From contig SBAX01000414.1 of assembly GCA_005240095.1 (NCBI GenBank), positions 1 to 44,489 on the forward strand: DNA of 44,489 nt, read 5' to 3'. This stretch comes from Phycisphaera mikurensis (lineage in GTDB: Bacteria; Planctomycetota; Phycisphaerae; UBA1845). The notes below the pieces were generated by a model. It did no database searches. It was given only the letters and a program-made list of their open reading frames with translations, and was not told where the DNA came from. Of this stretch, positions 1 through 44,489 are shown piece after piece. How positions within the stretch are numbered: the stretch's first letter is position 1; the number at the start of each line of letters is the position of its first letter. Both the position numbers and the translations under genes were made by a program.

Positions 1-1
1 G

Positions 2-661
2 ACTTACGCCGGGCAGCTTCGTGAATTGCTTGACCACGGCCGGCCCGTCGTCGGCATCGCAGACGATGTCGATGTCTCCGATCGTGTCCAGGCCGCGACG
101 CAGCGACCCGCAGAGGTCCGCACGCTTGACGCCCGGCAGTGCCCGTACGCGTTCGAGGAAGGCTTCGCCGATGGGAGTGACGACGCCGAGCGGCGTGCGA
201 TCGCTGCTCTTTTCCATGAAGGCGATGCCTTCGGCGATTTTCTTGACGGTGAGTTCGCCGAGACCTTTGAGTTCGGCCATCTCGCCGGAGGCGATGACGC
301 GCTTGAGGTCGTCCAGCGACTGGACCTTGAGTTGCTTGTGGACCAATGCGATCTTCTTGGGCCCCACACCGGGGATGCCGAGCAGGGAGCACAAGGCCGG
401 GGGGAACTTGGCCTCGAGTTCGTCGAGCAGGGCGATGCGTCCGACCTTGAGGAACTGCTCGATCTTCTCGGCCATTCCCTTGCCGATGCCTTCCAGCTCC
501 TGCAGGCGGCCTTCCTTGGCCAGCACGGCCACGTCTTCGTTGGTATCGTGGATCGTGCGTGAGGCGCGGCGGTAGGAGCTGATGCGGAAGGAATCGCCGC
601 CGTCGATCTCCATGAGGTCGGCGATGCGTTCCAACATCCTGGCCAGTTCAGCGTTGATCAT
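2..661 (-). CDS. polX: DNA polymerase X family (PolX), 5' part; runs off the window edge
   Basis: Manual translation from ATG at 661: MINAELARMLERIADLMEIDGGDSFRISSYRRA...GIGKGMAEKI...GIPGVGPKK...GSLRRGLDTIGDIDIV. It has HhH motifs plus the GSxRR/DxD catalytic motif. Absent from the ORF track because no stop falls in the window. Confidence 0.9.
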   Translation of the reverse strand, partial: MINAELARMLERIADLMEIDGGDSFRISSYRRASRTIHDTNEDVAVLAKEGRLQELEGIGKGMAEKIEQFLKVGRIALLDELEAKFPPALCSLLGIPGVGPKKIALVHKQLKVQSLDDLKRVIASGEMAELKGLGELTVKKIAEGIAFMEKSSDRTPLGVVTPIGEAFLERVRALPGVKRADLCGSLRRGLDTIGDIDIVCDADDGPAVVKQFTKLPGVS

Positions 662-777
662 GACTTGGCGGGCGGGCGTCGGACCGCCGCGCTCCCCCTG
701 CACAAGGATACTCGTTTTGAGGGCAGGCTGCCGCTGGGCGCGATATCGCTTGGCGGGAGCCACACCTTTCTGAGTAG

Positions 778-813
778 CCCTTACCCCCTGCCCCTCTCCC
801 GAGGGGAGAGGGG
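778..813 (+). repeat. REP-like palindrome family B (CCCTYACCCC..CCCTCTCCC-loop-GRGAGAGGG)
   Basis: Similar copies at 14935-14969, 22998-23034 and, reversed, inside murJ at 38995-39033. Confidence 0.8.
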
Positions 814-817
814 AAGA

Positions 818-843
818 CGGCTCGGCGGGAGCCTCGCCCTCCC
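818..843 (+). repeat. REP-like palindrome family A (CGGCTCGGCRGGAGCCTCGCCCTCCC)
   Basis: Near-identical 26-mers at 818, 3670, 15012 (+) and 37303, 40207, 44461 (-); internal GGCTC/GAGCC stem. Confidence 0.9.
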
Positions 844-859
844 ACTGGCGCGGCGTTGG

Positions 860-887
860 TTGACGGGTAGCCCGGGGCCGGTAGAGT
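860..887 (+). promoter_or_regulatory. Putative sigma70 promoter for the small ORF at 969
   Basis: TTGACG-N16-TAGAGT. Confidence 0.45.
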
Positions 888-968
888 GCGGGTGCGGTGG
901 GGACGCAGGTGCGGTCGGTGCGGCCGCCAGTCGGACTCCCGCGTTCCGAACTAGATGGAGTTTCCTTG

Positions 969-1130
969 ATGAGAGGTCGCCGCATCGTGCGTGCCTTGCA
1001 ACTTCTGGCCAGCGGAGCGTTGGTGCTCCAGGCCGGGGGCTGCACCTTCGCCCAGTTCAACGAGTTCCTCCAGACGGTTTTTCTGGGGATCACTGCGGCG
1101 GGCGGCATCGCGATTATCCAGAACATCTGA
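969..1130 (+). CDS. Small (53 aa) hydrophobic, possibly lipoprotein-like peptide
   Basis: GGAG RBS at 957-960, ATG 969; MRGRRIVRALQLLASGALVLQAGGC-TFAQFNEFLQTVFLGITAAGGIAIIQNI; GC3-rich codons. Confidence 0.7.
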   Translation: MRGRRIVRALQLLASGALVLQAGGCTFAQFNEFLQTVFLGITAAGGIAIIQNI

Positions 1131-1235
1131 TTCCACCGGCCCACGCGGCTCCCGGCTGGCGGAGGGCTCGGCTTGGGGCCTTGGAGGGCGCGGGCTCTGC
1201 AGGGAGGCCGTGGCCTACGCTCCTTGCCGTGTCTG

Positions 1236-1263
1236 TTGACCCGTCTGACGCCCCGCCTATACT
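1236..1263 (+). promoter_or_regulatory. Putative sigma70 promoter for the HEAT-repeat gene
   Basis: TTGACC-N16-TATACT. Confidence 0.55.
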
Positions 1264-1361
1264 GGCCTGTCTACCGCCGGGCTGCGTTGACCATACGCAT
1301 GCACAGGTTCCTCGCATTCCGGGCGGGGTGAACCCTTACGGTACCCAAACGGGAGAACGCC

Positions 1362-3626
1362 ATGCGCCATATGGCCCACGCGGTGTGGGATCGTCCTTGG
1401 GTCGCCCTCGCTGTGGCGACCACGCTGACCGCGACCGCCATCGTCCCCACCACTGCCGCGCAAACCACCACCAAGAAGCCTGCCAGTCCTGCACCGGCCG
1501 ACATCGCTGCGGATGCCACGGTGGAGGAGCTGTTCAAGGACTTCATCCACTACGCTCAGCTCGGCATGTACACGGCGTCCAATGCCTACGGCAAGGCGCT
1601 GTTGGCCCATCGGGATTTGGACCCGGTCGTGGTCATGGAGGCGGCGCATCGCGACCCCAAGGCCATAGACACAGTCGTGCTCGTCATAGGGTCCGCGCGG
1701 GACGAGGAGTTTCGCCAAACCGCTGCGCAAGTGATGGAGCTTATCCATCAGGGCGAGTTCAAGCGCCGCCATGATCCGGAGCGCATTGCGGCCAACATCC
1801 GCCTGCTCGGCGGCAATCCACAGCAGGAGGCGATGGCGATCGCTTGGCTCCGCGATGCCGGGGAGTACGCCGTGCCGCCGCTCATCAAGATGCTGCTCAA
1901 TCCGCACGAGCAGGGGCTGCGTGTGCGCATCCTCAATGCCCTTCCGCAGATCGGCAAAGGGGCGGTGAATCCGCTGGTGCTCGCCCTGAACATGAATGAC
2001 GAGAACATCCGTCAGGATGTGATCAGGGCGCTGGGCAAGATCGGCTATCCGCAGGCCATTCCCTACCTGCGCAAGGTGGAGAGCGATCCCAAGGCCCACC
2101 CCGCGACGAAGGATGATGCCAAGACGGCCGTTGCGAGCATTGAGAACACGGTAGGGCGCAGTTTTCCGGGGGCGACCGAGGATTTGTTCTTCGAACTGGC
2201 CGAGCGGTACTTTGATGAGGAGGAGGACGTCCGCGCCGACCCGCGTCTGGATGAGGCCAATGTGTGGTACTGGGACTCGGCCAATCAGGAGCTGAAGGCC
2301 GTGGTCGTGCCGCGGATCATCTTCGGGCAGATCATGGCCATGCGCTGTGCGGAGGAGGCGATTCTCATCCGTTCTGACCATACGGACGCCATAGGTCTCT
2401 GGCTGGCATCCAACGTCCGCCGTGAGGATCGGCTGGGCCTGGACGTGGAGAGCGGGGACCCCACGGAGCCCGGCCAGCAGGATGCGACCCGGCCTGCGGT
2501 CTTTCCGCGAGCCTTGTACTTCTCCCAAGCTGCCGGACCGCGGTATTCCCTGGAGGTGCTCGAGCGCGCCGTCCGCCGACGCGATTCCGCGGTGGCGTTG
2601 GGAGCTATTGCTGCGCTACGCACGACGACAGGTGCGGCGTCGCTGGCTGGAAACGAACTCGCCCAGTGCCTTCGCTTCCCGGACCTGGTAGTTCGGATCA
2701 AGGCGGCGCTCGCGTTGGGGGCGGCCCTTCCGAAGAAGCCGTTTCAGGATGCGCAGTTCGTGGTTCCGACTCTCGCCCAGGCACTGTCGCAGACCGGTCG
2801 CCAGCAGGTGATCGTGGTGGACGCGAATCAGGAGAACGCCAATCGCGTGACTGCCGTGCTGCGGGCCAATGACCGCGACGTGGTGACGGATACCAGCTTC
2901 TTCCGCGCCCTGGAGAAGGCGCGGGCAGAGCTTCAGAGTGTTTCCGGCATCTTTCTGTCTACGGACCTTTCGGAGCCTGATACCAAGGAGGCGCTGGAGC
3001 GGCTGCGCGGGGAGTTTGCCTTCGCCAAGACGCCGGTGGTCCTGCTGGTCAAGCCCGGGCAGTCGGTGATGGCCGAGGACTTATCGCGCAGCGACGGTTT
3101 TACGGAGACCGTGAATGCCGCGGGGGTCGACGCCGCGATCGAGGCGGCGCTGGAGCGCGTCCGTGGTCGTTCGGCGCAGCTTGCCCTGCCCGCGAACGAG
3201 GCCCTGGAACTCGCTCAGCAAGCGGCTGATACGCTGCTGCGTATCGCCGCCGATGGACGCACGGTGTTCGAAGTTGATGCCGCGGCGCTGGCGCTCATCG
3301 CTGTTTTGTCAGGCAGTGATGAGAAGCTGCAGAAGACCTCCGCCGCGGTGCTGGCGCTGATCGGCTCCCCCGCCGCGCAGCGGGCCATCGCCCACGTGGC
3401 CCTGGATGAGAAGACGCCTAAAACCCTTCGTGTAACGGCTTTCGCGTCACTTGCCGATTCCGCCAAGAATCACGGGAACATGCTGGAGGAAGATCACGTG
3501 GCGCGGCTCGTCAAGACGGCGATGGAGGAGGCCGACCTGATCACGCGGACGGCTGCGACCCAGGCCCTCGGCGCGGTCAACGCCGGGAAGGCGGGCGAAA
3601 TCATCAAGACCTACCACGGCGGTTGA
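1362..3626 (+). CDS. Exported HEAT-repeat protein with a receiver-like segment
   Basis: 754 aa; signal peptide ending ...PTTAA-Q; HEAT-like repeats (VRILNALPQIG, IRQDVIRALGKIG, VRIKAALALG); 'QVIVVDANQENANRVTAVL...TPVVLL' resembles a REC fold; GGGAG RBS. Confidence 0.75.
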   Translation: MRHMAHAVWDRPWVALAVATTLTATAIVPTTAAQTTTKKPASPAPADIAADATVEELFKDFIHYAQLGMYTASNAYGKALLAHRDLDPVVVMEAAHRDPKAIDTVVLVIGSARDEEFRQTAAQVMELIHQGEFKRRHDPERIAANIRLLGGNPQQEAMAIAWLRDAGEYAVPPLIKMLLNPHEQGLRVRILNALPQIGKGAVNPLVLALNMNDENIRQDVIRALGKIGYPQAIPYLRKVESDPKAHPATKDDAKTAVASIENTVGRSFPGATEDLFFELAERYFDEEEDVRADPRLDEANVWYWDSANQELKAVVVPRIIFGQIMAMRCAEEAILIRSDHTDAIGLWLASNVRREDRLGLDVESGDPTEPGQQDATRPAVFPRALYFSQAAGPRYSLEVLERAVRRRDSAVALGAIAALRTTTGAASLAGNELAQCLRFPDLVVRIKAALALGAALPKKPFQDAQFVVPTLAQALSQTGRQQVIVVDANQENANRVTAVLRANDRDVVTDTSFFRALEKARAELQSVSGIFLSTDLSEPDTKEALERLRGEFAFAKTPVVLLVKPGQSVMAEDLSRSDGFTETVNAAGVDAAIEAALERVRGRSAQLALPANEALELAQQAADTLLRIAADGRTVFEVDAAALALIAVLSGSDEKLQKTSAAVLALIGSPAAQRAIAHVALDEKTPKTLRVTAFASLADSAKNHGNMLEEDHVARLVKTAMEEADLITRTAATQALGAVNAGKAGEIIKTYHGG

Positions 3627-3669
3627 TCGGACGCACCGTCAAGTCGGCCCAGCACCAGGCTGAGCGCTG

Positions 3670-3695
3670 CGGCTCGGCAGGAGCCTCGCCCTCCC
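3670..3695 (+). repeat. REP-like family A copy between convergent genes
   Basis: CGGCTCGGCAGGAGCCTCGCCCTCCC. Confidence 0.9.
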
Positions 3696-3723
3696 CGCAG
3701 GCCACCGAAGGTCAAAACCCCGG

Positions 3724-4248
3724 CTAGCGGAGTGCCACGAGCTTGGCGGTTTTTTGTTCCAGGCGACGGACGTTGCCGGAGCCTAAGTCCGTGTCTACAA
3801 CGGTGCCCTTACGGTCGATCCAGAGGACGGTGGGTACGGTCTTGTTGGGGATCCCGTAACGGTCACTGACTTCGCCGCCGTTGAGCAGGACGCGCTGCTG
3901 GAACTTGTTCTGGTCGACGTACTGCTGAAGGATCTCCTTGTCCTCGTCCCAGGCGTTGACCGCCAGAACCACGAGGCCGTCCTTCTTGTATTCTTCGACC
4001 ATTCGGCTGAGGTGCGGAGCCTCCGCACGGCAGGGCGGTCAGCTATAGGCGAAGAAGGCGACGATCACGGGCTTGCCGCGAAACTCGCTGAGTCGCACCT
4101 TGGCCCCGTCCAAGGCGGTGAGCTCGAAGTCCGGGGCGGGCTTGTTCTTCGGGTCTGAAGCGAAGCGGCGTCCGGCCGCGTCCGCGCAGCCTGCCAAAGC
4201 CAACACGGCCACCACAATAGAGAGAAACCACACCTTGTGCTGATGCAT
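3724..4248 (-). CDS. TlpA/redoxin-family thiol-disulfide oxidoreductase lipoprotein, probable selenoprotein (UxxC), 174 aa
   Basis: GAGGAG RBS, ATG 4248, lipobox LAGC. PAPDFELTALDG..LSEFRGKPVIVAFFAYS-TGA(4039-4041)-PPCRAEAPHL continues in frame into the 3724..4002 ORF (GLVVLAVN..PTVLWIDRKG). Confidence 0.88.
4012..4028 (-). promoter_or_regulatory. Candidate bacterial SECIS hairpin
   Basis: GUGCGGA-GGC-UCCGCAC, a 7-bp stem with a G-led loop, starting 10 nt after the UGA. Confidence 0.65.
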
Positions 4249-4393
4249 TCTAAGCTCCTCTACGGATGCCGACCGACCGCCGGACGACCCTGGCATGCTA
4301 CCCGGGCGGTAACGGCCGTGCAATTGCCGCCGACGACCTCGCTCTTGTCGGCCGCGTAATTAGAATGAGTCCAAAGGAATACGGGAGAACCCA

Positions 4394-5773
4394 ATGCATA
4401 CGTCCAATAAGCCTCTTAGTGCGGCCACCTGTCTTCTTACTGCGGCGCTCGGTTACCGAACCGCGGCGCAGTTGCCACCCACTCCCGCCGAGCCATCCGC
4501 GGGCGCGAAGCCACAGCTCTACGTCGCCCAGCGTACGCAGGACCTCGGCACGGTGATCGAGGGAGACAAGGCCACGATCACCTGGCGCCTGGAAAACCGC
4601 GGCAGCGCCGACCTGGTCATCGACCGCACGGTGGCCAGTTGCGGCTGCACGGTGGTGCAGCTTGCGGATGCGGAGAAGACCGTTCCGCCGGGCGGATCGC
4701 TGGCGCTGAAAGCGGAGTTCGACAGCACGGCGCGGCGCGATTCGCAGAACAAGAGCGTGACCGTGTTCAGCAATGATCCCGCAGAGCCCCAGCTGCGCCT
4801 GGATTTCAAGGCCAAGGTGGAGATGCTTTTCGACATTCAGCCCGTGGGGATGGTCAATCTCCGGGCGATCCGCCGCGGGCAAGCTGCTCCGCGGGCGGTC
4901 GATGTGTTTCCCGGGCCGGGGCGCAAGGAACTGGTCGTGAGGTCCGTCGAGTTGCCCGAGGACGCCCCGCTGGCGCATCAGGTCGAGCCCTATGAAGACC
5001 AGCACGGCAAGGGGCAACGGATTCGCTTCACGGTCCTGGAAAGCGCTCCCCTGGGGCAGCTGAACGCCGTGGCACGGGTGAAGTTGGCGGTCGATGGGAT
5101 CGATCGCGAACGTGAGATTCCGATCCGCGGCGAGGTCATTGCTGATCTGACGTGGCTGCCTAAAGTGCTGGACGCGACGCGGCAGCCCTCGCTGCCCGGC
5201 AAGCGTCTGGCTCCGATCACGATCTCGTCTCCGGAGAAGCTGCCCTTCAAGATCGTCGAGGCCGGCGCTGGCGGGTTGTTCGAGGTCGCGGTCGCACCTT
5301 CGGGCGGCGAGCCAGCTACGGAATACTCCGTCACGCTGACTCTTCGTGAGGACGCGCCGCCGGGTCCGTTCGGCACGACGCTGCGGGTGTCCACGAGTTC
5401 GCTGGACCAGCCGCTGGTGGAAGTGCCGGTTTTCGGCATCGTCGCGGCGCCGGTTGAGGTGGAGCCCCCGGTGGTCCTGCTGCGCGACGATGGAACGCCC
5501 GCGGGTTCCAGCCGGCGGGTGCGGATGAAAGCAGGGGTGCCTTCCACGGCACTGGATATCTCCTCCATTCGTTGCGACAATCCAGCGGTGACCGTTGCCG
5601 TGGATGAGACCGCCAGCCGCAAGTACCAGCACATTCGCTTCCTTGACGTGCGCTTGAGCGGCAAGGCCGATCCCGGGCGGCACACGGCGACGCTGCGGGT
5701 CACTACCGGCGTGAGGGGCGCGGAACAACTGGAGATTCCGGTGATTGTGGAGTCGGACAAGAAACCAGGTTAG
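4394..5773 (+). CDS. Exported DUF1573-type (Ig-like) domain protein
   Basis: Signal-like N-terminus; 'DLGTVIEG..LENRGSADLVI..ASCGCT..VPPGG..KSVTVFSNDP' is the DUF1573-type pattern, followed by further beta-sandwich-like repeats. Confidence 0.8.
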   Translation: MHTSNKPLSAATCLLTAALGYRTAAQLPPTPAEPSAGAKPQLYVAQRTQDLGTVIEGDKATITWRLENRGSADLVIDRTVASCGCTVVQLADAEKTVPPGGSLALKAEFDSTARRDSQNKSVTVFSNDPAEPQLRLDFKAKVEMLFDIQPVGMVNLRAIRRGQAAPRAVDVFPGPGRKELVVRSVELPEDAPLAHQVEPYEDQHGKGQRIRFTVLESAPLGQLNAVARVKLAVDGIDREREIPIRGEVIADLTWLPKVLDATRQPSLPGKRLAPITISSPEKLPFKIVEAGAGGLFEVAVAPSGGEPATEYSVTLTLREDAPPGPFGTTLRVSTSSLDQPLVEVPVFGIVAAPVEVEPPVVLLRDDGTPAGSSRRVRMKAGVPSTALDISSIRCDNPAVTVAVDETASRKYQHIRFLDVRLSGKADPGRHTATLRVTTGVRGAEQLEIPVIVESDKKPG

Positions 5774-5789
5774 GAGCCAAGGAGGGCCG

Positions 5790-5942
5790 ATGAACACATC
5801 TCACGATTCGCAACCATCCCAGCGGCACGTTGGCACGGCTCCCTCGGGCCCGCGCTGGCCCGTGTTTCTGAGCGCCGTGGCGTGGCTGGCATGGTTGATC
5901 TTCCTGGCGGCCACCGTCGTCTCCCGGGCCGGAGGCGCGTGA
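5790..5942 (+). CDS. Small single-TM membrane protein (50 aa)
   Basis: AAGGAGG RBS; RWPVFLSAVAWLAWLIFLAATVVSR hydrophobic helix; starts 16 nt after the upstream stop. Confidence 0.65.
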   Translation: MNTSHDSQPSQRHVGTAPSGPRWPVFLSAVAWLAWLIFLAATVVSRAGGA

Positions 5943-6004
5943 CTTGGTTTTACTCAAAGTGAGGCAGTCTTTGAGGCTGACGACGGGCAAATTGGCGGCC
6001 GTAA

Positions 6005-6103
6005 GTGCGACCCTTTCAGGGTCGGGAGCGTTATTGAATGGGCCGTGTCCGGGGGCGGCGCTGCGCTGGCCCCCGGCTACTATCGGGCAGGCTTTCAGCC
6101 TGC
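6005..6103 (+). repeat. Composite REP-like element family C (CGACCCTTTCAGGGTCG ... CCGGGGGC..GCCCCCGGCTAC ... GCAGGCTTTCAGCCTGC)
   Basis: Three-hairpin unit, with a second copy at 14204-14295. Confidence 0.85.
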
Positions 6104-6174
6104 AGGACCTAAGGGCACCGGCTTCTCAGAGAAAAAACTGCAGTTTGAGTAATTAGCAGCGAAGGCGGAAACGG

Positions 6175-7980
6175 ATGACCGCGACGGCTGTAGAGTCGGT
6201 GTTTCCCCCGCGCAATCGCGCTCTTTTCGATCACAACCTGAAGGCGCTGCATCATTCGCAGCCTGCCTTAGCCAGCCTCCTTCACGAAACGCCGGTGCCG
6301 CCACAGGCACGTTTGGCGATCGGACGCGATGGGGCGCAAACCATCGAGCTGGTCGGCGACGACGGGACCCGTACATGGTTCGGCGGCTCTTCGATGCCCA
6401 CGGTCAGTGCCGCGGAGATGTTGAGCAACTGCCGGGCGGACTGCGGCAACGTGAGCCTTCCGGGCATCCTCACCGGCGCTGAGCCGTTGGTGATTCTTGA
6501 AAAGATCCCCGCGTTTCGGGCCTTGTTTGTGATCGAGTGGGGAGCTGCCAACCTGGTGTTGGCGATGCACTTGTACGACTATTCGGCGGAAATCGCCCGC
6601 AACCGACTGGCGTTCATTCTGGAAGATGACCTGCCCGCCCGCCTGAGTGAGTACTTTGAGAGCCATCCCGGGTGCGAACTGCCCACGCAGATGTTCACGG
6701 TGCCGCATCGGTCGGCTGCGGCCACGGCGGAATTGCAGAGCCGCCTGGAGCGGGCCGGTGAGAACGTGCTGCGCTGGCAAGCTCGCACGGTCGAAACGTT
6801 GGCGAGGCAGCTTGGCAGCCGAACGCCGAGTGCCTTGCCCGTGGTGCCGCGCGTGGCGGTGGTGACGGTCGATCCTTCCCCCGGCGCGGCGGAGCAGGTC
6901 CGCCGCATCGAGCGGGCGTGCGGGCAGCTGGGCTGGCCGACGGCGACCTGCGTTCCCGACTCCCCCGACGGATGCCATGTTCTGGCACGTCTGCGAACGA
7001 TCGAGAGGCACGCGGCCGACTGGGTCCTGATGATCAACAGCACGGCCCAACCGCTGCGCGCGTTTCTTCCAACATCCATGCCCGTAACATGCTGGTTCGC
7101 CCCGGACGCACGAGCGCCGGATTGTGCGGGGGCGCTGGAATCGCATGACTTTATGGCCTTTTCGTCGAGGACGGTATGTGACCGCCTGATCGCGGCCGGG
7201 GCGAGCCCGCGATTGGTCCTGCATGTTCCCCCCGCGGCAGATGTCCGCATGGGGGCGATGGACGTGCCCCCTACGCGTGAGCCGGAAGTGGACGCGGCGG
7301 TGTTGATGGACGTGCCCGACGACCGGCCGGAAGCCAACGGAGTTACTCTACCCAGCTATGTGGCGTTGTGGAAGGAGATGCGGCGTATCACCGCCGAAGC
7401 GGTGGATCGGCTGCCGGCAGGCGGCGAAGCGCGCATCCTGGCGGAGGCCGAGCGGTCCACGGGCGTAGCCCTGGCTGACCCTGTGGAACGCGAGCGGTTG
7501 CTGAGCCTCGTGGCCACACGAATCATCCCCGCGGTTAGCGCCGCAACAATGGTGCAGGCGCTGATCGCGGCCAGGATCAGCTTTGGCGTGTGGGGTTGCA
7601 ACTGGAGCGGAACTTCACAGCATCGAGGCCTCATCCCTCAGGGCGAGGCGCTGGCAGGTGTGTTTCACTCGGCTCGGTTTGCGGTGCTACCGCAGGTTAG
7701 CGAGGGCGCGGTCCAGTTGGCCCTGGATGCGATGGCCGCCGGCAGCGCGGTGATGCTCAGGACCTCGCGGGAGAGCTTCCTCCACATCCAGCCCGAACTC
7801 CGCGACGTGTGTGAGGCTTTTGGCTTTTACGCTACGTCTGGGGAGTTGGTGGGCGCGATTCGGGGTCAAGTTCGAGACACCCGCGAGGCGGCGAGGACGG
7901 TTCGTGAGCGGCACTCATTCTCTGCTCGGCTGGATCGACTGGCTGAGGTGATTCGCGGTCAAGCCGCGGCGAGGTCATAA
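6175..7980 (+). CDS. Hypothetical protein, probable glycosyltransferase-like (GT-B/CgeB-like C-terminus)
   Basis: 601 aa; N-terminal 'LFDHNLKAL..QPALA'; C-terminal 'GVWGCNW..LAGVFHSARF..LDAMAAGS..RERHSFSARLDRL' resembles glycosyltransferase C-termini. Confidence 0.55.
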   Translation: MTATAVESVFPPRNRALFDHNLKALHHSQPALASLLHETPVPPQARLAIGRDGAQTIELVGDDGTRTWFGGSSMPTVSAAEMLSNCRADCGNVSLPGILTGAEPLVILEKIPAFRALFVIEWGAANLVLAMHLYDYSAEIARNRLAFILEDDLPARLSEYFESHPGCELPTQMFTVPHRSAAATAELQSRLERAGENVLRWQARTVETLARQLGSRTPSALPVVPRVAVVTVDPSPGAAEQVRRIERACGQLGWPTATCVPDSPDGCHVLARLRTIERHAADWVLMINSTAQPLRAFLPTSMPVTCWFAPDARAPDCAGALESHDFMAFSSRTVCDRLIAAGASPRLVLHVPPAADVRMGAMDVPPTREPEVDAAVLMDVPDDRPEANGVTLPSYVALWKEMRRITAEAVDRLPAGGEARILAEAERSTGVALADPVERERLLSLVATRIIPAVSAATMVQALIAARISFGVWGCNWSGTSQHRGLIPQGEALAGVFHSARFAVLPQVSEGAVQLALDAMAAGSAVMLRTSRESFLHIQPELRDVCEAFGFYATSGELVGAIRGQVRDTREAARTVRERHSFSARLDRLAEVIRGQAAARS

Positions 7981-8033
7981 AAAAACACTCGGCTCCGCAG
8001 CCCGCCGAAGCGGACGCGTCGCCGAATGTTTTT
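7978..8033. terminator. Bidirectional intrinsic terminator-like hairpin
   Basis: AAAAACACTCGGC...GCCGAATGTTTTT (13 bp, 1 mismatch that is G-U on the minus strand) enclosing a TCCGC/GCGGA stem; T-runs on both strands. Confidence 0.7.
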
Positions 8034-8049
8034 CTCCCCCTCCCGAAAA

Positions 8050-8256
8050 TGTCACAGCCCTAAGGAAGCGCGATCATGTCGCACACACCAGGCCGCGAGC
8101 GAATAGTTATTCTCTGCTGGCTCGGCGCGCAAAGCCCAAGCCGTCAATTCCCTGCACCTCCCTGCAATCTCCCCTCAACCACCCAACGACGATGTGCCTA
8201 CCCAGGAACCCGCTCCGACCGGCCAGTCCAAACCGGGCTCCTCGGCGGTTTTGTGA
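8050..8256 (-). ncRNA. Candidate structured small RNA (rod-like, possibly 6S-like)
   Basis: Lies between a TTGACA-N18-TAATAT promoter and a terminator; long-range pairing 8256-52/8056-52, 8243-31/8075-62, 8220-08/8104-091. Confidence 0.45.
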
Positions 8257-8261
8257 GCCGC

Positions 8262-8291
8262 ATATTACCCACACGTCTTGCGGGCTGTCAA
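8262..8291 (-). promoter_or_regulatory. sigma70-type promoter with AT-rich upstream region
   Basis: TTGACA (8291-8286)-N18-TAATAT (8267-8262); AT-rich tract at 8292-8327. Confidence 0.65.
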
Positions 8292-8452
8292 CTAGAATTC
8301 TCCTAAATTCTCAAGTTTTTTCTATTACCCGAATCTACGTGTTTCCCCAGGCGTGGTCCAACTCGCCCCCGTCCGGCTGGGCCGCTCAGTGACCAAAACG
8401 GCTCTCCGGCTGTCTGGCGCGCCGCAGATTTCACAGGCTGTGAGATATTGAC

Positions 8453-11400
8453 CTAGGCGACTTGGGCTTCGCCGAGCTGCACGCTCACCCGAGTGGATAC
8501 GCCCGGCTCCTGCATGGTGATGCCGTAGAGGCGGTCGCCGATGCTCATGGTCCGTTTGGAGTGGGTGATGATGATGAACTGCGATTCGCTGACGAACTCC
8601 TTGACGATGCGGTTGAAGCGTTCGTTGTTGGCTTCGTCCAGGGCGGCATCGACCTCGTCGAGAATCGCGAACGGCGCCGGACGCGTCTTGAAGATGCTCA
8701 TGAGCAGGGCGATGGCGGTCATGGATTTCTCGCCGCCGGACATCAGGGAGATGGCCTGCAACTCCTTGCCGGGGGGCTGAGCGACGATCTCGATGCCGCA
8801 ATCGAGGATGTTTTCGAGATCTTCGAGGATGATATCCGCCCGCCCGCCGCCGAAGAGCTTGCGGAAGAGAGCGCGGAAGTTCTCGCGAATCTGCTCGAAG
8901 GCCGTGCGGAAGCGCTCCTTGGATTCGTCGTTGAGCCGGGCGATGAGTTGCTCGAGCTGGCGCTGCGATTCGGTGAGGTCGTTGCGCTGGCTGGTGAGGA
9001 AATTGTGCCGCTGCTCGAGCTCTTCCAGTTCGGTGATGGCATCGAGATTGACGTTGCCGAGGCGCTCCATCTTTCCGCGGAGCTCGGCGATCTCCGCCTC
9101 CACCTGCTCCCAGTTCTGTTCCTGATGCTCATACTCCGCGTAGCGCTCGGCGAGGTTCACGCCGAGTTCGTCGGCGATGCGGGCGGTGAGCTCATCGCGG
9201 CGGACGTTGGTCTGGGCGAGGGACATCTGATGCTCGTGCAATTGAGCCTCGACGGTGGAAAGCTGGGATCGGGCCGTCTTGACCTGATGCCCGACGGATT
9301 CGAGATTGACGCGCAGCTTGTCGCGCTGCTCGCGAAGCTGTCGAGAAGAGTCCTCCAGCACGGCCAGCTCCTCGGTGAGCTTTGCTGATTGCTCGCGGGC
9401 GGCGGTGATGGTGTTCTGGGCATCGGCGATTCGGGCTTCGCATTGCTCTACATCGTGCTTTGCCGCGACGACTGAGCTTTCCAGCTCGTGGATGGTCCTG
9501 CGGAGAGCGTTGATGGTCTCGGCCGCGGCGGCGCGCTTCTCGGTGAGCTGACCCAGCGAAATCTTCGCCTGGGTGACCTGCTCCTGGAGTTCACGGCGGG
9601 CGGCAACGACTGAGTCGATCCGCTGCTGGTGCTGGGCAACTCGGTGCTCGCGCTCCTTGTTTTCTTTCTCCAGAGCCTCCAGGGAGCGCCCTCCCTCGGC
9701 GCTTTTTTCCAGCACTTCGTTGATCTGCTGCTCGATGAAGGCGACCTCCTGGGCGATCAGAGGCTGCTCGTGGGTGAGGCGCTGGACGGTCTCGACGAGG
9801 TTCTGCAGGGCGGCGTTGGCCTCCACCCGGGCGGTGCTGGACTCGTAGATGGCGGCGCGAAGCTCCTGCTGAAGCGCTTCCAGGTGCCCTGCCTCGGCTT
9901 GGGTGCGGTTGAGCTGGTCGGCCAAGGTCACGATGCGCTCGTCAATCTCGAGGAGCTGGGCGTCGATGTCGCGGAGCTCGCTCTTTCGGGAGATCAGCCC
10001 CGCGGTTGAACCCGGCGGACCCAGGCGGATGCGGCCGTCGGCTTCGAGCACCTCCCCGCGGAGAGTGACGAAGCGATGGCCGGACACGTCCATCTTCGCC
10101 ATCACTCGGGCATGGGTGAGGGTCTGCACAATCACGGTCTTGCCGAGCAGGTGCCGGGCGATGGGAAGATGTTCTTCAGCGACGCGCACCACATTGATTG
10201 CGGCGGCGACGAACCCATCCTGTCCCGAGAAATCGCGGGGGTTGACCACCGGCGGCAGGCGATCTTCGCAGAGCACCGTCAGGCGGCCCGGCAGGTCTGC
10301 GAAAACGTCCGGTGAGGCAAGGAACGATTCGCTATCTCGAACCACGAGGCACTGGTCGGATTCACCCAACGCCGCTTCGATGATCTTCGCAAAGCGCACG
10401 TCGGTATCGATGAGGTCCGCGACGAGGCCCACGACGCCGGCCAGGGCCTCGGGTCGATCGCCGCGCTCTTTGTCGTCGAGGATTTTTCGCACGCCGGCGC
10501 CGACGCCGTCCATCTTCCGCTGCAGGTCGTGCAGCAGCTCCCGCCGCGAGACCATGGCGCTGCGCCGCTCCTTGGAGTGGGCCAGCTCGTCCACTAGGCG
10601 CTGGCGCATCTCGCTGACGCGGGCGGCCTCGAGCTTCTTCTCCTCGAGCTTGCGGGTTTCCTGGCTGATCAGGGACTCGACCTCGCGGACGCGGTGTTCC
10701 AGTTCGGCCTTCTGCCGCAGGGCGGTTTCCAGCTCCGAGTGAACCTGCACGTCACGCAGCGAGAGGCGCCCCTTCTGTCCCACGAGCGATTCGCGGTGGG
10801 TGTTGAGGCGGATGATCTCGTTGTGCGTCTGGGCGCTTTTTCGCAGAAGGTCGATGATGCCGGCTTTCTCGTCCTCCAGGACCGCCTGCGCTTCGGTCAG
10901 GTCGCGGGCGGCGGCGCGATCCTTCTCGTTCAATTCGGCGATGCGGTGGTGCAGGTCGTGGGTCTCGTGCTGCAGGGCGACGGCGCTCTCCTGCACGTGG
11001 GCGAGTTCGCTGCGGGCGTCTTCGTGCCGGCGCGAGTCTCCCTCCAGGCGCTCCTGAGCGCGCTCCTTTTGCGTCCGCTGCTCATCCACTCGCCGCTGCG
11101 AGGATTCGATGCGTTCTTCCTGGGCGGCAAGGCTCGACTTGGTGCGAACCAGGTCGTTATCGACGTGGTTGATCTCCTCGCCGAGGCGGTCGATTTCAAT
11201 GGTCAGCTGACTTTCGGAAGCCTCGTGGCGGTCGATCTCGGTGCGCAGTTCGGTGATGCGATCGCCGCATTGCTGGGCCTCCCGCGTGAATTGGGCGATC
11301 TGCTCGGTGAAGCGGTGATACTCGGCCATGGCGTAGCTGGAGCGCAGCTCGCTGAGCCGGGCCTGGTATTCCTTGTAGCTGCGGGCCTTGCCGGCCTGGA

Positions 11401-12019
11401 GTTTGACGCTGCGGAGGCGCTTCTCCAGCTCCTCGATGACGTCGGCCACGCGGAGCAGGTTCTGGGCGGTGCGCTCCAGACGCCGCTCGGCTTCCCGCTT
11501 GCGGGCCTTGTATTTGCTGATCCCCGCGGCTTCTTCGAAGATGATCCGGCGATCCTGGGGGCTGCTTTGCAGAAGCTGATCCACCCGCCCCTGCTCGATC
11601 ACGGAGTAGGCATCGACGCCCACGCCCGTGTCCATGAACAATTCGCGGATGTCCTTGAGGCGGGCGACGTCATTGTTGAGCAGGTATTCGCTCTCGCCGG
11701 AGCGATAGAGCTTCCGCGAGACGGTGATTTCCGGCTGCTCAACGGGCAGGCTGTGGTCGGTGTTTTCGAAGACCAGATCGACCTGAGCGACGCTGCTGCT
11801 CTTTCTGGTGCTGGAGCCGTTGAAGATCATGTCGGCCATCTGCCGGCCGCGGAGGGAACGGGCGGACTGTTCGCCGAGAACCCACTTGAAGGCATCGACG
11901 ACGTTGCTCTTGCCGCAGCCGTTGGGGCCGACGATGCAGGTGACCCCCGGCCCGAAGTCGAAGTCCACGGGATCGGCGAAGCTCTTGAATCCGCTGACGG
12001 TTACGCGTTTCAGGTACAT
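8453..12019 (-). CDS. smc: Chromosome segregation protein SMC
   Basis: GFKSF, Walker A GPNGCGKSN, coiled coils, hinge, MSGGEKS signature, ILDEVDAALD Walker B/D-loop; 1188 aa. Confidence 0.98.
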   Translation of the reverse strand: MYLKRVTVSGFKSFADPVDFDFGPGVTCIVGPNGCGKSNVVDAFKWVLGEQSARSLRGRQMADMIFNGSSTRKSSSVAQVDLVFENTDHSLPVEQPEITVSRKLYRSGESEYLLNNDVARLKDIRELFMDTGVGVDAYSVIEQGRVDQLLQSSPQDRRIIFEEAAGISKYKARKREAERRLERTAQNLLRVADVIEELEKRLRSVKLQAGKARSYKEYQARLSELRSSYAMAEYHRFTEQIAQFTREAQQCGDRITELRTEIDRHEASESQLTIEIDRLGEEINHVDNDLVRTKSSLAAQEERIESSQRRVDEQRTQKERAQERLEGDSRRHEDARSELAHVQESAVALQHETHDLHHRIAELNEKDRAAARDLTEAQAVLEDEKAGIIDLLRKSAQTHNEIIRLNTHRESLVGQKGRLSLRDVQVHSELETALRQKAELEHRVREVESLISQETRKLEEKKLEAARVSEMRQRLVDELAHSKERRSAMVSRRELLHDLQRKMDGVGAGVRKILDDKERGDRPEALAGVVGLVADLIDTDVRFAKIIEAALGESDQCLVVRDSESFLASPDVFADLPGRLTVLCEDRLPPVVNPRDFSGQDGFVAAAINVVRVAEEHLPIARHLLGKTVIVQTLTHARVMAKMDVSGHRFVTLRGEVLEADGRIRLGPPGSTAGLISRKSELRDIDAQLLEIDERIVTLADQLNRTQAEAGHLEALQQELRAAIYESSTARVEANAALQNLVETVQRLTHEQPLIAQEVAFIEQQINEVLEKSAEGGRSLEALEKENKEREHRVAQHQQRIDSVVAARRELQEQVTQAKISLGQLTEKRAAAAETINALRRTIHELESSVVAAKHDVEQCEARIADAQNTITAAREQSAKLTEELAVLEDSSRQLREQRDKLRVNLESVGHQVKTARSQLSTVEAQLHEHQMSLAQTNVRRDELTARIADELGVNLAERYAEYEHQEQNWEQVEAEIAELRGKMERLGNVNLDAITELEELEQRHNFLTSQRNDLTESQRQLEQLIARLNDESKERFRTAFEQIRENFRALFRKLFGGGRADIILEDLENILDCGIEIVAQPPGKELQAISLMSGGEKSMTAIALLMSIFKTRPAPFAILDEVDAALDEANNERFNRIVKEFVSESQFIIITHSKRTMSIGDRLYGITMQEPGVSTRVSVQLGEAQVA

Positions 12020-12190
12020 GGATTTGGCAACCTCCCTGTGCCCCGTGGACCGCCCTCCGTGGCGGCGACATCAGAGACTTTGGCCTCGCTTCCCGCGGGC
12101 TGCCCGAGTTTCGACGACATTAGCAGATCGGCCGCTCCGGGGCAAACCCCGCAGAGAAACAGACCGGCGACGCCCCCGGGGCAAGCCGCT

Positions 12191-14131
12191 ATGATCCGCA
12201 TCATGCCCGTGCGCCGCCCGAACGCGCCCAAATCGTCCAAGAAGGGCCGTCCTGCGCGTTCGAGGCCGCGGAGCAAGAGCGCTTCCCGCGCGGCGGCGCC
12301 GGACTACAAGAGCCTCTACGAGGCTGCGGCGGACGGCGTTCTGGTGTTTGACGCCGAGGGGCGCTACCTCCACGCCAATCCGGCCACCAGCCGTCTGACG
12401 GGGTATTCCCTCAAGGAACTCCAGCAGATGCGGATCGGGGACCTGACCCTGCCCATCCAGCGGGGCATTGCCCACGCCGCCTTCGGCGAGCTGGTGCGCC
12501 AGGACGGGCCGCTGAAGGTGGACCGCGTCGTGCGGCGGAAGGATGGCGCGCTGATCCGCGTGGAGGTCAACGCCGCTGCCACGGGCAACGGTACGTATGT
12601 GGCAGTCCTGCGTGACGTGAGCAACCGGACGGGCCCCGAGGCTCAGTTGACGGCGGCCTTGGAAGCCTACAGCACGCTCGTCGATCTCTGTAACGCGGCG
12701 GTCATCTCGGCAGGGAGGGACGCTCGAGTGCGGTCCTGGAACCCCGGGGCCCAGCAGCTATTCGGCTACACCGCTGCCGAGGCCATTGGAATGCCCATCA
12801 ACGAACTGATGCACCCCTCGTTTCGCGAACAGCACGCCAAGGCGTTCGCTCGCCACTTGCAGAATGGGGCTCCGGCACCGTTCCACCGGATTCTTTATGG
12901 CGACGCGGTTCGCAGGGACGGGCGCACGGTGCCGGTGGAGGTTTCGCTCGGCGTGGGCCGCCCGGGGTCCGATCCGTTCGTGACCGCGGTCATCCGGGAC
13001 ACGTCCGAACACCATGCGGTCGTGGAGAGGCTCAACGACACGCTTCAGCAACTCTGCTTCCACGTGGAGCGCATGCCCCTGGCCTATGTTGTGTGGGATA
13101 CGGACTTTCGGATCGTGGAATGGAATCCTGCGGCGGAGCGCGTCTTCGGATACTCCCGGGAGGAGGTCCTGGGGCGACATCCCTTCGACCTCATCGTGCC
13201 CGAGGACGCGAGAACGGCGGTGCGGCAGGTGTGGGACGAGCTACTGTCCGGTGAAACGTCCAGTCACTCCATCAATCCCAACGTCCGCAAGGACGGAGCG
13301 CGGCTGATCTGCGAGTGGTTCAACACGCCGCTTCGCGATTCCTCCGGGCACGTCCGCGGCGTGGCCTCCATGGCCCGGGACATGACCGAACACGAGGCCA
13401 TGGAGTCGCGCATCCGTGACGCCCAGAAGCTTGAGAGCCTCGGCGTATTGGCAGGGGGCGTGGCGCACGATTTTAACAGTGCCCTGATGGTCATCATGGG
13501 CAACGCCGCGCTCTTGCGATCCAGCAAGGGGCTCCCGCCCCGCGCCCTGGCCCACATTGAGCTCATTGAGGATGCCGGCAGCCGCGCCAGCCTGCTCATC
13601 AAGCACCTGCTGGCCTACGCCCGGACCGGTCGGCACAACCCCCAGCCGACCGACTTGAATGCCATCGTGCAGAGTTCGCTGGCCTTTGTGCAGTCTTCGC
13701 TGGGAAAGAACTATCCGGTGGATTTGCAGCTTGCCGGGGAGCTGGACCTCATTCGCGCCGACCGCGGTCAGGTTGAGCAGGTGCTGCTGAACCTGTGCCT
13801 CAACGCCATGCAGGCCATGCCCAAAGGAGGAACCATCACTATCGCGACGAGGAAGGCCGTGCTGTCCGGGGCCGAGGCGGCGCGGTGCGTGCCTTATGAC
13901 GCTCGTCCCGGGCGCTATGCGGAGCTGATCGTGGCGGATACGGGCGGGGGCATGGATGAAACGACGCAGGCCAAGATCTTCGATCCCTTCTTCACTACCA
14001 AGCCGGAGGGGCACGGCCTGGGCCTGGCGGCCGTTCTGGGAATCCTACGCCAGCATCACGGCGCCGCCCGAGTCGAATCCCAGGTCGGCAAGGGAACCAG
14101 GATGCACATCTATTTTCCGGTGCAGAGCTAA
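12191..14131 (+). CDS. Cytoplasmic multi-PAS sensor histidine kinase
   Basis: Three PAS/PAC domains; H-box LAGGVAHDFN, N-box NLCLNA, G1 DTGGGM, DPFFTTK, G2 GHGLGL. Start is 12191 or 12203; the track's 10694 start is antisense to smc. Confidence 0.92.
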   Translation: MIRIMPVRRPNAPKSSKKGRPARSRPRSKSASRAAAPDYKSLYEAAADGVLVFDAEGRYLHANPATSRLTGYSLKELQQMRIGDLTLPIQRGIAHAAFGELVRQDGPLKVDRVVRRKDGALIRVEVNAAATGNGTYVAVLRDVSNRTGPEAQLTAALEAYSTLVDLCNAAVISAGRDARVRSWNPGAQQLFGYTAAEAIGMPINELMHPSFREQHAKAFARHLQNGAPAPFHRILYGDAVRRDGRTVPVEVSLGVGRPGSDPFVTAVIRDTSEHHAVVERLNDTLQQLCFHVERMPLAYVVWDTDFRIVEWNPAAERVFGYSREEVLGRHPFDLIVPEDARTAVRQVWDELLSGETSSHSINPNVRKDGARLICEWFNTPLRDSSGHVRGVASMARDMTEHEAMESRIRDAQKLESLGVLAGGVAHDFNSALMVIMGNAALLRSSKGLPPRALAHIELIEDAGSRASLLIKHLLAYARTGRHNPQPTDLNAIVQSSLAFVQSSLGKNYPVDLQLAGELDLIRADRGQVEQVLLNLCLNAMQAMPKGGTITIATRKAVLSGAEAARCVPYDARPGRYAELIVADTGGGMDETTQAKIFDPFFTTKPEGHGLGLAAVLGILRQHHGAARVESQVGKGTRMHIYFPVQS

Positions 14132-14203
14132 GCATGGGTGAATCGCGAGCGGAGCGCCTCTCGTGTGTGTCCATGTCGAATGTCCAGTCTCTCGCGGTCA
14201 CGA

Positions 14204-14295
14204 GTGCGACCCTTTCAGGTCGGGATGGCGCGCGGGAGGTCCGGGGGCGGCGCTGCGCTTGCCCCCGGCTACTTTAGCGCAGGCTTTCAGCCTGC
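14204..14295 (+). repeat. Composite REP-like element family C, copy 2
   Basis: Matches 6005-6103 in all three hairpins. Confidence 0.85.
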
Positions 14296-14355
14296 TCGTC
14301 CTCTTCATGAGCCACCTGCTTACCTAAGGAGGCAGAGGTGCTACTGACTCGCCGC

Positions 14356-14895
14356 TCACATTCCCTCTTCGAGGTCTACGCCGAGGCCGTCGGCGACGCG
14401 GTTGATGTAATTGAAATAGGCGATCACCTGCGTGGCGTCGTGAATGGCCCTGTCATTGAGCCCCACGGCGCGGAGGCGCTCCACGTCCGCCCGACTCATA
14501 GACTGCGGCGCCCGGGTGAGCTTGATGGCATGATCGCACAGTGCCCGATCGACCTCGCTCAGCGCCGCCTTGGTGTAATCCGTCTTGATGGCTTGGACCA
14601 GTCGATCGTCGTGGACCTCCGACCGGAGGTCGTAGGAATGAGCTTCCGTTCAGTAGTGACAGTGGTTGGCCCGCGAGACTACGACGGCCAGCATCTCCCG
14701 CTGGGCTCTGGTCTGCGGCGACTCGCCGCGCACCGTGGCGACATAGAGATCGAGCATCTCCTGCAAGGCGGCCGGGTTCTGGCTTTGAATCTTGAGGATG
14801 TTGTAGACCCGGCCGGCGCGTTTGCGGGCGGCTTCGTAGATCTCCGCCAGACGCCCGGTGGCCTCGTTTTCTGCGAACGTTCGAATCCATGCCAT
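14356..14895 (-). CDS. AhpD/carboxymuconolactone decarboxylase-like peroxidase-related enzyme, probable selenoprotein (CxxU), 179 aa
   Basis: MAWIRTF...QREMLAVVVSRANHCHY-TGA(14650-14652)-TEAHSYDLRSEVHDD...LCDHAIKLTRAP..DVERLRAVGLNDRAIHDATQVIAYFNYINRVADGLGVDLEEGM*. The downstream half is a typical AhpD-like C-terminus in the same frame. Confidence 0.9.
14614..14631 (-). promoter_or_regulatory. Candidate bacterial SECIS hairpin
   Basis: GACCUCC-GGUC-GGAGGUC, a 7-bp stem with a G-led loop, starting 18 nt after the UGA. Confidence 0.65.
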
Positions 14896-14934
14896 GGCGC
14901 AAGCCTATGCCCAGCGCCGTCGGGGTTCAAGAAG

Positions 14935-15037
14935 CCCTCACCCCTGCCCCTCTCCCGAGGTGAGAGGGGAACGGCTCGGCGGTGGGCCTAAGGCGGATCG
15001 CCCTCCCAGTACGGCTCGGCGGGAGCCTCGCCCTCCC
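14935..15037 (+). repeat. REP cluster: family B (14935-14969) + variant A (14972-15007) + family A (15012-15037)
   Basis: Same B-then-A arrangement as 778-843. Confidence 0.85.
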
Positions 15038-15040
15038 CGT

Positions 15041-16417
15041 TCAGGGGATGCCGTATTCGCGGAGTTTGCGGTAGAGCGTGCGGGCGCCGATGCCTAAGGC
15101 CTTGGCAGTTTTTTCGCGATTGCCGCCGAACATGCGCAGGGTGTTCATGATATGCAGCCGTTCCACGTCGGCCATGGTCATGCCTGCGAGGTTGGGCGGA
15201 CCCATGCGGACAATGTCGGTGGATGCGCGCAAGTGTTCGGGGAGGTCATCGACTTCGAGGATCGGGCCTTCAGCTTCCAGGCACATGCGCATGATGACGT
15301 TGCGGAGCTCGCGGACGTTGCCGGGCCAGTTGTAGTTCATCAGCTTGCGCATGACTTCCGAGGAGACGCCAGTGAACTCCGAGCCGTGCTCGGCGTTGGC
15401 CTGGGCGATGAAGCGATGGGTGAGCACGGGGATGTCCTCGCGTCGCTGGCGGAGGGGAGGCAGGCGGATCGCCGCGTGGGCATGCAGGCGATAGAAGAGG
15501 TCCTCACGGAAGAGGCCCTGGCGGACCAGTTCGCCAAGGTCGTGGTTGGTGGCGGCCACGAAACGCACGTCGAAGTACTCCGTGTCGTTGGTTCCCACGC
15601 GCATGACTTCGCCGGTTTCCAGGGTGCGGAGGAGCTTGGCTTGCATGGGCAGGGGCATGTCGCCGATTTCGTCGAGGAAGAGCGTGCCGCGGTCGGCGGC
15701 GGCCACCAGACCTTTGCGGTCGGCGATGGCCCCGGTGAAGGCGCCTTTGACGTGGCCGAAAAGCTCACTCTCCAGCAGCGTTTCGCTGACTGCGGCACAG
15801 TTGAGGAGCTTGAAGGGCTTGCCCGCGCGGGGGGAATTCTGGTGGATGGCCTGGGCGAAAAGTTCCTTCCCGGTGCCGGTCTCGCCGACGATGAGCACGG
15901 TGCTCTTGCTGCGGGCGATTTTCTTGATGCGCTTGATCTCCCGATGGATGGCATCGGAAGTCCCGATGATGCCGGAGAATTCGAAGGCTTTGTCGGCCTG
16001 CTCGCGGAGGAGCCGGGCGTCGCGGGCGGCGAGGGCCTGCTTGGCGGCGCGCCCCACCTTGTCGCGAAGCACGTCGATGTCGATGGGCTTGATGAGATAG
16101 TCGTAGGCGCGGTGCTGGTTGTCGCGGCTGAGGGCCTCGCGGGCGAGTTCTTCGCTGCCGTAGGCGGTGATGAGGATGACTTCGCTATCCGGGTTCTTCG
16201 TCTTGGCCTCGCGGAGGACATCCATGCCGTTGACGCTGCCGCCGAGCTTGTAGTCGGTGATGACCACGTCGGGCGGACGGTGGCGAACGCTCTCGATGGC
16301 CTGCTGGCCGTTTTCGACGACGTTGCAGGCGTATTTGGAGCGGGAGAGGGCCTCGGCGATGGCCTCGCCGTGGGCCCGCTCATCTTCGACGATCAGTACA
16401 AAGGCCGTGTCTGCCAT
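15041..16417 (-). CDS. sigma54-dependent response regulator (NtrC/AtoC family)
   Basis: REC (VLIVEDE..VITDYKL..KP), AAA+ GETGTGKE, ESELFGHVKGAFTGA, WPGNVREL, Fis HTH (GNREKTAKALGIGARTLYRKL); ATG 16417. Confidence 0.95.
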   Translation of the reverse strand: MADTAFVLIVEDERAHGEAIAEALSRSKYACNVVENGQQAIESVRHRPPDVVITDYKLGGSVNGMDVLREAKTKNPDSEVILITAYGSEELAREALSRDNQHRAYDYLIKPIDIDVLRDKVGRAAKQALAARDARLLREQADKAFEFSGIIGTSDAIHREIKRIKKIARSKSTVLIVGETGTGKELFAQAIHQNSPRAGKPFKLLNCAAVSETLLESELFGHVKGAFTGAIADRKGLVAAADRGTLFLDEIGDMPLPMQAKLLRTLETGEVMRVGTNDTEYFDVRFVAATNHDLGELVRQGLFREDLFYRLHAHAAIRLPPLRQRREDIPVLTHRFIAQANAEHGSEFTGVSSEVMRKLMNYNWPGNVRELRNVIMRMCLEAEGPILEVDDLPEHLRASTDIVRMGPPNLAGMTMADVERLHIMNTLRMFGGNREKTAKALGIGARTLYRKLREYGIP

Positions 16418-16553
16418 AACGTAGGCGTCAAAAACCGCCGCTTCCGCTGAATGTCGGCTCCAGTCTCGTTGTACCGGACCCGGCAAGACCAGTATACTGG
16501 AGCCCCAGTTCGGGCGTCCAAACATCTCCCCCGTGACGGCGAGGAGAATACCC

Positions 16554-19335
16554 ATGAAGCCGTTCAAGTTGTTTGTCGGTATTGGGGGGTGTTGCGCCCT
16601 TTGGTCGGGTGGCGCGGCCCGAGCCCTAGCGGCCGGCAACGTGGCAGGATGCACGGCGGTCGATCCGTGCGCAGCATCCGCCACACTCACCGGATCGATG
16701 GCCCTTCCCAACGACCACTTTGGACGCTCGCTGGCGATTGGTGCAGACGTGATGGTCGTAGGCACGCCCGATGCGGACTGCGCCCGAGGTTTACAGTGCG
16801 GAGAGGCATACGTTTTAACGTGGGACGGCTCAACCTGGTTTGAAGCCGCGCGGCTAACGGCGCCGTCACCACAAAATGTAGGCAAGTTTGGCTGGTCCGT
16901 CGCGGTTCACGGTGGCATCGTGGTAGTCGGCACTCCGAATGAGTTCTGTGCGTCTTCCCTTAGGACCTTGTGCGGGGCTGCCTACGTGTTCCGTCACAAC
17001 GGAGCAACCTGGGCGCAGGACGCCCAACTTCGTGCTCCCGATCAACAAACGGCAGCAAACTTCGGCTACGCCGTCGCTGCGGGGCAGGACGTGATCTTGG
17101 TCAGCGCACCGTCGCGAAGCGCCGTGTACGTATTCCGATACGATGGCGCAGCATGGACCGAGGACCAGAGGATTGACGTACCTTCAGGGCTTGTGGGTTC
17201 TGGCTTCGGCAACGCCATGGCTATCCAGTGGCGCCGCGGCGTTGATCGGTGAGCCGGGCAACAACGCAACTCACATTTATCGGGATGACGGCACCGACTG
17301 GCAACTCGAACAGTCCATTTTTCCGGACGACTTGGCGAATGCTTCCAACTTCGGGATCGCTGTGGCCATCGACGGCCCAACCGCGGTCATTGGGGCGAGC
17401 GCTCGAGATTGTGCAGCCGGGACGGATTGCGGAGTGGCATACGTGTATCGGTTCGACGGATCCCTGTGGAACGCGGAAGCCACACTGGTGGCGCCTGACG
17501 CAGCCCCCGACGATCGGTTCGGCGGGGCCGTCTCAGTACTTGGCGATCTGGCCCTGATCGGTAACAGCTGCCAGTTCAGTTGCGGCGGCAGCGGCGCATA
17601 CCTGTTCCGGCACGACTTGGGGGTCTGGGCCGTGGTCGAGAAAGTCCAAGCGGCGTCCACGGGATTCGGTTCGTCCGTGGCGGTGCGAACCGACCAGCTC
17701 CTTGTCGGCGCCTATGCGGCGGGCATTGTGTTTGTCTACTCCCTGGCGGCGACGGCTCCCGACTGCGACTGCGACAGCACGAGCAATGCTTGCGAGATAG
17801 TCCGCGAAGGTGCGCCGGACTGCAACGGCAATAGCGTGCAGGACGATTGCGACGTTGCCGACGGGACCAGTCCGGACTGTAACGCCAATGGCACTCCCGA
17901 CGAATGTGACGTCGCCCGCGAAACCAGTCCGGACTGCAACGCCAACTCTACTCCCGATGAATGCGACGTCGCCGAGGGCAGCAGCCCGGACTGTAACGCC
18001 AACTCTACTCCCGATGAATGCGACGTCGCCGACGGGACGAGCACCGACGCCAACGACAACGATGTCCCTGACGAGTGCGACACCCACACTCCGCCGTTTG
18101 TCATCGAGCATCCCGAGGATGTGACGGCATGCGGTCCTGAAACGGTGGTCTTCAAAGTCAAGGGCGGGGGGATGCAGCCGCTGTCTTACCAGTGGCGGAA
18201 GGACACCGTCGATCTTGCAGGGGAGGAGGCCGATACGTTGGCGCTCAGCGGCGTCAGCCAGGCAGACGCAGGCGACTACGATGTCGTCGTGACCAACGAT
18301 CTGGGTTCAACGATCAGCGATCCCGCGACGCTTTCGTTCGCTGTACTTGGCGATGTTGCTCCCGAACCCACCGTCGTGCCCAAGAACCGCTACCTCTCGT
18401 TCATTGCGCCGCCGACGCCTTGTCGGGCAGCGATTCGCGTGCGTCTTCTTTCGCTTCAACATCCCAATCCGCCTAACGTGGACTGCTGCCCGCCGCCGGA
18501 TTTCTCGGGCTATGAAGAGGGTCCAACCTGCACGGACCCGGCAGGCTGCGTGCGCTGGGTGGGCGAGCCTCGAAGGTACCTTGAAGTGCAGGAACTTCCG
18601 GGGTACGGCACCTTCCAGGCCGCCCGCCTGCAGTGCACGCCATACTATCGCGATTGGAGTGACGTGGGGTATTTCTCGGTAACCGGCGCGGAGATCGTGC
18701 CCAGCTCGGTGTACGAGGTTGAGATGCTGGCCGCAAGCTGCCAAGGCATTGAGGAAACCTGCGCGGAAGTGTCTGCCCCGCTGGAGATTGCAACCGCTCG
18801 ATGGGGCGACATCGCCGAGCGGCGCAATCCACCGTTCACGGGCAGTCAGCCCGATGCCATTGACATCGTCTGGTTGATCAACAAGTTCAAGGCCGCACCG
18901 GGTGCCTTGAGCAATACGGTTGTGCAACTCCGGCCGAACGTGCCGGACATCAACTCCGACCCCAACGCTCTGGACGTTGCCTCGTGCGTGGATGCCTTCA
19001 AAAGCAGGGCGTATCCGTTCAGTGGTCCGTGCCCGTGCCCCTCAGATGTGCCGTGCGAGACGACAGCGTGCGCCACCAGTGCAAGCTGCATTGGCGCATA
19101 CGGAGCGGGCGCCCTGTGTGTGCGGACCTGCGCACCCGGCAGCCCGCGGGAAGGAGAGATCTGCACGCAAAACAAACATTGCGGGGCCTGCCTCGGGGGG
19201 ACGAATGCCGGGGCCACATGCAACCCCAACTCGTGTTGGCAGGGGAATTGCTGCCCGGGCGGCGGTACGTGCGCGCCGGGGACTTGTGGGGCCCAGGGCT
19301 ACTGCCGCGACCGCTGCGGGCGGTGCGCGCCGTAA
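16554..19335 (+). pseudogene. Secreted FG-GAP propeller / DCNxN-repeat / Ig-domain surface protein, frameshifted (+1 C at ~17226; real or sequencing error)
   Basis: GAGGAG RBS, ATG 16554. Frame 1 reads to ...GFGNAMAI, then after an extra C frame 2 reads SGAAALIGEPG...; colinear with the intact paralog at 19356. Confidence 0.8.
17761..18081 (+). repeat. 57-bp (19-aa) coding tandem repeat, 6 units, DCNxNxxPDECD type
   Basis: Units start at 17761, 17818, 17875, 17932, 17989, 18046. Confidence 0.9.
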
Positions 19336-19355
19336 GGGGTAAGGAGGAAGAAGTC

Positions 19356-22091
19356 ATGCGCAAGCGACTATTCACGGGGCGGATGGTCATGATCGTGGGC
19401 TTGGTCTTGGGGATTCGCGGTGTCGCTTACGCTGAGTCTCCGGGAGGCGTAGCGGGATGCGTCGCGGTGGAGTACTGCGCGGAAACGGCGAAGCTGACCG
19501 GCTCGATGACTCTGCCCAACGACCATTTCGGGCGAAGTCTGGCTGTCCATGGCGACGTGATGCTGGTGGGAACGCCCGATGCGAACTGCAGCCAGGGCCC
19601 GCAGTGCGGAGAGGCATACTTCTTCGCCTGGGACGGCGCGGCGTGGTCTGAAACCGCGAGGTTCACCGCTCCCGCGCCGCAAAACATCGGCAAGTACGGT
19701 TGGTCCGTGGCCGTACATGGCGACCTGGCGGTGATCGGTATGCCCAATCAGCGGTGCACCTCCGTATTCTCCAACTGCGGTGGAGCGCATGTCCTTCGCT
19801 ACGACGGAGTGAGTTGGGTGCCGGAAGCGGAGCTTCGCGCTTCCGATCAGGAGCCGGGGGATGAATTCGGCTATGCGGTGGCCGCCGGGGAGGACGTGAT
19901 TCTCATCGGCGCACCGTATCAGGTGGGGGTTGCCGGGCTCGGCGCCGTTTACGTGTTTCGATACGACGGCGTCGGGTGGGTGGAAGACCAGAGGATCGAC
20001 GCGCCCGCCGGGCATGAAACCTTCCGGTTCGGCGACTCGGTGGCCTTGAGCGGCGTCGCCGCGGTGATCGGAGAATCGAACAACAAGGCCACGACCCTAG
20101 TCGCTCACGGGGCGGCCTACATCTATCGCGACGATGGGGACAACTGGCAAATCGAACAAACGCTTCTTCCGGACGACCTGTCCGATGCATCCCAATTCGG
20201 CATTGCCGTGGGCCTAGACGGCACCGCCGCGATCGTCGGAGCGAGCAGTCGGGACTGTGCCGCCGGAAGCGCCTGCGGGGCGGCATATGTGTATCGATTC
20301 GACGGTGCGCTCTGGAACGCGGAAGCCACGCTGTCGGCGCCGGATGCGGCGACCAACGACATGTTCGGGGCGGCCGTGGCTGTGCTGGGGGACCGGGCGC
20401 TGATCGGCGCCAGCGGGGATAGTTGCGGTAGTTTCGGTTGCGGCGCCGCGTACGTGTTCGGGTATGCGCTGGGCGTCTGGTCAGAAGAACAAAAGGTGCT
20501 TCCGGCCGCAAGACAGGCTTCTGCATTTTTCGGCATTTCGACGGCTCTGCGAGCGGACCAACTGGCGGTGGGCGCCACCGGCGACAACTGCGCGGCGGGC
20601 ATGCCGTGTGGCGCCGTGTTCGTGTATTCCTTCGGAGCGACCAGCGCGGACTGCGATTGCGACGGCGTGACCGATCTGTGCGAGGTGGCCGTGGAGGGCG
20701 CCGTGGACTGCAACGACAACTCGGTTCAAGACGACTGCGATGTTGCCGACGGGACCAGCCCTGATTGTAACGCGAACACCGATCCGGATGAGTGCGACGT
20801 CGCCGCAGGCGCCAGCACGGACGTCAACGGCAACGGTGTTCCCGACGAATGCGACACGACCCTGCCGCCGTTCATCATCGAGCACCCGGCCGGCGACGAG
20901 GTGTGTGAAGGAGATGATGCTACGTTCACCGTGGTAGCCGGCGGAATGCCTCCTTTCACGTACCAATGGCGGCACGACGGCATGGACCTCACCGGCGAGA
21001 CCGCGGACACGCTCGTGCTGATGAACGTTCAGGCCACAGATGGCGGTGACTACGACGTCGTCGTCAGCAACGACCTGGGATCGGTGACCAGCGACCCCGC
21101 CAGCCTTGTCGTCGCCGCAGACACAGACTTGATTCTCCAGCCCGACCCGAGCGGCATTCCTCACACCCGCTTCCTGACCTTTGTGCCGCCGCAGATTCCG
21201 TGCGCGGCGGCACTACGTGTGGTTATGGTCGATCTGCAGACGCCCAATCCTCCTAACCATGCGTGCTGTCCACCTCCCAACTTTGGTGCCTACGAAGCGG
21301 GGACCTGTGCCGCGGCAGGCGAACTGGAAGGCTGCGCGCGATGGGTGGGGCAGCCGCGCAAGTACCTCGAAGCGCAAGAGCTGCCGGGCTATGGCAACTA
21401 CTGGGCGGCGCGCTTGCAGTGTACGCCGCACTATCAGGACTGGAGGGGTGCGAATCCCCTTTCCGTCACGGGAGCGGAGATTGTGCCCAGCTCTTCCTAC
21501 ACCGTGCAGGCGGTGAGCATCCATTGTCTTGGCAACGAGGCCAATTGTGCCGAGGTTTCCACGGACCTTCCGATCTCCACGCCGCGGGCGGGTGACGTCG
21601 TCGCCTCGTTCCAGAGCCCCGAGGGGCCTCTCAACCAGCCCAACGCGATCGACATCGTGGGTGTGGTCAACAACTTCAGGAAGCTAACCGGCGCCCCCAA
21701 ACACGTCGAGGCCCAGGTTCGGCCGGACCTGCCGAACCTCAACCGTGACGTGGACGCTCTGGACATGCAGGCCGTCGTCGCCAACGTCAAACTGGGGGCG
21801 TATCCGTTCAGCGGTCCGTGTCCGTGCCCGTCGACGGTGACGTGCGGCACGGCCTGCAGCGGTAGCATGCCTTGCTTTGGCGGCAATCTGTGCATGCAGA
21901 CGTGCTCGGCCGGTCCGCGCATGGGCGAGTTCTGTACTTCGAACAGGCACTGCGGCACGTGCGTAGGCGGCTCGCGCGACGGCATCCCCTGCGACTCCAA
22001 TGCATTCTGCGGGACCGGTAGCACGTGCGCCACAGGCACTTGCGCTACTCAGGGCTACTGCCGCGACCGGTGCGGGCGCTGCACGCCGTAG
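19356..22091 (+). CDS. Secreted FG-GAP propeller / DCNxN-repeat / Ig-domain surface protein with Cys-rich C-terminus (911 aa)
   Basis: AAGGAGG RBS; signal peptide ..GVAYA-E; 7 FG-GAP-type blades; 4 DCNxN repeats; Ig I-set-like 'YQWRHDG..DGGDYDVVVSN'; ends CRDRCGRCTP. Confidence 0.9.
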   Translation: MRKRLFTGRMVMIVGLVLGIRGVAYAESPGGVAGCVAVEYCAETAKLTGSMTLPNDHFGRSLAVHGDVMLVGTPDANCSQGPQCGEAYFFAWDGAAWSETARFTAPAPQNIGKYGWSVAVHGDLAVIGMPNQRCTSVFSNCGGAHVLRYDGVSWVPEAELRASDQEPGDEFGYAVAAGEDVILIGAPYQVGVAGLGAVYVFRYDGVGWVEDQRIDAPAGHETFRFGDSVALSGVAAVIGESNNKATTLVAHGAAYIYRDDGDNWQIEQTLLPDDLSDASQFGIAVGLDGTAAIVGASSRDCAAGSACGAAYVYRFDGALWNAEATLSAPDAATNDMFGAAVAVLGDRALIGASGDSCGSFGCGAAYVFGYALGVWSEEQKVLPAARQASAFFGISTALRADQLAVGATGDNCAAGMPCGAVFVYSFGATSADCDCDGVTDLCEVAVEGAVDCNDNSVQDDCDVADGTSPDCNANTDPDECDVAAGASTDVNGNGVPDECDTTLPPFIIEHPAGDEVCEGDDATFTVVAGGMPPFTYQWRHDGMDLTGETADTLVLMNVQATDGGDYDVVVSNDLGSVTSDPASLVVAADTDLILQPDPSGIPHTRFLTFVPPQIPCAAALRVVMVDLQTPNPPNHACCPPPNFGAYEAGTCAAAGELEGCARWVGQPRKYLEAQELPGYGNYWAARLQCTPHYQDWRGANPLSVTGAEIVPSSSYTVQAVSIHCLGNEANCAEVSTDLPISTPRAGDVVASFQSPEGPLNQPNAIDIVGVVNNFRKLTGAPKHVEAQVRPDLPNLNRDVDALDMQAVVANVKLGAYPFSGPCPCPSTVTCGTACSGSMPCFGGNLCMQTCSAGPRMGEFCTSNRHCGTCVGGSRDGIPCDSNAFCGTGSTCATGTCATQGYCRDRCGRCTP
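20649..20855 (+). repeat. 57-bp coding tandem repeat, 4 units
   Basis: DCDCDGVTDLCE / DCNDNSVQDDCD / DCNANTDPDECD / DVNGNGVPDECD. Confidence 0.85.
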
Positions 22092-22184
22092 CGGGGGGCG
22101 AGCTGCCCTTCGTTTCTCGTAGACTCCTTTGACGGTAGAATAGGGCCGTTGTCGCTACTTGCCGTGGGAAAAGCGAAGCTGCCA

Positions 22185-22937
22185 ATGGCCAACCATCCCA
22201 AACGTCCCCCGCCCCATGCGGACGAGACCTGGCGTGTCTTCCGGATCATGTCGGAGTTCGTCGACGGGTTCGAGACCATGGCCGGCGTGCCGCAGGCGGT
22301 GTCGGTGTTCGGTTCTGCGCGGAGCGAGCCGGGCGACCCCTACTACGCGCTGGCCGAGCAGCTCGGGGCGGAGCTGGCCCGCAAGGGCTTCGCGGTGATC
22401 ACCGGGGGCGGCCCGGGGATCATGGAGGCGGCCAACAAGGGGGCCTTCGAGGCGGGCGGTGTGAGCGTGGGGCTGAACATCTTCCTGCCCGTCGAGCAGC
22501 TGGCTAACCGCTATCAGAACGTCACCCTGGATTTCCGCTATTTCTTCTGCCGCAAGGTCATGTTCGTGAAGTACGCGGTGGCGTTCGTCTGTTTTCCGGG
22601 CGGCTTCGGCACGCTGGATGAGTTTTTCGAGGCCATGACCCTCATCCAGACGGGGAAGGCCGACCCCTTCCCGGTGATCCTGATCGGCACGGAGTACTGG
22701 TCCGGGCTGCTGGGTTGGATGCAGGAGCAGCTTGCCGTCCGGCACGCTTACGTGGGGGAGACGGACCTGAACATCTGCGAGGTGACCGACGACGTGAAGT
22801 GGGCGGTGCAGCGTATCGCGGAGCGGTCGGCGGAGCGCGTGAAGGCCCAGGCCGCGGCGGCGCGGACGGGGGCTCTGACGGCCGAGGGCACGCTGGCGGG
22901 TTCGCAGCCTCAACGCAAGCCCGGGGTGGCGGACTAG
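22185..22937 (+). CDS. LOG family (TIGR00730) nucleotide phosphoribohydrolase
   Basis: VSVFGSAR, TGGGPGIMEAANKGA, RKVMFVKY, PGGFGTLDE motifs. Confidence 0.95.
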   Translation: MANHPKRPPPHADETWRVFRIMSEFVDGFETMAGVPQAVSVFGSARSEPGDPYYALAEQLGAELARKGFAVITGGGPGIMEAANKGAFEAGGVSVGLNIFLPVEQLANRYQNVTLDFRYFFCRKVMFVKYAVAFVCFPGGFGTLDEFFEAMTLIQTGKADPFPVILIGTEYWSGLLGWMQEQLAVRHAYVGETDLNICEVTDDVKWAVQRIAERSAERVKAQAAAARTGALTAEGTLAGSQPQRKPGVAD

Positions 22938-22997
22938 AGTTTAAGCCCCGGGGACGACGCGCCGGTCTCTGCGCGTCGCCGGGAATAGGGCGTTCGA

Positions 22998-23034
22998 CCC
23001 TCACCCCAACCCTCTCCCTTGGAGGGAGAGGGGG
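22998..23034 (+). repeat. REP-like family B copy
   Basis: CCCTCACCCCAACCCTCTCCCTTGGAGGGAGAGGGGG. Confidence 0.85.
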
Positions 23035-23167
23035 CTATTCCATCTGTTTATCTCATCCGCCCGTGCGGGCGTCGTCGGCACTACGGCTTTCCCTGCGTCA
23101 CCGTGCGGTTTGCTTCGTATAAGCCTGCAGGCAATACTGTTTGACAACTTTCGAATGACAGGAAGCG

Positions 23168-23196
23168 TTGTCTGCGCGGGTGGGTGCGGCTAGAAT
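23168..23196 (+). promoter_or_regulatory. Putative sigma70 promoter of the ABC operon
   Basis: TTGTCT-N17-TAGAAT. Confidence 0.5.
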
Positions 23197-23293
23197 GCGG
23201 AAGTCCAATGGGCCGTTTCGGAAGATGACCGGCAGCGGCTCAGCGGCGATTCAACGAGTCCGCTCCCTATCCACCCCTGGGGCTGGCGAGTCC

Positions 23294-25738
23294 ATGCAGA
23301 ACTGGTGCCTTTCTTCAAATCGCCGCCGCTTGGCGCTGGGGCTTGGAGCCCTGGTCATGGCGGTAGGGGGGCACGCCTTGGCTGCGGTGGAGGTCAACGT
23401 CACCCACGTAGGCTTCCCCGGTGTGGGCGCAGGGAACCTGATCCGGGCAGGGGCGTGGATTCCGGTGATCGTGGACGTGGCCCTGACCAACGAGGCCTCG
23501 TTCGACGGTGCCATCCGCGTGGCACAACTCGACGGCGACGGGGACGAGTGCTTTGACGAAGTGGAGCTGCACCTGCGGGCGGATACGGGAGGGGCGCGGC
23601 GTGTCTTCCTCTTCGTGCCCGCGAATCCCCGAGGGACATCCGGTCGGTTTGCGGTGGAGGTGCGCGCCGAGGACGGGGAGGCCGTGCGGGTGGTATCGCA
23701 GGGGGAGCGGACCTTCCAGGCGATGCCCGGCCGGCAGCCGGAGGTGATCGGCGAGGATGACGTTCTCATCCTGCTCGTCTCTTCGACGGCGATGGGGCGG
23801 CTCAGCAACATCGTCGGAGCCGATTTCCGGGATCATTTCATTCACCCTTTGCATCTGGCCCACGTCAGCCCCGCGGACCTGCCCGAATTGTGGATCGGGT
23901 TGGACGCGGTGGACTATGTGATCTGGGACGACGCCAAGCCGGAGGAGCTGACCCCGCGGCAACTCGAGAGCCTGCTGGATTGGACGCGGCAGGGGGGCAC
24001 GTTGCTCGTTGCGGCTTCGCGCTCGGCCGGGAGCTTGAGGCTGAGCAAGGCGCTGGAACCGGTCCTTCCGGTGGAGCTGGGTGAGTTGATCAGCGTCGAG
24101 AACCTGCCCGAGGTGCGCCGGACGGTTCTGGACGCGCCCAAGGACGCGGCCGATTTCACGCCCGCTCGTCCATGGGAGACGATCCCCTTTGTCGAGCCAG
24201 TTCCGCTCGTCCGCACCACGCGGCGGGGGGACGCGCAGATCGTGACCAATGAGTCGTCGATCGACTCAGATGTTGTGGTCCGCGGAAGACTCGGGGCCGG
24301 GCAGGTCATTTCCATGGGCATCACCCTGCAGGACCTGCTCAGCGGGCCCGGCGGGCTGGACAAGTTCTTTACCCATGTCCTGCGGATTCGGGCAAGCGAC
24401 CGCGCCGACGGCGGGCGGGTGGTGCCCAATCCGCTGTTGTTCGACAGGGTGGTGAGCGCGGTGTCGTTCGCGACGTCGAGCAGTGTGTATTTGCTGGTGG
24501 CCGCGCTGTTCTCGGTTGCCTATGCCCTGGCCGCGACGCTGGGCACATGGAAGGTGCTGGGGATCCGGGGATGGCAGAATCATAGCTGGTCGGCGTTCGC
24601 GGGCGTGGCGGTTGTGGCCAGCACCGCCAGCCTGGTGATGGTCGGGTGGATGCATGGATTCGGCGACCGTCTGCACCAGATCGCGATCATCGATGCGGCA
24701 GCCGGCGAAACCACCGGCCATGCGACGGCGTTCTTCGGACTCAAGACGAGCATCGACAAGGAAGTCGACGTGTGGTTGCCGTCGGACTGGGTCGGTGCGC
24801 GGGAGCCGGACGCAACCACGTGCTTCCTGCGGCCGCTGCCGGAAGGCGGCCAGGCCGGCGACGTGGGCACGAGCTTTGCTGATCCGGACGAGTATCGGCT
24901 CTCACCCGCCTCCTCGTTGATCGACGATGTGCGGGTCCGCGGCACGCTCAAGCGCTTTGAAGGGCGCTGGGACGGGCCCATCGGCGGCAAGGTGCACGGG
25001 AAGATCGTGGTTGCCGGCACCATGATCTCCAAGGACAGCTACATCATCAACGAACTCGGCGTGACGCTGACGAATTGTTTTCTGCTGCAGCCGGTGCTGA
25101 ATATCGGGGATACCGCCGTGGGTCGTGACCAAGCGATCTACGCGTTTCCGATCGGCGACATTCCTTCAGACCCCTCCGCCAAGGTGCCTGTGTACGACCT
25201 GTGCTATCGCACGACGCGCGGCGAGAAGATCAAGGACATCAAAGGGCGTAACGTGCTGGAGAAAAGGCACGTCGAATGGAGCGCTCCATTCCAGGGAATA
25301 CTCAGCGCCCTGGCATATGGGAGTTCCTCGCAGAGCAGTTTCGCGGCCGGTGACGAGCAGGACGCGCTGCTGCTCCTCTCGACCCTGGGAGAGTTTGACG
25401 CGGACACGATTTCGCAGCGGGCGGTCGACTGGGGCGCCCCGCAGACGTGGTCGCGCGACCGCATGCGGCGGCTCGACTTGCGGCAGCATCTGCACGCCGG
25501 ACTTTCGGCCGACAAGCGTTTCGGTCCTCAGCCGGGCTGCGTCGTGTTGGTGGGGTTTGCACGCGGACCGGGCCCGATTCGCCTATTCGCCCGCACCGGG
25601 CAGCGGGATTTCCGCCCGGTGAAGCCGGACGAGAACGCCTCCTGGTGTATGTATCGCATTCGCATTCCCACCACGCGCCTGGCGAGCGCGGCGGATGCAG
25701 AGGACGAAGAGGCGATGACGCCCGGCGTAGCGCCGTAG
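23294..25738 (+). CDS. Large membrane-anchored accessory protein of the ABC operon (glutamine-amidotransferase-like middle domain)
   Basis: Signal peptide ..GHALA-A; 'LDAVDYVIWDD..LLDWTRQGGTLLV'; two central TM helices; start uncertain. Confidence 0.75.
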   Translation: MQNWCLSSNRRRLALGLGALVMAVGGHALAAVEVNVTHVGFPGVGAGNLIRAGAWIPVIVDVALTNEASFDGAIRVAQLDGDGDECFDEVELHLRADTGGARRVFLFVPANPRGTSGRFAVEVRAEDGEAVRVVSQGERTFQAMPGRQPEVIGEDDVLILLVSSTAMGRLSNIVGADFRDHFIHPLHLAHVSPADLPELWIGLDAVDYVIWDDAKPEELTPRQLESLLDWTRQGGTLLVAASRSAGSLRLSKALEPVLPVELGELISVENLPEVRRTVLDAPKDAADFTPARPWETIPFVEPVPLVRTTRRGDAQIVTNESSIDSDVVVRGRLGAGQVISMGITLQDLLSGPGGLDKFFTHVLRIRASDRADGGRVVPNPLLFDRVVSAVSFATSSSVYLLVAALFSVAYALAATLGTWKVLGIRGWQNHSWSAFAGVAVVASTASLVMVGWMHGFGDRLHQIAIIDAAAGETTGHATAFFGLKTSIDKEVDVWLPSDWVGAREPDATTCFLRPLPEGGQAGDVGTSFADPDEYRLSPASSLIDDVRVRGTLKRFEGRWDGPIGGKVHGKIVVAGTMISKDSYIINELGVTLTNCFLLQPVLNIGDTAVGRDQAIYAFPIGDIPSDPSAKVPVYDLCYRTTRGEKIKDIKGRNVLEKRHVEWSAPFQGILSALAYGSSSQSSFAAGDEQDALLLLSTLGEFDADTISQRAVDWGAPQTWSRDRMRRLDLRQHLHAGLSADKRFGPQPGCVVLVGFARGPGPIRLFARTGQRDFRPVKPDENASWCMYRIRIPTTRLASAADAEDEEAMTPGVAP

Positions 25739-25749
25739 AGGATACTACC

Positions 25750-26679
25750 TTGATCGTACAGACCATCAATCTCACCAAGAAATACGGCAAGCTCGTGGCT
25801 CTGAATAACCTTCAGTTGCAGATCGAGGAAGGGGAATGCTTCGGGTATATCGGGCCCAATGGCGCCGGCAAGACCACGACGATCAAGATTCTGGCGACGC
25901 TCCTCCAGCCGACCTGGGGTGAGGCCCGGGTCTGCGGGCATGTGGTGGGATATGAGTCGCGGAAGATCCGCCCGCTCATCGGTTACGTGCCGGACTTCTT
26001 CGGGGCCTACGAGGACATGGTCGTGCAGGAATACCTGGAATTCTTCGCGAGTGCCTACAGCATCACCGGCAAGCAACGGGCGCGGGTAGTCAATGACGTG
26101 CTGGAATTGACGGATCTGAGTTTCAAGAAAGACGCTCTGGTGGATTCACTGTCACGGGGCATGCAGCAGCGGCTGAGTGTGGCCCGGGTGCTGCTGCACG
26201 ATCCGAAAGTCCTTCTGCTCGACGAGCCGGCCAGCGGACTGGATCCTCGAGCGCGGATCGAAATGCGCGAACTGCTTAAGGAACTGCGGCGGATGGGAAA
26301 AACCATCATCATCAGTTCCCACATTCTGCACGAACTGGCCGAGCTTTGCACCACTGTGGGCATCATCGAGCAGGGACAACTGCTCTTCCACGGATCCATT
26401 CAGGAGATCATCCGGCGAGTCAAGACGGGCACGAAACTGCACGTGCGTGTCGTGGAGCAACAGGATTTGGCGGCACTCTTGCTGCAGCGGACTCGCGGGG
26501 TCAAGAGCGTAGATCAGGTGGACGGCCGGATTATCGTCGAACTGGATCATCAGACACACGATTTCACCGGTATTGCCCGCGCCCTCCTCGACAACAACTT
26601 CCGCGTGCAGGAGTTAAAGGAAGAGGAAGTCAATCTCGAGACGGCATTCATGCGCTTGACGAAGGGACTGGTACAGTGA
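25750..26679 (+). CDS. ABC transporter ATP-binding protein (ABC-2 type)
   Basis: TTG start with GAGGA RBS; GPNGAGKTT, LSRGMQQR, LLLDEPASGLDP, SSHIL. Confidence 0.95.
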   Translation: MIVQTINLTKKYGKLVALNNLQLQIEEGECFGYIGPNGAGKTTTIKILATLLQPTWGEARVCGHVVGYESRKIRPLIGYVPDFFGAYEDMVVQEYLEFFASAYSITGKQRARVVNDVLELTDLSFKKDALVDSLSRGMQQRLSVARVLLHDPKVLLLDEPASGLDPRARIEMRELLKELRRMGKTIIISSHILHELAELCTTVGIIEQGQLLFHGSIQEIIRRVKTGTKLHVRVVEQQDLAALLLQRTRGVKSVDQVDGRIIVELDHQTHDFTGIARALLDNNFRVQELKEEEVNLETAFMRLTKGLVQ

Positions 26680-28505
26680 CGCAAACGCATGCGTTACAGA
26701 CTCGCCTTTGGCTTTCGTTCTGGCGGTTGCTCCCGGCCAACCCGATCCTCGTGCGCGTGGTTTCAGGGGCTTCGCGGCGGGTGAGGCATTTGTGGTTGCG
26801 GGTGGGATATCTGGGGGCGCTGCTCCTCGTCGTCCTCTTTTCGCTCGTGCAATCGGTCAGTGGAAAGGACGCCTCTCTGACGGATTTGGCCAAGGCGGCA
26901 TCACAGACCTTCATGTGGGCGTCCACGGCGCAACTGCTGCTGATGTGCTTCCTGGCGCCGGTGTTCACGGCTTCGGCGATTACCCAGGAGCGGGATGCGC
27001 AGACGTTTAATATTCTGGTCTCCACACCGCTGTCGAATGCTCAGATCGTGCTTGGCTCGCTGCTCAGTCGGCTGTATTTCGTGATCGTTCTTCTGTTGTC
27101 GGGACTGCCGATTTTCCTGATGACCATGGTGTACGGGGGAGTGACCTCGCGGCAGATTCTGGAGAGTTTTGCACTCTGTGCGGCCACCGCCGTGCTCACC
27201 GGGGCGTTGGCCATCTTCATTGCCATGGTCGGCGTGGGCACGCGGCGGACCATTTTCTCCTTCTACCTGGTGATCGCGCTCTATCTGTTGGCGGGCTATC
27301 TGCTCGCGCAGTGGCCGCGCACCTGGGTGGATGCTTCGCCCGCGACGGTGCAGTCGGTGAAGATGAGCTGGCTTACCCCCTTGCATCCCTTTCTGTCTCT
27401 GGAGGTGGCGATGAATCGCGTTCACGCTCCGCCCATCGGGCGCCTGGGCGAGTACGGCGGCGTCGCCCGCTACGCGCTGGCCTACCCCTCGGGCATGTAC
27501 GTGGCGTGGACGTTTTCCACGGCGGTGATCCTCGTGCTGGGCAGTCTGTTCTTTGTGCGGCGGGGATCCAAGGTCGGAGAGCCAACCAGGCTTCGCGTGT
27601 GGTTCGACCATACTTTCCGGCGCTCGCGGGGGGAGCGACGGCGGACGCCGCGCACGGTATGGGCCAATCCCGTCGCGTGGCGTGAGGCTTCTACGCGGGC
27701 GGCGTCGGGCGGATTGATTCGCTGGACGATCATTGTGGGCGGGATCGTCGCATCTCTGGTGGTTTTCGTGGGATACCTTCGCGGCGATTTCACCCCCGCC
27801 GACGTCCCGGCGTTTCTGGCGGCGATCACGGCCGTTCAGGTCGCCATCGCACTGATCATCGCCGCCAACACCGCGGCGACGTCGATGACCAAGGAGAAAG
27901 AGTCCAAAACCATGGAGCTGCTTCTGACGACGCCGGTCACGCCCAAATACATTCTGTGGGGCAAGCTTCGCGGTTTGGTCAGCTTCGCGGCGCCGCTGCT
28001 GGCCGGTCCGGTGGTTGTGCTGCTGACCTTCGCGGCGGCGAGCTTCCTGCGACGCGAGGCCCGGCCGGTGGTGTGGTTCGAGGTGGCTGTGGAACTCGCC
28101 GCTTTGCTGATCGTGTTCACGGCCGTCGCCTGCGTGATTGGATTGAAGTTTTCACTGACCAGCCGCACGAACATGACTGCGGTCATGACCAGCGTAGGGG
28201 TGTTGATCCTGGGTGGTGGGGCGATTTCGCTGATTGTGTACTACCTGGTGGACGCCTCGGGCGATGCGGGGTTCGGAGCGTTCATGGCTCCGTTTGCGCC
28301 CTATACTGCTATTACCTATATGATCGATCCGGGGCAGCTATTTAGCTCCCCATCGGAGTTCGCGGCCGGTGCTGTTGTGGCGCGCACTGCGCTGCTGCTC
28401 GGGAGCATTGTGGCCGTGTGCGGGTATGCCTTCGTCGTGTGGCGCTGGTATGCCGGCCTGGTCCGGGACTTCGACCGCACCATGCGCAAGCAGTCCCTCG
28501 CATGA
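26676..28505 (+). CDS. ABC-2 permease with two tandem permease modules
   Basis: GTGA overlap with the ATPase stop; duplicated motifs 'NPILVR..ITQERDAQTFNILVSTPLS' and 'NPVAWRE..MTKEKESKTMELLLTTPVT'; many TM helices. Confidence 0.88.
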   Translation: MTQTHALQTRLWLSFWRLLPANPILVRVVSGASRRVRHLWLRVGYLGALLLVVLFSLVQSVSGKDASLTDLAKAASQTFMWASTAQLLLMCFLAPVFTASAITQERDAQTFNILVSTPLSNAQIVLGSLLSRLYFVIVLLLSGLPIFLMTMVYGGVTSRQILESFALCAATAVLTGALAIFIAMVGVGTRRTIFSFYLVIALYLLAGYLLAQWPRTWVDASPATVQSVKMSWLTPLHPFLSLEVAMNRVHAPPIGRLGEYGGVARYALAYPSGMYVAWTFSTAVILVLGSLFFVRRGSKVGEPTRLRVWFDHTFRRSRGERRRTPRTVWANPVAWREASTRAASGGLIRWTIIVGGIVASLVVFVGYLRGDFTPADVPAFLAAITAVQVAIALIIAANTAATSMTKEKESKTMELLLTTPVTPKYILWGKLRGLVSFAAPLLAGPVVVLLTFAAASFLRREARPVVWFEVAVELAALLIVFTAVACVIGLKFSLTSRTNMTAVMTSVGVLILGGGAISLIVYYLVDASGDAGFGAFMAPFAPYTAITYMIDPGQLFSSPSEFAAGAVVARTALLLGSIVAVCGYAFVVWRWYAGLVRDFDRTMRKQSLA

Positions 28506-28538
28506 GTCCGGCGAGCGTGGGATAGCAGGGGAGCGATT

Positions 28539-29600
28539 ATGGACGCCCTGGACGAACTGCGCCTGCGGGTTCGAACGATTGATGACCAGATTCTCCGCCT
28601 GGTCCGCGAGCGGATGGATGTCGCCCAGCAGATCGGCCGGACGAAAAAGTCGCAGGGCGTTCCCCTGCGGGACTGGCAGGTGGAGCGTGCGGTCCTGGAT
28701 CACGCGGAGCACACGGCCGGCGAGATTGGGTTGCCGCCTTCGCTGGCCCGCAACATCCTGCAGCTTCTGCTGGAGCAGTCTCGCGCTCGGCAGGAGCGCG
28801 ACGCGTACTCCCAGTACGCGGGCTCCGCGGAAAACATTCTGATCATCGGCGGTCGCGGCAAGATGGGAAGGTGGTGCGCGGATTTCTTTCAGAACCAGGG
28901 TCACCAAGTCTCTATCTATGACATCGACGATCCGCGACCTATCGAAAAAGCGCTTTCCGGCACATCCATGGCCGTGGTGGCCGTGCCCCTGGACGCGACT
29001 CCGGCGATGATCGACCGCCTCACCGCCGCGCAGTATCCGGGGGTGGCCTTCGACATCGCCAGTCTCAAGTCCCATCTCAGGCCGTCGATTGACCGGACCC
29101 GCCAGGCCGGCGTGGCTTTCACCAGCATCCATCCCATGTTTGGACCCGCCACACAGATCCTCTCTGACCAGGTGATCTGCATCTGCGATTGTGGACACAG
29201 AGAAGCCACGCAACGGGTGCGCGGACTGTTCGCGGACACTGCGGCCAGTCTTGTCGATCTGTCACTGGAAGAGCACGACCGGATCGCTTCATACGTCCTG
29301 GGCCTGTCGCATTTGCTCAGTGTCCTGTTTACGCGGGTTCTGATGCATGCGGGCCGCCTGGGGCAGCTTAACCGCGTGGGCAGCACGACGTTCCACGCCC
29401 AACTGGCCACCAGCGGGCGAGTGATGCATGAAAACCCTGCATTGTATTACGGAATCCAACACCTCAATGCCTATACGCCCCAGCTCTACGCTCACATTCT
29501 TGAGGAATGGAAGCGTCTCACAGACGCCGTGTCGGACGCGGATATGCAATCGTTCGTCAGACTGATGGAAGAGGGCAGACGCTGGCTCGATGCAGGGTAA
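28539..29600 (+). CDS. tyrA: Bifunctional chorismate mutase / prephenate dehydrogenase
   Basis: AroQ N-terminus (LDELRLRVRTIDDQILRLVRER), IIGGRGKMG Rossmann motif, DIASLKS, IHPMFGP, EEHDR..LGLSH. Confidence 0.9.
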   Translation: MDALDELRLRVRTIDDQILRLVRERMDVAQQIGRTKKSQGVPLRDWQVERAVLDHAEHTAGEIGLPPSLARNILQLLLEQSRARQERDAYSQYAGSAENILIIGGRGKMGRWCADFFQNQGHQVSIYDIDDPRPIEKALSGTSMAVVAVPLDATPAMIDRLTAAQYPGVAFDIASLKSHLRPSIDRTRQAGVAFTSIHPMFGPATQILSDQVICICDCGHREATQRVRGLFADTAASLVDLSLEEHDRIASYVLGLSHLLSVLFTRVLMHAGRLGQLNRVGSTTFHAQLATSGRVMHENPALYYGIQHLNAYTPQLYAHILEEWKRLTDAVSDADMQSFVRLMEEGRRWLDAG

Positions 29601-29613
29601 TTTCGGATCGCCC

Positions 29614-30780
29614 TCAGACGCGGCGCATGACTAGTACGGATTCGCGCGGTGAGATGTGGCCGATCCGCCCGAACTTGCGGCGCGCGGGAATCAGTTCTCG
29701 CGCCACGCGCACAAGCTCTACGACAAACCCCGTGCCTTCGGCGAGCTCGGCGATTATCAGGTCCGCCGGCACGTAGACATCTTTAAGGCGTGCCCCACCT
29801 ACGACCATCCAGCAGGGACTGCCGATCCTCAATACGCGGTGCAGTTCCGCGAGTACGGTTTGCATGTCCGCGGCGTAGGCGCCAATGACCCGAGCGGTGG
29901 GCGCGTGCCCGCTGCGAATCAGACATTCACAGGCCTCCTGGATCGCAGCGTGGGATACCTCCGCGCGTCTGTGGCGACTCGTGGTCGAGCTGCTCGCCTG
30001 AAGTTGTCCACCGTGCTCGGGAAGTCTCGGCCCGTACCAATGGCGATAGAGCTCCTCATAAGGGGCGGTCGCCTCCCGATAGTCGTAGCGGGAGAGGTAT
30101 GGCGGCGAGGTCAGGATTCCCGCGATGGATGCATCGTCGATCATGTCCATCTTCCGGGCGTCGCCGGGCAGGGCCAATCCTGCCACGGACAGGGGCTGAC
30201 TCTGGTCTTCGCGGATCATCGCGGCGACGTCGCCCAGCAGTTTCCCCAACGGCGCTCCGCCGTGATGGAGTTGGCCGCCGGCGGTGTGCTGACGGGCTAC
30301 GGCGAGCATGAGGGCGGCGCGATGAATGGGAGCGACGAGCTGGTCAGCCACCTGTGCCCAATGGTTGAAGTCGCCGAGGGAGGGCAATGACGGAAACTCT
30401 CGCACCCATTTCATCGCCGTGAGGAACGCCAGCGCGGGAACGGCATCCAGGGCAACGGCGCGTATACTGTTGCGGGCGCATTCCACGGCCGTGGTGCCCG
30501 CGCCAGAGAATGGATCGAGTATCACAGTTTTTCGCGAGCGTGTCGCGCCCGACTCACGCAGGAAAACGCGGACCAGTGCGGGCGCAAAGCCCTGGCGATA
30601 CCTGATCCAGCGGTGGAACGGCTCGCGCTGCGCCGCCCCGGCGGTGACCGTGGTGGCCAGGCGAGGTTCTTCGACAAGGCGCTCGCGCCAGCGGCGTTCG
30701 AGGTCTTCGCGCGCCGCGGTCGGCTCGCGGGTGGCCGCGATCTGTTCCGCTTTTCGCCCGCGTCGTCCGGTTCCGCCCAT
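29614..30780 (-). CDS. Amino-DNA methyltransferase (probably m4C), orphan
   Basis: HRWIRYRQGFA, motif I ILDPFSGAGTT, motif IV ILTSPPY, LHRVLRIG; start uncertain. Confidence 0.85.
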   Translation of the reverse strand: MGGTGRRGRKAEQIAATREPTAAREDLERRWRERLVEEPRLATTVTAGAAQREPFHRWIRYRQGFAPALVRVFLRESGATRSRKTVILDPFSGAGTTAVECARNSIRAVALDAVPALAFLTAMKWVREFPSLPSLGDFNHWAQVADQLVAPIHRAALMLAVARQHTAGGQLHHGGAPLGKLLGDVAAMIREDQSQPLSVAGLALPGDARKMDMIDDASIAGILTSPPYLSRYDYREATAPYEELYRHWYGPRLPEHGGQLQASSSTTSRHRRAEVSHAAIQEACECLIRSGHAPTARVIGAYAADMQTVLAELHRVLRIGSPCWMVVGGARLKDVYVPADLIIAELAEGTGFVVELVRVARELIPARRKFGRIGHISPRESVLVMRRV

Positions 30781-30871
30781 GCGCAAAAGCTCGCCGACCT
30801 CGACTTTTCGAGGCCCGCTGCGATAATAGCACAACATGTTCGAGCGGACCTGGGGGGCGCTGGCTACGCCC

Positions 30872-32128
30872 ATGGAAAACCACACCGATGACGTTCGTCG
30901 CATGGTGTCCATGCTGCGGGAAATCAGTCGCCAGACCGATCCGCAGGCGATCATTCCGCTCTATCGCCAAGAGACCTTCCGGCTGTACGGCGGTGACGGC
31001 TCACTCTCGCTGAGCCGCCGAGGCCTCGACGAGCCGATGTTCCGCATCACCCGCAGTACGCAGTGGGCCGAGGATATCGACCCGTGGAAGGAGCCGCACC
31101 GGCTGCCGCTGCTGCGCGGCGGGGTCCTGGCCGAGGTGCTCTACGGCGACGAACCGCGGGTGCTGAGCGACCTGCACCTGTCGTCTTCCGACCCGGCGTG
31201 CGAACACATGCCCCAGGCACGGTCCCTCATGTGCCTGCCGCTGTACGACGGTGGAGTGGCGCTGAATATGGTGGCGCGATGGTCGGCCGAGCCGCGGGGC
31301 TTTGACGGGGTGCGGCTTGCGGACGCCATGCTGACGTCGAACCTGTTCGGAAGGGCGACCAACAATCTGTTGGTGGCGCAGCGTCTGCAGGTGGCCTACG
31401 TGCAACTGGATCATGAGACCAAGCGGGTGGCCGCCCTGCAGCGCTCGCTGCTTCCTCGCCGCCTGCCGGCTATCCCTTCGCTCGACATCGCCGCCTCGTA
31501 CCAGACGGCCGCGCGGGCCGGCGGGGACTACTATGACTTTTTCCCTTTAGGCGGCGATCGCTGGGGAGTGCTGATCGCCGACGTAAGCGGGCATGGCGTG
31601 GCGGCGGCGGTGCTCATGGCCATTGTGCGGACCCTCCTGCACGCTCGTCGCGAGGAATGCGTGACGCCATCGCAGACCCTGGCCCTGATCAACGATCACC
31701 TTTCGAGCTGGTCCGACGGGATGTTCGTGACCGCGTTTTACGGCGTCTACGATCCGCGCGAGAAGTCAGTGGTCTATTCCTCGGCCGGGCATCCACCGCC
31801 GCTGCTCGTGGATCGGCACGTTCACGTGTGCGAACTGGACGGGGCGCAGACCTTACCGTTGGGCGTCGATCCGGCGTCTAACTTCCCTGAGGCCGGCGTG
31901 CGCTTGGCGCAGGGCGATACTCTCCTGCTGTATACCGACGGGATCATCGATGCGGTCAACACCGCCGGGGAAATGTACGGGCGGGACCGCCTGCTCAGTT
32001 GCGTCCACGAGAACGTGCCCAACGCCCAGCACATCATCGACTGCGTGACCCACAAGCTGCTGGCCTTCACTCAGGGCGGCGCCCAGCAGGATGATCAGAC
32101 GCTCGTGGCCATGCGAGTGCGCTCGTAA
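30872..32128 (+). CDS. PP2C/SpoIIE (RsbU-like) serine phosphatase with GAF-like N-terminus
   Basis: LQRSLLP, GGDYYD, IADVSGHG, AGHPPP, LYTDG, DDQT motifs. Confidence 0.93.
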   Translation: MENHTDDVRRMVSMLREISRQTDPQAIIPLYRQETFRLYGGDGSLSLSRRGLDEPMFRITRSTQWAEDIDPWKEPHRLPLLRGGVLAEVLYGDEPRVLSDLHLSSSDPACEHMPQARSLMCLPLYDGGVALNMVARWSAEPRGFDGVRLADAMLTSNLFGRATNNLLVAQRLQVAYVQLDHETKRVAALQRSLLPRRLPAIPSLDIAASYQTAARAGGDYYDFFPLGGDRWGVLIADVSGHGVAAAVLMAIVRTLLHARREECVTPSQTLALINDHLSSWSDGMFVTAFYGVYDPREKSVVYSSAGHPPPLLVDRHVHVCELDGAQTLPLGVDPASNFPEAGVRLAQGDTLLLYTDGIIDAVNTAGEMYGRDRLLSCVHENVPNAQHIIDCVTHKLLAFTQGGAQQDDQTLVAMRVRS

Positions 32129-32135
32129 ACGCCGG

Positions 32136-33089
32136 TCACTTGACGCGCAACAGCACTTTCACAGTTTCGGGCCGCCGAACGGCGTCGAAGGCGGCGAGGG
32201 CCTGCTCAAGCGGAAAGACGCGGGAGATCATCGAGCGGACCTCGACGGCCCCCCGAGCCAGGGCGTTGATCGCCTCTTCGAAGGGTCCGCAGCGGCTGCC
32301 GAGAATGTGGACCTCATTCACCACCGCAGGGGCCAGGTTCGGCGGCGCTCGTTTGGCGTAGGTGCTCTTGAGGACGATGGTTCCGCGGGGCCGGACCAGG
32401 CGCATGGCCAGTTCGAGCCCGCCCGGCGAACCGGTGCAGTCCACGACAAGGTCACGATCGGCGCGGGCGACGACTTCGTCCACGTGAATCGTCTGTATCC
32501 CCCGCTTTTCGCAGAGAAGCAGCTTGGCGGCGTTGCGGCCGATCACGGTGAGCTTGCAGCCTTTCTCCGCGAGGACCTGGGCAACTAGATTCCCCAGCCG
32601 CCCCGCGCCCACCACGGTCACGTTCATGCGCGGATCAACGGGGCACTGGGCGACAACCTGATAGGCCGCGGCCAAAGGCTCCACGAAGACGGCCTCCTCG
32701 TCGGAGAGCGCGTCGGGCACGGCGTGCAGGTTGGCCTCCGGCACCGCCACGAAGTCCGCGAAACAGCCGTCCCGCCCGGAGATGCCCATGACAGTCCGTT
32801 TTCGGCAGTGATTGGAGAGTCCCGAATGACACATGTCGCACTGGCGGCAGACGCAGTTGATCTCCACGACGACCCGGCGTCCTTTCCAGCGCGACAACCC
32901 CGTGAGCACCGTGCCGACCATTTCGTGGCCCAGCACGCCGCGGAAGTTCATGTAGCCGTCGAGAATGTGCAGGTCAGTGGCGCAGATGCCCGTCAGGTGC
33001 ACGCCGATCAGGCACTCGCCGTCGGCAACGCGCGGGTCGGCGTGGCGGGGATCGAACGCCAGCGAACCGTTGTAGATGACCGCCCTCAC
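32136..33089 (-). CDS. Zinc-dependent alcohol dehydrogenase (MDR family)
   Basis: GTG start overlapping the upstream TGA; GICATD, GHE, CVCRQCDMC..C, VEPLAA, GAGRLG. Confidence 0.93.
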   Translation of the reverse strand: MRAVIYNGSLAFDPRHADPRVADGECLIGVHLTGICATDLHILDGYMNFRGVLGHEMVGTVLTGLSRWKGRRVVVEINCVCRQCDMCHSGLSNHCRKRTVMGISGRDGCFADFVAVPEANLHAVPDALSDEEAVFVEPLAAAYQVVAQCPVDPRMNVTVVGAGRLGNLVAQVLAEKGCKLTVIGRNAAKLLLCEKRGIQTIHVDEVVARADRDLVVDCTGSPGGLELAMRLVRPRGTIVLKSTYAKRAPPNLAPAVVNEVHILGSRCGPFEEAINALARGAVEVRSMISRVFPLEQALAAFDAVRRPETVKVLLRVK

Positions 33090-33610
33090 GGCGCGATTCT
33101 GGCGGCAGTCTGCCGGGCACGCAACTCCTCGAAGCGACGCAGGGTCATCCAGCGGACTTCGAAGCGCCCCTCGTGAAAGAGCAGCACGGCGCGCCCGTCG
33201 CGGCGGAGCACCTGGAGAACTGGCGCGGTCCAGGCGGCGATGATGGGTTGCGTCGTACCGCGCAGGTTCATGGCGGCATCGTGCGGGAGCGATTCCAGCC
33301 GGATCATCTGGGCGGCGCCCTCCGGCGGAGTTTCCGGAGCAAGATTCAAGGGCAAGGCCTTGCCTTCGCCCACGCGAGCCTGGAAGACGCCGGCATGCCA
33401 CTTCGCCTGGGCCACCGCGTTGCGCTGGCGGCGAAGATCGCCCAGGCCCAGGATGAAGGCTACGAGCCCCAGCGTCGCGATGACCAGATACGCCGCCGAT
33501 CGCAGCGCCGGCTTGGAGGATCGCTTTGCGGTCAGTATGGGCTGGGGTGTGGGCACGGCGGGTGCAGATGGCGAGAAGTCACGCCCCCCGGCCGAGGGCG
33601 GGCTGCTCAT
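33086..33610 (-). CDS. Hypothetical single-TM protein
   Basis: 174 aa; 4-nt overlaps with both neighbours; TM segment AAYLVIATLGLVAFILGL. Confidence 0.75.
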   Translation of the reverse strand: MSSPPSAGGRDFSPSAPAVPTPQPILTAKRSSKPALRSAAYLVIATLGLVAFILGLGDLRRQRNAVAQAKWHAGVFQARVGEGKALPLNLAPETPPEGAAQMIRLESLPHDAAMNLRGTTQPIIAAWTAPVLQVLRRDGRAVLLFHEGRFEVRWMTLRRFEELRARQTAARIAP

Positions 33611-34095
33611 TCATCGTCCTCAGGGTTGATCGACGTCTGGTCCGCGCTGGAGGCCAGGGCCTCGAGGGCGGAGATGGGATCAACCTCTTCGTCGGACATA
33701 TAGACATTCTTGGAGGTCCCGACCCTGGCCGCGCCCTTTGCTGCCCCGGCCGCAGAAACCTTGGAGCGGATCTTGATGATCTCGTCATCCGGTGGCTCCC
33801 CGTCGATCTGCACGGTGAACACCACGGGCCCGATGACGATCTGATCGCCGGGTTCCAGCTCTTCCTCGGTAATCCTGCGGTTGTTAAGGAACGTGCCGTT
33901 GGCGGCGCCCAAGTCACGCAGGATGACCCCGTCGTGATCGGCAAAGACTTCGGCATGGCGTCGGGAGACCATGGCCAGCGGGATGCGGATGGTGCAGTCG
34001 TCCTTGCGGCCGATGGTCGTGGCTCCGGGCTGGAGCATGAACTCCCGCCGGCTGCCGTCCTCGCGGAACATGATCAGTTTCAGGGATTGCGGCAT
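33607..34095 (-). CDS. FHA domain protein
   Basis: TIGR..C.IRI..VSRRHAE..RDLGAANGTFLN..L.PGD.I.IG; acidic tail. Confidence 0.92.
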   Translation of the reverse strand: MPQSLKLIMFREDGSRREFMLQPGATTIGRKDDCTIRIPLAMVSRRHAEVFADHDGVILRDLGAANGTFLNNRRITEEELEPGDQIVIGPVVFTVQIDGEPPDDEIIKIRSKVSAAGAAKGAARVGTSKNVYMSDEEVDPISALEALASSADQTSINPEDDE

Positions 34096-34333
34096 ATACT
34101 CGAACCGAACGCCTGGGCGTTGCGGATCGCGGGCCACCTCGCGGATGGGTCCTCCCGACGACCGACTTACCGTCAGGTCGTTAGAACTATACCCGAAGCG
34201 CAGGAAGCCTTCAAATCCCCCCAAGGGGCGTCTCGCCGGGGGAGCCGGCCTCCGCCACGTCGCCTCAAACCGGTCACTCCCCCATCCGCCGCCACGGCTG
34301 AAAGATGGGGCGAATGCGGCGGAGTTTATCCGC

Positions 34334-37140
<2,807 letters not shown>

Positions 37141-37144
<4 letters not shown>

Positions 37145-37935
37145 ACGATTGACTCCTCCTGGCGGGCGTACGTTTTTCGCGTGCCTCCGAAGCCGTGTCC
37201 GGAGGCGAGGGGGCCATGATACGGCCACTCGCCGGCCGTCGCTATGGTCTGACATGTTCGGACAAACAGCGGGTGGACGGGAGGTGGTATCGCGCCCGTG
37301 TCGGGAGGCCGAGGCTCCTGCCGAGCCGCGCCTCGCGGCTTCAGCTTTCCGGTTCCGGCGGGCGCCGGGCCAGGGGCGGCCTGGAACGCACGTGATGCTT
37401 GGATCTCGGGCAGCGGTACCGGCGGGGCCGGCGGATCGGGTCCGGCCTGAAGCGGCAAGTCCCACCAGGCTACGTCATGCCAGGCGCCCAGTTTGAAGCC
37501 CACGCGATGAAACACGCCGACTTTGCGGAACCCCACGCGCTCGTGGAGGCGAACGCTGGTGGGATTGGGCAGGGTGATCCCCGCCACGGCCGTGCGGTGG
37601 CCTTGCACACGCAGGCAGGCGAACAGCGATTCGTACAGCGCTCGCCCGATCCCCCGCCCGCGGGCGGTCTCGGCCACGTAGACGGAGACCTCCACCGTCC
37701 ACTGGTAGGCCGGTCGTGTTCGGAACACCCCTGCGTAGGCATATCCCAACACGTGCCCGCCGGAGTCATAGACGAGCCACGGCAGCGTCTTGAGCGTCCC
37801 CTCGATCCGCCGCCACATCTCCTCCACGGTCGGCGGCTCCAGCTCAAAGGAGGTATGCGAATGCGTCACAATTGGCGCGTAGATCGATTGTATCGCGGGA
37901 GCATCGTCGAGAGTCGCCAGGCGGATCCGGTCCAT
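37141..37935 (-). CDS. GNAT N-acetyltransferase (phosphinothricin acetyltransferase-like) with C-terminal extension
   Basis: SFELEPPT, GYAYA..R.RPAY.WTVEVSVYV..RGRGIG..LY, PNPTSVRLHERVGF..VGFKLGAWHDV; the last ~70-80 aa are non-domain sequence. Confidence 0.88.
37303..37328 (-). repeat. REP-like family A copy, inside the GNAT ORF tail
   Basis: GGGAGGCCGAGGCTCCTGCCGAGCCG; translated as ARQEPRPP. Confidence 0.85.
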
Positions 37936-37983
37936 CTCGTCTCATAGTGTAATCGAATCCAAGGCCGGAAGCGTCGAGCGCGA

Positions 37984-39633
37984 CTAATTGCCCTCGGGGG
38001 TTTGGCGCAGGGCGGTGCGGAGTTCTTCGATGCCCAGGACGAAGGAGGCAAGAAGGTAGCTGCCGATTCCGGCGGCAACTAGAAAGAGCAGTCGCAGAGC
38101 TACGCCAAACGGCGCGGTCAGCCAGGCGAAGATCAGCAGCGCCGCGGTCATGGCGGCGGTAGCGAGCAGGATGCGCCAGATGCTTTGCAGCAGGCGTAGC
38201 CAGCCGACCTGCGGCATGCGGCCATGCAGCCGAGTGATGAGCCACATCACCTGCACCGTGGCACAGATGGCCGTGGCCAGGGCCAGCCCGCGCTCCTCCA
38301 TCACGAACACAAGCACCAGGTTGAGCGCCAGATCGAGACCCACCATCATGAGCGCCGCCCGCGCCGGCGTAGCGCTGTCCTGAAGCGCATAGAACGCCCG
38401 CACCACGATGTGCTGGGCAAAGTAGGCCGGAATGCCGAGGCTGTAGAAGACGAGCGTAGCGGACACACGGGCGGTGTCGGAGGCATCGAACTCCCCGCGC
38501 TGATAGAGCGTGGCCACCAGCGGCTGGGCCACGAAGATGAGTCCCACGGCCGCGGGCAGCGCAATGAAAAGAGTCATACGTATGCCGCGCTCGAAAACGC
38601 CGGCGAAGCCCCCGTGGTCGTTCTGGGCGACTTTGGTGGAGAGCTCCGGAAAAATCGCCGTGGCCAGCGAAATCCCCGCCACACCCAGCGGAAGCTGATA
38701 GAGAAACTGGGCATAGCCCAGCACCGCCGGCCCGACGCGCTCGCCGTTTTCGGTTACAAAGAGGTATGCAATGATGGTGTCCACCATCGTGTTGATCTGC
38801 ACGGCCGAGAGGCCCAAAGCCATCGGCCCCATCAGGGCGAAGACGCGGCGAAGCAGCGGATCGTTCCAGGCCATCCCCAGTTTGGGGAAGAAGCCGACAC
38901 GCTTGAGCGCCCCGGCCGTAAGTAATACCTGCAGCAGCCCAGCTACCAATACGCTCGCGCACACCAGGTTCATGAGCCACACGTCGTCACCCGCCGTTCC
39001 CCCTCCCCCCCCGGGAGAGGGTCGGGGTGAGGGCTCGGCGTGTGCCAGCGATTCCTGAGCGGCAACGGGTGCCACGGACAAGCTCTGCTTGTCCGTGCCT
39101 CTGTCCATCATCAGTGACCCGCCCAGCAGCGCCACGATCATGGCCACGTTGAGAATGGTCGGAGCTGCCGCGGGCACGGCGAAGTGCCGGCGCACGTTGA
39201 GCACGCCGCTGGCCACCGCCGCGGTGCAGATCAGGGCCATGTATGGCATGAGAAAGGCGGTCAGGCGCAGGGCATGGTCGTCATCGATCCACCGCCACAC
39301 CGCCAGCACCAGCTCGATCGCCACTACCGCCCCGGTGAGGATCAGAGCCAATAGCGACAGCAGACTGCCCACCAGCCGTCGCGACTCTTCCTCTCCGCGT
39401 GTCTGGAGGCTCTCGGTCAGGACCGGAATCATGGCCGAGGACAGCGCCCCCTCTCCGAACAGCCGTCGGGCGAGATTGGGGGCCTGGAAGGCGATGCGGA
39501 AGCCGGACAGCAGTTCGCCAGTGGCGAAGAAGTAGCTGAACATCGTCTCGCGGACCAGGCCAAGCAGGCGCGACACGAGGGTCAGTCCCCCGATGAGCCC
39601 GGCAGAAAGGATGAAACGCGTGGACGATGCCAT
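37984..39633 (-). CDS. murJ: Lipid II flippase MurJ (MviN)
   Basis: TLVSRLLGLVRE, PNLARRLFGEGALSSAMIPV, YQLPLGVAG, LYQRGEF, RAFYALQD; carries an unusual hydrophilic insertion. Confidence 0.95.
   Translation of the reverse strand: MASSTRFILSAGLIGGLTLVSRLLGLVRETMFSYFFATGELLSGFRIAFQAPNLARRLFGEGALSSAMIPVLTESLQTRGEEESRRLVGSLLSLLALILTGAVVAIELVLAVWRWIDDDHALRLTAFLMPYMALICTAAVASGVLNVRRHFAVPAAAPTILNVAMIVALLGGSLMMDRGTDKQSLSVAPVAAQESLAHAEPSPRPSPGGGGGTAGDDVWLMNLVCASVLVAGLLQVLLTAGALKRVGFFPKLGMAWNDPLLRRVFALMGPMALGLSAVQINTMVDTIIAYLFVTENGERVGPAVLGYAQFLYQLPLGVAGISLATAIFPELSTKVAQNDHGGFAGVFERGIRMTLFIALPAAVGLIFVAQPLVATLYQRGEFDASDTARVSATLVFYSLGIPAYFAQHIVVRAFYALQDSATPARAALMMVGLDLALNLVLVFVMEERGLALATAICATVQVMWLITRLHGRMPQVGWLRLLQSIWRILLATAAMTAALLIFAWLTAPFGVALRLLFLVAAGIGSYLLASFVLGIEELRTALRQTPEGN
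38995..39033 (-). repeat. REP-like family B copy in-frame inside murJ
   Basis: Minus strand CCCTCACCCCGACCCTCTCCCGGGGGGGGAGGGGGAACG, encoding PSPRPSPGGGGGT. Confidence 0.8.
39068..39097 (+). repeat. Perfect 11-bp palindrome (REP-like) in-frame inside murJ
   Basis: GGTGC-CACGGACAAGC-TCT-GCTTGTCCGTG; encodes TDKQSLSVA on the minus strand. Confidence 0.7.
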
Positions 39634-39868
39634 GTCCGGATATGATCGGCTTGCGGCGGCGTCGGGGAATCGGGATTCAGCCGCCTCGTTGGAACAGGGT
39701 CGGGTCACGGGCCGAGCGAGCCACCCCTGCCGCACGGAATCCCGTTGACAAAAGCGGCGGATCGCTTACCTATCGCGGTGGGCGGGGGTATATTGCCGCC
39801 CGCAGCCCCGAAGGTCCATGGCGGACAGCCGATGGCCGGCTGCGGTTTGACCGATTGGAGATGATCTC

Positions 39869-40204
39869 ATGGCGCACATCGTCGCCGAGCCGTGCATCAA
39901 ATGTAAGTACACCGATTGCGTGGCGGTCTGCCCGGTGGACTGTTTTCACGAGGGCGTGAACTTCCTGGCCATCGACCCGGACGTGTGCATCGACTGCGGC
40001 CTGTGCCCGCCGGAGTGCCCCACCACGGCGATCTTTGCGGAGGAGGACCTCCCCGAGAAGTGGAAGAACTTCATCGAGATCAACAAGAAATACGGGGCCG
40101 TCTGGCCGGTCATCGACGCCCAGAAGGAGCCGCTCCCCGGCGCCGACGAGATGGCCAAGGTCGAATCCAAGCTCGACCAGCTCGACCCCAACCCGGGACC
40201 GTAG
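39869..40204 (+). CDS. fdxA: 7Fe ferredoxin (FdxA type)
   Basis: [40 protein letters not shown]; GGAG RBS. Confidence 0.95.
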
Positions 40205-40206
40205 CT

Positions 40207-40232
40207 GGGAGGGCGAGGCTCCTGCCGAGCCG
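40207..40232 (-). repeat. REP-like family A copy
   Basis: GGGAGGGCGAGGCTCCTGCCGAGCCG, starting 2 nt after the ferredoxin stop. Confidence 0.9.
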
Positions 40233-40270
40233 GCGGAGGGCGAACCCTAACCGCATCACCCAGCCCGCGG

Positions 40271-40798
40271 TTACGTTTCCCCGCTTCCCGATTTCCTCGA
40301 AACCCTCCGCCCCACCACATTGTGCCCGCACTCGGGACATGGGCCGCCGGGGCTGCCCCCCAGGTCGTAGGCACAGAACTCGCACAATCCCAGGCGCCTT
40401 CGGCGGCGACGACGCAGCAGCGGAACGAGACACAAGAGTCCGGAGCTGACGCCGAATACCAGCAGCGGGAATCCGAGGTGCAGGTAGAGCGATGAGAACC
40501 CTCGACCGGAGAAGGTCTGCGGCAGGAACTTACCCGGCGGCAGGCGCTCTGCCGAGCCTTCGCGGGCCCGTCGGCAATAGGGCCAGTTGAACCTGGAAAA
40601 GTTCTCCGGAAAGTACTGCAGCAGCGTGCGCCCGTCCGGATGGACGACGATGTTGACCAGCCACGAGGAGCCGTATGGGAAGCCGCAGGTGTAGGACCCG
40701 CTGCCGCCTCGAAACAGGGCGATGACGAGCGCGATCAACCACAGCAAAACCGTGATTGCCAGCCCGCTATACGACAGCCAGGTTGCAAGCGAACGCAT
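40271..40798 (-). CDS. Two-TM membrane protein with C-terminal zinc ribbon
   Basis: TM helices at both ends, then RRRRRRRLGLCEFCAYDLGGSPGGPCPECG. Confidence 0.75.
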   Translation of the reverse strand: MRSLATWLSYSGLAITVLLWLIALVIALFRGGSGSYTCGFPYGSSWLVNIVVHPDGRTLLQYFPENFSRFNWPYCRRAREGSAERLPPGKFLPQTFSGRGFSSLYLHLGFPLLVFGVSSGLLCLVPLLRRRRRRRLGLCEFCAYDLGGSPGGPCPECGHNVVGRRVSRKSGSGET

Positions 40799-40824
40799 GG
40801 CGAGGTGCTCAGGGGGCTACCGCA

Positions 40825-41850
40825 TCAATAGTCGAGGTTCGCCCCAAAGTCGGGAATGCCGCCCTCCTCGACCGTCTTCGTCCACGCGTCCAGCTCGGGA
40901 GTTTTCCAGAACTTTCGGCAGAGGGCGAAGTATTGCAGAACAGCGTCCTTGCGGCCCTTTTTGAGAAGCTCCAGGGCGAGGCCCATGTTCGGCCCGAAGG
41001 AATTGAGCTGTGGAGAGCCGGGCGTCTTCCCTGCCCTGACGAGGTACTCTTCGGCCTCGTCGATCCGTTCTCCGCGCATCGCGACAAAACCCAGGATCAA
41101 GTTGCCGTGATGGATGGCATTCCCGAAATTCCAGTCCGCCGGCATTTCGGCGGCGCAATCAAGCAATTCCACCGCGAGCGTCTTTGCCTTATCCAGTTCG
41201 TCGCAAGCGAGGGACATCACGGCGGCGTCCCCAAGGAGGTAGAAACGATCGGCCTTTGAACTCAAGGTCAATGCCCGCTCGTAGGCCGTTAAGGATCGTT
41301 GGGCCAAGTCCTTGTGCACACGTTCACCGTCGCGAGCCATTAACTCGAATTGGTGTCCGACTCGCCTGGGCCACTCTGGGTTGCCTGGATCGACAACGGC
41401 AGCCTGTTCAAGCAGTCGAATGGCCAGCTTGCCGTCTTCAACAAAATCGAGCGCCCGAGCGGCGTTGGCCAGCACGCGGGCGTTGTTGGAGTGTGCCTCG
41501 ACCTGCCGAAGCCAAAGCGCCTTGGCTTCCCGCTGTCTGCTGCTGTGCATCAGCCGAAACCGTCCCCACCCGTCGAGGACAGGAGCGTCAGGATGATGCT
41601 CAACAATCCAGAAATAATGTGCCCCGCAGTCCTGATCCGTGCTGAACTGGTAGTACAACAGAAGTTGGGACCTTGCTTCGAGGTCGTCAGGCTGTGTTTG
41701 CAGCTTCGCTTCGAGTTTCTCAGCATCCGCCGCGGACATGGACCTTGCACGTTGCCATAGAGCTGCGAAGTCCGGCTCGGCAGCTTGCATGTCTCCGGCT
41801 AGCGCGAGGAGCACCATCGCAACGCCGGATAGATGTGCGTTACTGCGCAC
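40825..41850 (-). CDS. Exported TPR-like helical repeat protein
   Basis: Helical repeats (AIRLLEQAAVVDPGNPEW, SLTAYERALTL), 'WNFGNAIHHGNLILG..SPQLNSFGPNMGLALELL'; start is GTG 41850 or ATG 41817. Confidence 0.75.
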   Translation of the reverse strand: MRSNAHLSGVAMVLLALAGDMQAAEPDFAALWQRARSMSAADAEKLEAKLQTQPDDLEARSQLLLYYQFSTDQDCGAHYFWIVEHHPDAPVLDGWGRFRLMHSSRQREAKALWLRQVEAHSNNARVLANAARALDFVEDGKLAIRLLEQAAVVDPGNPEWPRRVGHQFELMARDGERVHKDLAQRSLTAYERALTLSSKADRFYLLGDAAVMSLACDELDKAKTLAVELLDCAAEMPADWNFGNAIHHGNLILGFVAMRGERIDEAEEYLVRAGKTPGSPQLNSFGPNMGLALELLKKGRKDAVLQYFALCRKFWKTPELDAWTKTVEEGGIPDFGANLDY

Positions 41851-41865
41851 CTTGTCAGTCTCACA

Positions 41866-42105
41866 CCGCTCGCTTGCGCTCGCGGCGCCGATCAAAGCCA
41901 ACGTAGCGTCGCCCCTTGTGGGCCGCGCTTGGGAAGAAAACGCTTTCGGGCATCAAGCGCCGGGGACAAGCCCCGACGCTACGCTTTGGCTCGCTTCCGC
42001 TCGCGCTCTGATCGGGCGCGATATGTATCGTCGCTCAGCAGAACCGCCCGCCCGCTTCCTCACGGGCGCGGTACTGATTGCGCCACCCACAAGGGGTGGC
42101 GCTAC
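41866..42105. repeat. Mosaic of REP-like palindromes from two families
   Basis: GTAG-led palindromes at 41903-41927 (+), 41958-41982 (-), 42081-42105 (-); 'CGCT..CGCTCGCG..C.GATC'-type units at 41866-41893, 41989-42014, ~42046-42079. Confidence 0.75.
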
Positions 42106-42120
42106 ATTGCGCGGACTGCC

Positions 42121-44337
42121 TTAGCTGCCGGTTTCGGGCTTTTTCGCGGTTCCGGCGGCTTTGAGCTTGCCGTCGATGCTAATGCTGAGGTTCTTGACCA
42201 GGAAGGCCCAGCGGTCGGCGGACTCCTCGATCTGCTTGGAGGTCGGCTTGCCTGCCCCGTGACCGGCCTTGGTCTCGATGCGGATGAGCGTGGGATTCGG
42301 CCCGCTATTCGCTTCCTGGATGGCGGCCGCGAACTTGAAGCTGTGCGCCGGCACCACGCGATCGTCGTGGTCGGCCGTGGTGATCAGCGTCGCCGGATAG
42401 GTCGTGCCCGACTTGATGTTGTGCAGCGGCGAGTACGAGTACAGGGCCTTGAATTCCTCGGGACTGTCCGATGAGCCGTAGTCCGACACCCACGCCCAGC
42501 CGATGGTGAACTTGTTGAAGCGGAGCATGTCCATCACGCCCACCGCGGGCAGGGCCGCCCCGAACAAATCCGGGCGCTGCGTGATGCACGCCCCCACGAG
42601 CAGACCGCCGTTGCTGCCGCCGCCGATGGCCAGCTTGGGCGTGGACGTGTACTTGTTGGCGATGAGCCACTCGGCCGCGGCGATGAAGTCGTCGAAAACG
42701 TTCTGCTTCTTGAGCTTCTTGCCGGCCTCGTGCCACTCCTTGCCGTACTCCCCGCCGCCGCGGATGTTGGCCATGGCATACACGCCGCCCATCTCCAGCC
42801 ATGTGGCGATGGAGGGCGAGAACGATGGCGTCATGGCCGCGTCAAATCCGCCGTAGCCATAGAGGTACGTGGCGTTCTTCCCGTCGAGTGCGATTCCCTT
42901 GCGATGCGTGATGAACATGGGGATCTTCGTGCCGTCTTTGCTCTGATAGAAGACCTGCTTCGTCTCGTAGTCCGCCGGGTTCACGTCCACTTTGGGCTGG
43001 CGGAAGACGCCGCTCTGACCGGTTTCGGTGTCATAGCGGAACACGGTGCCGGGGTAGAGGAAGCTCGTGAAGCCGTAGAAGGTTTCCTTTTCGTCGCGCC
43101 GTCCGCCGAAGCCGCCGGCCGTACCCAGCGTGGGGAACGTCACGTCGCGCTGGTGCTTGCCGGAAAGATCGAACACCTTGACCTGCGTGTAGGCGTCCGT
43201 CAGGTAGGAGGCGTGGAACTTGCCGCCCACAGTGCTGACGCCGCGCAAGGTCTCGGCCGCCTGGGGAATGATCTCCTTCCAGTTGGCCCGGTCGGGCTTG
43301 CTCGTGTCGATGGCGATCAGCCGACGCCGCGGGGCCTCCAGGTCGGTGCTGAACCAGAACACCGGCCCGTTGTTGTCGATAAAGTCGAACTCCGCCTCGA
43401 ACTCCTTGATGAGTTCGACGACCTTCGACGCCGGATCGCTTAGGTCCTTGTAGAAGAGCAGGTTCTTGCGTTCCGTGCCCTTCCAGACGTTGATGATCGC
43501 GTACTTGCCGTCGTCGGTGACGCTGGCCCCGAAGCCCCATTCCTTCTGATCGGGCCGCTCGTAGATGAGCTGATCGGCGGACTGCGGCGTGCCCAGTTTG
43601 TGATAGAAGAGCTTGTGGAAGTAGTTGGCTTTCTTCAGTTCGTCGCCCGGCGGAGGCTCGTCATAGCGGCTGTAGAAGAAGCCCTTGCCGTCGTGGGTCC
43701 AGGAGGCCCCGGAGAACTTGACCCACTTGATCACGTCCTCGCGATCCTTGCCCGTGTCGATGTCCCGCACATGCCACTCCTGCCAATCGGAGCCCGAAGC
43801 GGCGATGCCGTAGGCGAGCATCTTGCCGTCCTCGGTGATGTCGTAGCCGGTGAGGGCCACTGTGCCATCGGATGACATCGTGTTGGGATCAAGCAGCACC
43901 TTGGGTTCTTCATTGAACGACTTGACGGTGTACAGGGGGCTTTGATTCTGCAGCCCGTCGTTTTTGGTATAGAAATAGCGCCCGCCGCGCTTGAAGGGCA
44001 CACCGAACTTCTCGTAGTTCCAGATTTCGGTAAGCCGCTCCTTGATGGCCCCGCGCTGGGGGATGCTCTCCAGGTACGGGAAGGTGACCTTGTTCTGGGC
44101 CTCGACCCAGGCCTTGGTCTCTTCCGAATTGTCGTCCTCCAGCCAGCGGTACGGGTCGGCCACCTTGACCCCGTGGTACTCGTCGACCTGATCGACCTTC
44201 TTGGTCTTGGGGTAAACGATACCTCGGCTCTGCGCCGCGGCTCGTTCGGCCCACAGCCCCGCAACGAGGCAAACAACCAGACTCCACGCCGCCAGCCGAC
44301 CGAACATCCGCACCTTGCTTACCGTTGTCGCCGCCAT
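42121..44337 (-). CDS. Prolyl oligopeptidase (S9A), exported
   Basis: DPYRWLED, YGYGGF, RGGGEYG, GGSNGG (Ser), DHDDRV (Asp), AGHG (His); signal peptide ..RAAA-Q. Confidence 0.97.
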   Translation of the reverse strand: MAATTVSKVRMFGRLAAWSLVVCLVAGLWAERAAAQSRGIVYPKTKKVDQVDEYHGVKVADPYRWLEDDNSEETKAWVEAQNKVTFPYLESIPQRGAIKERLTEIWNYEKFGVPFKRGGRYFYTKNDGLQNQSPLYTVKSFNEEPKVLLDPNTMSSDGTVALTGYDITEDGKMLAYGIAASGSDWQEWHVRDIDTGKDREDVIKWVKFSGASWTHDGKGFFYSRYDEPPPGDELKKANYFHKLFYHKLGTPQSADQLIYERPDQKEWGFGASVTDDGKYAIINVWKGTERKNLLFYKDLSDPASKVVELIKEFEAEFDFIDNNGPVFWFSTDLEAPRRRLIAIDTSKPDRANWKEIIPQAAETLRGVSTVGGKFHASYLTDAYTQVKVFDLSGKHQRDVTFPTLGTAGGFGGRRDEKETFYGFTSFLYPGTVFRYDTETGQSGVFRQPKVDVNPADYETKQVFYQSKDGTKIPMFITHRKGIALDGKNATYLYGYGGFDAAMTPSFSPSIATWLEMGGVYAMANIRGGGEYGKEWHEAGKKLKKQNVFDDFIAAAEWLIANKYTSTPKLAIGGGSNGGLLVGACITQRPDLFGAALPAVGVMDMLRFNKFTIGWAWVSDYGSSDSPEEFKALYSYSPLHNIKSGTTYPATLITTADHDDRVVPAHSFKFAAAIQEANSGPNPTLIRIETKAGHGAGKPTSKQIEESADRWAFLVKNLSISIDGKLKAAGTAKKPETGS

Positions 44338-44460
44338 CGAAATGCCCTTTCCTTCAGTCCGCACCGCCGCGTACAACCGCGGGTGCCGGGTCGAGATGCT
44401 ACCCCAAAGCCGCCTGTCGCTAAAGCCACGAGGCGTATGAACCTGTCAGTTGTCGAATGG

Positions 44461-44486
44461 GGGAGGGCGAGGCTCCTGCCGAGCCG
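44461..44486 (-). repeat. REP-like family A copy
   Basis: GGGAGGGCGAGGCTCCTGCCGAGCCG. Confidence 0.9.
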
Positions 44487-44489
44487 CCC

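Follow-up and report, generated by a model that had tools for sequence, protein, structure and literature searches.

A probable ResA/TlpA-like selenoprotein gene of Phycisphaerae, with its SECIS hairpin written into a conserved peptide

We have hardly any doubt that the locus described here is a genuine selenoprotein gene, and we think it very probable that it encodes, as one gene, an exported and lipid-anchored ResA/TlpA-like thiol-disulfide oxidoreductase whose attacking residue is selenocysteine (U70-P-P-C73). It lies on the minus strand of a 44,489-nucleotide stretch of DNA from Phycisphaera mikurensis (contig SBAX01000414.1 of GenBank assembly GCA_005240095.1), the whole of which is called the window below. 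The frame runs from ATG 4248 to the TAG at 3726..3724, and its sole interruption is the TGA at 4041..4039, codon 70, around which the residues read KPVIVAFFAYS-U-PPC-RAEAPHLS. The initial annotation had proposed that the two open reading frames listed under genetic code table 11, 4039..4323 and 3724..4002 (both on the minus strand), are one frame split by a single TGA (FFAYS-UGA-PPC); this is correct, and the two do share one frame. Judging from its sequence and position, the GAGGAG motif ahead of the ATG probably acts as a Shine-Dalgarno element. Around the gene, a scan for promoters and terminators gave nothing above shuffle expectation, and the 3' intergenic region has an unremarkable fold (z = +1.42). 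The coordinates of all features are collected in Table 1.

Table 1. Features of the UGA-containing redoxin gene, in positions of the window.
Feature	Position	Strand	Remarks
Complete gene, 174 codons and TAG stop	3724..4248	-	Thioredoxin-fold redoxin of ResA/TlpA-like type; frame continues across one UGA
Putative Shine-Dalgarno-like GAGGAG	4255..4260	-	6 nt upstream of ATG 4248; read from sequence
Lipoprotein signal peptide (predicted), residues 1-20 and C21	4186..4248	-	Lipobox L18-A19-G20-C21, with lipidation predicted on C21
UGA codon 70, read as selenocysteine (U of U-P-P-C)	4039..4041	-	TGA column in 25/30 loci; ResA alignment
Cys73, resolving Cys of UxxC	4030..4032	-	Invariant in 46 aligned homologues
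SECIS hairpin GUGCGGA-GGC-UCCGCAC	4012..4028	-	Inside codons R74-A-E-A-P-H79; begins 10 nt past UGA
Pro139, cis-Pro position of the thioredoxin fold (V-P-T)	3832..3834	-	Invariant in 46-sequence alignment; aligned with ResA P-T

The strongest evidence comes from relatives. We searched 61 related genomes, 56 of which gave a match at E <= 1e-10, and extracted and aligned the best 30 places. The codon at the window's exact column is TGA in 25 of these best 30 loci and TGC or TGT in the other five, counts that overstate independence, as the genomes are kin. The TGA forms belong to many genera of the same family and to two further families of the order, and their proteins are 40-71% identical to the present one. 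Conservation of the UGA had been named at the outset as something on which the proposal would stand or fall, and it stands: the same column holds TGA and both halves of the protein are intact. One additional Cys form, in a record titled Phycisphaera (L061), lies beyond the best 30. In the tree, which is poorly resolved (13 of its 29 inner branches are open) and gives no direction or root, Sec forms are intermingled with Cys forms; five changes of the Sec/Cys label are needed, at least three of which are forced by well-supported branches.

The distribution of selA was followed in the same genomes. It is present in 52 of the 61, and in 23 of the 25 with a verified TGA form; a search for it in the two remaining TGA-form genomes, G004 (98% complete) and G007 (90% complete), found none. 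Conversely, among the nine genomes in which selA was not found, seven are also without any TGA-containing match.

Other copies of the stretch were found in public sequencing data. The runs that hold it are labelled groundwater metagenome and may be its source sample. The only strong matches, the Logan contigs X1 and X2, agree over positions 3667..4400 with 0 differing letters; since they may derive from that very sample, they do not count as independent evidence. A third contig, X20, comes from an RNA library of a relative, is 259 nt long and covers 4012..4150 with 19 differing letters (16 of the 19 differences are listed). We rejected it as evidence of either TGA retention or transcription, the TGA lying only about 30 nt from the contig end.

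The host has what is needed to decode UGA as selenocysteine. The window's assembly is fragmented into 488 contigs and is 89.6% complete, and all four components that the initial annotation had marked for a genome search (selA, selB, selD and tRNA-Sec) are present in it. The tRNA-Sec scores 70.3 bits (cut-off 47) and is called by ARAGORN as tRNA-SeC with anticodon tca. Over their cut-offs are also selA (572.9 bits), selB, the gene next upstream of selA on their shared contig (313.9 bits, or 352.2 with neighbouring in-frame segments), and selD (377.9 bits), which itself carries an in-frame TGA at the usual SCAG-U-AGK site. Two more genes of the host genome have a TGA followed, 10-11 nt downstream, by a hairpin: a deiodinase-like gene (GSLT-U-PPF, contig C364), in which a 7-bp stem and a GGC loop are found again, and a Prx-like gene (GHW-U-RYC, contig C305).

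Past the TGA of the present gene, after a spacer at 4038..4029, lies the 7-bp hairpin with a G-led loop that had been described initially, and our analysis confirms it at 4028..4012: the arm GUGCGGA (4028..4022) pairs with the arm UCCGCAC (4018..4012) across a GGC loop (4021..4019), and the element folded by itself has an energy of -9.9 kcal/mol. As set out in PMC13188914, the consensus for bacterial SECIS elements (bSECIS) comprises an apical loop of 3-9 nt, an upper stem of 4-16 bp, a G in the first two loop positions, a distance of 16-37 nt from UGA to loop and a minimum free energy of -7.5 kcal/mol or lower (PMC13188914). The hairpin agrees with this description in every respect, having a loop of 3 nt, a stem of 7 bp, GG at the start of the loop, 17 nt from UGA to loop and the -9.9 kcal/mol just given. 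An Rfam scan of 3600..4400 at loose thresholds returned no SECIS family and matched no family able to score this bacterial hairpin; its one match is at chance level (E 9.1).

Taken by itself, the hairpin is not beyond chance. The 61-nt fold has a z of -1.67, and 15 of 200 shuffles fold equally well; moreover, in a window of 64% G+C, 50 in-frame TGA sites pass a loose bSECIS-like filter. The present site is the only one of these 50 with a redox motif and a domain that spans the TGA, in what was a crude scan, with Pfam run on the present site only. Because the hairpin alone is not remarkable, we take its significance from the comparison with relatives. In the 25 Sec-form sequences pairing holds in 98.3% of 175 cells, versus 27-71% in slid controls, and none of 500 shuffles reaches the observed pairing or covariation score, a control that overstates the covariation signal because the relatives are kin. 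Double changes are seen at one of the seven pairs, in 3 of the 25 sequences, from C-G to U-A twice and to A-U once. Two Sec forms depart from the pattern: the stem is degenerate in L026, and L034 has lost the outer pair.

Since codons 74-79 (R-A-E-A-P-H) also spell the hairpin, the constraints on RNA and on protein overlap there. Of 15 Sec forms that carry RAEAPH unaltered, 14 share the same six codons, CGT GCG GAG GCT CCG CAC, a combination with a joint expectation of about 6e-4 per sequence; among the genes of the window itself, CGT makes up 8.7% of Arg codons (73/841) and GCT 10.4% of Ala codons (131/1264). Where residue 74 is Cys, Leu or Ser, or residue 77 is Phe, Ser or Val, the paired third base T is still kept. 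Replacement of Ala75 by Val or Glu (GCG to GTG or GAG) is accompanied by a change to A or T at the third position of the Pro78 codon, and the pair is restored (L040, L042 and L036). The bases that pair at third positions are kept, then, despite changes of residue. Three Cys forms with an identical RAEAPH peptide (L041, L044 and L061) spell it with other codons and have no hairpin. Scored against published bSECIS constraints, a check of the kind that had been proposed for this element, the candidate SECIS is in agreement with them, and in relatives its synonymous sites are conserved only in TGA forms.

The protein obtained by reading through the TGA is a thioredoxin-fold redoxin. It matches the Pfam families AhpC-TSA (PF00578; 89.6 bits, 2e-25, cut-off 26) and Redoxin (PF08534; 72.9 bits, 3e-20, cut-off 26.6), and its closest solved sequence is ResA 4nmu (6.2e-17), the B. 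subtilis ResA entries standing at about 1e-11. The UGA had been placed at the first Cys of the TlpA/thioredoxin CxxC motif, and the alignments bear this out: in solved ResA the residue opposite U70 is the first Cys of CxxC, homologues that do not have TGA carry Cys there, and the pattern C-x-P-C-x-x-E-x-P and the P-T loop are common to both proteins. Positions C70, C73 and P139, as printed in the alignment, are invariant across 46 database homologues. An AlphaFold2 model built with these 46 homologues has a mean pLDDT of 91.1 and sets residue 70 directly before a helix at 71-86; compared with 4nmu by Foldseek, it gives E 1.3e-14, a TM score of 0.92 (normalised to the target) and an rmsd of 1.4 A. 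After ResA, the Foldseek list continues with DsbE/CcmG, StoA and pneumococcal Etrx1/2, with Bcp/Prx structures lower down. The protein thus has the motif of the CxxC position at the N-terminus of helix 1, the cis-Pro loop (in which Pro139 would adopt the cis conformation) and a thioredoxin-like fold with an insertion of the ResA type. It scores below the cut-offs of the NCBIfam models for ResA (NF002854, 81.9 versus 170 bits), TlpA (NF047696, 46.1 versus 230), StoA (NF041202, 55.6 versus 210), DsbE (TIGR00385, 38.7 versus 123) and WAxxUGC_long (NF041054, 49.4 versus 300), and for this reason we describe it as ResA/TlpA-like and file it under no named equivalog.

Could the TGA be a true stop, and the locus a pseudogene, two small genes or the product of an assembly or sequencing error? 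Table 11 does yield two ORFs, fragments of this kind are held in public protein sets, and the hairpin alone is within chance. We nevertheless judge such an origin very improbable, for the break would then fall midway in a single thioredoxin-fold domain that is modelled confidently as a whole, and at a column where 25 of 30 loci from different genera have TGA with both halves intact; it would be followed by a hairpin conserved only in TGA forms, in a genome that has the Sec machinery. The 3' half, which in a pseudogene might be expected to decay, is intact, as shown by a model that is confident over the whole domain and by orthologues that are full length at the identities given above. It is scarcely credible, on the other hand, that TGA is a Trp or Gly codon throughout the genome, as in codes 4 or 25. 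The frame is open when TGA is a sense codon, as that reading would have it, but TGA ends 6 of the 17 long ORFs in the window and is otherwise an ordinary stop in the host, the homologues that lack TGA carry Cys and neither Trp nor Gly at the column, and the genome has a dedicated tRNA-Sec as well as selA and selB.

A different question is what a genuine selenoprotein of this kind would do, and here the alternative is that it acts mainly as a peroxidase of Prx- or GPx-like type, with a peroxidatic Sec, and not as a protein disulfide reductase. The best Pfam match, to AhpC/TSA (2e-25), and a weak one to GSHPx (4e-05) are compatible with it, as are the Bcp/Prx structures found lower in the Foldseek list and the name 'peroxiredoxin' that several homologues have received from JGI. 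However, the U/C-x-x-C motif occupies the CxxC position of thioredoxins, together with a conserved cis-Pro, and is not in the T-x-x-C context of Prx; among solved sequences and folds, ResA, DsbE, StoA and Etrx stand closest to the present protein; and the NCBIfam Prx models give only 16-33 bits against the 81.9 bits of the ResA model. We therefore consider a main peroxidase activity unlikely, and favour a ResA/TlpA-like thiol-disulfide oxidoreductase with Sec as the attacking residue.

For that oxidoreductase a sequence of events can be proposed. The signal, the machinery and the conservation that go with selenocysteine decoding are all there to be seen, and from them we infer the decoding itself. 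Translation would start at ATG 4248 and, at UGA codon 70, SelB with Sec-tRNA(Sec) would bind the hairpin that starts 10 nt downstream, with the result that Sec would be inserted and translation would not terminate. The N-terminus, MHQHKVWFLSIVVAVLALAGC, has a hydrophobic stretch with the lipobox L-A-G-C21 at its end, and on the strength of this lipobox the protein is predicted to be exported and lipidated on Cys21, which would leave the domain outside the cytoplasmic membrane. The lipobox LAGC had been noticed from the start and is indeed present at residues 18-21; in the orthologues, the strict pattern is found in 20 of 30 loci, and by eye a [GAS]-C follows a hydrophobic stretch in 28 of 30, the exceptions being L042 and L048. 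Once outside, Sec70 would attack a substrate disulfide and Cys73 would resolve the selenenylsulfide, after which a membrane electron carrier of the DsbD/CcdA type might re-reduce the enzyme, as the parallel with ResA, TlpA and Etrx suggests.

The case for the anchor and the electron donor rests on relatives, because in the window's own assembly, at 89.6% completeness, neither lspA nor DsbD_TM (the DsbD/CcdA-type membrane domain) was found and lgt scored below its cut-off (96.2 versus 118.9 bits). A search for LspA succeeded in 22 of 26 related genomes, among them all 14 of high quality and three of the four further members of the genus; for DsbD_TM the figure is 37 of 41 relatives, the domain lying mostly within ORFs of about 800 codons. 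For the lineage, an anchor and an electron donor are therefore both plausible, as far as gene content can tell. As to the substrate, gene context gives none because no neighbours are conserved. Standing by itself, the gene faces away from a DUF1573 gene and towards a HEAT-repeat gene; the former neighbour is common only to L025 and the latter only to L022, one congener each, and, if overlapping frames of the gene itself are set aside, none of the neighbour clusters recurs in more than 3 of 31 loci. Candidate substrates, from what is known of ResA, TlpA and Etrx, are apocytochrome c, copper-site proteins and methionine sulfoxide reductase.

What our results change, in the first place, is the annotation. 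Gene callers cut the present gene into two 'hypothetical' fragments, and do the same to at least 24 of its orthologues in related genomes. That standard annotation would break the gene in this manner had been foreseen, and public protein sets hold exactly such pieces, which stop immediately ahead of the U or start directly behind it and, where they are named at all, are called 'hypothetical protein'. Counted properly, they add a predicted exported selenoprotein to the Phycisphaerae, in MAGs from groundwater and sediment. Our results do not change what is known of Sec decoding, or of the kinds of protein that use Sec. They do offer an unusually clean case of overlap between RNA and protein coding, in which the paired third-codon bases are fixed while residues change.

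This overlap may also ease the switch between Sec and Cys in this redoxin family. Going further, one can imagine that the peptide C-R-A-E-A-P-H is 'codon-palindromic' and that it makes the redoxin a hot-spot of repeated Cys<->Sec switching within Phycisphaerae, an idea that we put forward tentatively and hold to be possible, if rather doubtful. The R, E and P of this peptide are held in Sec and Cys forms alike. If it is protein function that holds them, the SECIS could therefore be made or dissolved by some five synonymous changes together with TGC<->TGA. Were this true, nature would have provided, in this redoxin, a protein motif that was pre-adapted to carry the signal for its own recoding.

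The present gene joins a type of selenoprotein that has been described before. Table 1 of PMC13188914 lists a 'Thiol-disulfide isomerase-like protein' family (cd02966, TlpA-like, UxxC, one Sec), credited there to Zhang, Fomenko & Gladyshev 2005, and the 25 bacterial selenoprotein families in Table 1 of PMC1794560 include a 'Thiol:disulfide interchange protein' and a 'Prx-like thiol:disulfide oxidoreductase'. According to the latter source, most Cys-to-Sec conversions occur in thiol oxidoreductases with UxxC, CxxU or TxxU motifs, and the three thiol:disulfide interchange selenoproteins of that 2006 survey are placed in Syntrophus and Geobacter (PMC1794560). Sec machinery and selenoproteins have been reported in other Planctomycetes (PMC4807772); in the literature searched we found no description of selenoproteins from Phycisphaerae. 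With the 'Thiol-disulfide isomerase-like protein' family, as far as its entry in PMC13188914 describes it, our protein shares a TlpA/AhpC-TSA-type thioredoxin fold, UxxC and a bSECIS immediately downstream, as well as the far greater abundance of Cys-containing homologues; this likeness rests on the UxxC motif and the TlpA-like fold. It differs from the catalogued Syntrophus and Geobacter members, as they appear in these sources, by its clade, by being a predicted lipoprotein and by a hairpin that lies within a conserved RAEAPH.

The best match in both sequence and structure is Bacillus ResA (4nmu, 1st9, 1su9), which acts in cytochrome c maturation and is likewise extracytoplasmic and membrane-tethered, properties that are predicted for the present protein. 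The two are only about 30% identical, Sec stands here where ResA has Cys, and there are no ccs/res genes near the present gene. The anchors differ as well, that of ResA being a transmembrane segment and the one predicted for the present protein a lipobox. The pneumococcal proteins Etrx1 and Etrx2 (4hqs, 4hqz, 2yp6) are extracytoplasmic TlpA-like lipoproteins found among both the sequence and the fold matches; unlike the present protein they are Cys enzymes, and the identity is 24-25%. Their partner is a methionine sulfoxide reductase, and no gene for such an enzyme lies beside the present gene. Finally, the ResA-like WAxxUGC selenoprotein model (NF041054) has Sec, like our protein, at the first position of CxxC, but WAxxUGC_long spans 354 positions against 174 residues here, and the motif of the present protein is S-U-P-P-C and not WAxxUGC. 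TlpA-like selenoproteins with a UxxC motif are, in sum, already catalogued, and the present gene adds one more to them, in a way that will not surprise a specialist.

The genome from which the window comes carries genes of the Sec machinery and further ORFs with an in-frame TGA, which are collected below with the features that flank the redoxin gene.

Features in the window and elsewhere in its own genome (C, contig of that assembly)
Feature	Location	Strand	Remarks
DUF1573 / HYDIN-like Ig-domain protein, 459 aa	window 4394-5773	+	divergent from the redoxin gene
~28-nt G+C-rich element	window 3669-3696		short internal hairpin; intergenic, just 3' of the redoxin gene
~28-nt G+C-rich element, second copy	window 44460-44487	-	
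selD (L018)	C411:20917-21837		in-frame TGA at …SCAG-U-AGK…, then a hairpin
selB and selA	C109:6046-9329		neighbours on a single contig
L054, deiodinase-like thioredoxin-fold ORF	C364:782-958		in-frame TGA, …VLVFGSLT-U-PPFRRQ…
L055, Prx-like ORF	C305:2550-2843		in-frame TGA, …LAFYRGHW-U-RYCNAEL…

The related genomes G004 and G007 (98% and 90% complete) contain the redoxin in its TGA form, and no match to selA was found in either of them, which could be due to an assembly gap or reflect a real mismatch. In another relative, the hairpin codons of the Sec-form orthologue (L026, G029:C43) differ (CGC GCG GAA GCA CCG CAC) and leave only about four central pairs; the SECIS could be weakened here, or the RNA could fold in another way.

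The surroundings of the gene were also compared. Its pairing with the DUF1573 protein is retained in one congener only (L025). The ~28-nt element is dispersed over the genome (41 matches listed, from 182 first-look candidates), many of the listed matches being at 97-100% identity. Its coverage by contigs of the possible source sample rises to a depth of 460-540. The element resembles a dispersed repeat of the REP type. The DsbD_TM domain was not found in the 89.6% complete assembly of the window's organism. In most relatives it sits within ORFs of ~800-900 codons (for example G004:C13:1222-1842), suggesting a large fused DsbD-like protein in the order.

Among the further TGA-containing ORFs, the Prx-like one has a 6-bp hairpin 11 nt 3' of the TGA and is a candidate UxxC 'Prx-like' selenoprotein. 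The deiodinase-like ORF is probably another split selenoprotein: its TGA is followed, after 10 nt, by a hairpin that is built like the redoxin SECIS, with 7 bp in the stem and GGC in the loop.

Follow-up and report, generated by a model that had tools for sequence, protein, structure and literature searches.

The window, the whole stretch of DNA analysed here, is a 44,489-nt contig assigned to Phycisphaera mikurensis (Planctomycetota). Its minus strand carries, between positions 14895 and 14356, a single gene of 179 codons plus a final stop when translated with read-through of one internal TGA (Table 1). The frame opens with an ATG at 14895..14893, a start shared by the orthologues (MAWI or MAFI), and the internal TGA lies at codon 82 within the motif C-H-Y-U-T-E-A-H, where U denotes the residue at the TGA. 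Past this codon the same frame runs on for 97 codons, via YFNYINRVADGLG, to the final TGA, and an in-frame TAG follows four codons beyond it. A standard ORF call gives an 81-aa protein (14895..14650, minus strand) with the C-terminus ...S-R-A-N-H-C-H-Y-TGA. The preliminary description of this DNA had reported the 81-aa ORF, the 97 further codons and the final TGA at 14356, and we confirmed all three in the sequence.

Table 1. Coordinates of the features of the AhpD-like gene, and orthologue or homologue loci with particular features.
Feature	Position or loci	Strand	Basis
Whole AhpD-like selenoprotein CDS	14356..14895	-	Translation, TIGR01926 match, orthologue starts
Codon 67, Glu, 12 residues before Cys79, proposed proton relay	14695..14697	-	Invariance in homologues and orthologues
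Codon 79, TGT, first Cys of C-x-x-U	14659..14661	-	Cys in 19/19 orthologues
Codon 82, TGA, predicted to be read as selenocysteine	14650..14652	-	Conserved TGA column, aligned Cys in homologues
Codon 86, CAT, His of CxxUxxxH	14638..14640	-	His in 33/33 and 47/47 homologues; aligned structures
Bacterial SECIS stem-loop, overlapping codons 89-94 (D-L-R-S-E-V)	14614..14631	-	Fold, synonymous sites, covariation, occurrence
True stop, TGA	14356..14358	-	Translation, orthologue comparison
Loci with upstream L,D-transpeptidase	L022-L024, L026-L029, L033, L035, L039		
Loci with hairpin loop 17 nt after UGA	L081, L083-L084, L105-L106, L127, L134, L139-L140		
Loci with hairpin loop 36 nt after UGA	L085-L088, L101, L112, L124		

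The gene is flanked upstream, on the same strand and at a distance of 145 nt, by a sigma-54 response regulator gene (16906..15041). Downstream and convergent lies a PAS histidine kinase gene (about 12131..14131), followed by an SMC gene (12070..8453). When the 1.5-kb flanks of the 19 orthologue loci were searched with tblastn, neither the regulator nor the PAS kinase was found at any of them, which gives no grounds for a conserved operon. At 10 of the 19 loci the position directly upstream is instead taken by a LysM-YkuD L,D-transpeptidase gene. The 145-nt spacer (14896..15040) contains two short direct repeats, ACGGCTCGGCGG at 14971 and 15011 and TCGCCCTCCC(A/C)GT at 14998 and 15028; together with the changed upstream neighbour, they may mark a rearrangement. 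Scans of positions 14100..15150 returned no sigma-70-like promoter and one terminator-like site, which is on the wrong strand, inside the gene and at chance level (0.8 expected). A query for RNA runs over 14200..15100 listed none. Bases resembling a sigma-54 promoter (TGG-N10-GC-like, found by eye) end 4 nt from the ATG, too close to serve this gene, and were rejected. Two genomes of the same genus carry partial C-terminal extra copies 1.3-2 kb downstream of the orthologue (G004:C164:6709-6927 and G003:C5:14859-14957); these are 70-71% identical to residues 107-179 and 150-179, respectively, each with a TAG.

The read-through product belongs to a defined protein family. It matched the NCBIfam model TIGR01926, 'peroxidase-related enzyme', with 146.9 bits against a cut-off of 81.8, and residues 3-173 covered positions 2-173 of the 178 in the profile. 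The Pfam CMD domain (PF02627) matched residues 47-103 with 32.2 bits (gathering score 23), an alignment that spans the UGA. Three further models scored below their cut-offs: the canonical AhpD model TIGR00777 (18.4 bits against 191.95), NF041238 'AhpD_rel_CFYUT' (68 bits against 175, with only the C-terminal half of the 357-position model aligned) and NF053654 'YciW-related (seleno)protein' (18.7 bits against 310). Since the TIGR01926 match extends over residues 3-173 and every relative conserves the protein sequence of the downstream half, the open frame beyond the UGA is not a product of chance.

The protein carries the active-site motif of the family, C79-H-Y-U82-T-E-A-H86, with E67 placed twelve residues before C79. 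Its nearest solved structures are Cys-containing AhpD-like proteins: 6k40 (named 'AhpD', E 9e-27, which we take to be Deinococcus radiodurans DR1765), 2pfx, 2oyo and 3c1l. With 2prr included, the structure matches range from E 9e-27 to 2e-17 over about 150-165 residues, and on the strength of these sequence matches the fold was taken as fixed. All three of the structure alignments listed place the CxxC...H of the known protein onto C79, U82 and H86. Glu67 and His86 are invariant in 33 of 33 homologues with Cys at the UGA column and in 47 of 47 recorded with Trp at that column ('W' forms); the 19 orthologues all have Glu67.

We then considered the UGA column itself. Among 120 database homologues it is occupied by Cys in 33, by 'W' in 47 and by Arg, Gly, Ser or Leu in 7; the remaining 33 entries are fragments that end just before or begin just after the column. 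The Cys anticipated in the preliminary description is thus present both in 33 of the 120 homologues and in the aligned structures. The 'W' most likely arose where gene callers rendered a TGA as Trp; the codon TGG was absent from this column in all DNA examined here, which included the close orthologues and 80 loci from a genome collection. Taken together, the 80 'W' forms and fragments among the 120 homologues suggest that public protein sets hold many copies of this family with a spurious Trp or at half length.

At the DNA level the TGA proved to be strongly conserved. The best 20 places in 41 related genomes (this gene and 19 others, 49-77% identity) each contain one in-frame TGA, in the identical column in all 20 and always inside C-[HRYF]-Y-U. 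A search of 301 genomes of the phylum at E <= 1e-20 gave matches in 113, and 136 of the 141 places listed carry one TGA; of the five without a stop, four are full-length Cys forms and the other is the latter part of a match that was split in two. These counts show that the presumptive Sec form, rather than the Cys form, is the usual form of the family in this phylum. In a collection of species-representative genomes, C-x-x-TGA-x-x-x-H was present in all 80 loci kept, which are labelled Planctomycetota/Phycisphaerae (the nearest), Acidobacteriota, Chloroflexota, Gemmatimonadota and others. All 19 close orthologues have TAC as the Tyr codon just before the UGA (codon 81, 14653..14655), and TAT appears among more distant ones; the fixed TAC may reflect a preferred context on the 5' side of the Sec codon.

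This conservation bears on the simplest alternative, namely that the gene is a pseudogene in which a TGY codon of a Cys-form AhpD-like gene mutated to TGA, leaving only a decaying remnant of the frame beyond it. The 81-aa ORF call would agree with a nonsense mutation, as would the frequency of half-length fragments in public sets. However, the same column holds TGA in 20 of 20, 80 of 80 and 136 of 141 independent genes in the three surveys, and the downstream half is constrained, with full-length profile matches, the invariant His86 and no further stops; nor do the downstream halves of the orthologues show frame decay. We regard a pseudogene as scarcely credible. The recurrence of the UGA in the relatives, the phylum and the genome collection likewise excludes a sequencing error or a split gene.

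A split gene deserves a closer look, as gene callers elsewhere do yield C-terminal pieces of about 100 aa with starts just past the UGA, as if an 81-aa N-terminal protein were followed by an independently initiated C-terminal one. In the window sequence the first in-frame ATG, GTG or TTG after the UGA is at 14499, 50 codons on. The start-free stretch is itself conserved and contains the invariant His of the family, and one domain model crosses the UGA. Moreover, the initial 'M' of the database fragments corresponds to codon 83, which is V, I, L or T in the orthologues, so that these starts look like start-codon artefacts. The preliminary description had named separate translation of the two halves as grounds for abandoning its reading, and the 50 codons without a start contradict it; we give the two-gene arrangement essentially no chance.

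Insertion of selenocysteine by bacteria depends on a hairpin downstream of the UGA, and the hairpin given in the preliminary description (GACCUCC-GGUC-GGAGGUC, 18 nt past the internal UGA) matches the sequence exactly. The 5' arm occupies 14631..14625, the GGUC loop 14624..14621 and the 3' arm 14620..14614; 18 nt (14649..14632) separate the UGA from the stem and 25 nt separate it from the loop. Published rules for bacterial SECIS elements, as given in the available part of a review, call for 3-9 nt in the loop, 4-16 bp in the stem, a G as the first or second loop nucleotide, a UGA-to-loop distance of 16-37 nt and a minimum free energy of at most -7.5 kcal/mol (PMC13188914). The hairpin conforms to all of them, with a 4-nt loop, a 7-bp stem, G at both loop positions 1 and 2, the 25-nt distance and -16.2 kcal/mol.

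Thermodynamic stability does not set the hairpin apart. For the 41 nt from the UGA the folding energy is -16.2 kcal/mol, with a z-score of -2.98 (0 of 200 shuffles as good), whereas a 71-nt stretch folds no better than shuffled sequence (z -0.41, 66 of 200 as good). When stretches within each gene were ranked by folding energy, the post-UGA region had a median fraction of 0.27 in 35 Sec-form genes and fell into the best tenth in 5 of the 35, which is no better than the median of 0.30 in three Cys forms. The 71-nt fold and the ranking were uninformative in these G+C-rich genes and were therefore dropped as evidence. A scan of the whole window with Rfam at gathering thresholds gave no matches. 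As the stability is unexceptional, the significance of the hairpin rests on its position, on synonymous sites and on covariation.

These features address the possibility that the hairpin is a non-functional by-product of the D-L-R-x-E-V peptide and the high G+C content, with Sec inserted via another element. The stem does overlap conserved codons, so its conservation is partly at the protein level, and chance hairpins are frequent: of 9,680 other codon anchors in the same genes, taken as controls, 39.7% are followed by a hairpin that obeys the rules with a stem of 5 bp or more. After the UGA, however, such a hairpin is present at 78 of the 80 loci, and a stem of at least 6 bp at 71 of the 80 compared with 18.8% of control anchors. 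Conservation of the UGA together with its hairpin in related genomes, which the preliminary description had proposed as a check, is thus borne out.

Synonymous positions in the stem are nearly frozen. In the 19 orthologues the five conserved hairpin codons have a mean top-codon share of 0.96, against 0.585 for 76 other conserved degenerate codons, only five of which reach 0.9. Codon use in the hairpin is GAC for Asp in 17 of 19, CTC for Leu90 in 19 of 19, CGG for Arg91 in 16 of 18, GAG for Glu in 19 of 19 and GTC for Val94 in 16 of 16. Neither the peptide nor codon bias can account for these frozen codons, given that Leu, Arg and Val codons elsewhere in these genes show free variation.

Base pairing was conserved in a broader sample. 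In 81 UGA-anchored sequences, a set not chosen for the presence of a hairpin, 90.1% of the cells of a 6-bp stem were paired, against 27-55% when the 3' partner was slid. Compensatory changes affected three of the six pairs (16 cells against a shuffled mean of 3.3) and none of 500 shuffles reached these counts, with the proviso that relatedness among sequences inflates such shuffle tests. The variants GAUCUC/GAGAUC and GACUUC/GAAGUC are examples. Within the close orthologues (20 sequences) the stem is nearly invariant, with one compensatory cell and a covariation score that 56 of 500 shuffles matched. A second test on close orthologues found two compensatory cells, the stem again being too invariant. 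The peptide encoded by the stem, D-[LF]-R-x-E-[VI], occurs in 39 of 47 'W' forms and is largely gone from the Cys forms (3 of 33), and the three Cys-form DNA controls have no hairpin at that place, although one of them, locus L044, folds strongly through base composition. From the frozen codons, the compensatory variants and the loss of the peptide in Cys forms, we consider it very improbable that the hairpin is a by-product, and favor its function as a SECIS element.

The same GACCUC...GAGGUC stem, with the D-L-R-x-E-V peptide that it imposes on the protein, occurs in Sec forms from at least five phyla. Two other placements of the hairpin were also observed (Table 1). One, CACGG(A/G)GA-GGA-UCUCCGUG, places its loop 17 nt past the UGA and is found mostly in records labelled Acidobacteriota; the other has a longer stem with its loop 36 nt after the UGA and is found in records labelled Caldilineae or Gemmatimonadales. 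The stem shared across phyla and the differently placed hairpins would agree with a Sec form that spread horizontally on repeated occasions and a SECIS that was re-invented independently. One could go further and propose jointly that UGA and SECIS travel and persist as a self-contained cassette and that the gene here, parted from its usual L,D-transpeptidase neighbour and lying behind the sigma-54 response regulator gene, answers to a two-component redox or stress circuit, a combined reading that we regard as unlikely.

Decoding of UGA as selenocysteine also needs dedicated machinery, and its absence (selABCD) was a further ground for rejection that the preliminary description had named. All four genes were found in the genome above their cut-offs. 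Profile searches identified selD (377.9 bits, with one in-frame TGA) as well as selB (313.9 bits) and selA (572.9 bits), which are adjacent on one contig. The tRNA-Sec gene (selC) scored 70.3 bits (gathering score 47), and ARAGORN reported a tRNA-SeC with anticodon tca.

We also asked if the UGA might be read with a standard amino acid, either by near-cognate read-through (Trp, Cys or Arg) or because TGA is reassigned throughout the lineage, for which the 47 database homologues recorded with W could be cited. Stop codons read in likely genes of the window (n = 22) comprise 6 TGA, 9 TAG and 7 TAA. TGA is therefore an ordinary stop in the window, this gene included, and its wholesale reassignment is excluded. 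The finding also bears out the statement in the preliminary description that one gene would use UGA both as Sec codon and as stop, a dual use that is nothing out of the ordinary here. In addition, homologues without TGA have Cys at the column and never Trp, DNA with TGG was not encountered, and the genome combines complete Sec machinery with a rule-conforming, covarying SECIS. Read-through with a standard amino acid is in our view very unlikely. The earlier proposal that the second Cys of the motif is replaced by Sec is supported by the alignment with Cys, by the conservation of the UGA, by the hairpin and by the sel genes, all of which point to selenocysteine at codon 82.

Other candidate selenoproteins came to light in the same genome. 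The TGA of selD (L001:1531-1533, G000:C411) lies in the N-terminal glycine-rich loop, ...S-C-A-G-U-A-G-K..., so SelD would here be a selenoprotein as well. Within the window, a ResA/TlpA-like gene of the AhpC/TSA family (4359..3724, minus strand) has a TGA at 4041..4039 in the motif F-A-Y-S-U-P-P-C (UxxC), and its product begins with a signal- or lipoprotein-like ...LALAGC. The Pfam matches to AhpC-TSA (88.9 bits) and to Redoxin (72.1 bits) extend across this TGA, and the NCBIfam ResA model scored 81.1 bits, below its cut-off of 170. A paralogue of the AhpD-like gene, also with a predicted Sec codon, is located at G000:C32:3920-4408 (L061, minus strand); it is 38% identical, contains C-R-Y-U-I-H-H-H and scored 116.8 bits with TIGR01926 (cut-off 81.8). 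A second AhpD-like copy with one TGA occurs in many relatives.

We conclude that the gene very probably encodes one 179-residue AhpD-like protein of TIGR01926 and CMD fold, in which UGA-82 is decoded as Sec via the SECIS. A ribosome arriving at UGA-82 would encounter the hairpin loop 25 nt downstream, which would recruit SelB with Sec-tRNA(Sec), so that selenocysteine would be inserted in place of termination. The second UGA (14358..14356) is without a SECIS and would serve as the stop; any leak past it would meet the in-frame TAG. In the protein, the pair of Cys79-SH and Sec82-SeH would cycle with a selenenylsulfide, and we propose that His86 and Glu67 form a proton relay. By analogy, a selenol/thiol oxidoreductase is the most likely function; judged from its distant relatives, the protein would have AhpD-like peroxidase or disulfide reductase activity, and would either reduce hydroperoxides directly or re-reduce a partner peroxidase.

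This is a real selenoprotein gene and a further member of a family known since 2005. The preliminary description had called it a 'hidden' selenoprotein, which is apt in that the standard ORF call misses it and does not hold for the family, which is well known. The value of the finding is chiefly one of annotation, as the standard gene call shortens the gene to 81 aa. Its correct reading, taken with the candidates met in passing, brings the genome to at least four selenoproteins (this gene, its paralogue, the ResA/TlpA-like candidate and SelD). What is known of selenoproteins and of the AhpD family is unchanged by this member.

Among known proteins, those of the structures 6k40, 2pfx, 2oyo, 3c1l and 2prr carry Cys where this protein has Sec. 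The spacing of E67, C79, U82 and H86 is presumably the same as the E-x11-C-x2-C-x3-H spacing of Mycobacterium tuberculosis AhpD. There the nucleophile is the second Cys, activated via a His/Glu relay, and on that basis Sec would occupy the position of the nucleophile in the present protein. Unlike that enzyme (TIGR00777), the protein lies outside the canonical AhpD model. NF041238 and NF053654 likewise describe CMD-fold (seleno)proteins with CxxU, from which this protein is separated by scores below both cut-offs. The AhpD-like DR1765 of D. radiodurans protects against H2O2 in a manner dependent on its CxxC, according to the part of the citing paper available (PMC8945050, citing Zhao et al, 2020).

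The closest counterparts are the AhpD-like selenoproteins of COG2128/TIGR01926. In the excerpts at hand, AhpD-like CxxU proteins (COG2128) were described from the Sargasso Sea metagenome as a new selenoprotein family of 27 sequences with predicted SECIS elements (PMC1088965, 2005), and 'AhpD-like 1' was the fourth most abundant family in the GOS data, with 299 Sec forms and 902 Cys homologues (PMC2398784, 2008). A 2026 review lists an 'AhpD-like protein, TIGR01926, CxxU' (PMC13188914), and a selenoprotein database takes the AhpD-like family as its worked example (PMC13326102). As far as these excerpts describe them, the known proteins and the one reported here agree in the family model, in a CxxU with Sec as the second Cys, in a SECIS immediately downstream with a G in a small apical loop, and in having widespread Cys homologues. 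Nothing of substance separates the present protein from those earlier members, which came from marine metagenomes, whereas the nearest relatives of the present genome are metagenome-assembled genomes labelled Phycisphaerae/Planctomycetota.

What the first reader, a model, noticed from the sequence alone, without database searches (positions are those of the whole stretch)
38990..39105. Two different palindromic repeats inserted in-frame in murJ, creating a new protein loop
Seen: between two TM segments MurJ carries DRGTDKQSLSVAPVAAQESLAHAEPSPRPSPGGGGGTAG. PSPRPSPGGGGGT is encoded by a family B repeat also found intergenically at 778, 14935 and 22998, even retaining the GGAACG flank seen at 14968. 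TDKQSLSVA is encoded by a perfect 11-bp hairpin. Established: Rickettsia palindromic elements insert in-frame into genes. Inference: the same repeat-to-protein process operates here in a normally essential gene, with two families targeting one permissive loop.
Basis: partly seen in the sequence, partly recalled or inferred. Interest (0 to 1): 0.75.

Follow-up and report, generated by a model that had tools for sequence, protein, structure and literature searches.

The report
Repeat hairpins translated inside murJ
The cell-wall flippase gene murJ of this groundwater planctomycete carries a 114-base in-frame insertion made of two small hairpin repeats that are scattered all over its genome, adding a floppy 38-residue outer loop; this is a clear but already known kind of event.

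Summary
murJ (window 37984-39633, minus strand) holds a 114-nt in-frame insert (38992-39105). It consists of a family A hairpin repeat, a unique 30-nt spacer and a family B repeat.

- **Copy numbers:** the 4.67-Mb assembly has 51 A copies and 211 B copies, against 0 and 3 in reversed-genome controls.
- **Lineage-specific:** all 29 aligned relatives and 118 of the 120 best database homologues (the other two: this protein itself and P0023) have a 5-6-residue link here.
- **Structure:** AlphaFold places the insert as a low-confidence loop between TM5 and TM6, on the periplasmic side.
- **Genome-wide:** 24 repeat copies lie in frame in 20 ORFs. For 14 copies in 12 genes, Pfam matches span or flank the copy. 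The ValRS and TauE inserts are absent from four same-genus genomes.
- **One point modified:** A lies upstream of B in the same orientation in all 11 A-B neighbour pairs, and 8 of 20 decorated ORFs hold adjacent modules. A linked arrival is therefore likelier than two chance hits.

No cognate transposase and no target duplication were found.

This works like Rickettsia palindromic elements and the intragenic REPs of Di Nocera et al. 2013. This scan has also reported the same kind in many other genomes. It is a new member of a known kind, of moderate interest.

The parts
37984..39633 (-). murJ (lipid II flippase) coding sequence, 549 aa from ATG 39633; the open frame continues upstream to a GTG at 39735
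   Evidence: The ORF is. Pfam MurJ scores 298 bits. The database form is 549 aa. The AF2 model has pLDDT 90.7 and matches solved MurJ structures at TM 0.8-0.88.
38992..39105 (-). Lineage-specific in-frame insert of 114 nt, residues 177-214 of the 549-aa protein (DRGT...GGGTA)
   Evidence: The insert is absent from 29 of 29 aligned relatives and from 118 of 120 database homologues. pLDDT is below 50 at residues 182-201 and 207-211, between helices 152-180 and 214-245.
39067..39097 (-). Family A element: an 11-bp perfect hairpin (arms 39087-39097 and 39073-39083, loop AGA) plus the 3' tag GCACCC; encodes (G)TDKQSLSVAP
   Evidence: It differs from the family consensus at one position. There are 51 genomic copies against 0 in the control.
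39037..39066 (-). Unique 30-nt spacer encoding VAAQESLAHA, of unknown origin
   Evidence: Apart from itself, the best match in the assembly is 14 nt at E = 0.38. Repeat coverage over it is low.
38993..39035 (-). Family B element (subfamily with the GGGGGAAC(G) 3' extension); its second hairpin arm is degraded (GGGGAGGGGG instead of GGGAGAGGGG); encodes EPSPRPSPGGGGGT
   Evidence: See (I1, I2, I18, I25) and the listing. The pattern hit is at 39000-39033. There are 211 genomic copies against 3 in the control.
778..813 (+). Intergenic family B copy, followed directly by a family C copy at 817-843
   Evidence: D8, D13; gene map.
14934..14969 (+). Intergenic family B copy with the GGAACGGC flank; a family C copy lies at 15011-15037
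   Evidence: D8, I1, D13; gene map.
22998..23033 (+). Intergenic family B copy of the second subfamily (ACCCTCACCCCAACCCTCTCCCTnnnAGGGAGAGGG)
   Evidence: D8, I2; gene map.

Best explanation
murJ of this Phycisphaerae-type genome, assembled from a groundwater metagenome, has taken up small REP-like dispersed hairpin repeats in frame. The inserted DNA is a family A hairpin, a unique 30-nt spacer and a family B element.

**What the insert does to the protein.** The 114-nt insert has no stop codon and keeps the reading frame. It replaces a 5-6-residue periplasmic link between TM5 and TM6 with a 44-residue loop rich in Gly, Ala, Ser and Pro, probably disordered. The 14-helix flippase fold is otherwise intact.

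**Why it persists (inferred).** It survives because this peripheral loop tolerates extra length, not because the loop has a function. It is one survivor among at least a dozen such decorations in this genome. Most copies that land inside genes are presumably removed by selection.

**How the two elements arrived (inferred).** They most likely arrived in a linked way. Either they came as one composite piece, or the second element inserted next to the first. This would follow the same rule that builds the ordered A-B-C arrays between genes.

The enzyme that moves these repeats is not identified.
For: **Shown**
- The insert and its two repeats are in the sequence.
- Copy numbers are far above controls: A 51 vs 0, B 211 vs 3, C 195 vs 0.
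- 29 of 29 aligned relatives lack the insert. In all 39 relatives with a match, the match to MurJ comes in separate pieces on either side of query residues about 205-250, which no piece covers.
- 118 of 120 database homologues have a 9-11-residue segment where this protein has 47.
- The protein's database cluster is a singleton, and the next best hit is 72% identical.
- AF2 gives pLDDT 90.7 and pTM 0.89. The insert lies between helices 152-180 and 214-245 at pLDDT below 50. The fold matches solved MurJ at TM 0.80-0.88.
- Solved MurJ sequences align in two blocks, leaving query residues 205-261 opposite chain residues 177-192.
- The process is genome-wide. In-frame copies with coding flanks are A 3/47, B 18/194 and C 3/173, against 49% of 4843 random positions.
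- Pfam matches span or flank 14 copies in 12 genes: MurJ, ValRS, TauE, AsnB, a MacB-type permease, NeuB, NTP_transf_3, a GT4 glycosyltransferase, DUF1702, Metallophos, GATase_5 and UvrD.
- The ValRS and TauE inserts are absent from four same-genus genomes.
- For linkage: B lies downstream of A in the same orientation in 11 of 11 A-B neighbour pairs, murJ included. Eight of 20 decorated ORFs hold two or more adjacent modules.
- For recency of A: its copy is one mismatch from consensus. Family A has 0-1 hits in four same-genus genomes, against 75 strand hits in this genome.
- Independent contigs support both junctions.

**From established knowledge**
- The periplasmic assignment follows from counting helices from a cytoplasmic N-terminus. 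That MurJ topology is recalled, not computed here.
Against: - No target-site duplication is evident at the junctions.
- None of the four Y1 (IS200/RAYT-type) transposase genes is flanked by A, B or C. Their own flanking palindromes are low-copy. The mobilisation step is therefore unproven.
- The 30-nt spacer has no source elsewhere in the 89.6%-complete assembly, so a composite donor locus is not shown.
- The insert is seen in one metagenome-assembled genome only. The join across hairpin A in the independent contigs rests on a 27-nt overlap inside a repeat.
- Nothing here shows that the protein is made or active with the loop.
- A second MurJ cannot be excluded in an incomplete genome. Only one strong PF03023 match was found, plus a 29-bit one.
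Confidence: 0.85

Rival explanations
1. There were two unrelated insertion events. Families A and B each hit the TM5-TM6 loop independently, and both survived because it is one of the few permissive places in MurJ.
For: - The two elements belong to different families with different phylogenetic spread. A has 0-1 hits in same-genus genomes, while B is present in all four.
- The B copy is more degraded than the A copy, which fits different ages.
- A relative's MurJ (P0023) has a different 21-residue insert at the same place. It lies outside the clade of this MurJ plus two insert-free proteins (100/96 support). The loop was therefore probably hit more than once.
Against: - The order and orientation equal those of all 10 other A-B neighbour pairs in the genome.
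- Adjacent modules occur in 8 of 20 decorated ORFs. That is far too often for independent random hits on a genome that is 84% coding.
- The 30-nt spacer cannot come from the ancestral 5-6-residue loop.
Confidence: 0.2
2. It is an assembly artefact. The metagenome assembler joined murJ halves through repeat copies that belong elsewhere.
For: - The genome is a fragmented assembly of 488 contigs.
- The independent Logan contigs break inside hairpin A, and many other contigs pile up on both repeats.
Against: - One Logan contig runs without a difference from murJ 3' sequence through B and the spacer into A (38600-39095).
- Another runs from A into murJ 5' sequence (39069-39500). Both are at about 15x, and no insert-free joint was found.
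- The result is exactly in frame, without a stop, between the two halves of one gene.
Confidence: 0.04
3. The loop is functional rather than merely tolerated. For example, it could be a periplasmic contact surface, or the mRNA hairpin could act as a regulatory element, retained by positive selection.
For: - The A hairpin is perfect, and the 126-nt region folds far better than shuffles (-67.3 kcal/mol, z = -3.96).
- The same loop carries a different insert in another lineage.
Against: - The stability is simply what the repeat families carry everywhere.
- The peptide is low-complexity and modelled as disordered.
- Similar peptides decorate unrelated enzymes in several reading frames and both orientations.
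- The insert is confined to one genome among all those compared.
Confidence: 0.07
4. The long loop is ancestral and was lost in the relatives.
For: None beyond the logical possibility.
Against: - The short form is found in 29 of 29 relatives across genus, family and order and in 118 of 120 homologues.
- The loop DNA consists of near-consensus copies of dispersed repeats.
- The nearest proteins in the tree (P0002, P0003) are insert-free.
Confidence: 0.01

Closest known systems
Rickettsia palindromic elements (RPEs; Ogata et al. 2000 and later work, recalled; summarised in PMC10969869 and PMC3733652, passages read)
   Same: Both are dispersed palindromic repeats of several families. Both sit in frame inside many unrelated housekeeping genes, are read through as extra peptide segments, and leave the host fold compatible with function.
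   Different: - The elements here are 31-45 nt, against about 100-150 bp for the classical RPE-1 type.
- The host is a free-living-type groundwater planctomycete of about 4.7 Mb and 64% GC, not a reduced intracellular alphaproteobacterium.
- No sequence relationship to RPEs was tested.
- Intragenic copies are a minority here (2-9% by the strict test). [quoted passage not shown]
Intragenic REPs of the GTAG- and CGTC-tagged superfamilies (Di Nocera, De Gregorio and Rocco 2013, PMC3733652; passages and a supplement term search read)
   Same: - Both are 20-40-nt GC-rich hairpins with a short conserved tag at one end.
- Both are mostly intergenic, with a minority inside genes as singles, dimers or groups encoding about 7-80 residues. 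The paper notes tRNA synthetase and repair genes, and ValRS and UvrD are hit here.
- Both occur in PVC bacteria (Opitutus terrae in the paper).
   Different: - Family A carries neither GTAG nor CGTC. Its conserved end is GTG(G/C)CACCC, 3' of the stem.
- Families B and C have other architectures.
- None of the three flanks a Y1/RAYT gene in this assembly.
- No MurJ/MviN entry appears in the paper's intragenic-REP table (term search).
REPIN-RAYT systems and BIMEs (Bertels and Rainey 2011, PMC3116915: title and abstract seen in search listing; BIMEs recalled)
   Same: - Both are high-copy hairpin repeats clustered in mosaics between genes.
- Families B and C often occur as head-to-head doublets, 13 and 27 pairs.
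- The genome holds Y1 transposase genes flanked by their own palindromes.
   Different: - The murJ insert is not an inverted doublet.
- A copies are never in inverted pairs within 120 nt.
- The arrays here are directional, A then B then C on one strand.
- No single-copy RAYT flanked by A, B or C was found.
Enterobacterial small mobile repeats found intragenically (Delihas 2007, PMC2759123; 2011, PMC3184786; titles and abstracts seen in search listing only)
   Same: The idea is the same: small intergenic repeats can lie inside genes and give rise to new peptide segments.
   Different: Those are 100-170-bp MITE-like units with terminal inverted repeats, in other bacteria; not compared in detail here.

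Membership tests
MurJ / MOP-superfamily lipid II flippase (host gene) | Sequence match to the MurJ family model over its whole length | tested here: met
   PF03023 scores 298 bits and E = 1e-88, covering profile positions 2-443 of 451. Solved MurJ sequences match at E = 4e-60.
MurJ / MOP-superfamily lipid II flippase (host gene) | The 14-helix MurJ fold | tested here: met
   The AF2 model has pLDDT 90.7. Foldseek's best hits are solved MurJ structures (7wax, 7waw, 6nc6), with TM-scores of 0.80, 0.79 and 0.75 against the query and 0.86-0.88 against the target.
MurJ / MOP-superfamily lipid II flippase (host gene) | Lipid II flipping activity and essentiality | not testable with these tools
   There is only one strong PF03023 match in the 89.6%-complete genome. 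Activity is inferred.
Rickettsia palindromic elements (RPE) | A dispersed, multi-copy repeat with palindromic potential | tested here: met
   A has 51, B 211 and C 195 copies, against 0, 3 and 0 in controls. A has a perfect 11-bp stem.
Rickettsia palindromic elements (RPE) | Copies inserted in frame in otherwise intact genes that relatives have without the insert | tested here: met
   Shown for murJ, ValRS and TauE. Pfam matches span or flank the copy in 12 genes.
Rickettsia palindromic elements (RPE) | Sequence homology to the RPE-1 to RPE-10 families, or occurrence in Rickettsia | not tested
   No RPE sequence was available from a tool. Element sizes (31-45 nt) differ from the roughly 150 bp quoted in PMC10969869. 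This is filed as 'works like', not as a member.
GTAG/CGTC-tagged REP superfamilies | A GTAG or CGTC tetranucleotide at one end of the palindrome | tested here: not met
   The aligned copies of A begin (G)CACGG and end GTG(G/C)CACCC, and B begins (G/A)CCCTCACCCC. GTAG-tagged palindromes do exist in this genome, but they are other, low-copy families next to Y1 genes.
REP/REPIN-RAYT system | A cognate Y1 (RAYT) transposase gene flanked by copies of the same repeat | tested here: not met
   There are four PF01797 matches, three above the cut-off. No A, B or C copy lies within 1.5 kb of them, except one B copy about 300 nt from the C453 gene. Their flanks are different palindromes. The genome is incomplete, so absence is not proven.
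REP/REPIN-RAYT system | The mobile unit is an inverted doublet (REPIN) | tested here: not met
   The murJ insert is A plus B in direct orientation. A has no inverted neighbour within 120 nt, while B and C do form 13 and 27 head-to-head pairs elsewhere.
MITE | Terminal inverted repeats plus a target-site duplication | tested here: inconclusive
   No convincing duplication is seen at the murJ or ValRS junctions. The junctions can only be placed to within a few bases, because the nearest relatives are about 70% identical.

The most novel reading that the evidence does not exclude
The three repeat families may be modules of an unrecognised mobile system that has no RAYT.

- It builds directional A-B-C arrays.
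- It inserts next to, or together with, its own kind.
- It returns to the same sites in proteins. The MurJ TM5-TM6 link carries an A-type hairpin in this genome. By its peptide (GTAHRAVAH...), it carries an A-like hairpin with the same GCAC tag, read in the same frame, in a non-sister lineage (P0023).

That would point to insertion guided by a DNA feature, rather than random insertion followed by selection.
Probability: 0.15. Interest if true: 0.6.

Novelty: new member of a known kind. Interest (0 to 1): 0.35.

Why it matters
- **Breadth of the process.** Turning repeats into protein loops was first made famous in Rickettsia. Here it operates with several repeat families at once in a free-living-type planctomycete, and it reaches central genes such as murJ and valS.
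- **Annotation.** Short Pro/Gly-rich segments in such proteins, and many small 'hypothetical' ORFs, are repeat DNA.
- **MurJ biology.** The periplasmic TM5-TM6 link accepts 20-40 extra residues in nature. It is therefore a candidate permissive site for tags.
- **Limits.** None of this changes current understanding of the phenomenon.

Tried and rejected
- **Donor for the spacer.** A sensitive BLAST of the 30-nt spacer against the assembly gave nothing beyond chance, best 14 nt at E = 0.38.
- **Target-site duplication.** Codon-level comparison with same-genus genes showed none at murJ or ValRS.
- **Cognate transposase.** The Y1 genes carry other flanking palindromes.
- **Orientation relative to flanking genes.** No bias was found, so the array order is not explained by transcription direction.
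- **DNA of the P0023 insert.** The one metagenome scan returned 80 relatives, at most 71% identical, but not that contig. All 12 of the 14 closest loci (L056-L069) whose loop could be read have the short loop. A first regular expression found nothing because it was wrong.
- **Rfam.** No family matches the insert. The only hit in 38000-40500 is a sub-threshold ALIL match elsewhere.
- **Expression.** No RNA holder is listed among the public runs, so nothing can be said about expression.
- **Hairpin-plus-tag scan.** The control was high (221 vs 124 hits). Only the recurrent stem families are usable, not the total.
- **Literature.** One search was too broad to be useful. Searches for MurJ with 'repetitive extragenic palindromic' gave 0 papers, and Phycisphaerae with palindromic repeats gave nothing relevant.
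- **Earlier findings.** The sequence look-up gave nothing.
Full report
**1. The observation**

The minus-strand ORF 37984..39735 encodes a MurJ lipid II flippase (Pfam PF03023, 298 bits). The form held in the large protein database starts at ATG 39633 and has 549 residues.

Between two hydrophobic segments it reads GGSLMM-DRGTDKQSLSVAPVAAQESLAHAEPSPRPSPGGGGGTA-GDDVWLMN. The extra segment is residues 177-214, window 38992-39105.

- **Family A.** GTDKQSLSVAP is encoded by CACGGACAAGC-AGA-GCTTGTCCGTG plus GCACCC, a perfect 11-bp stem with a 3-nt loop.
- **Family B.** EPSPRPSPGGGGGT is encoded by a copy of the repeat also present at 778, 14934 and 22998. By a crude gene map, those three copies lie between genes.

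**2. The repeats are real families**

The window lies in a 4.67-Mb, 488-contig, 63.6% GC assembly that is 89.6% complete.

A BLAST of the murJ region against the genome shows two sharp coverage peaks, exactly on the two elements. The 30 nt between them and the murJ flanks show almost nothing.

| Family | Consensus | Copies | Reversed-genome control |
|---|---|---|---|
| A | (G)CACGGACAAGCnGAGCTTGTCCGTG(G/C)CACCC | 51 de-duplicated, at up to 6 mismatches | 0 |
| B | (G/A)CCCTCACCCC-n-CCCTCTCCC-loop-GGGAGAGGGG, two subfamilies | 211 | 3 |
| C | CGGCTCGGCGGGAGCCTCGCCCTCCC | 195 | 0 |

- One B subfamily ends in GGGGGAAC(G).
- Family C is also in the window and often directly follows B.
- The murJ A copy differs from consensus at one position.
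- The murJ B copy belongs to the GGAAC subfamily, but its second stem arm is degraded.
- No Rfam family matches the insert.

**3. The insert is lineage-specific**

The protein was searched in 40 related genomes. Every one of the 39 with a match showed it in separate pieces on either side of query residues about 205-250, which none of the pieces covers.

I aligned 29 of those 39 relatives: 4 of the same genus, 20 of the same family and 5 of the same order. All 29 have 5-6 residues (8 in L029) where this protein has 44.

Among the 120 best hits in the 5.8-billion-protein collection, the segment between two fixed anchors has these lengths:

| Segment length (residues) | Proteins |
|---|---|
| 9-11 | 118 |
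| 47 | 1 (this protein only) |
| 31 | 1 (P0023) |

The protein's own cluster is a singleton, and the next best hit is 72% identical.

Against same-genus genes, the net gain is 38 codons. No target duplication is evident.

**4. Not an assembly artefact, as far as contigs can tell**

Logan contigs of two runs of one sample, probably the source, cover 38600-39095 and 39069-39500 without a single difference, at about 15x.

- The first contig joins murJ 3' sequence to B, the spacer and most of A.
- The second joins A to murJ 5' sequence.
- They break inside hairpin A, as expected for a repeat longer than the assembler's word.
- No insert-free joint was reported.
- The residual doubt is the 27-nt overlap inside A.

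**5. Where the insert sits in the protein**

AlphaFold2, run with the 29-row alignment, gives pLDDT 90.7 and pTM 0.89.

- The insert lies between helices 152-180 and 214-245.
- pLDDT is below 50 at residues 182-201 and 207-211.
- The model matches solved MurJ structures at TM 0.80-0.88.
- Solved MurJ sequences align in two blocks, leaving query residues 205-261 opposite chain residues 177-192.
- Counting helices from a cytoplasmic N-terminus (MurJ topology recalled), this is the periplasmic TM5-TM6 link of the N-lobe.
- The 38 residues are 58% Gly, Ala, Ser and Pro.

**6. The same thing happens across the genome**

I trained a codon-usage log-odds model on 852 long ORFs. It separates the murJ frame from the other five frames.

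I then asked, for each repeat copy, two things: whether one frame stays open through it, and whether that frame is the best-scoring coding frame on both 180-nt flanks.

| Set | Copies that pass | Share |
|---|---|---|
| Family A | 3 of 47 | 6% |
| Family B | 18 of 194 | 9% |
| Family C | 3 of 173 | 2% |
| Random positions | 2374 of 4843 | 49% |

Copies within 180 nt of a contig end were left out (4, 17 and 22 copies). The repeats are therefore strongly depleted inside genes, but not absent from them.

The 24 copies lie in 20 ORFs.

- **Pfam support.** Matches span or flank 14 copies in 12 genes:
  - MurJ
  - valyl-tRNA synthetase (anticodon-binding domain)
  - TauE
  - asparagine synthase
  - a MacB-type permease
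  - NeuB
  - an NTP_transf_3 enzyme
  - a GT4 glycosyltransferase (between its two domains)
  - DUF1702
  - a metallophosphoesterase
  - a GATase_5 enzyme
  - a UvrD-type helicase
- **NeuB and GATase_5.** For these two, this rests on the best-stretch coordinates plus inference about the second stretch.
- **The other 10 copies.** They lie outside matched stretches, or in ORFs without a Pfam match, and remain unconfirmed.
- **Relatives.** Four same-genus genomes lack the ValRS insert (19 alignment columns) and most of the TauE insert.
- **Frames and orientation.**
  - All three forward frames of B are used.
  - Three reverse-strand readings are seen.
  - By my own reading of the consensus, one reverse frame would carry TGA.
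  - Both orientations occur.
  - This pattern is what random insertion filtered by selection would give.

**7. One event or two?**

Within 120 nt, B lies downstream of A in the same orientation in 11 of 11 A-B neighbour pairs. These are murJ plus 10 others, involving 8 distinct B copies. The spacers are 7-120 nt long and unrelated in sequence.

- C follows B in the same orientation 20 times and precedes it 5 times.
- B and C also form 13 and 27 head-to-head pairs.
- Orientation is not tied to the direction of flanking genes.
- Eight of the 20 decorated ORFs carry two or more repeat modules side by side.

Independent random hits cannot produce that. Either composite pieces are inserted, or new copies insert beside old ones.

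For murJ, I therefore prefer a linked arrival. However, the spacer has no donor in the assembly. In addition, A and B differ in decay and in phylogenetic spread, so two steps remain possible.

**8. Spread of the families**

| Search | Family A | Family B |
|---|---|---|
| This genome | 75 strand hits (hairpin at up to 2 mismatches) | 73 exact-pattern hits |
| Four same-genus genomes | 0-1 each | 10-31 each |
| Other relatives | 84 strand hits in one genome of another genus in the family, including a subfamily with compensatory stem changes; 13 in a second; 1 in a third; none in the remaining 33 | 95, 58, 5 and 1 hits in four other genomes; none in the remaining 32 |

- **Family A in the species-level genome collection.**
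  - The exact 31-mer gives 20 stretches.
  - Thirteen are in one Phycisphaerales assembly.
  - Four more are in three Phycisphaerae or Planctomycetales assemblies.
  - The remaining three are single copies, in two assemblies labelled Deltaproteobacteria and in a Candidatus Brocadia assembly.
- **Viral contigs.** A fixed-spacing B pattern occurs in 22 stretches on 18 IMG/VR contigs; A occurs in none.
- **Reading.** The patchiness fits lineage-specific bursts. The A burst, and hence the A copy in murJ, probably post-dates the split from the sampled congeners.

**9. How the repeats move is unknown**

The genome has four matches to the Y1 transposase family, three of them above the cut-off. Each is flanked by its own inverted palindromes, and two of those carry GTAG tags. 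These are low-copy families and are not A, B or C.

Family A belongs to a looser group of hairpins that share the stem foot CAC(G/T)G...C(A/C)GTG and the 3' tag (G/C)CAC(A/C)C. The recurrent stems are CACGGACA (35 copies) and CACTGCTC (11 copies), plus several with 2-3 copies. The scan's overall control was high, so only these families count.

**10. A second hit on the same loop**

P0023 is 69% identical and comes from a 1659-nt metagenome contig. It reads GGAIV-CNRSGTAHRAVAHGTGETAVAHTC-DDATLMDW.

- **Same place.** Its insert lies just before the conserved DDxxLM, as in this protein.
- **Likely hairpin origin.** The peptide TAHRAVAH matches the translation of hairpins of the CCACTGCTCACAGAGCAGTGGCACAC type in this genome.
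- **Not sister lineages.**
  - In a tree built with both inserts removed, this MurJ groups with the insert-free P0002 and P0003 (support 100/96).
  - P0023 lies outside that group.
  - Two gains are more parsimonious than one gain with several exact losses.
- **Limit.** The DNA of P0023 could not be obtained, so this rests on the protein alone.

**11. Comparison with what is known**

In-frame palindromic repeats are the hallmark of Rickettsia RPEs (PMC10969869, passages).

Di Nocera et al. 2013 (PMC3733652, passages) showed GTAG- and CGTC-tagged REPs inside genes of several species, including the PVC bacterium Opitutus terrae. These occur as singles, dimers or groups encoding up to 43-82 residues, and they include tRNA synthetase and repair genes.

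A term search of that paper's supplementary tables found no MurJ or MviN entry. Full-text searches found no paper linking MurJ with REPs, and none on such repeats in Phycisphaerae.

This scan has itself reported the same kind of insertion many times in other genomes.

The present case works like these systems. It fails the tested membership features of the GTAG/CGTC REPs (no such tag) and of REP-RAYT systems (no cognate flanked transposase found). It was not compared in sequence with RPEs.

**12. Verdict**

The event is an ordinary, though well-documented, example of a known process in a new host group and a new host gene.

Open points:
- whether the two elements arrived in one event or two;
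- the mobilising enzyme;
- whether the recurrence at the MurJ TM5-TM6 link reflects tolerance or targeting.

Noticed in passing
window 37141-37935 (minus); family C copy at 37303-37328: The acetyltransferase-like ORF runs on through a family C repeat (AARQEPRPP) into a further stretch of about 50 low-complexity residues before its stop. The repeat may have extended or replaced the C-terminus of this protein.
   Followed up: no
protein P0023, no DNA held: A MurJ that is 69% identical carries a different 21-residue insert (CNRSGTAHRAVAHGTGETAVAHTC) at the same TM5-TM6 position. Its peptide matches the translation of A-like hairpins (CCACTGCTCACAGAGCAGTGGCACAC) found in this genome at C437, C54 and C327.
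   Followed up: partly
G005 (another genus of the same family), many contigs: Family A is as abundant there as in this genome. It includes a subfamily with a compensatory stem change (CACTGACAAGC...GCTTGTCAGTG). Two copies lie within about 2 kb of that genome's murJ, outside the gene.
   Followed up: no
G000 contigs C263:3921-4265, C174:17707-18051, C488:2026-2385 (loci L052, L053, L055): Y1 (IS200/RAYT-type) transposase genes are each bracketed by their own inverted palindromes, and two of those carry GTAG tags. This is a REPtron-like layout, but the families are low-copy (3, about 13 and 2 loci).
   Followed up: partly
window 6047-6110 and 14239-14302: Another 64-nt dispersed repeat (89% identical between the two copies) contains the stem CCGGGGGC...GCCCCCGG. 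It is a fourth repeat family in this window.
   Followed up: no
window 16640-19339 and 19448-22095: Two adjacent large genes are tandem paralogues, 64-76% identical over several long blocks. They include an internal 57-nt periodic repeat at 17728-18081.
   Followed up: no
loci L164, L165, L167: Single exact copies of the 31-nt family A element occur in assemblies labelled Deltaproteobacteria (two) and Candidatus Brocadia. This could reflect transfer, or contigs assigned to the wrong bin.
   Followed up: no
G000 C340:6329-8557 (locus L044): One open frame joins a truncated cytidylyltransferase match (residues 8-87) to a NeuB match, through stretches made almost wholly of repeat modules. It holds at least six modules, three of them family B. 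This may be two genes fused, or bridged by repeat DNA.
   Followed up: no
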